DNA of 64,000 bases from Nannocystales bacterium. GTDB lineage: Bacteria; Myxococcota_A; Polyangia; Nannocystales; Nannocystaceae. The position numbers were made by a program, and so were the translations under genes. The stretch is from contig JBOEGF010000010.1 in assembly GCA_050633305.1 (NCBI GenBank), positions 841,915-905,914 of the forward strand, in the 5' to 3' direction. A model generated the notes under the pieces. That model worked only from the letters and a program-made list of their open reading frames with translations, was not told where the DNA came from and searched no databases. Below are positions 1 through 64,000 of the stretch, one piece after another; positions within the stretch are counted from its first letter, which is position 1; each line of letters starts with the position of its first letter.

Positions 1-23
1 TGCGGCATGACGGTGACTCGGGT

Positions 24-908
24 CTACTTCACGAGACCAGCCACGATGGCCGGCAACTCACTCACACTCTCGACGATGTGATCGATGGCTCCGCCTGCTT
101 GGGTCTCGGTGACCCATTCGGGCGTATGGTCGTGTCGCCGAAGCACGATGGTGTCGGGCGCTTGCAGGATGCTACGGCCGCGCAGCGCGTGCGGGAGCGC
201 CAGGTCCAGCGAGAAGACGTCGCCGATGATCACGTCGGGGCGCTCTGCGAGGATCGCAGCGCGATACTCTGGGCGGTCGAGATAGATCTGTCGGCCGCTC
301 ACCTTCATGGCGTTTTGGGTCTCGCCCAGGAACCACTTCTTCGCCGAGCCACGGACGCGCAACGCGTGCCCCTCGTCCTCGCCCGCGTCGATGCCTGCGG
401 ACTGGAACCAGCTGACGATCTTCTCTGCGCCCGAGTTCGAGATGATCACGACCTCCGCACCGGCATCCTCGATCGCCTTGAGCAGCGCGGCAGCTTCGGG
501 GACGATGCACGGAGGGTGGGCGTCAGCGAAGCTGGCCGTCGCGGTTCGGAAGCACCACTCGCCGAATACGGCCAGCGTTTCGTGGCCGGCGTCGGTGACC
601 GCTTTCGCGTAGCGCTTGGCGGTGTCGCTCTCGCCCTCGTGCAGGACGCGGGTGAGCGCGCTCGCCTCGATCAGCGGGTCCTCGTCGATGTATGCAGAGA
701 TGCGTCCATCGGGCGCCCACCCGTGCTTTTCGGGGGCCTCCTTCATGGCAGCGCGGAGGACTCCGAGCTCATCGTGTGCTTGCGCCTGGGGCACGCCCGC
801 GAACTCGGCGAGCTTGTTGATCATCCAGTCGATCAGGAGAGAAGCTTCGGGACCCTGGTTGGTCCAGACGCCATCGAAGTCTGAGAGGATTTTGAGCCGT
901 TTTGACAT
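24..908 (-). CDS. HAD-superfamily hydrolase (probable phosphatase)
   Basis: Motif I 'ILSDFDGVW' near the N-terminus, motif II 'IISNS', motif IV 'IIGDVFSLD'. Start moved to ATG 908 (MSKRLKIL). Confidence 0.75.
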   Translation of the reverse strand: MSKRLKILSDFDGVWTNQGPEASLLIDWMINKLAEFAGVPQAQAHDELGVLRAAMKEAPEKHGWAPDGRISAYIDEDPLIEASALTRVLHEGESDTAKRYAKAVTDAGHETLAVFGEWCFRTATASFADAHPPCIVPEAAALLKAIEDAGAEVVIISNSGAEKIVSWFQSAGIDAGEDEGHALRVRGSAKKWFLGETQNAMKVSGRQIYLDRPEYRAAILAERPDVIIGDVFSLDLALPHALRGRSILQAPDTIVLRRHDHTPEWVTETQAGGAIDHIVESVSELPAIVAGLVK

Positions 909-1052
909 ACCAAGCGCGGAAGGTGCGGAGGGTATCAGCGCGGGCGACGACGCGCCTGACGCGGTCTGCGGCGGAAGCGGTCCCCTTGCCCCACAGCCCA
1001 CTGGGGCCCTCTGAAACCATCGCAGAGTCAGCTCACATGGTAGGTACGGCGC

Positions 1053-2096
1053 GTGTTTGATGCGCAGTCCTACGTTCGCCCCTTCGTTCTCGACGAAGCG
1101 GGTCTCACGCTACGCGTGCTCGATCAGCGCAAACTCCCGGCGGCGGAGGTTTGGACCGAACCAAGGGAGGTCGAGGCGGTGGCGGTGGCGATCGAGGACC
1201 TCGTCGTTCGAGGAGCGCCCGCGATCGCGTGTGTCGCGGCGCTCGGCCTGGCCGTGTGCGTGCAGGACTTTGACGACGACCCGGGGCAGTTCAGAATCCA
1301 GGTGGAGGCGGCGTGCGTCCGGCTCTGGAACACCCGTCCCACCGCGGTGAACCTGTTCGTCGCGCTGCGGGAGATCCGGGAGGCGATGGCGGGAGCGCCC
1401 GAGGATGCGGATGCGCCCACACTTCGGGCCCTGGTGCTTCAGACCGCCAAGGCGCATGCCGAAGGAGATTTGGCTTCGTGCCTGGCCATGGCTGGACACG
1501 GCGCCCCTCTGCTGCCGGACTCGGGAGCCGTGCTCACGCATTGCAACGCGGGCGCACTGGCGACCGCGGGCTACGGCACTGCGCTGGGCGTGCTGCGGCG
1601 CGGCCGGGAGATTGGGAAGCGCTACACGGTGCTCGCCGACGAGACCCGCCCAGTCCTTCAAGGTGCTCGGCTGACGGCCTGGGAGCTTCAGCATGACGGC
1701 GTCCCGGTGGAGGTCATCGCGGACAACATGGCTGGCGCCCTGATGGCATCGGGTGTGATCAAGGCGGCGGTGGTCGGTGCTGACCGGATCGCTCGCAATG
1801 GCGACGTCGCCAACAAAATCGGGACGTACACCGTGGCTGTGCTCTGCAAGCACCACGGGATTCCGTTCTACGTGGCTGCGCCGTGGACCACGATCGATCG
1901 CAGTTTGGCCAGCGGTGCGGACATCCCGATCGAGGAGCGCAATCCGAGGGAGGTCAGGGTCCACGGCAGCACCCAGCTCACTCCGGAGGGCGTTGGGGTT
2001 CGCAACCCCGCCTTCGACGTGACGCCGGCCTCGCTCGTCACCAAGATCATCACCGAGACGGGGAACTTCGATCCCGGCCAGATCGCCGACGCTTGA
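1053..2096 (+). CDS. mtnA: S-methyl-5-thioribose-1-phosphate isomerase
   Basis: Motifs LDQRKLP, VRGAPAI, TRPTAVNL, LTHCNAGALATAGYGTALG, ETRPVLQGARLTAWEL, ANKIGTY, NPAFDVTP. Confidence 0.95.
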   Translation: MFDAQSYVRPFVLDEAGLTLRVLDQRKLPAAEVWTEPREVEAVAVAIEDLVVRGAPAIACVAALGLAVCVQDFDDDPGQFRIQVEAACVRLWNTRPTAVNLFVALREIREAMAGAPEDADAPTLRALVLQTAKAHAEGDLASCLAMAGHGAPLLPDSGAVLTHCNAGALATAGYGTALGVLRRGREIGKRYTVLADETRPVLQGARLTAWELQHDGVPVEVIADNMAGALMASGVIKAAVVGADRIARNGDVANKIGTYTVAVLCKHHGIPFYVAAPWTTIDRSLASGADIPIEERNPREVRVHGSTQLTPEGVGVRNPAFDVTPASLVTKIITETGNFDPGQIADA

Positions 2097-2751
2097 GTCG
2101 CTGCCGGGCGATACGCAGCGCGATTCGGCCGCCGTCGCGGAACGTTCGGAGGTGACTGTGTCCCGAGGCTCGGGCTCGTCGTGTGACCGGGACCTCGACG
2201 ATCTTTCCTCCGGTGCGGAGGAGCTCCAGCAGCAGGTCGACCTCGACGTCATACCCGTGCGCATCGAGGGCGCAGCGCAGGAACCGCTCACGCCGCAGGG
2301 CTCGAAAGCCAGCCTGGGTGTCGGTGAGCGCGGTGCTGAACAGCCCGTTGATCATGCCGGTCAGCGCGCGGTTGCCCCACGCGTGCAGCGGGCGAATCGC
2401 GTCGTCCTCGAAGTGACCCAGAAAACGAGAGCCGACGACCATGTCGACGTGGTCCCCGAGGGAGTCGAGCACGGTCGGGATGTCGGCGGGATCGTCCTGT
2501 CCGTCAGCATCCATGAACACCAGGATCTCGCCGTGGGCCTCGCGCGCACCTCGGCGGACGGCGACACCCTTGCCTCGATTCTGAGACAGCTGAACGACCC
2601 GAGCTCCGGCCGCTGCCGCCACGATCGCCGTGTCATCCGACGAACCGTCATCGACGACGAGGACTTCATCGGCGTGCTCCAAGCAGCCGCGGATGACCGG
2701 TCCAATGTTGGGCGCCTCGTTCAGCGCGGCCAAGACGACGGTGACGTTCAT
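2050..2751 (-). CDS. Glycosyltransferase family 2 (polyprenol-phosphate mannosyltransferase-like)
   Basis: VVLAALNEA, VVDDGSSD, NRGKG, MDADGQDDP, GSRF, TDTQAGFRA. ATG 2751 overlaps the upstream stop (ATGA). Confidence 0.9.
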   Translation of the reverse strand: MNVTVVLAALNEAPNIGPVIRGCLEHADEVLVVDDGSSDDTAIVAAAAGARVVQLSQNRGKGVAVRRGAREAHGEILVFMDADGQDDPADIPTVLDSLGDHVDMVVGSRFLGHFEDDAIRPLHAWGNRALTGMINGLFSTALTDTQAGFRALRRERFLRCALDAHGYDVEVDLLLELLRTGGKIVEVPVTRRARASGHSHLRTFRDGGRIALRIARQRLKRRRSGRDRSSPSR

Positions 2752-3878
2752 CCGCCCGACAGCTTGCGGAACAGCCACTCGGCGCCGAAGCGGTAGTTGA
2801 CCCGCTCCCAGAACCAGGCGGCGACGAGCGCGAGGAAGAAGAATGCGAACACGAGCACCAGCGAGGCGTTCGCACCGAGGCCATGCCAGAGGTCGATCCC
2901 CTCGATCCGGCTGAGCCGGCGGAACAGCGGCACGTGGAGCAGCAGGAGCGTGAGAGAGATACGCCCCAGTGTGACCATGGGGTTGCGGCTGCTCATCGAG
3001 CGCCGGTTCTCGTAGGCGCTGACGCCCGCGATCAGCACAAGCGCGCCGCCCAGCAGAAGACCGGCGATCGCGATGCTGGCCGGGAAGAACCCCAAGTGCA
3101 ACTCGAAGGCGCGGTGCAGGTAGACGTTGGACTTGGGGAGGACGCCAGCGTTGAGGAGCGCATGGCCGCCCCCGCCCAGTGCCATGAACGACAGGCCGAG
3201 CGCTGCAACTCGTCCGGTCTTGTCTTGCAGGAGCCACCGGCCCGAGGCGAACCCTGCCAGGTAGAAGGTCAGCCACGGAAGGATGGGGAACTGGCTCTCG
3301 GCGAGCGCGAGCCGGAACACGCCACCGGGGCGGGATGTGTCGCGCATGAACGGATTGTTCACCGCCATCGGCGTGTCGAGCCAGACCCGCACGAGCACGG
3401 TCGTGACCAGCACGGCGCCGCAAACACCGAGGAGCGCCCGACTGGAGAGGCGTCGCCACAGCGGGGTGAGGGCCATCGCGAACCCCATCATGTGGAGGAC
3501 GAACCAGCTCCCCCAGGAAAACCACCCCGGGTCGCTGGCGTCGATGACCGAGCCCAAGCCCTGCATGACCAGGTTCAGTGCGAGTCCAAACAGCATCAGG
3601 ACGAGGCCGCGGCGCACGAGGGTCTTGTCGGTCCCGGGGCGGCCAGCGGCGACGAACATCGCGCTGCCACACCCCGCCAACGTCACGAACAACGGTGCAG
3701 CCATCCCGCCCAGCGCGTTGAACCCAACCAGCTGGGGGTAGTCCATCACGCTGCGGCCTGGTTCTGGCCCTTCCCAGACCCAGATGCCGACGTGCTGCTC
3801 GATCATGAGAAACACAGCAAGGCCTCGGAGCGCGTCGAGGGCGAGACGACGGCGCGGCTTGGGCGAAGCGTCGGTCAT
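2748..3878 (-). CDS. Multi-pass membrane protein, DUF1624 / heparan-alpha-glucosaminide N-acetyltransferase-like
   Basis: N-terminal 'RLALDALRGLAVFLMIEQH', 'APLFVTLAG', 'FPILPWL', about 10 hydrophobic segments. Confidence 0.75.
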   Translation of the reverse strand: MTDASPKPRRRLALDALRGLAVFLMIEQHVGIWVWEGPEPGRSVMDYPQLVGFNALGGMAAPLFVTLAGCGSAMFVAAGRPGTDKTLVRRGLVLMLFGLALNLVMQGLGSVIDASDPGWFSWGSWFVLHMMGFAMALTPLWRRLSSRALLGVCGAVLVTTVLVRVWLDTPMAVNNPFMRDTSRPGGVFRLALAESQFPILPWLTFYLAGFASGRWLLQDKTGRVAALGLSFMALGGGGHALLNAGVLPKSNVYLHRAFELHLGFFPASIAIAGLLLGGALVLIAGVSAYENRRSMSSRNPMVTLGRISLTLLLLHVPLFRRLSRIEGIDLWHGLGANASLVLVFAFFFLALVAAWFWERVNYRFGAEWLFRKLSGG

Positions 3879-3927
3879 CGGTTCGCGGAGCGTACCTCGG
3901 CTGTGCTTGGTACAACCACATACGGTC

Positions 3928-5148
3928 ATGATTTTTCATGTCGACATGGACGCGTTCTACGCGTCGGTCGAGGTCCGAGACGACCCATCTCTCCGGGGCA
4001 AACCCGTGCTTGTCGGAGGAGAAGGCAATCGCGGAGTCGTATGCGCTGCGAGCTACGAGGCTCGAGAGTTTGGCTGTCGCTCTGCACAACCGATGGCGGT
4101 CGCGGTCCGGCGCTGTCCGCATGCCGTGGTCTTGCCCCCCCGGTTCGAGGTCTACTCCGAAGCCTCAGCCCAGGTGTTCGACGTGTTCGACCGCTACTCC
4201 CCGGTGGTCGAGGGTCTGAGTATCGACGAGGCGTTTCTCGACATGACCGGGTCTCAGCGATTGCTTGGGACGCCTCGAATCGCCGCCGAGGCGCTGCGGG
4301 GCGAAGTGGTCGAGGCGACTGGCGGTCTGACCTGCACGGTGGGTATTTCGGCGGTGAAGTTCATCTCCAAGATCGCCTCGGCGATGAACAAACCCAACGG
4401 TCTGACGGAGGTGCCCGTGGGGGCCGAACTCGACTTCCTGGCGCCGCTTCCGATCAGCAAGCTGTGGGGCGTAGGGCCGAAGACCCAGGAGCGGCTGCAT
4501 GAGCTGGGCGTGAAGGTTGTCGGGGACCTGAGGCGATTCGACCTCGAGATGTTCGTCCGACGCTTCGGCGAGCACGGAGCTCATCTGCACGCGCTGGCCC
4601 ACGCCCGGGACCCGCGACGCGTGGAGTCCGGTCGAGAACGCAAGAGCATCAGTCACGAAGACACCTATCACCAGGACGTGATGGGACGTGAGGCGTTACG
4701 GGCCAAGTTGCTCTCTCAAGCGACTCGGGTCGCGGACCGGCTCGTTCGCAAGAACCTGGTCGGCGGCAAGGTTCAGCTAAAGATCCGAGATACGGACTTC
4801 AAGACACAGACGCGGCAGTGCACGTTGTCGGTGCCGACCAACCAGGCGAAGACGATCTACGCGGAGGCGTGCCGCTTGCTCGATGGACTCGACCTCGACC
4901 GTCGGCGCTTTCGGCTGACAGGGGTTGGCATCGGGGAGCTTCGAGGGGAGGGCACAGGGGCACCGCAGCAACTCGACCTCCTCTCGGCGGTGGCCGAGCC
5001 CGAGGAGGACAAGAACGCCCAGCTTCAGGCCGTGCTGACTGCCGTTCGTGGCCGTTTCGGACACGAGGCGCTCTTTCCCGCGGCGGCGGGCCGAGTGGAG
5101 CGGGCGGGTGCGACCGGCGCGACGAGCAAGACGCTCGATGAGGAGTGA
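3928..5148 (+). CDS. dinB: DNA polymerase IV (Y family)
   Basis: HVDMDAFYASVE, AASYEAR, SIDEAFLD, KIASAMNKPNG, LWGVGPKT, RKSISHE. Confidence 0.95.
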   Translation: MIFHVDMDAFYASVEVRDDPSLRGKPVLVGGEGNRGVVCAASYEAREFGCRSAQPMAVAVRRCPHAVVLPPRFEVYSEASAQVFDVFDRYSPVVEGLSIDEAFLDMTGSQRLLGTPRIAAEALRGEVVEATGGLTCTVGISAVKFISKIASAMNKPNGLTEVPVGAELDFLAPLPISKLWGVGPKTQERLHELGVKVVGDLRRFDLEMFVRRFGEHGAHLHALAHARDPRRVESGRERKSISHEDTYHQDVMGREALRAKLLSQATRVADRLVRKNLVGGKVQLKIRDTDFKTQTRQCTLSVPTNQAKTIYAEACRLLDGLDLDRRRFRLTGVGIGELRGEGTGAPQQLDLLSAVAEPEEDKNAQLQAVLTAVRGRFGHEALFPAAAGRVERAGATGATSKTLDEE

Positions 5149-5154
5149 CGCCGC

Positions 5155-6185
<1,031 letters not shown>

Positions 6186-6189
<4 letters not shown>

Positions 6190-6791
6190 GCGACGAAAAC
6201 AGGACACGGAATCGTGCTCAGTTCGCCAATGAGGGGGGCGTGGACGATCCCGACTCCCAGCCCAGCGAGCCGTTGGCCGACCTCGCGGGCGTATTTCGGG
6301 ACCACCACGGGTTCGTTTGGCGCAGTTTGGTGCATCTCGGTCTGCCCACGGCCACCGTCGACGATGCCCTGCAGGACGTGTTCTTGGTCGTTCACCGCCG
6401 CATCGGTCACTTCGACGGGCGAACCTCGATTCGGAACTGGCTGTACGGAATCACGCGCCGGGTGGCCAGCGAGTACCGTCGCGGAACCCGGCGCGCGATT
6501 CGTCGACTCGAAGTTGTTCGCGATCCCGACACTCATGCGGACCCGGAGGGCCTCGCGAACCGAATCTCGGCGGCCGACGCGGTCGCGAAGGTGTTGGACA
6601 CGCTCGATGAGGACAAACGAGAGGTTTTCGTGTTGGCCGAAGTCGAGGGGATGACGTCGGTTGAGATCGCCGAAGCGCTGCAAACGAACGTCAACACGAT
6701 CTATGGGCGTCTACGTGCCGCTCGCCTGCATTTTGCTCGGGCCCTCAAGCGCGAGCAGGCGCGCGCGGGTCGCCAGGAGAGACAACGATGA
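6186..6791 (+). CDS. ECF-family RNA polymerase sigma factor
   Basis: Region 2 '[14 protein letters not shown]...RNWLYGI' and region 4 '[21 protein letters not shown]...[11 protein letters not shown]'. Confidence 0.92.
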
Positions 6792-7561
6792 ACGAGAACG
6801 AACGCGCTGCACTCGCGGAGTACCGTGGCTCGCTGGGGAGGAAGCAGCCCGAACAGGACCGGGACTGGGCTCGTCTCGTGAGCAAGATCGAGGCCGGTGC
6901 GCAGCCGCTTTCGGTGGAGCTTGAGGCGCGCCCGCGACGTCGATGGCTTCCGTGGGGACTTGGCGCGGCGGTTGCGGTCCTGAGCGCCGTGTGGGCGTGG
7001 CCGGAGCCCGAGCCGGCCGACGCCGCTCATCGACCCGGCGGAGCCCAGGCGGCATATGGGGCCGGGGAACAGACGTCTTCGGCCTCGGTCCGCTCACAGT
7101 CCCTGCCTGTTCGTAGCGTGGACCCCGGACGACAACCTTCGACATCGGGCGCACCCTCGGTCGAGCCGGACCTCCCGCCGGCTCCCGTTCCGGCTCTCGC
7201 CCCCGAGGCGAGGCGGGGTATCGTGGACCGTCGCAGTCGAGCGCCGGCCTCCGGTCGCGAGGTCGAGCCCGCGGCGGAGGTTCCCAAGACCCACAATGTG
7301 GTCGCAGAGGCGAAGGCGCTGCGAGAGATTCGAGCCGCGTTGCGAGACCAGGACGGACGGCATGCGCTCGGGTTGCTCCGACGCTACCGCTCCCGGTTTC
7401 CAACCGGGGTGCTTCGGGATGAGGCGACGGTGCTGCACGCAGACGCGTTGTGCTTGGATGGGCAACGGGAGAGGGCTCGAACCATCGCGGCTCGCTTCGC
7501 TCGTTCGCATCCCCGCTCGCCGCTTGCCGGGAGAGCCCGGGGCCTATGCGAGGACTCGTGA
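6788..7561 (+). CDS. Putative membrane-anchored anti-sigma factor with C-terminal TPR-like helical domain
   Basis: ATGA-coupled to the ECF gene, single TM (WGLGAAVAVLSAVWAW), Pro-rich linker, 'YRSRFPTGVLRDEA...HPRSPLA'. Confidence 0.7.
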   Translation: MNENERAALAEYRGSLGRKQPEQDRDWARLVSKIEAGAQPLSVELEARPRRRWLPWGLGAAVAVLSAVWAWPEPEPADAAHRPGGAQAAYGAGEQTSSASVRSQSLPVRSVDPGRQPSTSGAPSVEPDLPPAPVPALAPEARRGIVDRRSRAPASGREVEPAAEVPKTHNVVAEAKALREIRAALRDQDGRHALGLLRRYRSRFPTGVLRDEATVLHADALCLDGQRERARTIAARFARSHPRSPLAGRARGLCEDS

Positions 7562-8067
7562 GCCGAGCCTCGTTGTTCATGCTGGTCGTTCTCGGCGGTT
7601 GTACGTTGACCGCGTCGTTGGGCGGAGACGCCGAGCAAGGAACCAGCGGAACCGGCGGCTCTTCCAGCACGACGTCGAGTTCATCGGGGCAAGCCGTCTC
7701 GGGCGTAGAGACTGGCCCGGGTCCCGGGGTGAGTACCACCGGGGACCCCGGGGCCTCCTCGACGGGGGGGAGTACGAACTCGGCCAGCTCGAGCTCCACC
7801 GGGGCGGTGGAAAACACGAGCGGAGGGCAGCCCATGGTGTGCGAGGGACCCAGTGACGAGAGCTGTCTAGCCTGTCTTCGGGAGAGCTGTTGCAGCGTGT
7901 TGGAGCAGTGTCTGAGCACGCCGTTGTGTGCCTGCATCCTGGGTTGTCTCGAGTTCGCGCCCGACTTCGTGAGCTGCGTGGACCTCCCAGCCTGTGCCGG
8001 GGGTCCAACTGCCGATGTGCTCCAGCTGTGTGCTGTGGGCGACTGCGGGCCCGCCTGCGGCTTCTAA
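7546..8067 (+). CDS. Cys-rich lipoprotein
   Basis: Lipobox VLGGC, Ser/Thr/Gly linker, C-terminal CxxCxxxxCC...C domain. Confidence 0.7.
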   Translation: MRGLVSRASLFMLVVLGGCTLTASLGGDAEQGTSGTGGSSSTTSSSSGQAVSGVETGPGPGVSTTGDPGASSTGGSTNSASSSSTGAVENTSGGQPMVCEGPSDESCLACLRESCCSVLEQCLSTPLCACILGCLEFAPDFVSCVDLPACAGGPTADVLQLCAVGDCGPACGF

Positions 8068-8160
8068 AAGAAACCTGGAAATCGCTTCACGGATCGGTGT
8101 GGCTGGCCCCCAATACCTCGTGTGACCGGTTGCGCACGAGCGCAGCGCGGAAGGGACAAC

Positions 8161-8757
8161 ATGAACAAACACCTACTGACTTCACTTGGTGCGATCTTGA
8201 CCGCGGGCATGCTGACGCTCGCGGGTTGCGACGGTGGTTCGGACGCCGCCGACACGGACAGCGGCACCGGTACCGACACGGAGGCCTCGGGGACCGACGC
8301 ATCTGCCTCCGCGTCCGACTCCGATTCCAACTCGGCGTCCGACTCCAACTCGGCGTCCGACTCCAACTCCGGGGTCGACAGCGACAGTGACGGAACATCT
8401 TCGACGACATCCGCTGGTACCAGCGGGGCCACGACCGGTGGTGCAGAGTCGGGGTCGAGTAGCGCCGGGACCACCGGCGGCGAGGACTCGGGATCCACAA
8501 CGGGGGGCGAGGATGGCTCGACCGGAAGTGATGCAGGGTCAACCGGGGAAGAAGTCGACGCCTGCATGGGACTTGAGCTTCAGCAGTGCTTCATGACCGA
8601 GGGCTGCACCTGGGAGGCGGCGGGCCCTGGCACGGGGGAGTGTGTCACCGGTGGCGGCGCTGGTGAGGGCGGCGGGGTGTGTGAATTCATCCCCGTCGCG
8701 TTCTGCGAGAGCACACCTGGGTGCACGGTCGACGGAATGGATTGCGTCGAGGAGTAA
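8161..8757 (+). CDS. Ser/Asp/Thr-rich Cys-containing lipoprotein
   Basis: Purine-rich GAAGGGA upstream, lipobox LAGC, SASDSN repeats, two C-terminal C...C...GCT motifs. Confidence 0.75.
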   Translation: MNKHLLTSLGAILTAGMLTLAGCDGGSDAADTDSGTGTDTEASGTDASASASDSDSNSASDSNSASDSNSGVDSDSDGTSSTTSAGTSGATTGGAESGSSSAGTTGGEDSGSTTGGEDGSTGSDAGSTGEEVDACMGLELQQCFMTEGCTWEAAGPGTGECVTGGGAGEGGGVCEFIPVAFCESTPGCTVDGMDCVEE

Positions 8758-8763
8758 CGCGGG

Positions 8764-9300
8764 CTACTTGAAGACGTTCTCGCGATAGAACTTGAGTTCC
8801 GAGATCGACTCTCGGATATCGTCGAGGGCCCGATGGCTCTGCCCTTTGGGTGGGGCCTTCGTGTCCGGGTACCAGCGCCGCGTCAGCTCCTTGACCGTGC
8901 TGACGTCGATCATCCTGTAGTGCAGGAACGCGTCGAGCTTGGGCATGTAGCGCGAGATGAAGCGGCGGTCCTGCCAGATCGAGTTGCCACACAAGGGCGA
9001 CGCGCCGGCTTTGCACAGCGGCTCCAAGAACGCGAGGGTCTGTGCCTCGGCCTGCGCGAGTGAGGTCGTTGATGCCTTCACTCCTGCGGTGAGACCCGAC
9101 TCCCCGTGGTGGTTGGTGCACCACTCGTCCATCGCATCGAGCACCTCGTCGGGCTGGTGGACGATGATCTCGGGGCCTTCGGCGACCAGCTCAAGGTCCG
9201 CATCGGTGACCAGCGTTGCGATCTCCAAGATCCTGCAGGTCTCGGGATCCAGGCCCGACATCTCCAGATCGATCCACACGAGGGGCGCGGGCGTCGTCAC
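8764..9300 (-). CDS. orn: Oligoribonuclease
   Basis: LVWIDLEMSGLD, MDEWCTNHHGESGL, LCGNSIWQDRRF, HYRMIDVSTVKEL, HRALDDIRESI. Confidence 0.97.
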   Translation of the reverse strand: MTTPAPLVWIDLEMSGLDPETCRILEIATLVTDADLELVAEGPEIIVHQPDEVLDAMDEWCTNHHGESGLTAGVKASTTSLAQAEAQTLAFLEPLCKAGASPLCGNSIWQDRRFISRYMPKLDAFLHYRMIDVSTVKELTRRWYPDTKAPPKGQSHRALDDIRESISELKFYRENVFK

Positions 9301-9661
9301 GGCCGCAGGCTAACACGGCGTAGATCCTCCGCCGGGAGCGGAGGCCGCGGCGGCGAGCTGTGAGAACGGCGTCGAAACGGAGTCTGGACGCGCCCCATGT
9401 GCACGACCCGGAGACCCCGGAGTCGACCGGGCCACCTTCCGACTCGTCGTCCTCGCGATCGCTGAACCTTGGGTCAGCGCCATCGACGCGACCGACCGCG
9501 GAGCATCTGAGGACAGTCGTGCGTCCCAGTCCGGTACCCCGGCCGCTCGACGGACGGTAGGTGTCCATCTGGGCCCGCGAATCGGGAGTTCTCGATTTTT
9601 CTTGGCGGGTACCGACACGAACTGACGACTCCGGTGTTGTTAGGCTCGCGACTGGGTTCTT

Positions 9662-10141
9662 TTGGCCGTCGACGTCGACAACCTCTACCGCCGGTACGGA
9701 CCGTTCGTGTTGCGGCGTTGTCGAAGGATGCTGCGCGATGAGCAGCAAGCGTATGAGGCGATGCAAGACGTTTTCTTACAAGTGCTGCGGCGCCGCGAAG
9801 CCATCGAGCCTCGAGGGCTGGGTGGGCTTCTGTTTCGGATCGCAACCAACGTCTGTCTCAACCGAATCCGGTCGACCACCCGAAAACCACAGTTCTCCGC
9901 GAGTGACATGCTTCATCGAGTCCCAGCAGCCGAACGTTACAGCAGCCAAGCCGAAGCGCGTGATCTGCTTCGGAGTGCGTTCGCCGATGAACCAGAGAGC
10001 TCCGCGACCATCGTAGCCTTGCATCTGCACGACGGGCTGACGCTCGAGCAGACTGCACGCTTTGTCGGCATGTCGGTGTCTGGTGTCCGCCACCGCCTTC
10101 GGGTCCTCAAAGCCAAGCTCCAGGAGCTCCGTGATGCCTGA
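9662..10141 (+). CDS. ECF-family RNA polymerase sigma factor
   Basis: LYRRYGPFVLRRC, AYEAMQDVF, LFRIATNVCLN, DGLTLEQTA...VSGVRHRL. Confidence 0.9.
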   Translation: MAVDVDNLYRRYGPFVLRRCRRMLRDEQQAYEAMQDVFLQVLRRREAIEPRGLGGLLFRIATNVCLNRIRSTTRKPQFSASDMLHRVPAAERYSSQAEARDLLRSAFADEPESSATIVALHLHDGLTLEQTARFVGMSVSGVRHRLRVLKAKLQELRDA

Positions 10142-10979
10142 GACCGTTCCCGACATCCTCGTAGAACTTCTCGCCCTGGGCGAACTCGACGACGCGGAAG
10201 CGAGTGCCGTGCGGGCGCAGCTCGAGGCCGAGGGCGACCCCCGACTCGACGAACTCGCAACGAGCGACGTGGAGGTGTTCGCGCGGTACCCCGCGGAGCA
10301 GGTCGTCGCCGAACTACGCGAGGCTGGGTTTCCGCCGCAACCGGTTGCCGAGGAGCTGCCCTCCAACGTCACGCCCTTGACTCGGGCGCAGGCGGCACCC
10401 CGGGCCCGAGTCCGACCGTGGGTCGCCGCAGCCGTCTCCGTGGCTGCTGCCGCTGTCTTGGTGTGGGCGCTGGCCTCGGGCGACGAGCTGCCGCCCGAGG
10501 AGCCGCCGAGGGTTGCGATGGTCGACCCTCCGACGACCTCCGGCGATCCGGCGGGGATCCGTACGAAGGGGGTTCCTCGCATCCTCGTTCATCGGCAGGG
10601 CGAGTCCGATCCGCTGGAAGCGGGTGCGGCAGTCCACGCCGGCGACATGCTTCAGCTGTCGTACTCGGGGGCGGGTGGCCGACACGGTGTGATCGTGTCG
10701 CTCGATGGGGCCGGTGTTGCGTCGCTGCACTTCCCGGCTCAAGCCGACGCATCGACAGAACTCTCGCGGGGGCTCGTACGACTCGAGTACGCGTACGAAC
10801 TCGACGATGCACCCGTGTTCGAACGGTTCTTCCTGGTCACCGCTCCCACACCGCTCGACCCCGATGCAGTCCTGTCAGCCGCGCGTCGGTTGGGGCAGAG
10901 CGAGGCGCCTGGTGCTGGGGAGTTGGAGTTGGCGGAGAGTTGGTCGGCTGTTTCGCTCGCGGTCAAAAAGTCAGACTGA
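10134..10979 (+). CDS. Putative anti-sigma factor (ActD-like; TM plus periplasmic DUF4384-like domain)
   Basis: Overlaps the ECF stop. N-terminal 'LVELLALGEL', one TM, 'IRTKG', 'GDMLQLSY', 'YELDDAPVFERFFLV'. Confidence 0.7.
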   Translation: MPETVPDILVELLALGELDDAEASAVRAQLEAEGDPRLDELATSDVEVFARYPAEQVVAELREAGFPPQPVAEELPSNVTPLTRAQAAPRARVRPWVAAAVSVAAAAVLVWALASGDELPPEEPPRVAMVDPPTTSGDPAGIRTKGVPRILVHRQGESDPLEAGAAVHAGDMLQLSYSGAGGRHGVIVSLDGAGVASLHFPAQADASTELSRGLVRLEYAYELDDAPVFERFFLVTAPTPLDPDAVLSAARRLGQSEAPGAGELELAESWSAVSLAVKKSD

Positions 10980-11040
10980 TTTCCGGGGCGACGTCTTTCG
11001 TGCCCACCGAACAAGTCTCGTTTTTCTTCGTTCGATCGCC

Positions 11041-11069
11041 TTGACCCGGTGGGGTTCGTCCCCTACACC
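11041..11069 (+). promoter_or_regulatory. Sigma70-like promoter for the ncRNA/tRNA unit
   Basis: TTGACC-N17-TACACC, overlapped by the imperfect inverted repeat CGGTG...CACCG. Confidence 0.5.
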
Positions 11070-11075
11070 GATGCG

Positions 11076-11352
11076 GTCCGCCCCTGGCGACGACGCGAGA
11101 ACTCGCCATGGAACGCTTCACGACCCAAAAACGCACAGCGGCCAAACCGGCTCTTGTGCGGATGGTTGCGCCCACGAAGGGCCGCAATATGGGCGCGTGT
11201 TGAGCGTTCCCGGGCGTTGTTGCTGACGTTGCACTTCGGTGTACAGGCGGCCTGCCCGGGCGCTGGGACATGCGAACTTCAACCCGCCCTGCAGGCGGCC
11301 GACGTCGTCGTGACGTCATCGTCGTGGGGTCGATTCCCACGGCTCTTGTCTC
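11076..11352 (+). ncRNA. Candidate structured ncRNA / tRNA-operon leader ending in a T-arm-like hairpin
   Basis: At least eight helices readable by eye, including an 8-bp long-range helix, a C(UUCG)G tetraloop and GTGGG-GTCGATT-CCCAC. No credible ORF. Confidence 0.45.
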
Positions 11353-11426
11353 GGTCTGGTAGCTCAGTTGGTTAGAGCGGCGGATTCTTAACCCGCAGGT
11401 CGAGGGTTCGATTCCCTCCCGGATCA
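11353..11426 (+). tRNA. tRNA-Lys (CTT), atypical, CCA not encoded
   Basis: Acceptor GGTCTGG/CCGGATC, D-arm AGCTCAGTTGGTTAGAGC, anticodon loop TT-CTT-AA, T-arm GAGGG-TTCGATT-CCCTC. Confidence 0.88.
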
Positions 11427-11432
11427 CTGCGT

Positions 11433-11503
11433 GGGTCTGTAGCTGATTGGATAGCACTCGTCTGTTAAGCGAGCGCATGCGGGTTCGAATCCCGCCGGGC
11501 CCT
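11433..11503 (+). tRNA. tRNA-Asn (GTT), atypical, CCA not encoded
   Basis: Acceptor GGGTCTG/CGGGCCC, short D-arm, anticodon arm CTCGT-CTGTTAA-GCGAG, T-arm GCGGG-TTCGAAT-CCCGC. Confidence 0.8.
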
Positions 11504-11545
11504 TCACATCATCGCGCCTCGGGATCGCTCCGGCTCCGGCTCTGG

Positions 11546-12733
11546 CTATTTCGGGGGCCCGAACACTTCGCGAAGGACCTCTTGCACCCACGCTGCGTGC
11601 TTGTAGTCCACAGAGTCCGAACGCTCCCTCGGTGCGACCACGCGAACGACGACGTGGTCTTCGGGGTCGTGGGGCTCGGCGGGTCGCTCGACCAAATGGA
11701 CTTCGGCCTCGCCCACACAGTCCTCTCCGCACTCGGGCACGTGAGAACCATCGGCATACGCCCGGACCACGTCGTCGACACTGATCTCGACCCGCTGCCC
11801 CAGCTCGACGGCGTACCCCGTGGAATCGAACTCTCCCAGCTGAACCATCAGAGCTGCGAGCCCGTTGAGCAGGTCTGTGGCGCGCTGGAGCACCTTGGGA
11901 TCGCGAGGCAGGCCGTCGAGTTCGAGGTCAGGGCTTCCGAACCGACGCATCCCTCTGGTGCTCAGTCGCACGCCGTCGGGGTTCATCTTGTCGATGAACG
12001 GGACGACGGCGATCTGCTCGGCGATGTTGCCCAACGACGACTTGAGCCGACGCTTGGTGAAGGTGTCGGTGCCCACCGTCTCGCCGGTGTCCGGATCGTG
12101 GATGAGCGCATCGCGCTCAAGCGCGACGATGCGGGTGAGTGTTTGCAGGAGGCGGAGTCCTCGGACCGCGTACTGGTTGCGGTACTCGGCTCGCAGCAGG
12201 AGGGCTTGGGTGCGGCCCGGCAAGCTCGAACGCTGCTCGGCGGTCAACGCTCGCGTGAGGATGGGGTCCGCAAGCGACGCGGAACCGACGGCGCCCTTCG
12301 AACCACCGACCGGGAGCATGTCGATGTTGATGCCGAGCAGGTCGCGAGTCGCTCGAGGTGAGCCGTCGCCGGGGCCAGCGGCCACGGGTGCGGGCTCGGT
12401 GGCGATGAATTCCAACAGCAACGCAAGCTCGGGCTCGTCGGTGGCGGTGGCGAGCTTGGCCTTGACCAACGCCTGGAGCGCTTCGCGGGTGGGAGCCTGA
12501 TGTTTGCCCGGGGGGAGCAGCAGCAAGTATGCCTGCGACGTCCGGTCGGCAAACACGATCAAGTGCGGGTCGCCGGACTCCGGAGGCTCCGTGCTGGGGG
12601 ATTCGTCGCCCGAGGCCACAGCGGGTGCGGCGGTCTCTCCCGTTCGCTGTCCGGCGGTTTGAGTCTCGTCCTGAGCGGGCTGCTTGGCACAGGACGCGCT
12701 CAGGGCGGTGAGGAGCAGGAGCGAGCGTTTCAT
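11546..12733 (-). CDS. Hypothetical lipoprotein
   Basis: Lipobox LSASC, '[15 protein letters not shown]' motif. ATGA-coupled to the dehydratase gene. Confidence 0.75.
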
Positions 12734-13710
12734 GCTTCGGCGTGTTCGGTGAGAAGGCGGGCCACGATGGCGGGGTCGACGTTGCCGCCCGAGAGGAGTA
12801 CCCCGACGTGCGTCGGCGATCCGGGAAGGACCTCACGCATGGCAACCGCCAGCGCGGCGGCGCCCGAAGGCTCCAGCAGCATTTTGTGGCGGGTCAGTAC
12901 GTGCACAAGTCCGCGTCCCATCTCGGAATCGTTGACGAGATGACTCCCGCGGACCACGTGTTTGGCGATCTCGAAGTTGAGCGCGCCCACTTGCACCGGC
13001 TTGAGTCCATCGCCCAGCGTAGGTGCGGGTTGCACGGAGACCCGCGTGCCCTCGGCCAGACTCTGCGCCATCGCGTCGCAACCCTTCGGCTCGGCCGTGT
13101 AGACACGGACGCCGGCCGCGGCACAGACCACGCATGCCCCGGCCAACAACCCGCCGCCGCCCACCGGGACAACCAGCGCATCCAGTCCTGCCCCATCGGT
13201 ACGACTTCGAACCTCTTCGAGCAGTTCGAGGGTGGCGGTCCCTGCTCCGGCGACGATGTGCGGGTGGTCGAACGGCTCGATGATACTCGCGCCGCTGTCC
13301 TGCGCGATCGCGAGTGCTCGCTCTTTGCGCTCGCTCGACGTTGTGCCCGCGAAGACGATCGTCGCCCCCAGCGCACGGACCGAGGCGACCTTGACCTTCG
13401 GAGCGTCGGTGGGCATTGCGATGGTTGCCGGGACGCCGAACCGTTGGGCTGCGAGGGCCACGGCTTGGGCGTGGTTGCCCGAGCTGTAGGTCACCAAGCC
13501 GCGCTCGCGAACCGCGGGCGGCAGGCGCCCAACCGCGTGGAGTGCTCCGCGAGCCTTGAACGCCCCGATGTGCTGGAGGTTCTCGGCCTTGAGCCAAAGC
13601 GTCACCCCGCGCTCCGAAAGCGTGTCGTCGCGAACCACCGGGGTCCGGCGAACCTGCCCCTGCAGCCGATCTGCGGCCGCCTGTACGTCTTCGAGCTGGA
13701 CCGGGAGCAT
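12730..13710 (-). CDS. PLP-dependent threonine/serine dehydratase (serine racemase-like, no ACT domain)
   Basis: [43 protein letters not shown]. Confidence 0.9.
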
Positions 13711-13751
13711 CCGTGCAAGGCTACCCGGTTTTGCGGTAGCGTTCCCGCCGC

Positions 13752-15785
13752 TTGGCTTCGTCGCTCGATAGATGGCTGAAGACCGCCCGGGCATGGGCGC
13801 TGCTCGCAAGTCTCGTCGTGGTGGTCATCTACTGCCTCGAGATGTCCGCCTCGGGCCCGTGGGATCCGTGGGAGACGCACTACGGAGAGGTGGCTCGGAA
13901 CATCCTCGTGCGCTCCGACCCTGTCGACCTTTGGTGGCAGGGAGGCAACGGGGGTCCGCACGCCACGGCCGAGAAGAGCTTCGCGTCCAAGCCGGCCCTG
14001 CCGTTTTGGTGCATGGCGCTGTCCATGAAGCTCATGGGGGTCGGCGTGGGTCGAAACCCCGCCGAAATGGTCCAGCCGTTCTGGCCCGAGTTCGCCATCC
14101 GTCTGCCGAGCATGATGACGGGCTTGGGGGCGACGTTCTTTCTCGGCATGGTCGCTTGGCGGCTCAAGAAGCCGCGCGCCGGGATTCTCGTGGGACTCGT
14201 TCTTGCGACGATGCCGCAATGGGCGATGGCCTCTCGTCAGGCGCTCACGGACATTTACTTCGTCGGCCCGGTTGTTGTCGCCGCAGGGTGCTGGGCGATG
14301 GCTTGGTTGCAACCCGACCGCGCGCTGAAGCGTCGAGGGGCGGGCGTCAAGTCGGTCCCGTGGGATCGGGCCTACCTTGCCTTTCTGGTCGCATTCATCG
14401 TCGCCGCGGTCGTGCCGCTGGCGGTCGTGCATCAGCATGCCTTTGATCCGCTGACCTGGAAGTACTTCGGCGGCGATGCCGGGTTTGCCAAGGGTCTCAA
14501 GGACATCCAGAAGCACATGTTCGGCTACTGGGCGATTGCCGTCGTGGTGCTGCTGCGGAGCCTTCGCTGGAAGCACCGGTCGCAGGCATGGATGGGGATC
14601 CTCTACCTTGCCGCGGGCCTGTCGCTCATCGGCAAGGGGTTGATCGGCCCTGGCATCGTCGGCGCGATCGTCCTCGCCCACATCGCCGTGTCGTGGCGCT
14701 GGGGGCTGTTGCGCCGCTGCGGATTGGTCATCGGCACGATGTTGTTCGTGCTGCCGGGATTCCCCTGGCATCACGCGATGGTGCTGTATCGCGGTGACCG
14801 CTGGGTCAGCGAGCTCATCATCCAAAACAACCTGCAACGCTTCTCGACGGGTGAGCAGAAGCAAGCCGTTGGCGGGTTCGCGTTCTATGTGGAGACGCTT
14901 GGGCTTGCGGCGCTGCCTTGGTCGATGCTCGTTCCCGCTGGGGTATGGCGCGCCGTCGAGGCGTTCAAGCGTGCCCCGGAGGACACAGAGGACCACGGCG
15001 GGAAGGCGCTGCACCGCTTCGCATTCCTATGGTTTGCCGTGGCGCTGCTGACGATCAGCTACAGCACCACGAAGTACTATCACTACCTCATCCCGGTGCT
15101 TCCGCCGCTTGCGCTGATGTTGGGCCTTTGGCTCGATGACCTGCTCGACCGAACGAAGCCTTCGTACGGTGTGACGGTGTGCGCGCTCGGGGGATTGGTC
15201 ATCGGCGTCGCGGTTGTGCGGGATGCGATGCTCACACCCACCTGGCTCGCGCACCTGACCACCTACCTCTACACGGGCATGTGGACCAAGGGGGCTCCGG
15301 AGGTGGACCGCCTGGCGATCACGGTGCTTCCGTTTGCGGTCGGACTTCTCCTGTGGATGTTCGCCCGTACCCGCAGGGCCCGGCGTTTCACCGTTGGCGC
15401 CTGGTTGCTCTCGGGTTTGCTCACGACGGGGTGGTTGATCGCCGACTACATCCCGGCATCCTCCGAGAACTGGTCGCAGCGCACCGCCATGCGGATGTAC
15501 TTCGACGAGCGCGGGCCCGAGGACCGACTCGTCAGCTGGTGGTTCTACTATCGGGGCGAGACGTTCTTCACCAAGGCCGACATCTGGATGATGAAGAACC
15601 CCGACCGGAGTCGCCTTGCCGATCTTGTCGCCGAGCGAGAGGGCAAGGATGCCGCGTTGTGGTTCATCACCATCGAGCCGCACGCCAAGCGCTTGGCCCC
15701 GCAGCTCCCCACGAAGTACCGCGACGATCTCGAGGAGAAGTACCGCAGCTTTCACTACGTGATGATGCGGTTGCCGCTCGACTAG
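13752..15785 (+). CDS. ArnT/PMT-type (GT-C) membrane glycosyltransferase
   Basis: [46 protein letters not shown], many TM helices. Confidence 0.85.
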
Positions 15786-15894
15786 GTGGCGCGCCGGGCT
15801 CCGAGAGCGGAGGCGGAGGTCACATCGGCGTGAGGATGGCCTGGGCCGGCATGGGACGAATGACCGATGTCGACTCTGGGCATCGAGTCCATCC

Positions 15895-16386
15895 ATGGAG
15901 GGCGTGTTCTGTGTTCTCCAAATCCGGGAGGTGCTCTTGGGCGCCTCCATTCGTGTAGCGTTCACGTCGCTGCTCCTGTCTCCGAGCGCTTGTGATGACG
16001 ACGGTGGTGGGTGCACGCCCGGCTACGAGACATGCGCATGTACGGCGGAGTCGGTTTGCCTCGAGGGACTGCAATGCCTCTCGAGCCGATGCGTGGACCC
16101 GAAGTCCATGCCCGAAGAGGACGACGGTGACGACACGGAAGCGGGGGGCGGCATGCCCGAAACCGACACTGGCCATGACAACGAGTCGGCCTGCGAGATG
16201 CTCCTGGATTCCCTCGAGTGCGCGCCTCCGGCCGGCGTGGCCCTGATCGACTGCGCGAGCTTCGGGTCCTCCCCGTGTGACCTCGCTGATTATTTCGAGT
16301 GCCTTGCCGACAACACGATGTGCAGCGGCGAGCAGCTCGACGCAAGCGGATGGACACAGTGCATGGATCTCGCGGTGTGCTCATGA
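15895..16386 (+). CDS. Cys-rich lipoprotein
   Basis: SPSAC lipobox-like, 'CTPGYETCAC...CLEGLQCLSSRC' EGF-like module. Exact start uncertain. Confidence 0.65.
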   Translation: MEGVFCVLQIREVLLGASIRVAFTSLLLSPSACDDDGGGCTPGYETCACTAESVCLEGLQCLSSRCVDPKSMPEEDDGDDTEAGGGMPETDTGHDNESACEMLLDSLECAPPAGVALIDCASFGSSPCDLADYFECLADNTMCSGEQLDASGWTQCMDLAVCS

Positions 16387-17510
16387 CCGGCGCAAGGCGT
16401 GGCCTACTCGGCATGGTGCTCTTGGTCGCCTGCGGCTCTGCTGGAGAAACGGGGGCAGAGACGCAAGGCTGCGAACAGGGACAATGTCTGGGCGAGCTGG
16501 TCTGCCTCTCGGACCTCTGCGTGGACCCGCAGTGGGAACCCGAAGCGTCGACCGGGGCATCGGGGCCCGAGCCCTCCGGCTCGTCGGGGCCAGCCACGTC
16601 GCAGAGCTCGACGTCCGGTCCAAGCGGAGGCACAGAGACAGGGGACGGCCAGACGGGCTCGGCGAGCTCTGGTGAGAGCGTGAGCTGTGGAGCGGTCGAC
16701 GTCTTGGTGTTGATCGACAACTCGATTTCGATGGCTGCGAAGCAACAGCGGGTCGAGGCCGCGCTGGGTCCGTTCTTCGACGCGCTCGAGGTGGCGACGG
16801 GGGACAACGCGCACCACGTGATGATCATCGACAGTGATGCGTGGCCCTTCGCGGAATGCGAGCTGACGCTGTGCCCGGTGGTCGGCGGGTGTTGGCCGGT
16901 GTGGCCGGAGTACGTTTGCGGAGAAACGACACCGATGGTCTGCGAGGACGTCCTCGGGGCAGGGGTCACGCATCCCCGCGGCGTCGATGCGGCGAACACC
17001 GACTGCGCTCTTGGGGGGCAGCGTTTCACGCGTCTGTCCGAAGATGGAGCGCGCGACCGGGTGGCGTGCGCGGCTCGGGTGGGGACGTCCGGAGGAGCGG
17101 AACGCCCAATGGATGCGCTTGTCGCAGCCGTTGACCCGCGGACCGAGGCCGGCGTGTGCAACGAAGGGTTTGCTCGCTCGGAGCGTCCGCTGGCCATCGT
17201 CTTGGTCACGGACGAAGAAGATGACCCCGAGGATTCGATGGGGACGCCCGCGGTCTGGCACGAGAGGCTGACCGAGAGCCGGGTTGGGCCTGTCTTCGTG
17301 CTCGGCCTCGTAGGCGATCATATTCGGGCCGAGACCGCCTGCACGACCACCAGTACCGAGAGCCCGTCTGGAGCCGAGCCGAGTCCGCGGCTGTGGCAGT
17401 TCATCGAGCTCTTCGGTTCCGCCGGGGTCCTCGCGAGTGTCTGTGCCGAAGACTATGCCCCCGCGCTCGAAGCCTTCGCCCACACGGTCGGTGACAGCTG
17501 CGGCGGATGA
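16383..17510 (+). CDS. vWA-domain lipoprotein (CglB-like family)
   Basis: Lipobox LVAC, MIDAS 'DVLVLIDNSISM', 'GTSGGAERP', 'IVLVTDEED', 'SVCAEDY'. ATGA-coupled to the upstream gene. Confidence 0.78.
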   Translation: MTGARRGLLGMVLLVACGSAGETGAETQGCEQGQCLGELVCLSDLCVDPQWEPEASTGASGPEPSGSSGPATSQSSTSGPSGGTETGDGQTGSASSGESVSCGAVDVLVLIDNSISMAAKQQRVEAALGPFFDALEVATGDNAHHVMIIDSDAWPFAECELTLCPVVGGCWPVWPEYVCGETTPMVCEDVLGAGVTHPRGVDAANTDCALGGQRFTRLSEDGARDRVACAARVGTSGGAERPMDALVAAVDPRTEAGVCNEGFARSERPLAIVLVTDEEDDPEDSMGTPAVWHERLTESRVGPVFVLGLVGDHIRAETACTTTSTESPSGAEPSPRLWQFIELFGSAGVLASVCAEDYAPALEAFAHTVGDSCGG

Positions 17511-17519
17511 CCGCGCCAC

Positions 17520-17556
17520 AAAAGAAGAGGCCGGCGGAGCGAACTCCGTCGGCCTC
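17520..17556 (-). terminator. Rho-independent terminator downstream of tRNA-Val
   Basis: 13-bp stem GAGGCCGGCGGAG/CTCCGTCGGCCTC with TTCG loop on the minus strand, followed by TTCTTTT. Confidence 0.8.
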
Positions 17557-17559
17557 GAG

Positions 17560-17633
17560 TAGGCGGAACTGGACTTGAACCAGCGACCACCGCGATGTAA
17601 ACACGGTGCTCTAACCAACTGAGCTACCCGCCT
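17560..17633 (-). tRNA. tRNA-Val (TAC)
   Basis: Reverse complement AGGCGGGTAGCTCAGTTGGTTAGAGCACCGTGTTTACATCGCGGTGGTCGCTGGTTCAAGTCCAGTTCCGCCTA folds as a cloverleaf. Confidence 0.93.
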
Positions 17634-17691
17634 ATGTGGGGCGTGGAGGCTAGCTGGAGGCGGGCGGTGGGTCAACCCGCAGGGGCCAGAT

Positions 17692-18204
17692 TCACAACTC
17701 GCCAACGCAGCGCAGAACGGTGCGTTGGGCGTCCGGGAGGGCGCTCAGGTGCGACGACAGGCTGGCTCCGGCGAGGACCAGGTTCGGTCGCAGGTCCACC
17801 ATGGGGGTGAGCACGAAGTCTCGCTCGAGCATGGACGGGTGCGGAAGGCGGCACCGCGGATCCTCGCTGAGAGCGGGCGTCTCCTCCCCGGGTGCGAAGA
17901 ACAGCAGCAGGTCCAAGTCCAAGGTTCGAGCGTCCCAGCGAACGCGTCGTTCGCGTCCATGTGCGCGTTCGATGTCGTGAAGAACCTCGAGAAGCGTGAG
18001 TGAATCGAGTCCGGTCTGGACCCGGAGTGCGGCGTTCAAGAACGGTCGCTCCGAGGGGCCGACCGGGGTCGTTTCGTACACCTTCGAGCGAGGACCGACG
18101 TCGATGGCCGGGCGCGCCTGTAGTTGGGTCACCGCGCTGCGCAGGGTCGCGAGCCGGTCACCAAGGTTTCCGCCGAGGGCGACGAACGCTGTCGCCGAGG
18201 TCAC
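17692..18204 (-). CDS. folK: 2-amino-4-hydroxy-6-hydroxymethyldihydropteridine pyrophosphokinase
   Basis: VALGGNLGDR, YETTPVG, FLNA, RWDARTLDLDLL, LPHP...RDFVLTP. Confidence 0.93.
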   Translation of the reverse strand: MTSATAFVALGGNLGDRLATLRSAVTQLQARPAIDVGPRSKVYETTPVGPSERPFLNAALRVQTGLDSLTLLEVLHDIERAHGRERRVRWDARTLDLDLLLFFAPGEETPALSEDPRCRLPHPSMLERDFVLTPMVDLRPNLVLAGASLSSHLSALPDAQRTVLRCVGEL

Positions 18205-19154
18205 GGAGATGCGCTCGGCCGCGGGGGGCCAGGGGAACGAAGCTCTGCGGAGCCGCTTCGCTCGCGTGCGCTAGGGCTGGAGAGCGGCGCGACAACGGTG
18301 AACGTGGCCTCGAGCTCCCCCACGCGCACGGTGGCGGTTGCCTCGACGTCCAAAGGCGGCGGCTGGGGGGCGAGGGCCTCGGGGACCTCAGCTTGGGGTT
18401 CGTCGGGGACGGCGGAGGTCGGAGACTCGGTCTCGGTCTCGGTCTCGGTCTCGGGCGGGACCGCGGGTGGAGGTTCGGGGAGGGGGATCCCCAGCGCGGC
18501 CTCCCCGGGGAGGCCAAAGTGCGCGACGCCTTCGAGGTTCGTTTTGGCCGTTGAGGTCCACGACCCGATGGACAGCTCGACCTCGACGCCCGTCCGGGGA
18601 CCGCTCGGAGAGGTACACGGTGTCCTCTCTCCGGTGGTGAGCTGATACGCACGGGTTGTGGCGACGCTGTCGCGGCTGCGCACTGTGTCGTACGCACCCA
18701 CGCCGATGAGCCCGGCACCGAGCGCGGTGAAGATGCCGCCCAATCGATAACCCGTCGTCGTGTCTCGAGTTGGGGTGCCGCTGGCGGTCACGGCTCGGGG
18801 AGAGAACGCGTCGGGCTTGATCAAGGCCGCCAAGCCCACCGCGAGAATCGCCGCGCCGGCGCCGTACTCCCAGTACAGCGCGCCATGCTTCACCGTGTTG
18901 TCGACCGCCTCCACCCGGTCGACGGGCGCGTGCAACACAGCACGACAGGTGCGGGCCTCGTCGAGCTGAATCTCGACCGTGCTCAGAGACTGCGACCACG
19001 CGAGGTTGAGTTCCCGGCTGACGACGCTCTTGGCCTCGCCGAGCCACTTGGGCTCGAGCTCCGGTCGGGGGGTGACGGTGATGGTGCTGCGGCTGTCGAT
19101 CTGGGCGCAGCCGCTGCAGACGATCACGGCGGCGGCAAGGAGCGAGCGCCTCAC
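18201..19154 (-). CDS. Hypothetical lipoprotein with two TM segments
   Basis: GTG 19154 overlaps the cyaY stop (GTGA). Lipobox CSGC, short (ET)n tract. Confidence 0.7.
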   Translation of the reverse strand: MRRSLLAAAVIVCSGCAQIDSRSTITVTPRPELEPKWLGEAKSVVSRELNLAWSQSLSTVEIQLDEARTCRAVLHAPVDRVEAVDNTVKHGALYWEYGAGAAILAVGLAALIKPDAFSPRAVTASGTPTRDTTTGYRLGGIFTALGAGLIGVGAYDTVRSRDSVATTRAYQLTTGERTPCTSPSGPRTGVEVELSIGSWTSTAKTNLEGVAHFGLPGEAALGIPLPEPPPAVPPETETETETESPTSAVPDEPQAEVPEALAPQPPPLDVEATATVRVGELEATFTVVAPLSSPSARERSGSAELRSPGPPRPSASP

Positions 19155-19471
19155 AACGACACGGACATCCCAAGCTTCTCGCCGACGTACTTGCACACCG
19201 TTGCCATCAGCTCGTCGCCCGTTTTCGCGGCGACCCAAGTTTCGGTCGCGGCGTTGTAGTCGAAGTGCCAGGCGTTGCGGTTGGCGGCCATCCAAACCTG
19301 AGTCGCCGCGCTGTGTGCATTGATGACGAACTGAACCCGGTCTTCGAACTCGAGCGTCAACACGTCTCCGGCGAGGTCGACGTCGAGCGTGTCGTGGTCG
19401 AGGTTGACGAGGCCGTCCTCGATGCGCTCGAGGGCAGCAGTGGCGACCTTGACGAACTGGGCACGTTCCAT
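19151..19471 (-). CDS. cyaY: Iron donor protein CyaY (frataxin family)
   Basis: GDVLTLEFED...FVINAHSAATQVWMA...WHFDY, acidic N-terminal helix. Confidence 0.9.
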   Translation of the reverse strand: MERAQFVKVATAALERIEDGLVNLDHDTLDVDLAGDVLTLEFEDRVQFVINAHSAATQVWMAANRNAWHFDYNAATETWVAAKTGDELMATVCKYVGEKLGMSVSL

Positions 19472-19488
19472 CGGGGTCGGACCTTAGC

Positions 19489-19767
19489 CTACTGCGGGTC
19501 CTTCGGCGCTTCGGCGGCGTCGGCGGCTGGCTTGTCCAGGTCCTCGGGGATCTCGACGCCCATCGCTCTCGCTTCGTCGGGGGTTACTTCGATCACCTTG
19601 AACTCCTTACCGTCGGGTCCCGAGAACGAGCGCACGTTGCCCTTGGGGGCTTCCTGTGGCTGTGGCTGCGGCTCCTTCTTCGCGAAGAACGCTTGCCACG
19701 CGAGGACGCCGATGATGGGCAGGTAGATCCCGAGTCGGATCAAGATGCCCTTACGAGGCAGCTTCAT
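19489..19767 (-). CDS. Small single-TM hypothetical protein
   Basis: MKLPRKGILIRLGIYLPIIGVLAW. Co-oriented 17 bp upstream of cyaY. Confidence 0.7.
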   Translation of the reverse strand: MKLPRKGILIRLGIYLPIIGVLAWQAFFAKKEPQPQPQEAPKGNVRSFSGPDGKEFKVIEVTPDEARAMGVEIPEDLDKPAADAAEAPKDPQ

Positions 19768-19928
19768 GCCGCGGAGGTTGGCAGCCTGGCGCGGTGTGGG
19801 CAAGGTATGGAACGCGGTACGACCGACCCCTCGGTCCATGTGAGCGTGGTCCGGTCTGCTGGGAGGAGAAAAGGAGCGGGACGCGCAGCATCGCCCGCCG
19901 CCTCACGCACGGTGCGTGTACTGTTGGC

Positions 19929-21740
19929 GTGGTGTCCGCACGGTCTCTTGTGATGCTCGCGCTCCTGGCTGGATGCGCACTTCCTGCGGTGGATGCGGGG
20001 ACCGACGGCGGTGGGGTGAACACGGCCGGGCCGGGTACCTCAACAGCGGCGACGTGGACATCCGCAGGGTCTACGGGGGCGGGGGACGCCGGCCGTGCAA
20101 CGACGGGAGGAGGTGTTGCCACCTCCACTTCCAGCTCCACCTCGGGCGTCGAGGAATCGGGGAGCACGAGCGGACCCGCTGCGACGTCGACGGGCGGTGG
20201 GAATGGTGAGGGCGGCAGCACGGGGGAAACCACTCTCGCCGGCGGTGACTCGAGCAGCGGGAGCAGCACTGGAGATGGGCCCGTCGTCCCCCTCGTGACG
20301 GTCTTCGAGTCGTTTACGGAGGCGTCAGGCTTGGACATGCCCCACGACTGCGTCTACGAAGCGCAATACCCACCGGGTATTGGTGCTCGAGATTTCGACG
20401 GCGACGGGCACCAAGACCTGTTGCTGACCAGCTGGGAGAGCCCGAGCCGGCTATGGCTTGGCAATGGGGCCGGTGGCTTCGCCGAGTCGGCGGGCGGCCC
20501 GTTGCTCGTCGAACACACGAGCACGGGCGTTGCCGTCGGCGACTACGACAACGATGGGCAGGCCGATGTGTTCGTCGCGGGGACAAGCGCGGGGGTTCTT
20601 CTGCAAGGCGGTGGCGGTCTGGTCGACGTCACAGACGCTGCGGGTGTGACCTCGAGTATCGACGGGACGGTGGGCGCGTGGGGGGACTACGACTCCGATG
20701 GCGACCTCGATCTCTTCACGGGGGCCTGGAACGCCGAGACGTTGGTGGGCTCCCAGGAGTTGTTCCGAAACGAAGGCGATGGGACGTTCACGGACATGAG
20801 CGCGACTCTCGAGGTCGCGGCCGCCGGGAGGCCCGTGCTCGCGGCGAGTTTTCTCGACTACGACAACGACGGGGACCCGGACCTCTACGTCGTGGTCGAC
20901 AAGTCGCATGGCAACGTGTTGTGGCGCAACGATGGCCCCGGTTGCGGGGGCTGGTGCTTCACCGACGTGGCCGAAGAAACTGGGTCTGCGCTCCAGATCA
21001 ACGGCATGGGGTTGGCGGTCGCCGACTACGACAACGATGGCGACCTCGACCTGTACATGACGGATATTACCGCGGCGTATCTGCTGCAGAATCAGACCGT
21101 GCAGGGCGAACCGGTGTTCGTGGATGTCACCGGAGAGGCCGGGGTTCACATCCCTGGCGTCGGATGGGGCGCGTTCTTCTTCGACTACGACAACGACGGG
21201 CTGCAGGACCTCTACGTTGCTCAGGGGCAGTACGGGGGCGGGCCTTTCTCCGCGAACATCTTGTTCCACAACCTCGGAGACGGGTCGTTCGACGGTCTGG
21301 GGAGCGTGAGCGGTGCGGTGGACGTCGGGTTCTCGCAAGCGGTGGCGTACGGAGACTTCGACGAGGACGGGTTTTTGGATCTGGTGGTCGGAAACCGGCA
21401 GGACGCCTATGCGCTGTATCGCAACAAGGCCGACTTTGGGACCGACAACAACTGGGTCGAGGTCGAGCTCCTCGGTGCTGCGCCGATCACGTCCGATGCT
21501 GCGGGCACTCGCGCCTGGGTCTCGACCGAGGACGGTGTGACGCAACTTCAAGAGGTGAAGCTCGGTTCCAGCATGTCCTCGACGAACATGCTTCCGCTGC
21601 ACTTCGGCCTGGGCGGCAACGACGGCGCCGAGCTTTCGGTGCGTTGGCCCAACGGTGAGACCGCAGCGTTCACCCTCCAGGACACGGACATCAACCAGCG
21701 CATCGTGGTGACCTACCCCGGCGCACTCGCACCCAAGTAG
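19929..21740 (+). CDS. CRTAC1/ASPIC-UnbV family FG-GAP repeat lipoprotein
   Basis: Lipobox LAGC, repeated DYDNDGDxDL motifs, C-terminal 'NNWVEVEL...LHFGLG...VRWPNG'. Confidence 0.88.
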   Translation: MVSARSLVMLALLAGCALPAVDAGTDGGGVNTAGPGTSTAATWTSAGSTGAGDAGRATTGGGVATSTSSSTSGVEESGSTSGPAATSTGGGNGEGGSTGETTLAGGDSSSGSSTGDGPVVPLVTVFESFTEASGLDMPHDCVYEAQYPPGIGARDFDGDGHQDLLLTSWESPSRLWLGNGAGGFAESAGGPLLVEHTSTGVAVGDYDNDGQADVFVAGTSAGVLLQGGGGLVDVTDAAGVTSSIDGTVGAWGDYDSDGDLDLFTGAWNAETLVGSQELFRNEGDGTFTDMSATLEVAAAGRPVLAASFLDYDNDGDPDLYVVVDKSHGNVLWRNDGPGCGGWCFTDVAEETGSALQINGMGLAVADYDNDGDLDLYMTDITAAYLLQNQTVQGEPVFVDVTGEAGVHIPGVGWGAFFFDYDNDGLQDLYVAQGQYGGGPFSANILFHNLGDGSFDGLGSVSGAVDVGFSQAVAYGDFDEDGFLDLVVGNRQDAYALYRNKADFGTDNNWVEVELLGAAPITSDAAGTRAWVSTEDGVTQLQEVKLGSSMSSTNMLPLHFGLGGNDGAELSVRWPNGETAAFTLQDTDINQRIVVTYPGALAPK

Positions 21741-21752
21741 GGGGCCGCGCAC

Positions 21753-21784
21753 AAAAAAGCGCGGAAGCTCGAGGCTTCCACGCT
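21753..21784 (-). terminator. Probable terminator between convergent genes
   Basis: AAAAAA followed by the hairpin GCGCGGAAGC-TCGA-GGCTTCCACGC. A second hairpin GGATTCCG/CGGAATCC is adjacent. Confidence 0.6.
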
Positions 21785-21837
21785 CGTCGGCTGGATTCCG
21801 CTGCCTGGAGGCGCCGGAATCCGAGACCGCTACTCGA

Positions 21838-23736
21838 CTACGGAGCCGGGCATGCGCTCGTTGCCGGGATCATGCAGGCTGTGCCGTCGGTCGTGGTCGT
21901 GAACGCGCCGTCGTTGCAGCCCGCCGTGAAGGCCGTGTTGCCGTCGATGCTCGAGATTCCCATCGTCGCGCTTCCCAAACCAGGGGCGTTCGGGCCGAAT
22001 ACCGAGACTGCCTCGCCGGTCGTCGGGTAGAGGACCAGGTTCAAGTCGAACACGTTCGCCGTGTTCCACTGGTTGATTCCGTTCCAGAAGAACACGTCGC
22101 ACTCGACGGCTCCTGCGGTGTCGGACTCTCGAGGGCACATTCCGGCGTCGAAGTGCTCGTAGTACACGACGCCGCCCTGGTCGGTGTCGAGATCGTCGTG
22201 GTAGGCGGCGATCGTTCCCGGCCGGTTGCCGTTCATCGGGCAGTCGTTGCTGAAGTCGCTCCCCGTGTTCTCGGCGCTGATGTAGCCGCAAGGGTTGACG
22301 AACCAATCGAGCTGATCGACGCCGTGGATGTTGAACGCAGCGGGGAGCGTGATCGGTGTGGGGTCGAAGCCACAGTTGCCCGAGGCCGCAGTTGCCAGGC
22401 CGGTCATGGAGATGTCGATGATGTCCGTGTCGGCGCAAGCGGCCGGGTCAGCACCGTCACTGAAGTTGGCGACATAGGCACCGCCGTCGCCGACGTCAGC
22501 GGTGCAGCAGTCTGCCGCGTCGAAGGCAGCACAGTCGGCGGCGCAGCCGAGCACGCCATAGCCCGCCAGGTCGTCGTTCTCCACCGCGCACGTGCTCGGG
22601 GCGTTCGTGCCGTCGCAGGTCTCAGTGAAGGTGACGATGTCGTTGCCGCAGGCCTCCGGGTTGCCTTCGGTCACCAGGTAGTTGACGCACCACTCGTTGA
22701 GCGTGCCTTCGTTGGCGAGTGTGTCGTTGTCGGTGATGTCGAGCTGCCACACACCGGCGGGGTCGGGGATACCGGTGAAGGCATCGAGCGAGCCCTCGGG
22801 AAGGACGGCACCGTCGACCGCAGGAGGTCCGCCGCAAGCGGGGACTGCGGCTGCGCCAGCGTCGTACTCACCGTTGATGTCCGCGTCGGCTCCACAGATA
22901 CCGGACTGAAGTCGTGCGGAGGTGGTGGTGTCGTTGTGGGAGATCGTGATGTCGAGGTCTCCGACCGCAGCGTGAGCCGCGTCGACCGAGATGTTGACGT
23001 CGGCCACGAAGGCGCCTGCGGGCAGCGTGATCGTGTCGGTCGTCAGCGCCACGTCACCGGCTCCGATCGCGGAGCCTGGGGTGTTGCACATGCTGAACGC
23101 GGTGGTGCACATCGAGGTGTCGAACGCGGTGCAGTCCTTGGCGCAACCCAGGGTTCCGCCGTCGAAGTCGAGGTCCGCACAGGTCGTGTCGGCGAGATCG
23201 GTTCCGTCGCAAACCTCATCGCCCTCGACCGTGTCGTTGGCGCACAGCTGAGCAATGCAGCCGCTGGTGTCGAACTCGGTGCAGTCGTCAGCACAGGCGA
23301 GGTCGCCTCCGCCAACGAAGCCCTGGCTTTCGCAGGTCTCGTCGGCCAACGCGGAACCGTCGCAGACTTCTTTGTCTTCGATGGCGTCGTCGCCACACAT
23401 CGCGCCGCCGCCCGAGGAGCTGCTGTCGCCCACGGTGTCGGTTTCGGCGACCGTGTCGGTACCGGTGTCCGTTCCAGTAGACGGGGTGTCCGTTTCACCG
23501 GACGTCGGGTCGGTGTCGCCCGTGGTCGTGGTCGTGGTGGTCGGCGTGGTGGTGGGGTCGGTAGTGGGCGTGGTGGTGGGGTCGCTGTCGCTGTCGCCCC
23601 CCGTGGTGCCCGAGTCGGTGTCCGAGTCGCTTCCGGAGCTCGAAACGTCGTCGTCACAAGCGGTGGCCACGAGACAGATCGAAAGGATCGCGGCGAGTCG
23701 TGACGTTGTGGTCGTATGGGTCTTGTAGAGTTTCAT
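21838..23736 (-). CDS. Large Cys-rich surface lipoprotein with myxobacterial 'CGD...ExCDG' repeats and a proprotein-convertase P-like domain
   Basis: Lipobox ATAC, Thr-rich linker, three ExCDG repeats, 'HAAVGDLDITISH...GVWQLDITD...GTLNEWC'. Confidence 0.8.
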   Translation of the reverse strand: MKLYKTHTTTTSRLAAILSICLVATACDDDVSSSGSDSDTDSGTTGGDSDSDPTTTPTTDPTTTPTTTTTTTGDTDPTSGETDTPSTGTDTGTDTVAETDTVGDSSSSGGGAMCGDDAIEDKEVCDGSALADETCESQGFVGGGDLACADDCTEFDTSGCIAQLCANDTVEGDEVCDGTDLADTTCADLDFDGGTLGCAKDCTAFDTSMCTTAFSMCNTPGSAIGAGDVALTTDTITLPAGAFVADVNISVDAAHAAVGDLDITISHNDTTTSARLQSGICGADADINGEYDAGAAAVPACGGPPAVDGAVLPEGSLDAFTGIPDPAGVWQLDITDNDTLANEGTLNEWCVNYLVTEGNPEACGNDIVTFTETCDGTNAPSTCAVENDDLAGYGVLGCAADCAAFDAADCCTADVGDGGAYVANFSDGADPAACADTDIIDISMTGLATAASGNCGFDPTPITLPAAFNIHGVDQLDWFVNPCGYISAENTGSDFSNDCPMNGNRPGTIAAYHDDLDTDQGGVVYYEHFDAGMCPRESDTAGAVECDVFFWNGINQWNTANVFDLNLVLYPTTGEAVSVFGPNAPGLGSATMGISSIDGNTAFTAGCNDGAFTTTTDGTACMIPATSACPAP

Positions 23737-24032
23737 GAGGTCCAGTTGGGGACGGCAAGTCCGGCCGCGATGTTTGCCCGGACGGTCACAGAAACGCAAC
23801 AGCTCCGCGTTTTCGGTGTTTCGTGGGCGATAGTGGGTTCGGCTGTTCCCCAAACTTCGATTTCTAACAGTGTCCGGTATCGAAGCGCGTTCCCGAGCTG
23901 AACTCCGTGGAAATGGCAGAATTCGGAGCATCGATCTGCCTCTGAGGGACACCTTTTATTTCCGTGAGAGGGCTCGCGGATCGGCAGGCCGTATGTCGGC
24001 ACGCAGCGGTGCGTGTGGGTGGAACTGCGGGC

Positions 24033-24773
24033 TTATGGCACCGACTCGAAGAGCACGATGCGCAAGACCTCGGCCTGCACGAAGCCCCCCGAGGCGAGTT
24101 CCTCGGGGTAGTCCCCTCGGGAGAATCGACGGAGCACATATCGTGCATCGCACCGAAGCTCGCCGTCGTTGGTCAGCACCCCCGCGGGGACGGTCCACGT
24201 ACCCGTGTCGTCGACACGCACGCCGCCTTGTCCCTTGTAGTCGTGCTCGACCTCGTCCGAGACGATGCAACGGCCGCCTCCCAGCTCCTCCTGCAGTTCG
24301 ACCTGCATTTCGCCTCCCTCGTCAGCTGGCTCCCACGCGAGCTCGATCGGCTCCGACCGAGAGACCTCGAGCCCAGGTGCGGGGGCTGTCAGCTCGAAGC
24401 GAGGAGGCCGCTGCACGGACGCTGTGACCACCTCATCCTCGTTTGCGCGGTCGAGTTCGACGCTGATCTCCTCGCCATCCTCCCCGTCGAGGGTCAGCGT
24501 GTACTCGGTTCGGTCCTCCTGGTTCGTCTCCCGTGCGTCTTGACCGTTGATCAGGACACGGTCGCCGTCGCACTTGGCCCACGAGATCGGGAGGGTTGCC
24601 CGGTCGCCTGTGGCGAAATCGACGGCAACCCGAACCTCTTCGCCGTCGTCGGTGCGCAAGTCGACCGCCCGCAGGACCATCGATAGCTCGTCGTTCCCCG
24701 CGCGGCATCGATCCGGGGTGCACCCCGAGCTTGCCCAGACGGCGAGCGGAAACGCGAGCAGGGCCAAACGCAT
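24033..24773 (-). CDS. Hypothetical lipoprotein
   Basis: MRLALLAFPLAVWASSGC lipobox, acidic beta-rich body. Confidence 0.7.
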   Translation of the reverse strand: MRLALLAFPLAVWASSGCTPDRCRAGNDELSMVLRAVDLRTDDGEEVRVAVDFATGDRATLPISWAKCDGDRVLINGQDARETNQEDRTEYTLTLDGEDGEEISVELDRANEDEVVTASVQRPPRFELTAPAPGLEVSRSEPIELAWEPADEGGEMQVELQEELGGGRCIVSDEVEHDYKGQGGVRVDDTGTWTVPAGVLTNDGELRCDARYVLRRFSRGDYPEELASGGFVQAEVLRIVLFESVP

Positions 24774-24886
24774 CGGGTCGTAGCGTAGCCCATTCCCGAG
24801 CACACATCGCCCCACCTGCTCGTGTTCATAAAAACTGCGAAGACGGCCGAAGGACGGTACGGTCGGGCTGGGGACCCCCGCCGGGT

Positions 24887-25582
24887 ATGTCGAGCGAGTC
24901 GAGCAACGTGAACGATCGGATTTCGATCGGTCGAATTCCACTGAAGCAAGTGCGCGTGAGTCGGACCGAGCGGGAGAGCGAGCCTCGACCGAACCCGATG
25001 AACAACCTGGTCCCGTACCTGGACTTGTTCTGTCGGTTGGATGACGCCGAGCTGGCGCGCTTGGGCGGTGTCGAGGCCGACGTGGTCGTGTCTCTGCGCG
25101 CACAGGTCGATGCGATCAACGAGGGGCTGTCCGCGTACGCGGACCTGCTTCCGCGGCTCGCTGACGCCGAACTCGTCCGTTTGACCGGGGCAAGCGATCG
25201 CACGATTCGGTTCTGGCGCTTGTGTCAGCCTCGCCACGCGGCGGCTGCCAAGCCTGCCGCGCCTGCGGCCGCAAAGCCAACCGAGGCTCGCGGACCGGCA
25301 GCTGGAGCCGCGGGAGTGCCCGGGCCAAGTGGGCGCACTCCCACCGCCCCACATTCGGTGGTCGTCGAGGCGCCCGCGGAGAACACCGGACGTGCTCCGT
25401 CCGCGGCCGACATGACGGCAACGGGGCCGGCCAGCGGAGAAGGTGACGGAGCGGGGTACGTGACGCTCTCCGGCGCGCCGTTCCCTGGATTCGATGACGC
25501 GGCTGGCGACGACGACGGTGTTGGCCTCGAAGGCGTCTCGCTCGACGGTGAGCCCGACCCTCTCGGCCTCGGCGATCCCTAG
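24887..25582 (+). CDS. Hypothetical protein with duplicated HTH-like motif
   Basis: Internal repeat YLDLFCRLDDAELARLGG / YADLLPRLADAELVRLTG. Start uncertain (24887 or 24998). Confidence 0.6.
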   Translation: MSSESSNVNDRISIGRIPLKQVRVSRTERESEPRPNPMNNLVPYLDLFCRLDDAELARLGGVEADVVVSLRAQVDAINEGLSAYADLLPRLADAELVRLTGASDRTIRFWRLCQPRHAAAAKPAAPAAAKPTEARGPAAGAAGVPGPSGRTPTAPHSVVVEAPAENTGRAPSAADMTATGPASGEGDGAGYVTLSGAPFPGFDDAAGDDDGVGLEGVSLDGEPDPLGLGDP

Positions 25583-25609
25583 AGCGCTCCCGAGTTCGTA
25601 CCGAGTCCG

Positions 25610-26326
25610 CTACGTTCCCGGGGTGTGGCCGAAGGCGGTGATGTGCAGCCGCGGTCCGAGCCGAAACCCTCGGGTACAACACAGCGCGCTGATGCGTTGG
25701 TAGCGGTCGGTCAGCGCGCCGGGGTCGATGCACTCGGGCATCAGCAACACCCGCTGGGGGTCCGGCTTGCCGAGGGCTTCGAGCATGATGTCGATCTCCG
25801 CCACGTCCTGCGCCAGCGAAGCGTCGCTCTCGGCCCGGACCACGAACTTGAGCTGCCAGGGGAATCGCATCAGCGCGAGGATGGCCTCCGGTTGCCACCG
25901 GGTCCGTTCATGACGCTGGGCGAGGGAGGCGGGCGTCGTCGGCGTACTGTGGGCGAGCTTGGGGCTCAGCGACATCAGGTCGCAAGCCAGGTCGGGGCCG
26001 TCGAGGGTGCCCGCGGTCTCGATCGTGATGTGATGGCCCGCGGAGGAGAGCGCCGCCGTGAGTGCTCCGACATGCGGCGACAGCAGGGGCTCGCCACCGG
26101 TCACCACGACATGCCGTGGCCCCTGCGCGCACCAACGGACGAGCTCGTCCAGGGGGTGCGGGTCTCCCGTGGGCCGCCAGGAACTCTCGGGGGAGTCGCA
26201 CCACACGCAGCGTAGATTGCATCCGGTCAGGCGTACGAAGCTGCTGGGGACGCCCGCGAGAATCCCCTCGCCCTGCACGGACACGAAGCGCTCCTGGATG
26301 CGCAGCGTGGGGGGGTTGGCGGTCAC
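25610..26326 (-). CDS. queE: 7-carboxy-7-deazaguanine synthase (radical SAM)
   Basis: FVSVQGEG, FVRLTGCNLRCVWCDS, VTGGEPL, IETAGT, SLSPKL, PRLHI. Confidence 0.9.
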   Translation of the reverse strand: MTANPPTLRIQERFVSVQGEGILAGVPSSFVRLTGCNLRCVWCDSPESSWRPTGDPHPLDELVRWCAQGPRHVVVTGGEPLLSPHVGALTAALSSAGHHITIETAGTLDGPDLACDLMSLSPKLAHSTPTTPASLAQRHERTRWQPEAILALMRFPWQLKFVVRAESDASLAQDVAEIDIMLEALGKPDPQRVLLMPECIDPGALTDRYQRISALCCTRGFRLGPRLHITAFGHTPGT

Positions 26327-26351
26327 GGCTGCATGCTACATTCCGCGCGCC

Positions 26352-27737
26352 ATGAAGAGGACCCGCATCGCGCATGCGTTGAACCTGCCTGCTCCCCAGT
26401 CCGACCTGCTCCTCAAGGGGTGGGTCCGTACCGTCCGCAACGGCAAGAATGTGTCGTTCATCAATTTGAACGACGGGTCCAACATGGGTGGCATTCAGAT
26501 CGTGGTGCCCAGCGACATGGACGGCATCGAGGACGTCCGCAAGCTCACCACGGGCTCCGCAGTGGAGATTCTCGGCGAGCTCGTCGAGTCCCAGGGCAAG
26601 GGCCAATCGGTCGAGGTTCAGGCCACCAAGGTGACCACCGTGGGTCGGGCCGCCGAGGACTATCCCCTGCAGAAGAAGGGCGCGAGTTTCGAGTTCCTTC
26701 GCACCATCGCGCACCTGCGCAACCGCTCGAACACCTTTGGCGCAACCTTCCGGGTTCGCAGCACCCTGGCCCAGGCGACCCACGCGTTTTTCGCCAACCG
26801 CGGCTTCGTCTACCTGCACACGCCCATCGTCACCGCCTCCGACACCGAAGGCGCCGGCGAGATGTTCCGCGTCACGACGCTGGACATGAACAACCCCCCG
26901 CGTACCGACAAAGGGGACATCGATTGGGACAAGGACTTCTTCGGGAAGCCCGCGTACCTGACCGTCTCGGGCCAGCTCAACGCCGAGGCCTTCGCCATGG
27001 GGATGAGCGACGTCTACACGTTCGGCCCCACGTTCCGCGCCGAGAACTCCAACACCACCCGGCATGCGTCCGAGTTTTGGATGATCGAGCCGGAGGTGGC
27101 GTTCTGCGACCTTTCGGAGAACTGCGACCTGGCCGAAGACTTCGTCAAGCACCTGCTTCGCACCGTGCTCGACGAGCGGGGGACAGACCTCGAGTTCTTC
27201 AACCAGCGCATCGACAAGGGCTTGCTCGAGCGACTGCAGCACGTGGTCGACTCAGGCTTCGAGCGCATGACGTACGCCGAGGCGGTCAAGCGGTTGATCG
27301 ACTCTGGCCAGAAGTTCGAGTACCCGGTCGAGTTCGGCGTCAACCTGCAGGCCGAGCACGAGCGCTACCTGACCGAGACGCTCGTCGGCCGCCCGACGTT
27401 CGTCACCGACTATCCCAAGAGCATCAAGGCGTTCTACATGCGCCGCAACGATGACGGGCAGACCGTCGGTGCTGTCGACTTGCTGGTCCCCGGCGTGGGC
27501 GAGCTCATCGGAGGCTCGGCTCGTGAAGAGCGACTCGATGTTCTCGAGGAGGCCATCCGCGAGTTGGGCCTCGAGCCCGAGGACTACGGCTGGTATCTCG
27601 ACACGCGTCGTTATGGCACCGCACCGCACGCTGGGTTCGGGCTCGGCTTCGAGCGCATGGTCATGTACGCGACCGGGATGCAGAACATCCGCGACGTGAT
27701 CCCGTTCCCGCGCACGCCGCGGAACTGCGAGTTCTAG
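26352..27737 (+). CDS. asnS: Asparagine--tRNA ligase
   Basis: GWVRT, YPLQKK, HLRNRSN, SDTEGAGEMF, LTVSGQL, FGPTFRAENSNT, EHERYL, GFGLGFER, DVIPFPR. Confidence 0.96.
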   Translation: MKRTRIAHALNLPAPQSDLLLKGWVRTVRNGKNVSFINLNDGSNMGGIQIVVPSDMDGIEDVRKLTTGSAVEILGELVESQGKGQSVEVQATKVTTVGRAAEDYPLQKKGASFEFLRTIAHLRNRSNTFGATFRVRSTLAQATHAFFANRGFVYLHTPIVTASDTEGAGEMFRVTTLDMNNPPRTDKGDIDWDKDFFGKPAYLTVSGQLNAEAFAMGMSDVYTFGPTFRAENSNTTRHASEFWMIEPEVAFCDLSENCDLAEDFVKHLLRTVLDERGTDLEFFNQRIDKGLLERLQHVVDSGFERMTYAEAVKRLIDSGQKFEYPVEFGVNLQAEHERYLTETLVGRPTFVTDYPKSIKAFYMRRNDDGQTVGAVDLLVPGVGELIGGSAREERLDVLEEAIRELGLEPEDYGWYLDTRRYGTAPHAGFGLGFERMVMYATGMQNIRDVIPFPRTPRNCEF

Positions 27738-27759
27738 ATCAGGCGTCCGCCGTCTGAAC

Positions 27760-27797
27760 GAAGGGGGCTGCCAGCGAACCGCGGGCGGCCCCCCTTC
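27760..27797. terminator. Strong hairpin between convergent genes (probable terminator)
   Basis: GAAGGGGGCTGCC...GGCGGCCCCCCTTC inverted repeat. No U-tract. Confidence 0.5.
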
Positions 27798-27860
27798 ACG
27801 CCACCACGCCCACGGTCCCCAACCCCGCGCGGCCCGCCCGGACGAGGTTTCAGATTCTCA

Positions 27861-28262
27861 CTACGCGGGCTTCCTGCTCAAGGCTGAGACGGTCGTTGCC
27901 CGCTCTTGTTCGAGCATGGCTTCCAGCGCCTCGGCGGCGTTGTCCGGCAGAACGTCCACCAGCAGTGTGACGGTGGTCGTGTCGCCGTCCGCCTGCGCGG
28001 CCTGCCACGACGCGGCATGGGCTTCGAAGCCGAAAGGCGAGCGTGTGATGGTGTACGCGATCCGGCGGGTGTCATGGTCGACAGAGAAGATTCGCTCATG
28101 AATCTCTGCCCCGTCGGCCGTCCTGCAAACCCGCGAACCCGCTTGGGCCTGTGCACTGGTGAGGAACCCAAACAAGTGGTGAATCTGCTCGGGGTCTGCG
28201 AGTCGCTTCCAGACGGAGTCGAGGTCGTTGTCGATTGCGTATGTTTTGATGACCGTGGCCAT
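27861..28262 (-). CDS. SRPBCC / polyketide cyclase family protein
   Basis: 'DSVWKRLAD', 'GSRVCR...IHERIFSVDHDTRRIAY'. Confidence 0.8.
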   Translation of the reverse strand: MATVIKTYAIDNDLDSVWKRLADPEQIHHLFGFLTSAQAQAGSRVCRTADGAEIHERIFSVDHDTRRIAYTITRSPFGFEAHAASWQAAQADGDTTTVTLLVDVLPDNAAEALEAMLEQERATTVSALSRKPA

Positions 28263-28264
28263 GT

Positions 28265-29044
28265 CTACCTCGCGCTGGCGAACCACATCGCGGTGGCTTC
28301 CATGTTGTGCAGTTCGTCTCGGTACTCGACGTGTTGCTGGTACTCGGGGTCGCGCTTCACGGAGCCGAGGGACTCCGGACTGTCGAGCTGCCAGACGTTG
28401 ATCGCCGCCGCATCGGGGGCGCGCGGGCTGAGCTTGTCGAGGACGCGGTACTCCGCGACCAAGCGCATGCCATGTCGCCGGGTGAGTTGGGCGAGCGAGG
28501 TCTCGTACTCGTGGTGGTCGTCGAACCCGTACCCTTCGTTCATGACCAGCAAGCCGACCAGGATGGTCGCGCCTGTCTCGATCGGGCCTGCGCTGAACTC
28601 CTCTTTGGTCATGTACATCGCCGCGTTGGGCATGTCGTGGATTCGGTCGCGAAGCGGGATATTCTCGGCGTAGCCGGGCGCGGACATCGTCCCCTTCATG
28701 GATTCCGGGGACTCGAGCGCCCAAACACCGATCGTTGAGGCGTGTTTTGGCCCCGCTCCGCCGAGGAACTTCGAGACGGTAAGCGCGCTCGCCCGAGCCA
28801 TGCCGTGCGAGGAGGCGACGGGGGCGATCTTCTCCTCGTACGCATCTTGGTCCGAGGGGCCGTAGCCCTCGTGCATCGGTAGGAACGCGACGAGATGGGC
28901 CGTGGGGTCCTGGATCGCCCCGGATGTCGGTGGTGCCTGCGAGTCCTCTTGCGCTGTCGAGCGGCACGCGGTGGTCAGGGTGAGGGCCCCGAGCAACGCC
29001 ACGAAAGCACGTCTCGAGGTTGAATGGGCGTCTGTGATGCTCAC
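28265..29044 (-). CDS. Exported lipoprotein with tandem DUF1330-like (dimeric alpha/beta barrel) domains
   Basis: SRRAF (Tat-like) plus TTAC lipobox. Two similar halves 'EGYG...YE...HGM...W.L.SPES...P.Y'. Confidence 0.6.
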   Translation of the reverse strand: MSITDAHSTSRRAFVALLGALTLTTACRSTAQEDSQAPPTSGAIQDPTAHLVAFLPMHEGYGPSDQDAYEEKIAPVASSHGMARASALTVSKFLGGAGPKHASTIGVWALESPESMKGTMSAPGYAENIPLRDRIHDMPNAAMYMTKEEFSAGPIETGATILVGLLVMNEGYGFDDHHEYETSLAQLTRRHGMRLVAEYRVLDKLSPRAPDAAAINVWQLDSPESLGSVKRDPEYQQHVEYRDELHNMEATAMWFASAR

Positions 29045-29179
29045 CCCCGAGAACTAGTGTCGGAGCGACTCGTTCGCCATCGTCATGATACGAACAATAT
29101 TCATGCGAGAACGTGACGAATCTCGGGGCGGGAGCGTATGGCCATGACGGACGCAACCGGTGCGGTGCCGTCGGCTCGC

Positions 29180-30067
29180 ATGGAGAACCTGTCGGAACTC
29201 AGAACGTACGTTGCGATCGTGGACACCGGGAGTCTCGCGGGGGCGGCACGACGCGTCGGCGTGAGCCCCAACGCGGTCAGTCGGCGTCTGACCTCGCTCG
29301 AGGCGCGGCTCGGTCGGCGTTTGATCCTCCGCACGACCCGCCGGATCTCCGTGACCGAGGAGGGCACGCGGCTCGCCGCTCAGCTGCGTCGCGCCTTGGA
29401 GACGATCGACCGGGCCGAAATGGAACTCGACGGTCTCGATGGATTGGCCGGCGTGGTCCGTCTCGGCGTTCACGCCGACATGGTCGGACCCGCGTTGTCC
29501 TCGGCGCTCGCTCGCCTCATGGACGAGGAAGCAGGGATCGAACTCGACGTGCAAGTGAGTCATTCGTTCGTCGACCCGGTGGCTGCTGGTCTGGACATCT
29601 CGGTGCATGTTGGTCAGCCGCCGATCAGCTCGCACAAGGCGGCTTCGCTCGGACGACTGGTTTGGGCGTTGGCCGCGGCTCCGTCGTACATCGAGCGCCG
29701 CGGCGCACCTCGCCTCCCGTCCCAGCTTGCCCAACACGACTGTCTTCGCTTGCGCCGCGACCGGCCCGAGACGAGCTGGGTCCTGCGGCGGGGGAGCCGT
29801 GAAGAGCGGTTTGCCGTCGGCGGTCGATTCGAGACAACGGACGGCCGAATGCTCGCCCAAGCGCTCTACGCAGGTCTTGGCATCGGCGTTCTGCTGTCGT
29901 CCGAACTCGACGCCGCCACGGCCCAAGGTCGCCTCGCTCCGGTCCTGAGGCAGTGGACCTGGTCGTCGACGCCAGTCTTCGCGCTCATGCCCCCGGGCCG
30001 GGAGGGGGTCCCTCGCGTCAGGGCCGTCCTGGAGGCGCTGCGAGAGACCACGAAGCGCCTGGCGTGA
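29180..30067 (+). CDS. LysR-family transcriptional regulator (CrgA-like)
   Basis: GSLAGAARR...AVSRRLTSLEARLGRRLILRTTRRISVTEEG, AAPSYI...GAP...HDCL. Confidence 0.92.
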   Translation: MENLSELRTYVAIVDTGSLAGAARRVGVSPNAVSRRLTSLEARLGRRLILRTTRRISVTEEGTRLAAQLRRALETIDRAEMELDGLDGLAGVVRLGVHADMVGPALSSALARLMDEEAGIELDVQVSHSFVDPVAAGLDISVHVGQPPISSHKAASLGRLVWALAAAPSYIERRGAPRLPSQLAQHDCLRLRRDRPETSWVLRRGSREERFAVGGRFETTDGRMLAQALYAGLGIGVLLSSELDAATAQGRLAPVLRQWTWSSTPVFALMPPGREGVPRVRAVLEALRETTKRLA

Positions 30068-30131
30068 AACATGACCCCTGCGTGCTTTTGCCACGCAGAT
30101 GCGACCGCGATGCCGCATCATCGTGGACGAG

Positions 30132-30833
30132 ATGTCGGAGAGCCATGGCGCCAACCCCTACGCTCCCCCGGTCGATGACGCTGCGCCGCAGAGCCTCGTT
30201 GCAGGGGCCGTGGGGTATCGCGACCAAGGAACTCGGCTGTCGGTCGTCGGAGTGTTCCTCGCTCTCTTCGTACTCGCCAGCCTTGCGTCCATGTGGTCGT
30301 GCATGGCTGCCAACGAGTTCGTGCCGGCTGTGTTCTCGATCCTCGAGCCGCGCGAGCTCGGGCAACAAGGGATAGACGTCCTGCGCGTTGTCTCGGTTTG
30401 CGGGGTTCTGCTCTCCGCCATCGCGATCGGAGCGTTCTTGGTACGGGCCAATCACAACGCCCGCGCCCTGGGTGGGCCTGAACACGGGATGACCGTCAGC
30501 CCGGGATGGACGGTTGGGTGGTTCTTCATTCCTTTCGCCAACTGGGTCCGCCCGTACCAGGCGGTCAGGGAAATCTGGAATGTCAGCGAACCGGAGCGCA
30601 GCGGACCTGTGGCCCTGTGGTGGGGGCTTTGGCTTACCGTGTCGTTCGGTGGTCGAGTTGTGGCTCGGATCTCCAACACTGCCGAGACGTGGGAGGAGAT
30701 CGCTCGAGCCAACTGGCTGAACTTCGTCCACAGCGGCGTCTCGATCGCGGCCGCGGTCGCGGTGTTCCTCGTGGTCCGTGGCCTTCACGAGAATCAACAG
30801 CGGCACGTTTCACGATTGCAACGCGCGGACTGA
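30132..30833 (+). CDS. DUF4328-type membrane protein
   Basis: NPYAPP N-terminus, 'SPGWTVGWFFIPFANWVRPYQAVREIW'. Confidence 0.8.
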   Translation: MSESHGANPYAPPVDDAAPQSLVAGAVGYRDQGTRLSVVGVFLALFVLASLASMWSCMAANEFVPAVFSILEPRELGQQGIDVLRVVSVCGVLLSAIAIGAFLVRANHNARALGGPEHGMTVSPGWTVGWFFIPFANWVRPYQAVREIWNVSEPERSGPVALWWGLWLTVSFGGRVVARISNTAETWEEIARANWLNFVHSGVSIAAAVAVFLVVRGLHENQQRHVSRLQRAD

Positions 30834-31382
30834 GCTGCAGCCTCGTCTTGGGTCGGTGTGCCCTGATCGCCGACCGCTGTCGGGTCAGCGTGTGGCAAGC
30901 GGGCGGGGTGCCGAGAGCAACCGGACCGCGACGCATCCGAGGCGTGGTGGTTGCAGCGATGAGGCATCTTTCCTCGACAAAATCTTGAGGCGCTCCCGGG
31001 CCGTCCCTTGAGTCCGGGAAAAATCAGCCGTTTACAAACGGGCGTCGCAGAACCTCGAATGTGAGGCAACGCGCGCATTTCTGAGCGCCTCCGACCTCGC
31101 GCCGAGAACCTTCGGCCCTTAAAAACGAATGATTCCAAAGCCATGGGCGGAGCTGTGGGGTTTGTTCCTGGTCCGGCCCAATCGCGGCGGCTAGCCTGAA
31201 TTCGTGGATGAACTCCGCACATGCCCAAACCACTTGCGACTTCCGTCGGGTTGGTCCGTCGAAAAGAGCAGGCGGGCGATGAAGGTTTGCACCGGGTCGT
31301 CGTCAGACCTCAAGCAGGCCGGGTAGGCACGAGTCACCCACTCCCCACTTAGCCTCTAGCCTCTCACGAAAAGGAACTAGCC

Positions 31383-31829
31383 ATGTATCTGCGAAGAAAC
31401 AAGGTGCGCTGCGGCGAGACTCGCCGAACCTACCTCTCCATTGCCCACAACGTCTGGTGGTCCGGCGACGGCACGAAAAAAGCCCAGAGCCGCCCCATCG
31501 TGGTCGCAAGCTTCGGCGTCGAAGACAAAGTCGATGTCGACCTCGCCCGCGACCTGGTCCAAGCCGTTGAGAAATGCGCTCCCCGCTACCCCTCCCGACG
31601 TGGTGAAGGCAAGCAGGTCACGATGCGGATCGCCCAAGAGATCCGCAAGATCGAGCCGTTCCTGAAGATGCTCGCCAGTCGCAAGCTGAACTTGGCCGAG
31701 CATCTGCCTCCGCACCCAGAGCGAGCAATGGTGCTCGAGGCACTCGTCCGAGATCGCCTGGCAGAGCCGACCACGGGCGCCCGCGAAGAAGAGATCATCG
31801 CGGACCTCAAGACCCGCTTCGCGATGTAG
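31383..31829 (+). CDS. Stand-alone protein resembling the N-terminal region of IS1634-family transposases (no DDE domain)
   Basis: MYLRR...YLSIAHNVW...VVASFG..D...ERAMVLEALVRDRLAEP. SD AAGGA upstream, clean stop, own terminator. Confidence 0.7.
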   Translation: MYLRRNKVRCGETRRTYLSIAHNVWWSGDGTKKAQSRPIVVASFGVEDKVDVDLARDLVQAVEKCAPRYPSRRGEGKQVTMRIAQEIRKIEPFLKMLASRKLNLAEHLPPHPERAMVLEALVRDRLAEPTTGAREEEIIADLKTRFAM

Positions 31830-31885
31830 CGCCCCTCGGCGGTCTGCAAGCCTGCCCAACGCCTACCCAACGCCTACCCAATGAC

Positions 31886-31922
31886 AGAAGGCGTGACCCA
31901 GCATCTGCTGGTCACGCCTTTT
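31886..31922. terminator. Rho-independent terminator (likely bidirectional)
   Basis: AAGGCGTGAC-CCAGCATCTGCTG-GTCACGCCTTTT. Confidence 0.8.
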
Positions 31923-31971
31923 GTCGTTGGTTCGCGCTGAAGTCGGAGCTGAAGTCCGGGCGAGGGAGCGT

Positions 31972-33198
31972 CTACCCCAACAGCTCGACGATGAGCGACT
32001 CGGGCAGAGGGAGGTCGGGCTTACGAGAGACGAACACGTGCGGCGCGGAGCCGGTGCTGATCAGCGTGCCGTACCCGAGCCGAGGTCCGAGCACTTCGGC
32101 GACACGGACCGCTTTCCCACCCATCTCGCGCTCGGCAGAGATCTCCACGAACTGAGGCTTGGACAGGGGCGTGCTCTCGATGAAGACCTCGCTGAGGAAG
32201 TCGACCTTCACCGCGACGTCGATGCGCCTGCCCTGGAGCTGTTCGGTGAGATCCCGGGGAACGCCCTCGGGCGCATCACCTTTGAGGGAGGAGACGATGA
32301 ACGGACGAAGCTGGTCGGGCTCGGAGAGCTCGGCGTCGGGGGCGAGGGTGATTCCGAGGTCATCCTGGGCGACGCGGAGGCCGGCCTGGATCTCGACCGC
32401 TCGAGCGGCAGCTGCAGCCGTCTCTTCGGCGGACTCTCGTGCTCGGCGTTTGGCGTCTTCGGCAGCAAGCTCGGCAGCGGAGGGCTTGGGAGGCGCGGCA
32501 GGTGCCGCGGGGGAGCCTGGAGACTGCGCGTCTTGAGCCTGAGTTTGGCCCGGTTGTCCACCCTGGGCGTGTGCAGGTGCAGGTGCGCCGGCCGAGCCGT
32601 CTGCGCCCTCGGGTGGAACGCCACCCTCAGCAGCCGCAGCTTGTGCGGCCATCTCCTTGGCAAACAGGACTTGAAGCAGCTCCTGGTCGTCGCCGGTTGG
32701 CTCGAGCAGCTTGACGGCGACCTGAGGTCCGCCGGCGAACCCACCGTTGAGATCGGCGAGCGGGATACGAAGCTGCTCGCACAACTTCCCCAGGGGCCAG
32801 TCGCTGTCGGGCGTGCCCGCGGGGAACTTGTCGGCTCCGGCATCGTCGCCTGCCACGACCTGTCCCTGTGCGGCGACGATGAACCCCTCACGGCGATCGT
32901 CGGGAGTCGCACCGGGGTCGCCGTAGAACATGATGACCTGCCGAGGGAATGCGCGACTGGCCATCTGGACCAGGTCGGCGTTCTCGCGCCAGAACGCAGC
33001 GGGGTTTTCGTCGACGACCGAACCCGTGATGTTCATGAGGAACAGGGGCGCCTCGGGGTGTCGGGTGACGACCAACTGGGCGTCGAGGACGTTCCGCGCC
33101 TTGCCCACCAGCAGCTCGCCGAAGATCGACGCGAGCTGGGTGATCCGGAACATGTCCAGTGGGACGAGGAGACCTGCGTGGGGCGTGCTCATGTTCAT
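31972..33198 (-). CDS. Hypothetical two-domain protein with Ala/Pro/Gln linker
   Basis: Long ORF with native-looking composition. Start at MNMSTPHAG. No motif recognised. Confidence 0.7.
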   Translation of the reverse strand: MNMSTPHAGLLVPLDMFRITQLASIFGELLVGKARNVLDAQLVVTRHPEAPLFLMNITGSVVDENPAAFWRENADLVQMASRAFPRQVIMFYGDPGATPDDRREGFIVAAQGQVVAGDDAGADKFPAGTPDSDWPLGKLCEQLRIPLADLNGGFAGGPQVAVKLLEPTGDDQELLQVLFAKEMAAQAAAAEGGVPPEGADGSAGAPAPAHAQGGQPGQTQAQDAQSPGSPAAPAAPPKPSAAELAAEDAKRRARESAEETAAAAARAVEIQAGLRVAQDDLGITLAPDAELSEPDQLRPFIVSSLKGDAPEGVPRDLTEQLQGRRIDVAVKVDFLSEVFIESTPLSKPQFVEISAEREMGGKAVRVAEVLGPRLGYGTLISTGSAPHVFVSRKPDLPLPESLIVELLG

Positions 33199-33253
33199 GC
33201 CTTGGCGCCGCGGGGTCGCGGCGGGAAGAAACTGCCAGTCTGACGGGGGTTTG

Positions 33254-34909
33254 TCACCCTGCCCGATGGCGGGAGGTGACCTGGACGCTCCCGGCAAAGG
33301 AGGCGTCGCGCGTGAGGTGCATGGGCTTGATCTGGGAGTCGCTGGCGCCGGCCGCAGTCCGCTGTTGCCGCAGCTTGGCGTAGGTCCCGGTCTCGACCAC
33401 CCACAGCTCCGGGGCCGCGAGCCGCTGAGAGCCCCGCTTGGAGCCGTACTCGATGTTGTGCCGGTCCAATGCGGCGTCGAACGCCTTGGGGAAGGCGTCC
33501 AGCGCATCGGGGGCCCCGGTGTTGCGGAGCTCGAGGTACGCCACGTAACGCGGAAATCCCTCGGGGGCCGGGGCGACCGTGAACCCCTCGACTTCGAGGC
33601 CCAGCTCGCGGCTGCTGTCCTCGATGGCGGCTGTGACCTGGGTTTCGGTGAGCTTCTCCCCAGTGAGTGAGCAGGTTCGGCCGGCGCGGTGGAGAAACTC
33701 GATGATCGGCGCCTTGCGCTCGAACCCGCTGACGCGGATGACGTCGCCGATGTTGTAGCGATACAGGCCCGAGCCGTTGGTCAGGATCAGGACGTAGGTC
33801 TTTCCGACCTCGACCTGGTGCGGAAGGAGTACGGTCGGGTTCGGCTTGTCGATCTCGTCCTCGGGAACGAACTCGTAGAAGTGCAAGCCGACACCACAAA
33901 CGCCACCGCTTCCGCCGTCGCGCAGCGGGACACCCATGATGCCTTCGGAGGCCATCATCATGTAGTCGCGGCCCGCGACCCGATCTCCAAAGTGGGGGTC
34001 GAGCAGGTCGATGTACGGCTTGAGCATGGGCGAGCGCCAGCAGATCGCCAGCGAGAGGTCAGGCCACAGTCGGTGGGCCATGAGGCCGTCGCCGCCGGAC
34101 TCGGCCGCGAGCGCTCGTAGGGCCTCGGCGCGGGCGGGGTTGCCCTTGTACGTCGCGGACACGAACTCGCGGACGACCTCGCTCACCTCGACATCGCCCG
34201 AGAGCGTGCCGTGTTCGATGTCGTGGAACAGAGGCTCCGCAAACTCCTGGATCTTCTTGAAGAGCAGCAGGATCGTGCTGGGGTTGAGCGTCATGATGAC
34301 GCTGAAACTCTCTTCGAGCAGAATGCGGGCCAGCGTGTAGTAGCGGGCGTTGGAGTCTTTGATCTGCGCGACCGGCTTGGGAATGATCGGCGCTTTGCTC
34401 AGCTGCGTGGCCCGGGTGACGCCGGCCCAAAACGAACTCTCGGACCCGCATTCGATGCCGCCGGGCGTCTTTCCTGGGACGCCGGAGTCGGAGAAGTTCG
34501 TGATCATGCGGCCCTCCTTCGCGGCTGGGTGGTCGCCAAACACGGAGGACCAGTAGATCCCGAAGGCCCGAGATTTCGCCTGGATGAAGCGGGACGTGAC
34601 GGGGATGTACTTGGGCTCGGAGGTGGAGCCCGAGGTCATGAAGAACCGCTTGACCCGGTCTTTGGTCAGGATGCCCTGCTCACCGTCCTGGACGATGCGG
34701 CGGATCGCGTCGGCAAACCCGTCGTACTTTTGGATCGGGACGGCGCGCTGGTACTCGGCGACCGAGCTGATCTTGTCGAACCCGTGCGCCCGGCCAAACT
34801 CGCAATCGCGGTTGGGCTCGAGTGTCTTCTTGAGTAGGACGGTCGACTGCGTTGCCTCGGGGTCGTCGAGGCCCTCGAGGAAGAGCTGCGCTTCTCGGGA
34901 TGCGAACAT
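33254..34909 (-). CDS. GH3-family acyl-acid amido synthetase (ANL adenylating enzyme)
   Basis: TSGSTSEPKYIP, YMMMASEG, HFYEFVP, GLYRYNIGD, SLTGEKL, HNIEY. Confidence 0.88.
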   Translation of the reverse strand: MFASREAQLFLEGLDDPEATQSTVLLKKTLEPNRDCEFGRAHGFDKISSVAEYQRAVPIQKYDGFADAIRRIVQDGEQGILTKDRVKRFFMTSGSTSEPKYIPVTSRFIQAKSRAFGIYWSSVFGDHPAAKEGRMITNFSDSGVPGKTPGGIECGSESSFWAGVTRATQLSKAPIIPKPVAQIKDSNARYYTLARILLEESFSVIMTLNPSTILLLFKKIQEFAEPLFHDIEHGTLSGDVEVSEVVREFVSATYKGNPARAEALRALAAESGGDGLMAHRLWPDLSLAICWRSPMLKPYIDLLDPHFGDRVAGRDYMMMASEGIMGVPLRDGGSGGVCGVGLHFYEFVPEDEIDKPNPTVLLPHQVEVGKTYVLILTNGSGLYRYNIGDVIRVSGFERKAPIIEFLHRAGRTCSLTGEKLTETQVTAAIEDSSRELGLEVEGFTVAPAPEGFPRYVAYLELRNTGAPDALDAFPKAFDAALDRHNIEYGSKRGSQRLAAPELWVVETGTYAKLRQQRTAAGASDSQIKPMHLTRDASFAGSVQVTSRHRAG

Positions 34910-34966
34910 GACAAAGGGGGCCCACGCTTGGCGCGGACCCCCGGACTCTACGACAAGCGGCGGGTG

Positions 34967-37096
34967 CTAGCAGCCGCACTCGGCGGTGTTGTTGGCGGCG
35001 TTGACACACGCCGCATCCCAGTTGCTCGAGCAGCAGAAAGGATAGTCGTTGCACACGGCGGTGACGCAGGGCGTACACCCGGGGACGAGGGCCTCGCCCT
35101 GGCTACACGCGTCGTGACTGCAGTCGTTCTCGAAGTTGGCCCCCTGTGCGATCCACTGGATGATCAGCTGCATGTCGGGGTGGTCTGTCGTGGCAAATGC
35201 GTTGACCGGGTGGGTATCCGGGTCGTCCGGAGCGTCGGTGAGCGGGAAGCTGACGAGCTTGGAGTTGAGGATGTCGTCGGTGCAGATGCGCACCGGGTCG
35301 TCGGGGTTGGGGCAGGTGGTGCCCGGGCCGACGAGCAGGTCGTAGACAGACTGAGGGTCGAGGGACCAGTCGGCGTTGAAGCCGGCGGTGACGGCCTCTG
35401 CTGGTCCGCCGCCGGTGTGGCAAGCCACGCAGCCGTGCTGCTCGAACAGCGGGTAGACATCTTCCACGAAGCTGATCGCGGCAGGCGGCTGTGCGCCTTG
35501 TTCGATCCACTCCAACATGATCTGGACCATCGGGGATTCGATCGACGTGAAGATGTCGACCGGGTGAACATCGGGCATCCCCGGGAGGTCGGTCAGCGGT
35601 CGCTGGACGAACAGGGACGCCTCGGGGTTGTCGGTGCAGATTCGGACGGGATTGTCGGTGTCGGGGCACTCGGTTCCGGGCCCTACGAGGAGCTCCCAGA
35701 CCTCGCGTGGGGAAAGGCTCCAGTCGGCTTGGAACCCGTCTCGAACGGCGCCGGGAGGACCGCCCGCGGTGTGGCAGTCGACACAGCCGTAGGTCTGGAA
35801 GACCGGGTAGACGTCGATCGCGAAGTCGCGGGTGATGGGCTCGTCGTTGCGAACCATGTCGACCACGCCGATGTTTCCACTGGAGGAGAACGTCGTGTAT
35901 TGCTCGTTGAAGCCCGAGGCCGAGACACTGAGCTGCCCCTGGCCGAATCCGGCGCTGCTACGCAGGCGGAACATGACGAACCGCCCCGTGTCGTTCGAGA
36001 AGTCGTCGTCGGTCCCGACATAGGTCCCGCTGTCCACGTCGGCATCGAGGAAGCAGACCTCGGTCGGCTCGGTGTCCTCGTCGAGAAGGTTGTCTTGGAA
36101 GTTGGACCACTCGCCCAGGCGAGCTCGTAGCGCTGCCTTGGTGACGGTCTCGATGCCCTTTCCATCGCTGTCGACGAGCTGTCCAAACAGTGTTGAGCGC
36201 TGGATGAAGTACGGGTTGACCGAGCCGTCCCCGATCGCCTCCTCGAGCGTGGGGAACAGCCCGCATTCGAAGGCGACTTGAGCCATCCATTCGTAGGGAA
36301 CGACCGGGACATCCACGGTGTGCGGCTGATCGTTTGGAACCTGGGTGCTGATTCGGGAGGTCAGCGCAGCTGGAACGACGACCGATGCGTCCTGGTCGTA
36401 CACGGGCTGCAGGTCGACAAGCGTTCCGGGGACGAGGCCCTCGAACTCGTAGATCCCATCGGCCATGGTCGGCTCGGCGGCCGGGGCGTCGAGGACGTTG
36501 GTGATCTGAACCGTGGCGTCGGCCAGTGGCGTCTGATCGATCGTGGAGTAGTCGTAGACGACCCCGCGGACGGTCACCGCTTCGAGGAGGCACTCACCGT
36601 CGGACTGGCAGACTCCGCTGGGGCATTGGTTGTCGTCGGTGCATGCGACACATTCGTTCTCGACACACGCACTCTGCGTGGTGTCGCAGAAGGAAAGGTC
36701 GCTGTCGGTGCACGCGACGCAGAGCCCGCCGTCGTCGTTGCAGACCGGGGTGTCAGAGTCGACATCGGCGCAATCGAGCCCGGTGCAGTCGACGCAGCTT
36801 CCGTTGGAGCAATACGGCGTGGAGTCGGGGCAGGATGTGTCGATGGCATCCACCGCCGAACACTCGTCGGACCCTTCCGTGGTGTCCGCAGACGTCTCAT
36901 TCGTCGTCGGGCCGTCGGTGGTCGCCTCCGTGTCTCCCGTCGTCAGAGGCGACGTGGGATCCGTCGAAGAGCCACCGGCGGTGTCTGTATCGGTGTCGAC
37001 TGCGGCTGGAGGATCGGGGTTGAAGCAAGCGGAAGCAACGAAGGCAAGTCCGCCAAGGGCTCCGAACGAGGTGCGGCGTCGAAGGTCCGATGACAT
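34967..37096 (-). CDS. Lipoprotein with Cys-rich repeats and two c-type cytochrome (CxxCH) domains
   Basis: Lipobox ASAC, CVDCH and CVACH in ~118-aa repeats ending WIxQGA, C-terminal 'PFCC...WD..CV' module. Confidence 0.8.
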   Translation of the reverse strand: MSSDLRRRTSFGALGGLAFVASACFNPDPPAAVDTDTDTAGGSSTDPTSPLTTGDTEATTDGPTTNETSADTTEGSDECSAVDAIDTSCPDSTPYCSNGSCVDCTGLDCADVDSDTPVCNDDGGLCVACTDSDLSFCDTTQSACVENECVACTDDNQCPSGVCQSDGECLLEAVTVRGVVYDYSTIDQTPLADATVQITNVLDAPAAEPTMADGIYEFEGLVPGTLVDLQPVYDQDASVVVPAALTSRISTQVPNDQPHTVDVPVVPYEWMAQVAFECGLFPTLEEAIGDGSVNPYFIQRSTLFGQLVDSDGKGIETVTKAALRARLGEWSNFQDNLLDEDTEPTEVCFLDADVDSGTYVGTDDDFSNDTGRFVMFRLRSSAGFGQGQLSVSASGFNEQYTTFSSSGNIGVVDMVRNDEPITRDFAIDVYPVFQTYGCVDCHTAGGPPGAVRDGFQADWSLSPREVWELLVGPGTECPDTDNPVRICTDNPEASLFVQRPLTDLPGMPDVHPVDIFTSIESPMVQIMLEWIEQGAQPPAAISFVEDVYPLFEQHGCVACHTGGGPAEAVTAGFNADWSLDPQSVYDLLVGPGTTCPNPDDPVRICTDDILNSKLVSFPLTDAPDDPDTHPVNAFATTDHPDMQLIIQWIAQGANFENDCSHDACSQGEALVPGCTPCVTAVCNDYPFCCSSNWDAACVNAANNTAECGC

Positions 37097-37156
37097 TGAT
37101 GACAGCGTACCGCAGAATCTGCCGGTGAATGGTCCCGGCGCGATTGCAGCGGCGGC

Positions 37157-37828
37157 CTAGATCGCACCAAGAACCGCGACCGACACCTGCCACCGGTCTG
37201 CATCGGGACGGGGTTGAATCCGGCCGACCGCCAGCGTGGAGCCTCCGCTGATGGTGCACGTCTTGAGATCGAGCGTGTCGCTGCTGCTCGACCACGCCCC
37301 GGTACACAGGTATCCGAGGGTCTCGAGGGCCTCCGCGGCGATTTCGCGGCTCTTCGCGACATCGAGTTCGGGCGCGACGAACCCAATGATCCCCTCCGCG
37401 CTGAGCTCGAGGGTGAGCGCGACCCCCTTCACACGCACCGGTGGGTAGAGGTAGCAGACTCGGACCTCACCGTGACGCGTTTGCCGGGGAATGGGCTCGA
37501 CCTCGCACCACTTGGTTGCGAGCTCGGCGAGGACGTCCGGACTGGGCGCGGTGGTGAGGACGTCGGTCGTTCGCGTGAGGAGCTCCTCGACCCGAGCCCA
37601 CCCTTGCTTGGGCGGTGCAGCTCTCGACCCCTCGTCCGCGCCCTCGGACGGGACTTCGCCTTCGCCTCCGCTGGGGTCGGACGGGCCGGACGCGTCGGGG
37701 TTCCAAGCGCGACGCACCCTGGCTTCTCGCTGCGCGGCACACCCGGCGAGGAGAACGGCTGCAAGAGTGCCGAGGCGAGGGAGGGCCGCCAGGTTCCAGC
37801 CGGTGCGGCTAGAGCATCTCACGACCAC
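37157..37828 (-). CDS. Hypothetical lipoprotein
   Basis: LLAGC lipobox. Overlaps the hutF 3' end. Start approximate. Confidence 0.65.
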   Translation of the reverse strand: MVVRCSSRTGWNLAALPRLGTLAAVLLAGCAAQREARVRRAWNPDASGPSDPSGGEGEVPSEGADEGSRAAPPKQGWARVEELLTRTTDVLTTAPSPDVLAELATKWCEVEPIPRQTRHGEVRVCYLYPPVRVKGVALTLELSAEGIIGFVAPELDVAKSREIAAEALETLGYLCTGAWSSSSDTLDLKTCTISGGSTLAVGRIQPRPDADRWQVSVAVLGAI

Positions 37829-39104
37829 CGACCATCACCTGACGCAGGGGGGTGGAGGTCCCGGCGCTGAACAACGCATCCATGGCGTGCTCGGGCGGGA
37901 CATGGGCGAAGAATGGATCCTCCAGGTCGATGACAACGGCATCGAAGGGGTCCCCGATCCGGAGGTCGCCGCCTGTGGATCCGAGTGCATGGGCGCCACC
38001 GAGGCTTGCCGCTTTTGCGAGCACGGGCCCGAGCGCACCGGATTCGTCGTTGAGCCGACAACGCGCGCCTCGGGCGAGGCGGTCGTGCATCTCGAGCAGT
38101 CGGGCTTCCTGGATGAGGTCGATGACCGCATTGCTGTCGCTGCCCAGGCACAGCGTGGTGCCGCCGGACAGCAGGCGCGCTGCGTCGAGGATGCCGTCTC
38201 CGAGATCGGCCTCGGTGGTTGGACACGCGCAGACGTTTTGCGTGGTCAGCCGATCGAAGTCGTCGTCTCGCAGGTGGGTTGCATGGACGGCGGTGAAGGA
38301 GCGAGCCCGCTCGAACGCTCCGCAGGATTCGAACACGCCAGCTGGCGTGGTGCCGTGCTCGGCGAGGCACTCCTCGTTCTCGCGCGGCTGCTCGCTGAGG
38401 TGCGTGTGCATGACGAGGTCGTGCTGCCGAGCGTACTCGACGAGCTCCTGGATCTGCGGTGCGCTTGCGGCTCGAATGCTGTGTGGGGTGATGCCCACGT
38501 CGACACCGGCGACGCGCAGTGCGTCGACCCGCTCCAGGTACTTGTCGACGCCGCCATCGCAAAACCGTCGCTGTTCGGCGAGCGGAGGGCGTCCAGCTCC
38601 CGCACGGTCGTAGAACACCTCGAGCAAGGTGAGTCGAATCCCGACGTCGCGGGCGGCCCGGACCACCGCCCACGAGAGCTCGTTCGGGTCGTCGTACGGC
38701 GTGCCGTCGGGTTGATGGTGTACATAGTGGAACTCGCCCACGCGGGTGATTCCGGACCGCAACATCTCGGCGAACGCGGCCTTGGTGATCGCGTAGAGCC
38801 CCTCGGGATCGAGAGCACCCGCGGCCTCATACATCGCGGTCCTCCACGACCAGAAGCTGTTCTCGCCGGGCATGCGGCGGTGGGTTTGGCCTCGAATGCG
38901 ACGTTGGAACGCGTGCGAGTGCGCGTTGACAAAGCCTGGGAGCACCAGCGCGGCCCCGAAGCTGCGGCGTAGCGCAGCTTCGTCGTGCTCGCCGGCTTCG
39001 CCCACCCCGGTCACGAGGCCGTCGGCGCCCACGTCGATGCGGACGTCGCGACGGAGCGCTCCGCCCACGAACGCCCAGGGCACGTCGTAGGCAGTCGGCG
39101 TCAA
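37809..39104 (-). CDS. hutF: Formimidoylglutamate deiminase
   Basis: PGFVNAHSHAFQR, FWSWRTAMY, VGEFHYVHH, PHSIRA, HLSEQ, HATH, CPTTEADLGDG, GSDS. TTG start coupled to the upstream stop. Confidence 0.9.
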   Translation of the reverse strand: MTPTAYDVPWAFVGGALRRDVRIDVGADGLVTGVGEAGEHDEAALRRSFGAALVLPGFVNAHSHAFQRRIRGQTHRRMPGENSFWSWRTAMYEAAGALDPEGLYAITKAAFAEMLRSGITRVGEFHYVHHQPDGTPYDDPNELSWAVVRAARDVGIRLTLLEVFYDRAGAGRPPLAEQRRFCDGGVDKYLERVDALRVAGVDVGITPHSIRAASAPQIQELVEYARQHDLVMHTHLSEQPRENEECLAEHGTTPAGVFESCGAFERARSFTAVHATHLRDDDFDRLTTQNVCACPTTEADLGDGILDAARLLSGGTTLCLGSDSNAVIDLIQEARLLEMHDRLARGARCRLNDESGALGPVLAKAASLGGAHALGSTGGDLRIGDPFDAVVIDLEDPFFAHVPPEHAMDALFSAGTSTPLRQVMVGGREML

Positions 39105-41170
39105 GGAGTGGTCCCCGGGAAGTGGATCTGGTGCTTTTCGAAGTCGAGCACGAAGCGTGAGCGACCCAGGACACCCAGCCCGATCATGCCGTCGAGACGG
39201 AATCCGTCGGAGGACTGCGTCTGCTGGAAGTAGCCCCACGCCGATGCGAGGTCCTCGGTGGACATGGCATCGCCGAGCGTGAACGACTTGATGAGCGCCA
39301 TGGGTGCTTCTCCGGCTTGGAGTGGCGGCGTGGGGACAGCTGCGTGCTTGTAGGCTTGCCCGTTGGCGGTCATGTCCGCCCCGCGCATGCCCGTGTTCAC
39401 GAGGTAGACGCCCTCGGACTCGTTCATCGCACCCATCACGTAGATGTAGTGCGTCTCGTGCATCCAAAACGGCACGGTGGGTCCGGACAGCAGTGCCTTG
39501 CGCTCTGCCTTGCACTTTCGTGCGCCGGAGGCCAACTCGAGCGTGCCCTTGGGGACGTCGAGTGCAACGGCGAACTCGGTAAGCATGCCGACGCCGAGCA
39601 CGGCGCTGACCCGGTCGGACTCGTCTCCCGCCATGTCGGCGATGGCTTCGTCGTTGAAGACGTTCGCCGGAACGTTCTTCAAGGTGAGGCCACCCACGGC
39701 AACCGATGGCAGCTGGCCATGTCCGACGGGCGGCATGCCTTGGGCGATCTGAGAGCTGGCGGAGATCTCCATGCCCAGTTCGTCGGCGAGCGATCGCGTG
39801 ACGATGAGGTCAGCGGCGCCGGTATCGAAGATCGCGCCGACGGTTTTGTCACCGATCTTGATGTCGACCGTGGCGAGCGGCTTCTGCGTGGCCAGTGGTA
39901 TCTCCAGCTTGCACGCGTTGCCTTCGATCGAGGCTTCGAGCGGCGTCCCGACGAAGGCCTTGTAGCGCCCCGCAAGCTCGGTGTTGCCACCGGCTGCGAG
40001 GTCGACCGCGAACTTGTCGTACTTGCGCTGACGCAGGTGTACCCAGCCGTACTCGCGCGCGAGGACCTCTCCACGAACGTTGGCTTTCTTCGCCTGCTTG
40101 AGGAACTTCTCGGCGCGAGCGTAGTTCCCCGACAGGACGGCCCGTCGTGCCGTGAGCAGCAGTGCTTCGGGCTCTTTGGCGTCGAGCGCCAGGGCCTTGG
40201 CGAGCGCACGGTCTACGTCTTCGAAGTGCGCGGCGACGTACGCCACGCGGGCGAAGTCCATCCAAGCCGAGAGCTCTTTCGGGTTGCCTTCTGCGTTGGC
40301 ACGCGCGGCGGCCAACTGGGCGAGCACGGCGTCGGGCTCGGCCTTGGGTGGCGGCATCTCGGGCAACGCGAACTTGGTCGGGTCGATCGGATCGTGGCTG
40401 ACCCGCTGCACCGCGAAATCGATGCGCTGGGTTCGGCCGCTGAACTTGTTGACGACCCGGATCATGTGGGGAACCTGGACGCCGTCGATTTCCCGGTAGT
40501 CCTCGTAGACAACCACTTGAGTGGTGCCCGTCGACTCGTCGCCGCTGGTCTCTTCCCGACGCAGCCCGGTCTCCCGATCGAACCACAGCTGTTTCTCGAT
40601 CGTGGTGTCCTTGACGCGCCAGGCCAACCCGTCGAGCTGTCGGGCGTTGCCATCCGAGTCTTCTTTACGGCTGGCGATGAGCTCGGTTTCGACGCCGCGG
40701 GGGAGCACGTCGAGGTACCAATGAAGCACCGCTTCCTCGCGGTTGAGCTTCATCTCGTCATCGCTGTCGATGCGGAGCGTCTCGGGGGCGAGGAACGCCC
40801 ATCCTGTCTTGCCGTCGAAGCCGCGCTCTTCGAGTGCATCGCCGATCACATTGCGTCGGTAGAGGCGACCATCGGCGGTGCTCTGGTAGAAGTACGAACC
40901 CGTCTCTTCCTCGGAGTTTGCACAGAATGGATCGTCGGGTTGCTCGCAGCCTTCGCCCGGGTACAGGACCATGCGCGCCTCGAGGGTGCGCGCCTGCAAG
41001 GACCGAAGTGCCTTCTCGCCGCCGAGCGCCTCGACGTGCCGCGACAACAGCTCCGCCGCGGTCGTGGGGGCCACGGGGGACGCGCCCGGTTCCTTGGGGA
41101 ACTCCTCGGGGACTTTCAGGCACCCGGCGTTGGCAACGCCGAGCAGGAGGACGAGAGCAGCTGCACGCAT
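39101..41170 (-). CDS. Lipoprotein with sorting-like N-domain, TPR region and retropepsin-like aspartyl protease domains
   Basis: Lipobox NAGC, 'HVEALGG...YEDYREIDGVQVP', TPR helices, 'AIFDTGA' and a degenerate 'YLVNTGM'. Confidence 0.78.
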   Translation of the reverse strand: MRAAALVLLLGVANAGCLKVPEEFPKEPGASPVAPTTAAELLSRHVEALGGEKALRSLQARTLEARMVLYPGEGCEQPDDPFCANSEEETGSYFYQSTADGRLYRRNVIGDALEERGFDGKTGWAFLAPETLRIDSDDEMKLNREEAVLHWYLDVLPRGVETELIASRKEDSDGNARQLDGLAWRVKDTTIEKQLWFDRETGLRREETSGDESTGTTQVVVYEDYREIDGVQVPHMIRVVNKFSGRTQRIDFAVQRVSHDPIDPTKFALPEMPPPKAEPDAVLAQLAAARANAEGNPKELSAWMDFARVAYVAAHFEDVDRALAKALALDAKEPEALLLTARRAVLSGNYARAEKFLKQAKKANVRGEVLAREYGWVHLRQRKYDKFAVDLAAGGNTELAGRYKAFVGTPLEASIEGNACKLEIPLATQKPLATVDIKIGDKTVGAIFDTGAADLIVTRSLADELGMEISASSQIAQGMPPVGHGQLPSVAVGGLTLKNVPANVFNDEAIADMAGDESDRVSAVLGVGMLTEFAVALDVPKGTLELASGARKCKAERKALLSGPTVPFWMHETHYIYVMGAMNESEGVYLVNTGMRGADMTANGQAYKHAAVPTPPLQAGEAPMALIKSFTLGDAMSTEDLASAWGYFQQTQSSDGFRLDGMIGLGVLGRSRFVLDFEKHQIHFPGTTP

Positions 41171-41328
41171 GACGATCTCCGCTGGAGGCTGGCCTGAGCG
41201 CCTTCTGCCGTCAAGGAGCGGACCACGAGGCGTAACTGGGTGAAAGATTGGCCGTATTCCTCCGTTGAGAGGGCAGCGCGCAAATGCCGTTGTTACGCTT
41301 CCAGACCTTGGGTTCCCCGAAAAGAGCC

Positions 41329-42207
41329 ATGATTCCGGCGGTGCTGGGCCTTCTGGCCTCGGCATGTGCCGGCATGGGGGGTCCGGTGGTGGAGCGTCAC
41401 GAGCCGCTCTCGGCCGTTGCCCCGTACGAGCTGGCCGACCAGGTCGCGGCTCGGGCGGGAGAAGAGTGCGGGGAGACACTTCGCGAACAGCTGTTGTCGG
41501 GGCGAGCTGAGCCGGGCGACTGCAACGCGGTGGAGTCGAGTGCGGCCCGGATGACCATCCTTCACAACGGCGTGAAGTTCGGGGTCGTCGAGCACCGAGA
41601 CGTGGAGCTCGACCGGGTCCGGCTGCGGCTGGGCGAGGCTGGGCTGTGCAAGGGATGGCCGCTCCCGATCGATGACGATGCAGGCGTCGTGCTTCACGGC
41701 CGGGATGCCGACCGTGCGGGTTGTTTGGTCCGGCCCTATCGCGGAGCGCTGGTGCTCACCGCGATCGCAGCTAATGGGGTGCGACACCAAGCAGCGATGC
41801 TGGACGTGGACAAGAACGGCGAGGTCGTCTTCGAGTTTGCGGCGGTCGACGCGTCCCTGCGAAGAGCGGTTGGCCAAGGGCTCGACGCCTACGCGTGGTT
41901 GGAGTTGGGCGAGACCGCGTGGGCCGGCACGATCAACCTCGAACGCATGCGAGGCTTTCTCGCCGACTGGCACTTCGTGTGGGTCGCTCGAGGGCGTGGC
42001 TCGGCGGCGCTGTTCGCAGAGCGACACGCTGAGCACGCGCACGGGCCCGACGCCCAAGAAATGGCACTCCAGGCGCGGCTCGACCGACAGCGAGAGGACT
42101 TCGACGCCGTGTCGGAGGGCACCTTGACCGCCTCAGCGTTCCTCGAGCGTCATGTGTGGTCGCCGTTCCGGCATGCGGTCGAAGAACTCAGCGTCACTGC
42201 GGAGTAG
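41329..42207 (+). CDS. Hypothetical lipoprotein
   Basis: MIPAVLGLLASAC lipobox. Confidence 0.65.
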   Translation: MIPAVLGLLASACAGMGGPVVERHEPLSAVAPYELADQVAARAGEECGETLREQLLSGRAEPGDCNAVESSAARMTILHNGVKFGVVEHRDVELDRVRLRLGEAGLCKGWPLPIDDDAGVVLHGRDADRAGCLVRPYRGALVLTAIAANGVRHQAAMLDVDKNGEVVFEFAAVDASLRRAVGQGLDAYAWLELGETAWAGTINLERMRGFLADWHFVWVARGRGSAALFAERHAEHAHGPDAQEMALQARLDRQREDFDAVSEGTLTASAFLERHVWSPFRHAVEELSVTAE

Positions 42208-43000
42208 GCGGAGGCGTTCCACGGCCGCCGCGACCGGCTTGCTGGCGCCGCGCGTTGACCTTGGCTGGATCGAAGTCGCGGAGGATTCGGTTCTCGTCGG
42301 TCCAGATGCCCGGCATCATCGGAGGCGCGGGTCCGAGGGCGGAGTAGTCGACGGGCTCAGTGGGGGCTTCGGGGAAGTAGCCGACGTAGTCGATGTACGC
42401 ACGACTCCCGTACATGCGAAAACGGAACATGAGCTTGTCGGGTCCGGACTCGTAGAAGGCCCACACAGGCTCGGCGCCCGACCGAATCCGCTCTTGGAGA
42501 CCCATCACAAACGAGGTGGGGTTTTTGTACGTGGTCATCTCGTCCATTCGGCTTGCCGCTGCATGGGCGCCGTCGAAGAATTCGAGCAGGTTGTCTCCCT
42601 CGAAGATGGGACGTTCGTGGGGACGCCTTGGATCGGGGCGACCGAATGTGGCTCCGGGGGCCAGGGTGTATTGGAGTTCATCGACCGCGCCGCGCGAGAG
42701 CGAGGTGAGGAACGAGGCGACGATGCGCTTGCTCTGGAAGGGGAGTTGCCAAGCCGTGGCCTCGGCCCCAAGCCGTTCGCCGGCTGGAACGCTGAGCTTC
42801 CCGCCGGCGAGATCTCGTGCCCGATAGTGCTGGAGCAGAGTGCGCGATTGGCCGTCCTCCCCGGGGTCTACCGGAGCGCGGGAGGGAGCCACGGCTTCAC
42901 GCGGCGCGGTCTCCGTCCCCGCGGCCTGTGGGGCGTCGCAGCCAGAAGCAAGCAAAGCGCCGCAGAGGGAGAGCCACAGGCGGGTCGAAAACGCAGCCAT
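42194..43000 (-). CDS. Hypothetical lipoprotein
   Basis: LLASGC lipobox, native-looking composition. Confidence 0.7.
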   Translation of the reverse strand: MAAFSTRLWLSLCGALLASGCDAPQAAGTETAPREAVAPSRAPVDPGEDGQSRTLLQHYRARDLAGGKLSVPAGERLGAEATAWQLPFQSKRIVASFLTSLSRGAVDELQYTLAPGATFGRPDPRRPHERPIFEGDNLLEFFDGAHAAASRMDEMTTYKNPTSFVMGLQERIRSGAEPVWAFYESGPDKLMFRFRMYGSRAYIDYVGYFPEAPTEPVDYSALGPAPPMMPGIWTDENRILRDFDPAKVNARRQQAGRGGRGTPPPTPQ

Positions 43001-43092
43001 GCTTGAGACTTAGACTTCCTGGCGCCGTCGGGCAAGCCGCTCGACATCCCCGGGGTTGCGGGCTGTGGCCGATCTGGCACGATTCGGCCCCC

Positions 43093-44523
43093 ATGTCGGA
43101 ATCCAAGGACCGGTCTGACGCTTCCAAGGCGAAGACCTTCGACGAGGCTTGGGAATCTCTTCCTGAGCCGCCCAGTGGGTCCGGGGGTGGCACGAAGGCG
43201 TGGACCGAGGAGGTTCGCGGGGCTCGAAAGCACGACGGCGACGCGTCGGAGATCGAAGAACCAGCCCCAGAGCGGACCGACCGGACACGAGCGTGGACCG
43301 AAGACGTTCGTGGGGCTCGAAAGCAAGATGCGTCCCGGGGCGCGGCCTCGAAGCAGGATGAGATGGACCGCCTCATGCGTGCCGAGCCGGAGAGGACGGC
43401 TCCGCCGAGCGACGACGTCGAGCCGTCCGCGAGCACCTCGACCATGTCGTTCGATGCGCTCGACCTGCCCGAGCGTGCGAAGCCGGATGAGTCGTTGATG
43501 GACGCGCTGATGGGATCGGATGCATCCGGTTCGCGCGGGGAGACGCCGACTCCCGAGTCTGAGTCTGAGTCTGAGTCTGAGTCTGAGTGCGAATCTGAGT
43601 CTGAGTCGGACGCAGCGCCCGAGGACGAGTCCGAGTCCGAGGCACTCGAGGAGCAGGCAGCGTCTCGGGGAGACGACGCGGGGGGGGGGTCCGACGAGGC
43701 CGACGAGGCCGACGACAGTGAGCCGGAGGATGAGCTTCCGCCACCGATCGTGTTGCACCCGGACCGCGGATCGTCCGAGCCAGAGGTCCTGCCCACCGCG
43801 CCCCGCAAGAAGAAGAAGCACGCCAAGAAGAAGGGGAAGAAGCTGTTTCCGCTCCTGGTGGGAGGCACGGTCGCGGCAGGTTTGGCGCTGTGGCTCGGGC
43901 GGGAGCCCGATCCCAAGCCGGGATCCGGAGGGGACAACACGACCACCGACCTCGATGCCAAGTCTCTGGGGCCACCAACCCCGGACCTCCCGAGCGCGCC
44001 TCCGGAGACGACGCCCGACGTCGGCGTGCCGGAGGCAGTTCTCGCCCCCGAGCGGAAGCCACCTCCGGCTCCCGATCCCAACCGCGACCCTCGCGAGCCT
44101 CCGGAGGGGGCTTCGGCCGAGGCCGCAGCTGCATTCAAAAGACTGCCGGTCAGTCCCGCCGACCGGGCCCCCGTGGGAGGGGTTGGGAAGACGGGCATCC
44201 ATGTGGACGATGTTTCGATGGGCAGTGTCTACGAGCGCAGCCGCTGCTCGGGCGGAGACGGGTCGTTCTCCGTCGCGCAAGGTGACCTGGTCAACGTGTG
44301 CCTCCGTGTTGTGCACCAGCGCCAAAAAGAGGAGCTGTCCGTCGTCTGGCAAAAGATCGGCGGCAACGCTCGACGCGGCAAGATCGTCGTCAAGCCGATG
44401 CACGCGTATCGGACGCGGGCGTACCTCAAGCTTCGCAGTGAGTACGTCGGGGACTGGGAGGTGAAGGTGTTCTCGCAAGACGGCGCCCAGCTCGCTCGTT
44501 ACCCGTTCTCGATCGTCCCATAG
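43093..44523 (+). CDS. Single-TM protein with acidic disordered N-terminus and C-terminal DUF2914-like domain
   Basis: Poly-K before the TM, C-terminal 'YRTRAY...GDWEVKVFSQDG'. Confidence 0.7.
   Translation: MSESKDRSDASKAKTFDEAWESLPEPPSGSGGGTKAWTEEVRGARKHDGDASEIEEPAPERTDRTRAWTEDVRGARKQDASRGAASKQDEMDRLMRAEPERTAPPSDDVEPSASTSTMSFDALDLPERAKPDESLMDALMGSDASGSRGETPTPESESESESESECESESESDAAPEDESESEALEEQAASRGDDAGGGSDEADEADDSEPEDELPPPIVLHPDRGSSEPEVLPTAPRKKKKHAKKKGKKLFPLLVGGTVAAGLALWLGREPDPKPGSGGDNTTTDLDAKSLGPPTPDLPSAPPETTPDVGVPEAVLAPERKPPPAPDPNRDPREPPEGASAEAAAAFKRLPVSPADRAPVGGVGKTGIHVDDVSMGSVYERSRCSGGDGSFSVAQGDLVNVCLRVVHQRQKEELSVVWQKIGGNARRGKIVVKPMHAYRTRAYLKLRSEYVGDWEVKVFSQDGAQLARYPFSIVP
43555..43608 (+). 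repeat. (GAGTCT)n hexamer tract encoding (ES)n
   Basis: Five perfect and four variant or perfect units, read directly. Confidence 0.85.
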
Positions 44524-44599
44524 GCGCGGTGGCCGGGGGTCGAGGGCCGACCGTGTCTTTTTCGGGAACGCATGGAGGGCGGCGGCAACGACCCCTGCA

Positions 44600-45508
44600 A
44601 TGAGACCCTATCCATTCGTTCTTTCGCTTGCCTTCGGTGCCTCGTTCCTGTTCAGCAACACGGCGCAGGCGGAGTACTGCGGGAGCGTGTCCCTTCCGCT
44701 CGAAGGCGCCCAAGAGGTGATCATCGGAGAGTTTGCGACGGTGGCCACTCACCCACTCTTTCCCGATGCACTCATTCCGAGCGGAGACGTCGGGGTGTGC
44801 TGGCGCGACGAAACCCACGGATGGACGTTGGAGAGGGCGAACTGCGATACCACGACACCCAGCGCCGACCTGCTGTTCCTGCAGACCCACGCTGGTGACG
44901 ACACGGTCACGACGTTGCTTGTGGACCAGACGTACGACGTCGGCGGGCTCGAGTGGATTGCGGGCGCGCCGAGTCGTCAAGGCACGCCGCATGCGATGTA
45001 CTGCGGCTCGGACGAATTCGCGTTGGCGCCGTGGAACCCCGACTTCGCGTTTGGAGTGGAGGCGGTCCTCGGGACCGGGACCGATCGTTTCTTCGGCACC
45101 CCCGGCGACGACATCGCCTACAGCAACCAGCTCTTCACGACGGAGGTGCGGATCCCGGCTCCGTGGGGCCCGCTGACCACGGTTCAGACTGCCCCTGGAG
45201 ACAACGCCTCCGACGTGTTGTGTGGAGGCTACGGCGCGGACGAGTTGTATGGTGATGCGGATGACAGCTTGTCGGCCGAGGAGGTTCTCGACGGAGGCTA
45301 CGGCGACGACTTCTGTGACGGGGATCCCCTCAATTGGGGCTCGACCCCCGGCGGTTCCATCTTTGACGTCGCTCGGCACGTGAGCTCGGGCGACTACGGC
45401 TGCAACACGATCGAGCGAGCGACAACTCCCGCGATCTATCCCTCGACGTGGAGCATGGTCCACGAGTGCTGGGCGCTCGACAACCCCGTAGACTACTTCG
45501 GACTGTAG
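44600..45508 (+). CDS. Secreted protein with degenerate RTX/hemolysin-type Ca-binding repeats
   Basis: Sec signal (AQA), GGYGAD, GGYGDD, GTPGDD, GTGTD. Confidence 0.65.
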   Translation: MRPYPFVLSLAFGASFLFSNTAQAEYCGSVSLPLEGAQEVIIGEFATVATHPLFPDALIPSGDVGVCWRDETHGWTLERANCDTTTPSADLLFLQTHAGDDTVTTLLVDQTYDVGGLEWIAGAPSRQGTPHAMYCGSDEFALAPWNPDFAFGVEAVLGTGTDRFFGTPGDDIAYSNQLFTTEVRIPAPWGPLTTVQTAPGDNASDVLCGGYGADELYGDADDSLSAEEVLDGGYGDDFCDGDPLNWGSTPGGSIFDVARHVSSGDYGCNTIERATTPAIYPSTWSMVHECWALDNPVDYFGL

Positions 45509-45595
45509 CTTCGAGCGGACACGGGGCGTCGGATACTCATCAAGCGTCACAACCGGAGGCGCGGCGTGGGTTGTCGCCGGCCGGATCTCGTTCTT

Positions 45596-46012
45596 CTAGA
45601 AAACGACGAGGGCTGCGCGTACGACGAGCGACAGCAAGACGAAGCTCGACGCCGCGAACAGCAGGAATCGGATCTCGATCTTGTTGACGAGCGATTGCAG
45701 CAAGCTGTGGACGACACGGAGGCCGACGTAGGCCCACGCCAGCCCCGTGTTGACTCCCTCTCCATGCCCCGCGACGGCCAACACGAGCGCGATCGCGTAG
45801 AAGAGCGTGGGCATCTCCATGAGGTGGTTGTAGTTGTCCGCCTTCCATCGCACTTCGGGCGGAAGCGATGCCATTTGCTCGCCCCGCGGGATCCGGGGAT
45901 CCGACTTCATTTTGGCGCGATGCATCGCGGGCAGCCGGGTGGCGTACATCCACAGCCACATCACGAAGGTCCACGCGACCAGGGCGACGACCGGAGCGAG
46001 AATGGAGCTCAT
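45596..46012 (-). CDS. MAPEG-family membrane protein
   Basis: MWLWMYATR, KADNYNHLMEMPTLFY, AWAYVGLRVVHSL. Confidence 0.88.
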   Translation of the reverse strand: MSSILAPVVALVAWTFVMWLWMYATRLPAMHRAKMKSDPRIPRGEQMASLPPEVRWKADNYNHLMEMPTLFYAIALVLAVAGHGEGVNTGLAWAYVGLRVVHSLLQSLVNKIEIRFLLFAASSFVLLSLVVRAALVVF

Positions 46013-46055
46013 CGGGGGCAACGGTACGCTGGGGTCGGCGCCGGGTTCAATGCGC

Positions 46056-46697
46056 TCAGCTCCACCGGCCGGAAAGTCGCATGTGCGTCGCGGAGGCGTC
46101 GGCAACCTCGACCGTCGCGTTCCGAGCTCCGCACAGATCGAGGAGGGCTCGGAAGCCCGCCGTCAGGGCGATCCGTGTCGGCTCGCCCCACAGGTTCGGT
46201 GGGTGCTCCATGGACAGCTCGGCCGAACCTGGTCGGTTCTCGGAGACCTCCAGAGTGGTCCCGCGGTGGAGCGCCCCCCAACGTAGGGCTGCGGTGCGGA
46301 GCAGAAGATTGGGGGACGCCAGCTTCACGACCGCTCGGTACAGCGGGCTGTCGAACAAGCGGCGCTGTCGCAGGTAGCAGGAACGCTCGAACTCCTCGTG
46401 CGAGCCGAAGCACACGTCAAAGTGTGCGGTGAGCAAGGCGAGGGAGTGCGCTTCGGGGACCCACGCGCTCACCGGGTCCGGCTGCAGGACCATGCGTTTG
46501 AGCTGAGGCGGCAGCGTCTCGGCCGCGGTCCGTGGAATCGGTCTCATCTCGAGTGTCGACCGATACAGCGAGGCTTTCACGAGACACTCCGGGTGGCTCT
46601 CGAGTCCCTTCGGCAGCCGAGCGATGTAGGCCGCCGTGGCTGGGAAAAGCGCCTCCACCACAGCAGCATATCGCGGGGCGAGCACTCGGGGGTTCAT
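46056..46697 (-). CDS. Myxobacterial DUF2378-like protein
   Basis: 'VSAWVP', 'PLYRAVVKLASPNLLL...WGALHRGT'. Confidence 0.6.
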   Translation of the reverse strand: MNPRVLAPRYAAVVEALFPATAAYIARLPKGLESHPECLVKASLYRSTLEMRPIPRTAAETLPPQLKRMVLQPDPVSAWVPEAHSLALLTAHFDVCFGSHEEFERSCYLRQRRLFDSPLYRAVVKLASPNLLLRTAALRWGALHRGTTLEVSENRPGSAELSMEHPPNLWGEPTRIALTAGFRALLDLCGARNATVEVADASATHMRLSGRWS

Positions 46698-46825
46698 GGC
46701 ATCGCGTTCGGGTCGGGGTGGTGGTGGACCGATGTTCCGGCGCTCGCCCAGACGGGGGGCGATTGCGGGGCGGGAGCACGCGGGCTATGGGGACTGGGGG
46801 CGGTGGTGATGGGGCGAGTTCAGTG

Positions 46826-47680
46826 ATGGAGAGGCCGCATGGGGGCATTGTCGTCGGTCAGATTCCGGGGATGAAGATGAAGGCGGGGACCGATCCCGCA
46901 CATGCCGTCTCGCACACGGACCATGTGATCTTCGTGGTCGAGCGAGGGGCACGGCAGCTGGAGCTGGGTGGCCTCACGGTGCGTGCTAGCGCGGGGTCGA
47001 TCCTACTCCTCCCCGCGGGCGTGCCGCATCGGCCGCTTGGCAGCAGCGATGTGGAGGCTTGGTGCGTCGCCTTCTGTGCGTCGTGTCTTCAGCTTGGCGA
47101 GGAGCAGCTGCTGATGAGCGCGTTTCGTCGGATCCGAGGCGGCGCTCTGCCGCTGGCGGTGCCGGACGAGGCTCGACGTCCTCATCCGGCTCGGCTGTGT
47201 CGAGAACTCTACGAGGAGAACGAACGCGGGGCGCCTGAATCCAGGGAGCTGGCGCGCAGTTTGCTGCTGCTGCTGCTCGGCGAGGTGCATCGCGCCATGC
47301 CGGGTCCGGAGTACGCGGCCCAGCAGGACTCCCTCGTCAGCGATGCGCTCGAGTTCATTCGCCGCGAGTGCTTGACGCCAATCTCCCTCAAGGATGTCGC
47401 GGCTGCGGTTCACAAGTCTGCGGCGCACCTCACCACGACGGTGAAGGCGGAGACGGGACACACCGTCGGGGAGTGGATCCGGGCGGGACGGCTCTCGGAG
47501 GCGTGCAATCGTCTCGCCCACACCGACGACTCGGTCGAAGAAGTCTCAGCCGCCGTGGGCTGGAAGGATGCGACACAGCTCATCCGTCAGTTCCGGCGGG
47601 CCTACGGGGTGACACCCGCGGCGTGGCGGCGGGACATCGCCGCCGCACACATCAAGCCCCCGGGCTCGGGGAGGCGGTGA
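46826..47680 (+). CDS. AraC-family transcriptional regulator
   Basis: Cupin HSH...PAGVPH, C-terminal double HTH 'SLKDVAAAV...GWKDATQLIRQFRRAYGVTPAAWR'. Confidence 0.9.
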   Translation: MERPHGGIVVGQIPGMKMKAGTDPAHAVSHTDHVIFVVERGARQLELGGLTVRASAGSILLLPAGVPHRPLGSSDVEAWCVAFCASCLQLGEEQLLMSAFRRIRGGALPLAVPDEARRPHPARLCRELYEENERGAPESRELARSLLLLLLGEVHRAMPGPEYAAQQDSLVSDALEFIRRECLTPISLKDVAAAVHKSAAHLTTTVKAETGHTVGEWIRAGRLSEACNRLAHTDDSVEEVSAAVGWKDATQLIRQFRRAYGVTPAAWRRDIAAAHIKPPGSGRR

Positions 47681-47681
47681 A

Positions 47682-48635
47682 CTACGAGGCGGACTTGCGG
47701 TTCGCCATCGCCACGTCGCGCATGACGGCGCTGCCGCATGCGGCCCCCTGCGCCACCGCTGCGGTCAGGCCCCCAAACTGGCTCCGCGCATCGCCGACGA
47801 CGTACAGGTTGTCGATCGGCGTTTGGCCTTGTTCGCCGACGTCGAGCACGGTCCAACCTGCCGGGTTGCGGGTCGTTGGGATGCCGAGCTGGCTCGCGAA
47901 CGGAGTCGCGGGCACCGAGAAGGTCTCGGCGATGAACGCCACGTCCCGCTCGATGACCCGGCCGTCGCTCAACGCAAGTGCGGTGAGCTGGCCGCGCTTG
48001 TTGGAGACCACCTTGGAGACGGGTGTGTCGACGAGCGTGGCCCCATTGGCCTCCAAACGACGGCGGGTGTCTTCGTCGAGGTCTCCGGGATTGATGAACG
48101 CGGTCACGTCCGAAGAGCACAGCTGTTGGACCATCGCGACGTAGTGCTCGATCACGGGTGCGGCAATCCCTCGGACGAAGGCGGCGACGCGCTCTCCACG
48201 ATGTTCGAACCCGTCGCAGAAAGGGCACGGATAGGCCGAGCGCCCGTAGACATCCTGAATCCCAGGCAGGTTTAGGCGGGTGAGCTCGTCGCGATAGCCG
48301 GTCGCGAGGATGACCCGCTCGGCGCGCCAACCCAGTCCGTCGGCGTCGTGAAGCAGGAATCCTGGCGGGGTGGGGTCGACTGTCGCGACGCGGCCGACCC
48401 GGTATTCGACCGACCCATACTTCTCGAGCTGCTTCTTTGCGATGGCGAGAAGTTCGAGTGGATGCTCGCCGTCCCGGGTCAGGAGCCCGTGTGCGGCGGC
48501 GGTCACCGCGTTGCGGGGAGTCTCTGCGTTGATCACGACCGTGGTGATCGACGCTCGGGCCGCGACCAGTGCCGCGGCCATTCCGGCGGGGCCGCCTCCG
48601 ATGATCGCAAGTTGGACGTCGCGTGTTCCGTTCAT
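47682..48635 (-). CDS. Thioredoxin-reductase-like NAD(P)/FAD oxidoreductase
   Basis: IIGGGPAG, ILATG, CPFCDG, LYVVGD. Confidence 0.88.
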   Translation of the reverse strand: MNGTRDVQLAIIGGGPAGMAAALVAARASITTVVINAETPRNAVTAAAHGLLTRDGEHPLELLAIAKKQLEKYGSVEYRVGRVATVDPTPPGFLLHDADGLGWRAERVILATGYRDELTRLNLPGIQDVYGRSAYPCPFCDGFEHRGERVAAFVRGIAAPVIEHYVAMVQQLCSSDVTAFINPGDLDEDTRRRLEANGATLVDTPVSKVVSNKRGQLTALALSDGRVIERDVAFIAETFSVPATPFASQLGIPTTRNPAGWTVLDVGEQGQTPIDNLYVVGDARSQFGGLTAAVAQGAACGSAVMRDVAMANRKSAS

Positions 48636-48806
48636 TGTTGTTCCTGTCTCGGGCTCACGTAGGCAAGCAGCCCGACTCCAAAAGAAGATAGGAACCAGCG
48701 CCAGGTGGGGCTAGAGCACCATTTTGGGAACAATCGGCTTTTTTTTCGGTTTCGCCTCCCCAGGGAAGACCCCGGGGGGAGGGGCAAGCGGTTGCGAACC
48801 TCGAGG

Positions 48807-51770
48807 TCAGCTGAGGAGTTCCATCAGCTCGTCCCGCGTGATCGCAGCCCCGCCTCCGCCTTCGCCCACCGCCGCCTCGGCCAGGGCCCGCTTCTTCTCC
48901 TGCAGCGCGAGAATGCGTTCCTCGACCGTTCCGCGCGCGACGACCCGGTGCACGAGGACCGGGTTCTCTTGGCCAATGCGGTGCGCTCGGTCGGCGGCCT
49001 GGTCCTCGACCGCGGGGTTCCACCACGGGTCCATCAGGAACACGTGGTCGGCGGCGGTCAGGTTGAGGCCCGTACCCCCGGCCTTGAGCGACAGCAGCAT
49101 GACGCTGGGTCCGTCTTTGGCCTGGAAGGCGTCGACGACCGCGCCGCGGTCCTTGGTGGCACCGTCGAGGCGGTTGAAGCTGATGCCCGAGCTCTTGAGG
49201 TGCGGCTCGATGAGGTCGAGGAAGCTGGTCCACTGCGAGAAGACCAGGGCCTTGTGTCCCTCGGCGGTCGCCGTCTCGAGTTGGTCGAGCAGGATGCGAA
49301 CCTTGGAGGACGCGTCCGCACTCGCGACGGCTTGCCCGGGGAGCATCGCGCGGTGGCAGGCGGCCTGACGCAGTCGGAGCAGCGCTTCGAGCATGGCCAT
49401 CACGTTCGCGCCCTCGCCGAGGCGCTTCATGATGTCGCTCTGGGTTGCCGCCCGGATCGCATCGTAGGCGCTGCGCTCTTCGTCTTGGAGTTCGCAGTGC
49501 AGCACGACGTCGGTCCGGGGGGGAAGCTCGGTGGCAACGTCACGCTTGAGTCGGCGCAGCAAGAACGGCTTGACGCGGTTGCGGAGGGCTCCTGCTGCGT
49601 TGGGATCCCCGGCCTCGATCGGCTTGACGTAACGGTCGCCAAAATCCGAGCGACCCCCGAGGAGACCGCGGTTGAGGAAGTGAAGCTGCGACCAAAGGTC
49701 GTCGAGGCGGTTCTCGACAGGCGTACCCGTGAGGGCGATTCGGAAGTCGCCGGGGACCTCGAAGGCCGCTCGGGCGACCTTGCTGTCGGGGTTCTTGATC
49801 GCTTGCGCCTCGTCGAGGACGACGGTGTCCCACTCGACCGCCTGCAGTTTTTCGAGGTCCAGCCGCATCAACGCATAGGTGGTGAGCGTGACGTCGGCGT
49901 CGGGATCGAGGGCCCGTCCGGGACCGTGGTAGACGGCGCAGCGCAGCGAGGGGCGGAACTTGGCGACCTCGGAGGCCCAGTTGGGCAGAACGCTGGTGGG
50001 CGCGACGACCAGCGTGCGACCCCGAATCGCGCACAGCGTCTGCAGCGTTTTGCCCAGTCCCATGTCGTCGGCGAGCAGTGCTCCGAGGCCCGCCTTGCGT
50101 AGGAACCCGAGCCACGCCACGCCCTCGTGCTGATAGTCGCGCAAGGTCGCGGTGAGATCGCTGGGGAGCTCGGCCGGCGGCAAGCCCTCGAACTCCTCAA
50201 GCAGCGGTCGGAGGCCTTCGAACGTGGGCGGGGCGGGGCACTCCAACGCCTGGCACAAAGCCGCAACGTCCGGAGCGGACCAGGCTGGCAAGTCTTTGCC
50301 CTCGGCCGTGGCGTCTCGGGCGGAGAGCAGCGCGACGAGGCGGTGTCCGTGTTGTGCGAGCCAAGCGGTCGGAACGCGGCCAAACCCACCGCCGGCGAGG
50401 GGGGCAAACGCGTCGCCTTGCTCCCAAGCTCGGACGACGGCGGCGGCATCGGCGCGGCCACCCCCGTCGCCTGCGGCCTCGCTCGAACCTTCGGCCCCAA
50501 ACCACAGGTCCATGTCGCCGTTGTCACCGACCTCGAGGTGAGCGTCGAGCTCTCCCGCGTCGAAGTAGGCCTCGTGGGCCTTGCCGTGTAGAGCGATGGT
50601 GTCGTCTTCGCGCAGGGCGGCCGTGACCGCGATCGCTTCGGCGGGCTGCAGCATCCGCTTGACCCCCAGCGTGAGGCCACGCGCGGTGAGCTGCTCCTTG
50701 AGGAGCTTCTCGAGCCGAGCGTTTCTCAGTGGGATGTCACCGTCCTTGAGCATCGTCAGTCGCTCGCCGTCGACCCGTGCGATCGCGGGCTCGCCGTAGA
50801 GGATGGTCGGCAGCACGGCCAGCTCGTCGCCCTCGCGCGAGGTGCCCAGCACCAGTCGAGGTTTGACCGTGGTGCTGCCGGGCAGCTCGATATCGGAGAT
50901 GATGTGTAGTGTTCGGCGCAGCTTGGGAAGCCAGTCGCCCACCAGTGTGCCCAGATCGGTGTGGTGGAACACCTTGCCGCGCCGCATGGATTCGTACTCG
51001 CCGGGCGTGAGCCCGTGCTCGCCTACCGCCGCGACCACGTCGGTCCGCTGGGCTGCCCCGTTGTCGAAGATCTTGGTGAGTCCGCGGTCCTGCTCGAGGC
51101 GGAGGACGTAGCCCTCTCGCTCGTTGGTCACCCGCACGGCCAGGCCGCTGACCGGGGCGCCCACAGTGACGGCCTTGCCGTCCAGCGTGATGTGCTCGAC
51201 CTTGCGGAGCGCATCGAGAACCTTGCGCATCAGCGGCTTGGGGATGAGTCCCCCGCCGAAGCTCCCGAGCTTCTTCTCGAACTTGAGGTCGCCGTCGGCA
51301 GCGACGAACTTCGGGCCCTTGGTTTTGCCCATCGCGACCTGGGCGATCGAGCCGTTGAGTTGGTGCTGCTCGTCACCGGCGATGATCATCCGGAACAACG
51401 CGAGCTTGCCGTCGTGGTTTTGCAGCCGGTACTCGAGATGCCCGCGGGCGGGGCCTTGGGCTTTGCTCTCGCCTTCCCCCGGCATGCGCTTGCCCTCCGC
51501 CCACGCTTGCTTCAACGCGATGGCACAGGCGGCCACGTGCGCGCACGCGTCCTCCCGACTGACGCACTCGCAGGTCCAGTCTTCGTCATCGGGAAACAAC
51601 ACGACCTGGGGCGACACCAGGCCACCCTTGGTCGCGACGCGCATCGCGATCTCGTCCCCGTCATCTTCTTCGCCGACGACTTGGCCGGACCGTGCCATCT
51701 GCACGCCGCGGGACCAGGTCCCCGGCGAGCAGGACTCGCGAATCGCGTTGAGGAGGTCGTCGATCGCCAA
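48807..51770 (-). CDS. SWIM zinc-finger SNF2-family helicase/ATPase
   Basis: CEC...[57 protein letters not shown]. Confidence 0.93.
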
Positions 51771-51782
51771 GGGGATGCGGCC

Positions 51783-52700
51783 CTAGTAGCGGGGAACCGA
51801 AGGGTCGAGTTCTTGCGACCAGGCGTCGATGCCCCCGACCACGTTGTAGACCTTGGTGAAGCCCTGCTCGAGGAAACGGATCGCAGCCTGGAAGCTGCGG
51901 TGGCCGTGGTGGCAGTGGAACACCAGTGGGGTGTCCTTGGGCAGGTCCATCATTTCCTGCACGTTGTCGCCGTCGAGCAACACCGCGCCCAACGTGGCGA
52001 GTGCGCGTTCTCGCGGCGTTCGGACATCGAAGAACTTCACACCGTCCTCTTTGATGAGCGCCGCAGCTTCCTTGACCCCGATCTGTTGAACCTGGGGAGG
52101 AGCATTGGGGTTGTCCATTCGGAACCCGACCTGGGGACCTTCGACATGGTCGATACGGAGGCCCTCCGAGCGCCGAGCCGTACCTGGGTCGACGAGGATC
52201 TTCAGGCCGCCTGCCTCGACGACGAGGTCGGACGAGCGGGGAAGGTCGAGCGCGAGGTCGTGCTGAAATGTGGGGGAGACCTCGAGGCGCAGCTGCTCGT
52301 CACCTTCGGCTTCGTCGAGCGCTTGTCCGAACACGGCGGCGGCCGCTTCGGTGATGTGAATGGTGGGCGGGGTGGGTGGCTTCGCGGCGTCGCCGAGCGC
52401 GGGGATCAGCTCGCCCTCTTCGTCCATCTGCCGGATGATGTCGCAGCCTCCGACGAACTCACCATTGATGTAGAGCTGGGGAATGGTCGGCCACTCGCTG
52501 AACTCCTTGATGCCCGAGCGGATCTCGGGGTCTGCGAGCACGTCGACCGTCGTGTAGTCGGGCACGTACTGGTCGAGGATGCCCACGACGGTGGACGAGA
52601 AGCCACACTGCGGCTGCGCCCGGTTGCCCTTCATGAACAGCACGACGCTGTCGGACTTGGTGAGGGATTCGATGCGCTGGAGGGTTGCGGATTCGGCCAT
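51783..52700 (-). CDS. grxD: Monothiol glutaredoxin Grx4 fused to a degenerate A-type Fe-S carrier domain and a rhodanese domain
   Basis: LFMKG...PQCGFS, WPTIPQLY...GGCDI, then IHITEAAA...GFRMDNPN, then DVRTPRE...CHHGHRS...GGIDAWS...VPRY. Confidence 0.88.
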   Translation of the reverse strand: MAESATLQRIESLTKSDSVVLFMKGNRAQPQCGFSSTVVGILDQYVPDYTTVDVLADPEIRSGIKEFSEWPTIPQLYINGEFVGGCDIIRQMDEEGELIPALGDAAKPPTPPTIHITEAAAAVFGQALDEAEGDEQLRLEVSPTFQHDLALDLPRSSDLVVEAGGLKILVDPGTARRSEGLRIDHVEGPQVGFRMDNPNAPPQVQQIGVKEAAALIKEDGVKFFDVRTPRERALATLGAVLLDGDNVQEMMDLPKDTPLVFHCHHGHRSFQAAIRFLEQGFTKVYNVVGGIDAWSQELDPSVPRY

Positions 52701-52811
52701 GGGACGTCCCGCGGCGGATGGTACAGGCGGGCTCTTGCCGGGTCCACGGGGGCGCGTCCGGCCTCCGGCGCTGTTTCCGCATGGCCGCGACGCATCCTGT
52801 ACGCTCCGGGC

Positions 52812-53345
52812 ATGAAGAAGGTTCTGGTTGCGGGATTCGGCGTGCTGTCCCTCGTGCTGGTGGGGGTACTGGCGGCGGCGATGTTCAAGCCGGATGTCAC
52901 ACACGTCGAGCGCTCGCGTGTGGTGCGGGCGGAGGCGGCCGAGGTCATGCCGCACCTGACGGACATGGAGCTTTGGGTGAAGTGGAGCCCGTGGGCGGAG
53001 TTGGATCCGAACGTGAAGTGGACCTTCTCCGACCCGGCGTCGGGTGTGGGTGCTTGGTACGAGTGGAGCGGGAACGAGGAGGTTGGGCGCGGAAAGATGG
53101 AGGTCGTGTCGGTGGCGGACGACGCGGTCGGCTACGCGCTTGTGTTCATCGAGCCGTTCGAGTCCGAAGCCGCGGTGACACTGAGGCTCACGAAGGACGG
53201 TGAGGGAACGAAGGTGACCTGGGGCATGGACAGCCAGAACGGGTTCGCCACCAAGGTGTTCATGGTGTTTGCGGATTTCGACGCCATGTTGGGTGCGGAT
53301 TTCGAACGCGGGTTGGAGAATCTGGCGAAGGTGACAGAGGGGTAG
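52812..53345 (+). CDS. SRPBCC / polyketide cyclase family protein
   Basis: HVERS, WSPW...DP, GVGAWYEWSGN..VGRG, TKVTW, DFERGLENL. Confidence 0.88.
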   Translation: MKKVLVAGFGVLSLVLVGVLAAAMFKPDVTHVERSRVVRAEAAEVMPHLTDMELWVKWSPWAELDPNVKWTFSDPASGVGAWYEWSGNEEVGRGKMEVVSVADDAVGYALVFIEPFESEAAVTLRLTKDGEGTKVTWGMDSQNGFATKVFMVFADFDAMLGADFERGLENLAKVTEG

Positions 53346-53430
53346 AGGCAGGCGTTGGCCCGACATGTGCTCTCGAGCTGCCGACCGCGGCTCGGTGGGT
53401 CGGGATGTGGTGCGGTATAGTTCGTACGTA

Positions 53431-56400
53431 TTGGGGGAACCATCAGGGTTGAATGACGACGAGACGCGGGAGGTGGGTCGACCTCCCGAGCACGTCGACG
53501 AACCACGTATTGGAGCGCAGGTTCATCGCTTCGAATTGCTGGAGGAGATCGGTCGAGGCGGGATGGGCGTGGTGTATCGCGCACGAGACCCCGAGCTGGA
53601 TCGGGTCGTCGCACTGAAGGTCGTGCGCGCCTCCGACGGGGATTCATCCGGATCGGATGGAGATGCAACGGCGCGGGCACGCATGTTGCGAGAAGCACAG
53701 GCGCTGGCAGCGGTCACTCATCCGAATGTGATCCCCGTCTACGACGTGCGGCGGACATCGGTCGGCCTGTGCATTGCGATGGAGTACGTGCAGGGGCCGA
53801 CGCTGAGAGGCTGGAAAGACGAGTCGCGCTCGTGGACGGAAGTCGTCGCGTTGTTTCGGCAGGCGGGAGCGGGGCTGTTGGCGGCACACGAAGCTGGGCT
53901 TTGTCACCGTGACTTCAAGCCGAGCAACGTCCTCGTTGGGCGAACCGCCGCAGGGGCGCCGTGGGTTCGAGTGGTGGACTTTGGCTTGGCCCGACCCGCC
54001 GGGGCGTTCGTGTCGGAGGGCGGTGCGTTCGCAACCTCCGATGGTTCTGGGCAGCTGACCGAGGCGGGTTCAGTGGTGGGAACGCCGTCGTACATGTCTC
54101 CCGAGCAGCATCGCGGCGACGACGTGGGCCCGGCGTCCGACCAATACTCGTTCTGCGTTTCGCTGTATTGGGCTCTGCATGGCAAGTTGCCATTCAGTAC
54201 CCGGGGCAGGTCACTCCGCCAAGTGCTGCGCTACAAGCAACAGTGCGACCTGCCCCGGTCATCGCCGAGTCGAGACGTCCCGAACTGGCTGCACCGACTG
54301 GTCCTACGCGGGCTGTCACCTGATCCCGACAGTCGCTTCCCGGGGATGCGGGAGTTGCTCGCCGGGCTAGAGTCGGGACACAAGCGGGGACGGCGACTCT
54401 CGTGGGTTGCTGCGACGCTTGTCGGCGTCGCGGGGACGGCTGGTCTTGCCGTGGCCGGAACGCCCTTGTCGCCGTGCGCTGTGGCCCTTGCAGAGCGCCC
54501 ACCGTGGTCCGACGGACCGCGCGCGAAGGTCGAGGACGCGTTGGCAGCAGGTACGGCCACCGGGACGCGAGACTCGTGGCGAGAGACCTGGCAGGGGCTG
54601 GATGCCGGGTTGACGACCTACGCGGCACAGTGGACCGAGGCGCGCTCGGAGGTTTGCGAAACCACCGCGACTCGGGATGACGGGGCCACCCGGGAAGCGC
54701 TCGAGTGCTTGGCTCAAGGCCAACGGTCGGTCGAGGCGATCGTCGAGCTGTTCTCACAACCCGATGCGGCGCTGCTGAGTCGTGCTGACGCTCTGCTCGA
54801 TGCGCTTCCGCGACCTGGCGCTTGTACCGGAGGGCCGACCCAGCGCTCGTCGTTGATCGCAATGCCGCAGGACCCGTGGCGTGCGGCGGAGGTCGCCGCC
54901 GTCGCTGGGGACTTGTCCCGCGTATCGATGATCATGTCGGCGGGTCGCTACGACGAGGCTGCAGACGAACTGCGGCCGGTCGAGGCCAGTGCCAGGGTGC
55001 TGGGCCATGCGCCTCTGCTGGCACAGGTTCTTCTGCGCAAGGGCCAGATCTCCCGACTCCGGGGGGAGTACAAGGACTCTGAGCTGGCGCTGGTGGAGTC
55101 TCATACCTTCGCGCGTGCCGGTGGCGATACCCTCACCGCAATCGATGCTGCGAGCGCGCTGTGCTACACGGTGGGCTACCGCCTGGGCCGTCATGAGGAC
55201 GGCGAGCGCTGGTATCGCGAAGCCGATGCGTCGCTGATCCGCGCCGGAATGACCGAGTCGGTCGAGGCGGCATTGCACTGGGACAACTGGGGGAGCGTAC
55301 TGACCGGGATGGCTCGGTTCGACGACGCGCTCGACGCTCACCAGCGCGCGCTTGCCATCCGGGAGCGGGTGGAGCCCGAGGGGGCTCCGGGCCTCGCGGT
55401 CTCGCTGGGGAACATCGCCGCTGTGTTGCTGGATCTCGGCCGCGCCGAAGAGGCCCGAGTGCACTACGAGCGTGCGCTGGAGATCCGTCGGGCGGCGCTG
55501 GGCCCCGAGCACCCCAAGGTCGTCTCGACGATGGGGCACTTGGGCGCAACCTACGACGATCTGGGCGAGACCACGCTCGCGCGACGCATGCTGGAGGACG
55601 CGATGGCGGTCCAGGAGCGGGTTCTGGGCCCCGAACACATCTCGATCGCGACCTCGGCGACGAACCTCTCTGCGGTTCTGCACCGGGAGCGGGAGTACGA
55701 TCGCGCGTTGGTGCTGCAGGAGCGCGCCTTGGCGATCTGGGAGACCGCCTACGGCCCGGACCATGCACGGGTCGCCATCGGTCATAACAATGTCGCGAGC
55801 ACCTTGCGGGAGCTGGGGCGTCGTTCCGAGGCCGTCACGCACTATGAGCGTGCGCTGGCCGTCGCCGAGATCTCGATGGGCAGCGCGCACCCCAACGTTG
55901 GTACGTTTCTGGACAACCTTGGGGACATGATGCGACTCGACGCTCGATACGTGGAAGCGCTCGCCTACTACGAGCGCGCACTCGAGGTTCGGACGACGGC
56001 GTTCGGGGAGAACCATCGAGCCGTGGCTGATGCGCTGGCCGACATCGCGTTGTGCCACAAGGGACTGGACGCCTTCGATGAGTCGCTCGCCTTCCAGGAG
56101 CGGGCGAACGCCATCTATCGAGACGCCCTCGGCGAGGAACATCCCAGCTACTTCTCGGCGCAGAACAATCTCGGCAACGCATTGGCTGCGGTCGGTCGCC
56201 TCTCCGAGGCCCGCGAGCTTCACGAAGCCACGCTCGCCAAACGAACAGACCGGTTTGGCGACGAGCACTTCGCGACCGCCGGGTCCCACGTCAATCTTGC
56301 CGATGTGTTGCTGGCGATGGACGAGCCCAGGCAGGCATTGCCCCATTTCGAGCGCGCCCACGAGATCTGGTCCGAAGAGTTGCCGGCGGACGACGAACGT

Positions 56401-56451
56401 GTCGTGGCCGCCAAGGAAGGCCGCGATACGTGTCGACGCCAGATTCGGTGA
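53431..56451 (+). CDS. Membrane Ser/Thr protein kinase with long C-terminal TPR array
   Basis: IGRGGMGVVY, VALK, HRDFKPSN, DFGLA, GTPSYMSPE, one TM, multiple 42-aa 'LGxEHP' TPR repeats. Start uncertain (53365-53449). Confidence 0.92.
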   Translation: MGEPSGLNDDETREVGRPPEHVDEPRIGAQVHRFELLEEIGRGGMGVVYRARDPELDRVVALKVVRASDGDSSGSDGDATARARMLREAQALAAVTHPNVIPVYDVRRTSVGLCIAMEYVQGPTLRGWKDESRSWTEVVALFRQAGAGLLAAHEAGLCHRDFKPSNVLVGRTAAGAPWVRVVDFGLARPAGAFVSEGGAFATSDGSGQLTEAGSVVGTPSYMSPEQHRGDDVGPASDQYSFCVSLYWALHGKLPFSTRGRSLRQVLRYKQQCDLPRSSPSRDVPNWLHRLVLRGLSPDPDSRFPGMRELLAGLESGHKRGRRLSWVAATLVGVAGTAGLAVAGTPLSPCAVALAERPPWSDGPRAKVEDALAAGTATGTRDSWRETWQGLDAGLTTYAAQWTEARSEVCETTATRDDGATREALECLAQGQRSVEAIVELFSQPDAALLSRADALLDALPRPGACTGGPTQRSSLIAMPQDPWRAAEVAAVAGDLSRVSMIMSAGRYDEAADELRPVEASARVLGHAPLLAQVLLRKGQISRLRGEYKDSELALVESHTFARAGGDTLTAIDAASALCYTVGYRLGRHEDGERWYREADASLIRAGMTESVEAALHWDNWGSVLTGMARFDDALDAHQRALAIRERVEPEGAPGLAVSLGNIAAVLLDLGRAEEARVHYERALEIRRAALGPEHPKVVSTMGHLGATYDDLGETTLARRMLEDAMAVQERVLGPEHISIATSATNLSAVLHREREYDRALVLQERALAIWETAYGPDHARVAIGHNNVASTLRELGRRSEAVTHYERALAVAEISMGSAHPNVGTFLDNLGDMMRLDARYVEALAYYERALEVRTTAFGENHRAVADALADIALCHKGLDAFDESLAFQERANAIYRDALGEEHPSYFSAQNNLGNALAAVGRLSEARELHEATLAKRTDRFGDEHFATAGSHVNLADVLLAMDEPRQALPHFERAHEIWSEELPADDERVVAAKEGRDTCRRQIR

Positions 56452-56500
56452 CCCCGACCCCGCGCTTGCGGGGAACCCTCGGACCGCCGATCCTAAGGTC

Positions 56501-58165
56501 GTGTCGCGACCATCCGTGCTGACGTCCCGAGTGCTGACCGCCGCGACTTGGATCTCGGCATGCGTGGTGGCATCGGGTTGTCAGCCGGACCCCTCGGAGG
56601 GTGGCTCAGCACCCGAAGGCGAGGCCGTGACACCCCCTCCGCCGTCGTGCGCGCCAGCGGACTCCTCGGAGGGCGCCGTGCAAGCTCCCGTTCTTCGTCG
56701 GACGCTCGTGGGGAGTTGGGACGAGAACTGGCTGGCGTCTCCCTCGCTGGTGGACATCGACGGTGATGGAAACCTCGACATCGTGGCGCCTCGACACTCG
56801 GTGCTCTACGCGTACGACCATCGGGGGGAACTCCTGTGGCAGACCGCGTGGGCGAGCAGCGCCTCGAACAGCCCCGAGCACGGCTCGGTACGGATGTGGC
56901 CCTCCGCGGCCGTGGGAGACCTCGATGGCGACGGGACGACGGAGATCGCTGTCGCAGCGCACCCCGATGACGACGGGTTCAACGTCGCAGTCTACGACCA
57001 CCTCGGTGAGTTGTTGCCGGGTTGGCCCCAAGCGTTTGGGGAGGTGGAGGTTCGGAGCATCACCGCCGCGGATGTCGATGGAGACGGCCGCCGGGAGATC
57101 GTCGTCAACAAGCAAGCAGACGGCCCCGCCACCAACGTCTTCGAGTTGGATGGGAGCACCGCTTCGGGGTGGCCGCAAGTGGGCGAGTGCACGGCGCCCG
57201 AGGGGGACTGCATCGACTACGGCGGCTTCAACCAGAACATCGGTGCTGGGGACCTCGATGGCGACGGGCTACTCGACGTGGTGTCGACCTACGATGCGAT
57301 CGGGTTTGGCGTGTGGAACGGCGATGGCACCAACTTCCCTACGGACCCCTCGTTCGCCGACGCTTGGGTCACCGGGGTGGAGGCGTATCACGACCCTGCG
57401 TTGGCGCGGCAAGGGTGGGGCAGTGGCGACAGGTCCGAGTTCACCTACTCCCCGCCCGTCATCGCGGACATCGACGGCGACGGGGACCACGAGATCGTCC
57501 TGGGCGGAGACCACGAGAGCAGCGAGTCCACCGACAACCAGGGCGTGTCGCTGTGGGTCCTCAATCACGACATGACGCGGCCGACGGGGTGGGACCAACC
57601 CAAGGACACCGGAGCGCCGCTGCAATACGGGGACGTGGGAGCCAACATCGTCCCCACGTATCCTGCCCCTGCGGTCGGCGACCTCGATGCCGAGCCTGGC
57701 CTCGAAGTGGTCTTTCCTGCATACGACGGGGTGATGCACGCGTACCTCTCCACGGGCGAGCCGATGTGGACGTATCGGTTTGGCTCCGCGTCGCCTTTCG
57801 TGGGCGCCTCCGAGGCGCTGATTGTCGACCTCAACGCCGACGGGTCGCCGGAGATCCTATTTGCCACCTACGTCGGCGGAAGCTCCGACTCCCCCAGCGG
57901 CGAGGGCCACCTCATCGTCCTCGATGCTGGGGGGAACGAGCTGCACAAGGTCGCGCTCCCCGGCCGCGGTTCGATGGCTGCGCCTTCGGTGGCGGACCTG
58001 GATGGAGATGGCGCGCTCGAGTTGGTGGTGTCGCTCAAGGACGCCGTGGGGGGCGGCGAGGGCGGAGTGCAGATCTGGGACCTCCCCGGCGCACGCGACA
58101 ACTGCGTGCTCTGGGGAACGGGACGAGGCAACAGCCTGCGGCAGGGCTATGTGCCCTCGTCGTAG
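56501..58165 (+). CDS. FG-GAP/VCBS repeat beta-propeller lipoprotein
   Basis: VASGC lipobox, about seven DxDGDG motifs. Start approximate. Confidence 0.82.
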   Translation: MSRPSVLTSRVLTAATWISACVVASGCQPDPSEGGSAPEGEAVTPPPPSCAPADSSEGAVQAPVLRRTLVGSWDENWLASPSLVDIDGDGNLDIVAPRHSVLYAYDHRGELLWQTAWASSASNSPEHGSVRMWPSAAVGDLDGDGTTEIAVAAHPDDDGFNVAVYDHLGELLPGWPQAFGEVEVRSITAADVDGDGRREIVVNKQADGPATNVFELDGSTASGWPQVGECTAPEGDCIDYGGFNQNIGAGDLDGDGLLDVVSTYDAIGFGVWNGDGTNFPTDPSFADAWVTGVEAYHDPALARQGWGSGDRSEFTYSPPVIADIDGDGDHEIVLGGDHESSESTDNQGVSLWVLNHDMTRPTGWDQPKDTGAPLQYGDVGANIVPTYPAPAVGDLDAEPGLEVVFPAYDGVMHAYLSTGEPMWTYRFGSASPFVGASEALIVDLNADGSPEILFATYVGGSSDSPSGEGHLIVLDAGGNELHKVALPGRGSMAAPSVADLDGDGALELVVSLKDAVGGGEGGVQIWDLPGARDNCVLWGTGRGNSLRQGYVPSS

Positions 58166-58181
58166 GTGACCGCGGCGCGGC

Positions 58182-59705
58182 TCAGCCGCAGACCTCGACG
58201 AAGTCCGCGCAGCAGTCGCCTTTAGCGGTGCAGGCGTCGTCGCAGTAGCAATTCTCTGCGGCTCCTCCACATTCGCCGATGCAGCTGTCCGGCCCGGCCA
58301 TACCGCCCCCGCCATCGCCGGAGTCCCCGGAGTCCCCAGCGGCGTCACAGACCGTCACGTTGGGGTTGTTCGAGCAGTCGAAGTCGTCGCAGTCGACGTA
58401 GCCGTCGAGGTCGTTATCCTCACCATCGTCGCAGCGCGCGTTGGTGTTTTCTTCCTCGAAGCACTCACCGTCGAAACACTCTCCCCCGCACGGGTTGTTG
58501 CATTCTCCGCAGTGCTGCTCACTGTAGAACACGTCGACGCACTCGTCGTCGCAGACCGCCTCGCCGAAGTTGCAGCCTTCGATGGTGTGTGACTCACTGG
58601 ATACGGAGGTCAGCTCCAGCCACCCGGTGGGTTGGACGTCGGCGTACAGCAGCTGTCCAACCGTCATGAGTCCGGTCATCACCTCGGTGCGACGGCGACT
58701 GACGGTGACGCTGAGGCTGGACACGGTTTGCTGGTCGACCGCAGCAAGCAGCGCGTCCCGGGGGATGGTGACGCTGCCTGCCTCGTCGTCCGCAGGGCAA
58801 CGCACCGTTCCGGACTGACCCTTGAGCCCCGTCACCGCAGCGGTGACGGTCGCCTCGTCATTGCCTGCTGCCCATTGCACGGGCAGGTCGGCGTTGCCGT
58901 AGGCCTCGCTGAGGGTGATGTTGTCGAGCTGGGTTTGGATCAGCGTTGTCGCGGAAAAGTCGGCGCTAAACGCCCCGAAGCCGGCCGCCACCGCACCGCT
59001 GGCCTCGACGGTGACATTGCCCCCGGGAGGGAACGGTGAGCCCGTATCCAGACCGTTCAGGGCATACGGAGGCAGGAGAGTGATCGGTGCGGTCGTTCCG
59101 GTGAAGGTCAGCGAGCCCGCGTCGAAGTCCTCTCGGTCTCGGCACGCGGCTTGCCCCGGCGCCGCGAAGTAGCAGACCTCGTCGTTGCCGCAGTTGGCGT
59201 CACAGATGTCCAAGCACGTCGATGCGCAGCCGTCGTCGAATCCGCAGTACTGGCCGTCCCCGCAACCGGTGGGACAGTCGGGGACCACGGAGACCTCGCA
59301 GCCGGCCACCGTCTCCGAGCATCCTTGACCGACCGCGGCAGCGTCGGGAATGAAGCTCGCGGAGACGGAGCCGGTTGCGGTGGCGGAGGTCGATTGGTGC
59401 TGCTCGGCAAGAACGATCGTGCCGAGCGCGTGGTCTTCCTCGGGAAGCGCGCCACTGTCGTCGCCTCCGTCTCCGCCGTCGTCGCCTCCGTCTCCGCCGT
59501 CGTCGCCACCCTCGGTATCGGTGTCGCTGCCATCGCTGGAGCCATCGCCGCCTGGCCCACCGCCCGGTCCGCCACCGGGCCCACCTTCATCCGTCTCCGC
59601 CGCATCGGTCTCGGATGAGTCTCCGTCTCCATCGGCCGTGCAGGCGGAGGAGAACGCGAAGGCGAGCAAGAGCAGGGACGATGAGAGGCATGGACGCGTA
59701 AGCAC
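58182..59705 (-). CDS. Cys-rich surface lipoprotein with C-terminal somatomedin-B-like domain
   Basis: FSSAC lipobox, Gly/Asp linker, 'CDDGEDNDLDGYVDCDDFDC', 'SCIGECG...CYCDDACTAKGDCCADF'. Confidence 0.78.
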   Translation of the reverse strand: MLTRPCLSSSLLLLAFAFSSACTADGDGDSSETDAAETDEGGPGGGPGGGPGGDGSSDGSDTDTEGGDDGGDGGDDGGDGGDDSGALPEEDHALGTIVLAEQHQSTSATATGSVSASFIPDAAAVGQGCSETVAGCEVSVVPDCPTGCGDGQYCGFDDGCASTCLDICDANCGNDEVCYFAAPGQAACRDREDFDAGSLTFTGTTAPITLLPPYALNGLDTGSPFPPGGNVTVEASGAVAAGFGAFSADFSATTLIQTQLDNITLSEAYGNADLPVQWAAGNDEATVTAAVTGLKGQSGTVRCPADDEAGSVTIPRDALLAAVDQQTVSSLSVTVSRRRTEVMTGLMTVGQLLYADVQPTGWLELTSVSSESHTIEGCNFGEAVCDDECVDVFYSEQHCGECNNPCGGECFDGECFEEENTNARCDDGEDNDLDGYVDCDDFDCSNNPNVTVCDAAGDSGDSGDGGGGMAGPDSCIGECGGAAENCYCDDACTAKGDCCADFVEVCG

Positions 59706-59921
59706 GACGTCTTGAGACAGCAAGGACCGGACCAACCGGGCCGCGGCGACTTCTCCCCGAGTTCGCGACCGTGGTTTTTGGGGGGGCGTCACAGATCGGG
59801 AAGCGGTGAGGGATCAGATCGGGAAATCCGGACCTCGGCTGACGGCTCCCTGCCAGCTTTCGCTGCTCTAGCGGCGAGCGTCGAGAGTCGGTTCCATGAG
59901 GGCGGCTTCACGCACAAGACT

Positions 59922-60938
59922 TCATGGGCGCAATCCCCCGCCGGCTCCTGGGAGTACAACGCGAAGCTGTGCGCCGATGAACACCGGCACCGGGAGATCT
60001 TGAGCGTAGAGACGGACCGTCTCTTCGAGGTCGCGGGTGTCGTAGCAGGTCGCGGGAGTCTCGTTGGGCCTCGCTGGGGTTTCCGAGTCCACACACACTT
60101 GCCCTGCAAATCCGATGGTGACGTCGAACCGGGGGCCGAGGGAAACGTTGCGACCGATGAACACATCGAGCCCGCCACCGAGTCGAACACTTCCGCGGGA
60201 GACGGTTTCCTTGTACTGCACACCGCCCACCTGGACTCGCGAGACCGTACGGGTGTAGCCCAGCCGCGTCGAGACGTACGGGTCGAGACGACCCTTGCGC
60301 TTGAAGAACAAGCTCAGCCCACCGCCGGCGCCGAAGAACGATGTGCGGGAGGAGTCGATCGTGCCAGGAGGGAGGAGGAGTTGGTCTTCGAGCGTCGACG
60401 TGTCGTCACTTCCCGAGCCACCGTCCACGCTGACATGCGGCATCAGGGTTCCGAACCGGAAGCCGAGTTCGAGCTGGCCGCCGAAGCCCCCGCGGTATGA
60501 CTCGCACCAATCGTGGCCGCACAGCGTGGCGCCAACCGCCGGTGCGATGACGAACCCTCGGCGCACCAGATCCTCCGGATCCAACCTCGGAGGATCGTCG
60601 CGCCTTGGTCGAGGTTCGAACTCGGTTTCAGCCTCAGTTTCAGGCTCCGGTGGCAACGGCTCCAGGATGTGGGTGAACTCGTCGAGCTCCGCAGCCCTGT
60701 CGACGTCCGAGAGCGGTGGCGAAGGCTCCGTTGTGGGCGGAGCGGGTTGGGGCGGCGCGGGTTCTGGTTGGGGCGGAGGTTCGGCCTGCGTGGGCGGAGG
60801 TTTGGGCGCGGGAGCAGGCGCAGGCTCAGCCGTTTGCGGGCGCTGGACAGGCGTGGGGGCGCTCTTCGGCCGTTGAACGGGCGGGGGAGAACCGGTGAGG
60901 GCGCACAGCAGTGCGACGATGCCGAATCCTTCGGACAT
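59922..60938 (-). CDS. Exported protein with Pro-rich N-terminus and probable outer-membrane beta-barrel
   Basis: Pro-rich linker followed by about eight alternating beta strands (DPYVSTRLGY, GGGLDVF, LGPRFD). Confidence 0.65.
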   Translation of the reverse strand: MSEGFGIVALLCALTGSPPPVQRPKSAPTPVQRPQTAEPAPAPAPKPPPTQAEPPPQPEPAPPQPAPPTTEPSPPLSDVDRAAELDEFTHILEPLPPEPETEAETEFEPRPRRDDPPRLDPEDLVRRGFVIAPAVGATLCGHDWCESYRGGFGGQLELGFRFGTLMPHVSVDGGSGSDDTSTLEDQLLLPPGTIDSSRTSFFGAGGGLSLFFKRKGRLDPYVSTRLGYTRTVSRVQVGGVQYKETVSRGSVRLGGGLDVFIGRNVSLGPRFDVTIGFAGQVCVDSETPARPNETPATCYDTRDLEETVRLYAQDLPVPVFIGAQLRVVLPGAGGGLRP

Positions 60939-61227
60939 TGGCAGAGGTGTATCAGAAACCGAGACGCCCCCGGGGCGAGGTGTGCCGGGATGGGCACGTG
61001 CCGGGGGACGGCTCTGGAGCCGAGCGTGCGGAGCGTCGAGCCGCCGGGTCCCACAACGCTGAAACGGACCGCAGGACGACTTCGCGCACCTCGATCTGGC
61101 GAGCTAGACACCGTAGCAGCTCGAACTCGGGGTTTTCGAAATACGACAGCGCTGTCGCATTTGAGATGCGCCAGCGCGCGGCGGACCTTACGGCTCGGGG
61201 GCCGAGGTCCTGGTGCGAGCCGTCGCG

Positions 61228-62529
61228 TCAGATGCAGCTGGTGTTGTCGGCTGCGGCGATGGTGGAACAATCGCTGCCGCCCGCTGCACAGGAGCCGGTG
61301 GCGTTACAGGCGGTGCAGCTTGCCGAGGTGGCGTCCATGCAGTCAGGGTCGAGGACGCCGCATCCGCAGTGGCACGTCGCGTCGGCGAATGTCTCTTCGG
61401 GGCATGTCCAGCCCGCTGGTGCGTCACAACTCGTCGTGTCGTCCGGGGTGATCAGCCCGGGACACGCACCGCCGCCCTCCATGCACGAGCCGACGTCGTC
61501 GCAGCGATCGCAGGTCTCGAGCATGGTGTCCGCGCAGAAGTCGTCCGCGACTCCGCAGCCGCAGTCACAGATGACGTCGGTGTACGCGAGCGGAGTGCAC
61601 GTCCATTCCTTGGGAACCTCGGGCGTCGCGTAGGTGCCGTCCGCGACGATGATGCAGCCTCCATCTTCGACCGGCGTGCTGGTGATACCCGAGAAGGAGA
61701 CTTCAACCAGTTGGACGCCTTCGAACGTGACCGAGATTTCGCCCCCCTGGGGATCGTTTGCGACGTCGAGGCTTCCCTGGGACTGGAAGTACTGAACACC
61801 ACCAAAAAAATCCTGCTCGACCGTTTCGGGGCCGACGTCTTCGATGAGCCGGACACAGTGGCGGCAGGAGGAGTACTGGCTGTTGGTCGCGTCGCCGAGG
61901 TCGTGCGTTCCATCCCCGGCCCCGAACCAGAACTCGAGGCGGAACTCGTCGAGGGTGTCGGATCCCACCCCGAAGTCATCGATCTCCAGGAAAAAGCGCG
62001 CGGTATCCGGAGAAGGGGAGGAGCCTTGGTCTCGGAGCAGCCCGGAGGGGGTCACGGTCACACACTCGACGCCCCCGGTGTCGGTGTCGGTGTCGGTGTC
62101 CGCACCTGAGTCGGTGTCGGTGGCTGTGTCGGTCGTTGTATTCGTGCCTGTGCTGACCGAGTCATCCGACTCGTTCGTCGTAGTCGTCGAGTTGTCACCA
62201 GACGAGGTTGACGTGTCGTTTGAGGTCGTGACGGGCAGGCCTGTCGTGCCCGTGTCACACATGCAGGCACCCTGGCTGCCGTCTTGTTGGCAGACTTGGT
62301 TACCTAAAGATCCGTCAGGACAGCCGCACGCGGCCACAGAGAGAGGTTCGCAGCCCTGCGCACCGGTCGAGCCTGCGGCTTCGCAGATCCCCGCATCGCT
62401 GCACATCTCGCCATCAGCGCACTGTTGGTCGCTCGAGCAGTCGTCGAAATCGAGACCCAGCGAGCATCCGGAAGCTCCCCAAATGGAAGCGGAGAGCGAG
62501 GCAACAATCACCAGCGTACGAGAGACCAT
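61228..62529 (-). CDS. Cys-rich lipoprotein with two 'WTC...CxCGCG' modules
   Basis: ASGC lipobox, Thr/Asp linker, WTC...CDCGCG and WTC...CHCGCG. Confidence 0.75.
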   Translation of the reverse strand: MVSRTLVIVASLSASIWGASGCSLGLDFDDCSSDQQCADGEMCSDAGICEAAGSTGAQGCEPLSVAACGCPDGSLGNQVCQQDGSQGACMCDTGTTGLPVTTSNDTSTSSGDNSTTTTNESDDSVSTGTNTTTDTATDTDSGADTDTDTDTGGVECVTVTPSGLLRDQGSSPSPDTARFFLEIDDFGVGSDTLDEFRLEFWFGAGDGTHDLGDATNSQYSSCRHCVRLIEDVGPETVEQDFFGGVQYFQSQGSLDVANDPQGGEISVTFEGVQLVEVSFSGITSTPVEDGGCIIVADGTYATPEVPKEWTCTPLAYTDVICDCGCGVADDFCADTMLETCDRCDDVGSCMEGGGACPGLITPDDTTSCDAPAGWTCPEETFADATCHCGCGVLDPDCMDATSASCTACNATGSCAAGGSDCSTIAAADNTSCI

Positions 62530-62633
62530 TGTTGAACGGGACATCGCGGAGGAATCGACCCCAGAAGAGGGGAGGTTCGGAGCAGGAGTCTACACGAGCC
62601 GGCCAGGATGACCTAGCCTGGGCCCCCCTGTTC

Positions 62634-63443
62634 ATGGATTCCAAGACGCTCTTTCGCGAACCCACCGTTCGTGCCGCGATCGCGTGCACTGTTTCGTTCG
62701 GACTTGCAGGCCCCGCGCAGGCAAGAGTCCGGACCGCGCCGGAGGAAGCTGCCGGCGCATCCGAGGCCGGCAACCCTGCGCAGGCCGAGTTGGCTGCCGC
62801 TGCCGAGGCGTTCGAGGCCCGTGACTTCCACGCCGCGGTCGCACACTTCGAAGCCGCCTACGCGATCAACGAAGATCCCGCGTGCCTGTTCAACATCGGC
62901 CGGGTGCATGAGGAGGCGGGCGAGCTCGAGGCCGCGCTAGCGCGCTACGAGGAGTTCATGGTCAAGCCGGGGGTCACGCTCGACAACCGCGCGATGGCCA
63001 ACGATCGAATCCGAGTGCTGCGCGAGGTTCTCGACACCACGCGCGCTGCCGAGGAGGAGCCTGTTCCCCCGCCCGAGGCGGCTCCCGCTCCCCCACCGAC
63101 GGACACGGGCAGCCAGCAACCAGCGAACACGGGTCGCGGGTTGATCATCGCAGGCGCGGTCGTGACAGGACTCGGGGGCGCGGGACTGATCGGCGGTGGT
63201 GTGTTTCAAGCGCTGTCTTCGAGCAGCAGCAACCGGGTCGACTCCGCGCCGACCGCCGAGCGTCGCGACGAACTGGAAGAGGCCGCCGTTCGGGAGGCGA
63301 CGATCGGTGATGCGTTGTTGATCTCCGGCGCGGTCCTCGTGGCGGTCGGACTTCCGACGTTGATCGTGGGACTGGTGCGGCGCAAGAAGGCCCGGGCGGT
63401 GGCGTTCACGCCCACGGTTGGCGGATTCACCCTCCGGTTTTGA
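62634..63443 (+). CDS. Exported TPR protein (myxobacterial TPR/PEGA-associated type) with C-terminal hydrophobic segments
   Basis: AQA signal, 'FEAAYAI...LFNIGRVHE...YEEF', 'GLIIAGAVVTGLG'. Confidence 0.75.
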   Translation: MDSKTLFREPTVRAAIACTVSFGLAGPAQARVRTAPEEAAGASEAGNPAQAELAAAAEAFEARDFHAAVAHFEAAYAINEDPACLFNIGRVHEEAGELEAALARYEEFMVKPGVTLDNRAMANDRIRVLREVLDTTRAAEEEPVPPPEAAPAPPPTDTGSQQPANTGRGLIIAGAVVTGLGGAGLIGGGVFQALSSSSSNRVDSAPTAERRDELEEAAVREATIGDALLISGAVLVAVGLPTLIVGLVRRKKARAVAFTPTVGGFTLRF

Positions 63444-63453
63444 GTCGTGGGCG

Positions 63454-63574
63454 CCCCCCCAACCCCGACCCCCGCCAACCCCGACCCAGGGTTGTTGAGG
63501 GTCCGCCAACCCCCAACCCCCCGCCAACCCCCCAACCCCGACCCGCCAACCCCGACCCAGGGTTGTTGAGGGTC
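63454..63574. repeat. C-rich repeat with two exact 33-bp direct copies
   Basis: CCCGCCAACCCCGACCCAGGGTTGTTGAGGGTC at 63471-63503 and 63542-63574, embedded in CCAACCCC units. Confidence 0.85.
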
Positions 63575-64000
63575 GAGGTGGAAGATCGATGCGCAGGTGG
63601 GTTGACGAACGGCCCAACGCGGCGATCACAGGGCTGCCAACCGCAGTGGAGTGCTGCAGGGCGGGGTATCTCGCGGGCTACGTCTGACGAAGAACCAGCA
63701 CCCTCGGACGAGCGCTCGGCTCGCCTACTGCGCCTGAAGCAGAGCTGCCTCAGTTTTTCGCGACGTCGACTGCGACGCCGAAGCGCTGGACCATCAGGTA
63801 GGTCCCACGGGGGAAAACGGCATCCCGCTTCCCGCGTTCGAACAGCAAGCGCGCGTGCTCGTGAGCCTCGAGGAAAGCCTCGTTGCGTTGGAGTGCTTCG
63901 ATGCGGGCCCACTTGTTCTTGCCAGCCACGGTCGGTCGAATGCCGCGCCGCGGAGCCCGGGTCGGGGGGGAACTATCTGTGGGCTGCCGGCGAACACGCC

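Follow-up and report, generated by a model that had tools for sequence, protein, structure and literature searches.

A small accessory operon of two tRNA genes, tRNA-Lys followed by tRNA-Asn, lies near the start of the window, by which we mean the whole 64,000-nt stretch of Nannocystales DNA analysed here (GenBank assembly GCA_050633305.1, contig JBOEGF010000010.1). The DNA upstream of position 11353 is the 5′ front of this operon and not a free-standing non-coding RNA (ncRNA). The locus comprises the following features.

11041..11069, + strand: sigma-70-like promoter (-35 TTGACC at 11041, -10 TACACC at 11064), seen in the sequence and with the same layout in relatives
~11076, + strand: predicted transcription start of the accessory tRNA operon, as expected from the promoter position
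11085..11108, + strand: 5′ hairpin TGGCGA/TCGCCA (11085/11103), overlapping a weak Shine-Dalgarno-like GAGAAC at 11097-11102
11108..11203, + strand: leader uORF of 31 codons, MERFTTQKRTAAKPALVRMVAPTKGRNMGAC, with stop UGA and ending in Cys-UGA; conserved in a 35-member family
11265..11352 (11255..11352 for the tRNA resemblance), + strand: non-conserved spacer resembling a decayed tRNA with a long variable arm
11353..11427, + strand: accessory tRNA-Lys(CUU) with a variant anticodon arm (ARAGORN, Rfam)
11433..11503, + strand: accessory tRNA-Asn(GUU) with G1-C72 and U73 (ARAGORN, Rfam)

Every motif that an earlier, sequence-only reading of this DNA had listed, including the promoter TTGACC/TACACC, stands where that reading placed it. 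The promoter itself holds up through its layout, TTGAC-N17-19-TA at most 120 nt from the start codon, which is kept in 35 of 35 homologous leaders, though a strict sigma-70 scan misses it (0 found in the window leader). No second promoter of this form lies nearer tRNA-Lys in the window leader. The stretch at 11085..11108 has a putative function as a Shine-Dalgarno-like site and 5′ hairpin; homologues mostly carry GGAA- or GAGG-type purine runs at an equal distance from the start.

Both tRNAs are indeed atypical, the first in its anticodon arm and the second in G1-C72 and U73. The latter pair of features differs from the housekeeping tRNA-Asn on contig C7, which also carries the genome's tmRNA, and recurs in all homologous accessory tRNA-Asn genes. 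Mischarging of a G1-C72 tRNA-Asn for want of AsnRS was considered and rejected, since asnS is present in five of five genomes (in the window at ~26397-27734); gatB was not found in the window's assembly and was found in four relatives. Apart from the window's tRNA-Lys(CUU), no Lys(CUU) gene turned up in the assembly, which is 92% complete, and AAG makes up 82% of the genome's Lys codons; a housekeeping copy may lie in the unassembled part. Upstream of the operon lie a gene for an ECF sigma factor and one whose protein has no Pfam family, downstream of it lie convergent genes, and a PALP enzyme is among the flanking genes.

A leader family in Nannocystaceae

To define the family, a covariance model was built from 11 leaders, the window among them, with tRNA sequence excluded. 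At E<=0.01 it gave 39 matches, spread over 23 of the 72 family genomes and 9 of 17 genera. Together with a metagenome locus (L064), 35 of these 40 places combine promoter, uORF and tRNA within 450 nt; 11 of the 35 are training sequences and 24 are independent of model building. Left out were L165, whose contig ends 138 nt past the match, L166, L181 and L182, which have no short ORF and no tRNA, and L180, whose 61-codon uORF exceeds the length limit though tRNA-Asp follows. Conservation is confined to the first ~200 nt, that is, the promoter, the uORF and the stop-codon hairpin.

Other searches approached the same loci by different routes. A DNA search of 60 relatives gave matches in 16 genomes at E<=0.01, the window's own included, with L002 and L004 as the only true homologues, both of which precede tRNA clusters. 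The accessory Lys-tRNA pattern occurs in 6 of 400 genomes of the class (own genome included), and the accessory Asn-tRNA pattern in seven GTDB records (Nannocystaceae, Myxococcota) and three metagenome contigs, with 0 matches in viral contigs. All tRNA-pattern loci with enough upstream DNA have a TTGAC-N17-TA promoter and a 31-32-codon uORF ending in Cys-UGA. The cultured species Paraliomyxa miuraensis has a homologous leader (L061). A search of the 72 family genomes with a single peptide was discarded: apart from L026 and L033 its output was mostly noise, and known members escaped it. At 12 homologous loci, Rfam returned only tRNA matches at gathering score.

No convincing family member was found outside Nannocystaceae among 401 phylum genomes, in which a peptide profile gave 15 weak foreign matches, 14 of them without a tRNA in the locus. 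One candidate, L132, was rejected because its Tyr/Thr pair lies ~500 nt off and its frame is 233 aa long. In other families of the class, inspection of three genomes covered six tRNA clusters, three long arrays and three small ones, and none of them showed a promoter with a matched uORF. Long mixed arrays of 22-26 tRNA genes occur in such families at L183 (G301:C66), L184 (G354:C15) and L185 (G247:C10), and one of the genes at L183 has a CUA anticodon.

Several traits of individual loci were recorded alongside. At L179 (G032:C45), about ten tRNA(CAU) genes and one Ile gene lie behind a Met-rich leader. Some accessory operons encode A34 anticodons, which are rare among bacterial tRNAs, namely tRNA-Thr AGU (L160, L164, L169) and tRNA-Leu AAG (L106, G000:C76). 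Seen by eye, L026, L033, L050, L051 and L053 have a second short conserved frame, with its end near a (Y/H)DExM motif, that reaches or overlaps the accessory tRNA-Met gene, and at L091, L092, L095, L097, L099 and L105 TGACAG, sometimes palindromic with CTGTCA, stands shortly 5′ of the first tRNA.

A leader reading frame whose composition follows the tRNA cargo

The sequence-only reading took the leader for non-coding sequence. This part of it failed, because a conserved uORF spans 11108-11203. Within the family, the stop is UGA in 35 of 35 members and the C-terminal residue Cys in 33; lengths range from 24 to 48 codons, with 31 codons in 12 members. In 28 of 30 loci a start and a UGA stand in frame at the modelled positions, at lengths of 25-48 codons. 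The window peptide has no NCBIfam match; its Lys codons are AAA, AAA and AAG, and its Asn codon is AAT. From these sequences, we infer that ribosomes translate the uORF.

Leader composition is matched to the tRNAs downstream. The excess of cognate residues is 0.157 across the 35 leaders, against 0.004 ± 0.016 (0 of 20,000 permutations, a significance overstated since the loci are related), and 0.155 against 0.018 in the 24 non-model loci (0 of 20,000). Each of nine amino acids, Thr, Val, Ile, Asp, His, Lys, Asn, Met and Phe, is ~2-7 times commoner when its own tRNA follows (p 0.0013 to 1e-5). The leaders also prefer A/U-ending codons that are rare in the window's genome: AAA accounts for 26 of 43 Lys codons (genome 0.18), AAT for 25 of 42 (0.10) and GAT for 25 of 33 (0.23).

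For the window alone, Lys and Asn amount to 4 of 30 residues (binomial p 0.027), and counting in the Thr, Met and Phe cargo of its closest homologues brings the match to 11 of 30 (p 0.0009). Because the leader fits the cargo of these homologues better, it suggests that tRNA genes were lost from the window operon and that this operon is a reduced member of the family. The window's tRNA(CUU) is unable to decode AAA, the codon used for two of the leader's three Lys residues.

The match does not depend on the model. A composition-blind rule, taking the nearest promoter and the first ORF of 15-70 codons over tRNA clusters, yielded 41 leaders, 37 of them with binomial p<0.05 and together with an excess of 0.247 against 0.046 (0 of 20,000 permutations), values likewise overstated by the relatedness of the loci. 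With one leader per cargo type (seven types) the median p is 0.0005 and the worst 0.004. Clusters for Ser/Tyr, Ser/Trp, Pro/Leu/Tyr, Arg/Leu, Glu/Asn and Ser/Gly/Ala/Trp/Cys are included, and five chosen from tRNA coordinates alone (L103, L105, L106, L111, L113) all matched. The rule failed at four of the 41, L060, L061 (wrong start), L068 and L124, and it missed the His/Gln/Pro leader of the window's genome, which is visible by eye. At the other tRNA loci of that genome it found a leader in 0 of 44, of which 16 have a promoter 39-123 nt upstream and 28 have no promoter match and hence could not score.

Closely related leaders change with their cargo. Among orthologous Ser leaders of one genus (L078 and L080 versus L067), SPSYS stands before tRNA-Tyr, and SPSWS or SLSWS before tRNA-Trp. 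The window's genome has three further accessory clusters, G000:C13:26362-26583 (L066), G000:C27:100925-101282 (L067) and G000:C47:18510-19107 (L068). Its His/Gln/Pro and Ser/Tyr clusters have matching uORFs, its Leu pair has an internal promoter of its own with a Leu-rich uORF, and the blind rule failed on its Arg pair. Comparing the leader types brought out no 7-mer common to them.

Two mutually exclusive folds

The leader and spacer contain the following structural elements.

11110..11117, + strand: 5′ strand of helix A, GGAACGCT, coinciding with uORF codons 1-4 and pairing with 11203-11210
11132..11160 and 11166..11187, + strand: two uORF-internal hairpins found by folding, with strands CGCACA/TGTGCG (11132/11155) and TTGCG/CGCAA (11166/11183); the second covaries in the 11-sequence alignment
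11194..11274, + strand: hairpin B, long and imperfect; its 5′ arm contains the UGA, and it cannot coexist with helix A
11203..11210, + strand: post-stop switch segment, AGCGTTCC, partner of either helix A (upstream) or hairpin B (downstream)
11211/11254, + strand: CGGGC/GCCCG, confirmed in place
11230..11243, + strand: UUCG hairpin, part of hairpin B
11284/11294 and 11301/11312, + strand: CCGCC/GGCGG and GACGTC twice, confirmed in place
11321..11343, + strand: T-arm-like hairpin with a pyrimidine tail, scoring terminator-like; in 1 of 35 leaders

As the earlier reading had anticipated, the region is more structured than its composition predicts: 11070-11352 folds at -136.8 kcal/mol (z -3.29), and 1 of 200 dinucleotide shuffles folded equally well. 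Relatives have conserved leaders in which helices A and B both covary. The long-range helix 11110-17/11203-10 of the sequence-only reading is helix A; in 11 aligned leaders 98.7% of its cells are paired, its covariation of 0.268 was reached by 0 of 500 shuffles, and two of its seven pairs show two-sided changes. An alignment-free count gives 219 of 245 cells paired over the 35 leaders and 143 of 168 over the 24 new ones, in which pairing was partly selected for since the covariance-model search favours helix A. For hairpin B, 91.3% of cells are paired, with six two-sided pairs and 0 of 500 shuffles as good, the structure having been derived from the same alignment. Pairing of the start region with the post-stop segment was rejected as a general trait of all leader types (13 of 41).

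Folding of the nascent transcript gave helix A in 33 of 35 leaders, and blocking the start region gave hairpin B in 29 of 35. Among the six without hairpin B are L152, at the same locus as L103, and L158; here a terminator hairpin out-competes it. In equilibrium folding of the window leader, helix A dominates without a ribosome and hairpin B wins with a ribosome at codon 2, 8 or 24. With only one ribosome, placed at codon 13 or 27, helix A persists, and with one at the stop neither fold remains. Because a ribosome at codon 13 or 27 spares helix A, a switch of the kind proposed below needs queued ribosomes or co-transcriptional kinetics.

Further downstream, the spacer gives a best local match of 56.5 to an accessory tRNA-Ser, against shuffled maxima of 42.1 ± 3.7 (0 of 200). 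The window's terminator-like hairpin stays formed while a ribosome is at codons 2-13 and disappears when one is at codon 24 or the stop, a pattern at odds with attenuator logic. Pairing of the spacers with the next anticodon arm was also tried and rejected, with a mean z of 0.09 and z<-2 in 7 of 147 cases versus 3 of 111 controls.

A probable ribosome-sensing switch in front of spare tRNA genes

The promoter, the short uORF, two exclusive covarying folds and the tRNA cluster occur together in this family. Judging from sequence comparison, we consider it probable that the leader is a ribosome-sensing, attenuator-like switch that regulates the spare-tRNA operon and raises its tRNAs when their codons are read slowly. 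When charged matching tRNAs are plentiful, ribosomes would clear the uORF, after which the post-stop segment would stay under a ribosome or pair back to the start region as helix A. Under a shortage of matching tRNAs, a ribosome that has stalled or joined a queue would cover the start region and allow hairpin B to form. Hairpin B would then permit transcription into the downstream tRNAs, or their maturation, and so yield more tRNA.

How hairpin B would act is a separate matter. We see an even chance that the output is premature transcription termination or pausing that hairpin B relieves; ribonuclease-controlled processing or decay is the lesser possibility of the two. A hairpin with a U-tract lies between the stop and the first tRNA in 3 of 41 leaders. 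Such elements stand 3′ of the stop in L103 and L128, and in L103 the 3′ arm of hairpin B overlaps a canonical hairpin and U-tract in the layout of a classical antiterminator; in equilibrium folding of L103, B did not win. A Rho-dependent output was rejected, since none of the nine genomes searched (G000, G020, G075, G068, G032, G085, G067, G072 and G301) yielded Rho. Eight of them belong to the family, one being a single contig, and the ninth comes from a different family. TIGR00767 passed its cut-off in 0 of 6 genomes and PF07497 in 0 of 5, with controls positive in 8-9 of 14 reference genomes.

The same sensor could also work purely post-transcriptionally, the operon being always transcribed and the ribosome-set hairpin B serving as a site for RNase III, or for access of RNase J/E, that decides between maturation and decay. 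The form of hairpin B, a long imperfect duplex, would suit this, as would the RNase III gene, which lies above its cut-off (an RNase J-like gene is below its own, at 319.8 vs 400 bits), and so would the missing Rho and the scarcity of U-tracts. It sits poorly with the hairpin and U-tract elements after the stop in L103 and L128 and with spacers that are not complementary to the anticodon arms that follow, and we judge it unlikely. In one version of it a stall would turn the operon down rather than up; this would mean positive feedback, which also speaks against it.

The sequence-only reading had instead proposed a novel, discrete structured RNA of ~275 nt associated with the tRNAs, possibly a tRNA mimic, which would make the uORF incidental. 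What remains of it is a conserved, structured and undescribed element tied to atypical tRNAs, and its alternative of a processing element may hold. The discrete ~275-nt species is not supported, as only the first ~200 nt are conserved. In its favour are the fold energy, the covarying helices, a terminator-like hairpin at 11321-11352 that could end such a transcript, and a weak score to the bacterial Y RNA YrlA (RF02553), which resembles the window in having a T-arm-like hairpin followed by a D arm. That identity was rejected: the score is 26.4 bits against a gathering score of 69, and draws on both the T-arm-like hairpin and the D arm of the real tRNA-Lys. In keeping with the earlier note, no RNase P, SRP, 6S, tmRNA or T-box was found, nor was GOLLD or ROOL, Rfam giving nothing at E<=10 over 9000-14000 save the tRNAs and the sub-threshold YrlA. 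The proposed tRNA-mimic or Y-RNA domain is not supported, since the cloverleaf-like 3′ part and the T-arm mimic at 11321-11343, though present as described, occur only in the window leader (1 of 35), and GGGACA/TGTCTC (11265/11347), also present, fails to form the closing helix in minimum-energy folds. Against a free-standing ncRNA stand the in-frame start and UGA, a composition that follows the tRNA cargo, a 3′ third that is not conserved, the ECF sigma factor and PALP enzyme as neighbours, and the lack of Ro60/Rsr (TROVE) in a Pfam scan of five flanking proteins, two of which have no family. Such an RNA is thus highly improbable.

Equally improbable is a translated uORF that only marks or insulates the transcript, or whose peptide or released leader RNA acts in trans with the codon match as a by-product: the N-terminal M-x-R-x-T and the C-terminal Cys are conserved among leader peptides and could reflect a peptide function, but these ends coincide with strands of helices A and B, for which reason their conservation is explained at the RNA level, and the middle of the peptide varies freely with the cargo.

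The spare tRNAs probably stand in for tRNA molecules that have become limiting or that anticodon nucleases have cleaved. Recovery from such nucleases is a plausible purpose because extra tRNA helps mainly when tRNA molecules and not amino acids limit, and because the accessory tRNAs have variant anticodon arms. For Nannocystaceae as a whole, we give even weight to a wider proposal, namely that the family holds a backup tRNA set in amino-acid-themed operons, each gated by its own codon-matched leader peptide and by an RNA switch that needs no Rho and, in most cases, no U-tract terminator. The speed of ribosomes would then govern how much the tRNA genes yield, by way of a termination or processing step not yet described, possibly so that translation recovers once anticodon nucleases have cut housekeeping tRNAs.

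The window leader is real and conserved and, as a regulatory leader, apparently undescribed; it is a probable case of leader-peptide attenuation aimed at tRNA genes. The mechanisms of differential tRNA gene regulation are described as largely unknown in the available part of PMC8421152. If the proposed switch is true, a tRNA's own codons, placed in a mini-gene, gate the gene of that tRNA in a codon-by-codon feedback loop from ribosome speed to tRNA gene output. The match of cargo to codons can be read from sequence, so that the signal is predicted for each operon, and such leaders could find use in sensing tRNA shortage codon by codon. Since neither Rho nor, in most leaders, a U-tract was found, the way in which the signal is turned into output may represent a new mode of attenuation.

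Comparison with known systems

Classical leader-peptide transcription attenuators include trpL, hisL, pheL, thrL, the multivalent ilvGMEDA leader and, for a synthetase, pheM-pheST. They share with the window family a short uORF rich in cognate codons, mutually exclusive hairpins around the stop codon and, as proposed here, multivalent amino-acid sensing. Cognate-codon enrichment is clear for the family (0 of 20,000 permutations) and weak for the window alone (p 0.027). The exclusive helices are conserved and, in folding, depend on ribosome position in a way that is not monotonic. Unlike the classical attenuators, the window family would regulate tRNAs and not enzymes, has a longer uORF (24-48 codons) with an invariant UGA, and pairs the start region with a post-stop segment in its competing helix; its U-tract terminator is mostly absent (3 of 41), and only L103 has the terminator of a classical attenuator. 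No leader-peptide or uORF control of tRNA genes was found in the titles and abstract openings searched, a body of literature that covers few subscription journals.

The available part of PMC12360218 describes hisL as a leader-peptide attenuator and mgtL and tnaC as uORF attenuators. In the Rho-dependent attenuators mgtL-mgtA, tnaC and speFL, as proposed for the window family, translation of a uORF remodels the leader without an intrinsic terminator (PMC12360218, in the part available), whereas Rho was not found in the window-family genomes searched.

Phage tRNAs resemble those of the window in that positions of the anticodon loop and stem vary relative to host tRNAs, and are proposed to aid recovery from anticodon nucleases (PMC10264068, available sections). 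The tRNAs of the window family differ in being chromosomal, the Asn pattern having 0 matches in viral contigs.

A parallel in gene content is the Anabaena trn array, of which TrcR is reportedly the repressor. This operon is one long tRNA array controlled at the promoter by a repressor, and 'leader' and 'attenuat' are absent from the available part of its description (PMC8421152). Like the window family, the Anabaena L-array holds supernumerary, divergent tRNAs apart from the housekeeping set and is proposed to serve under translational stress (PMC8421152, same part). In contrast to that array, which covers most amino acids, the window operon has two tRNAs and its relatives have themed clusters of 1-16, and the family as a whole is arranged as themed split operons, each with its own codon-matched leader.
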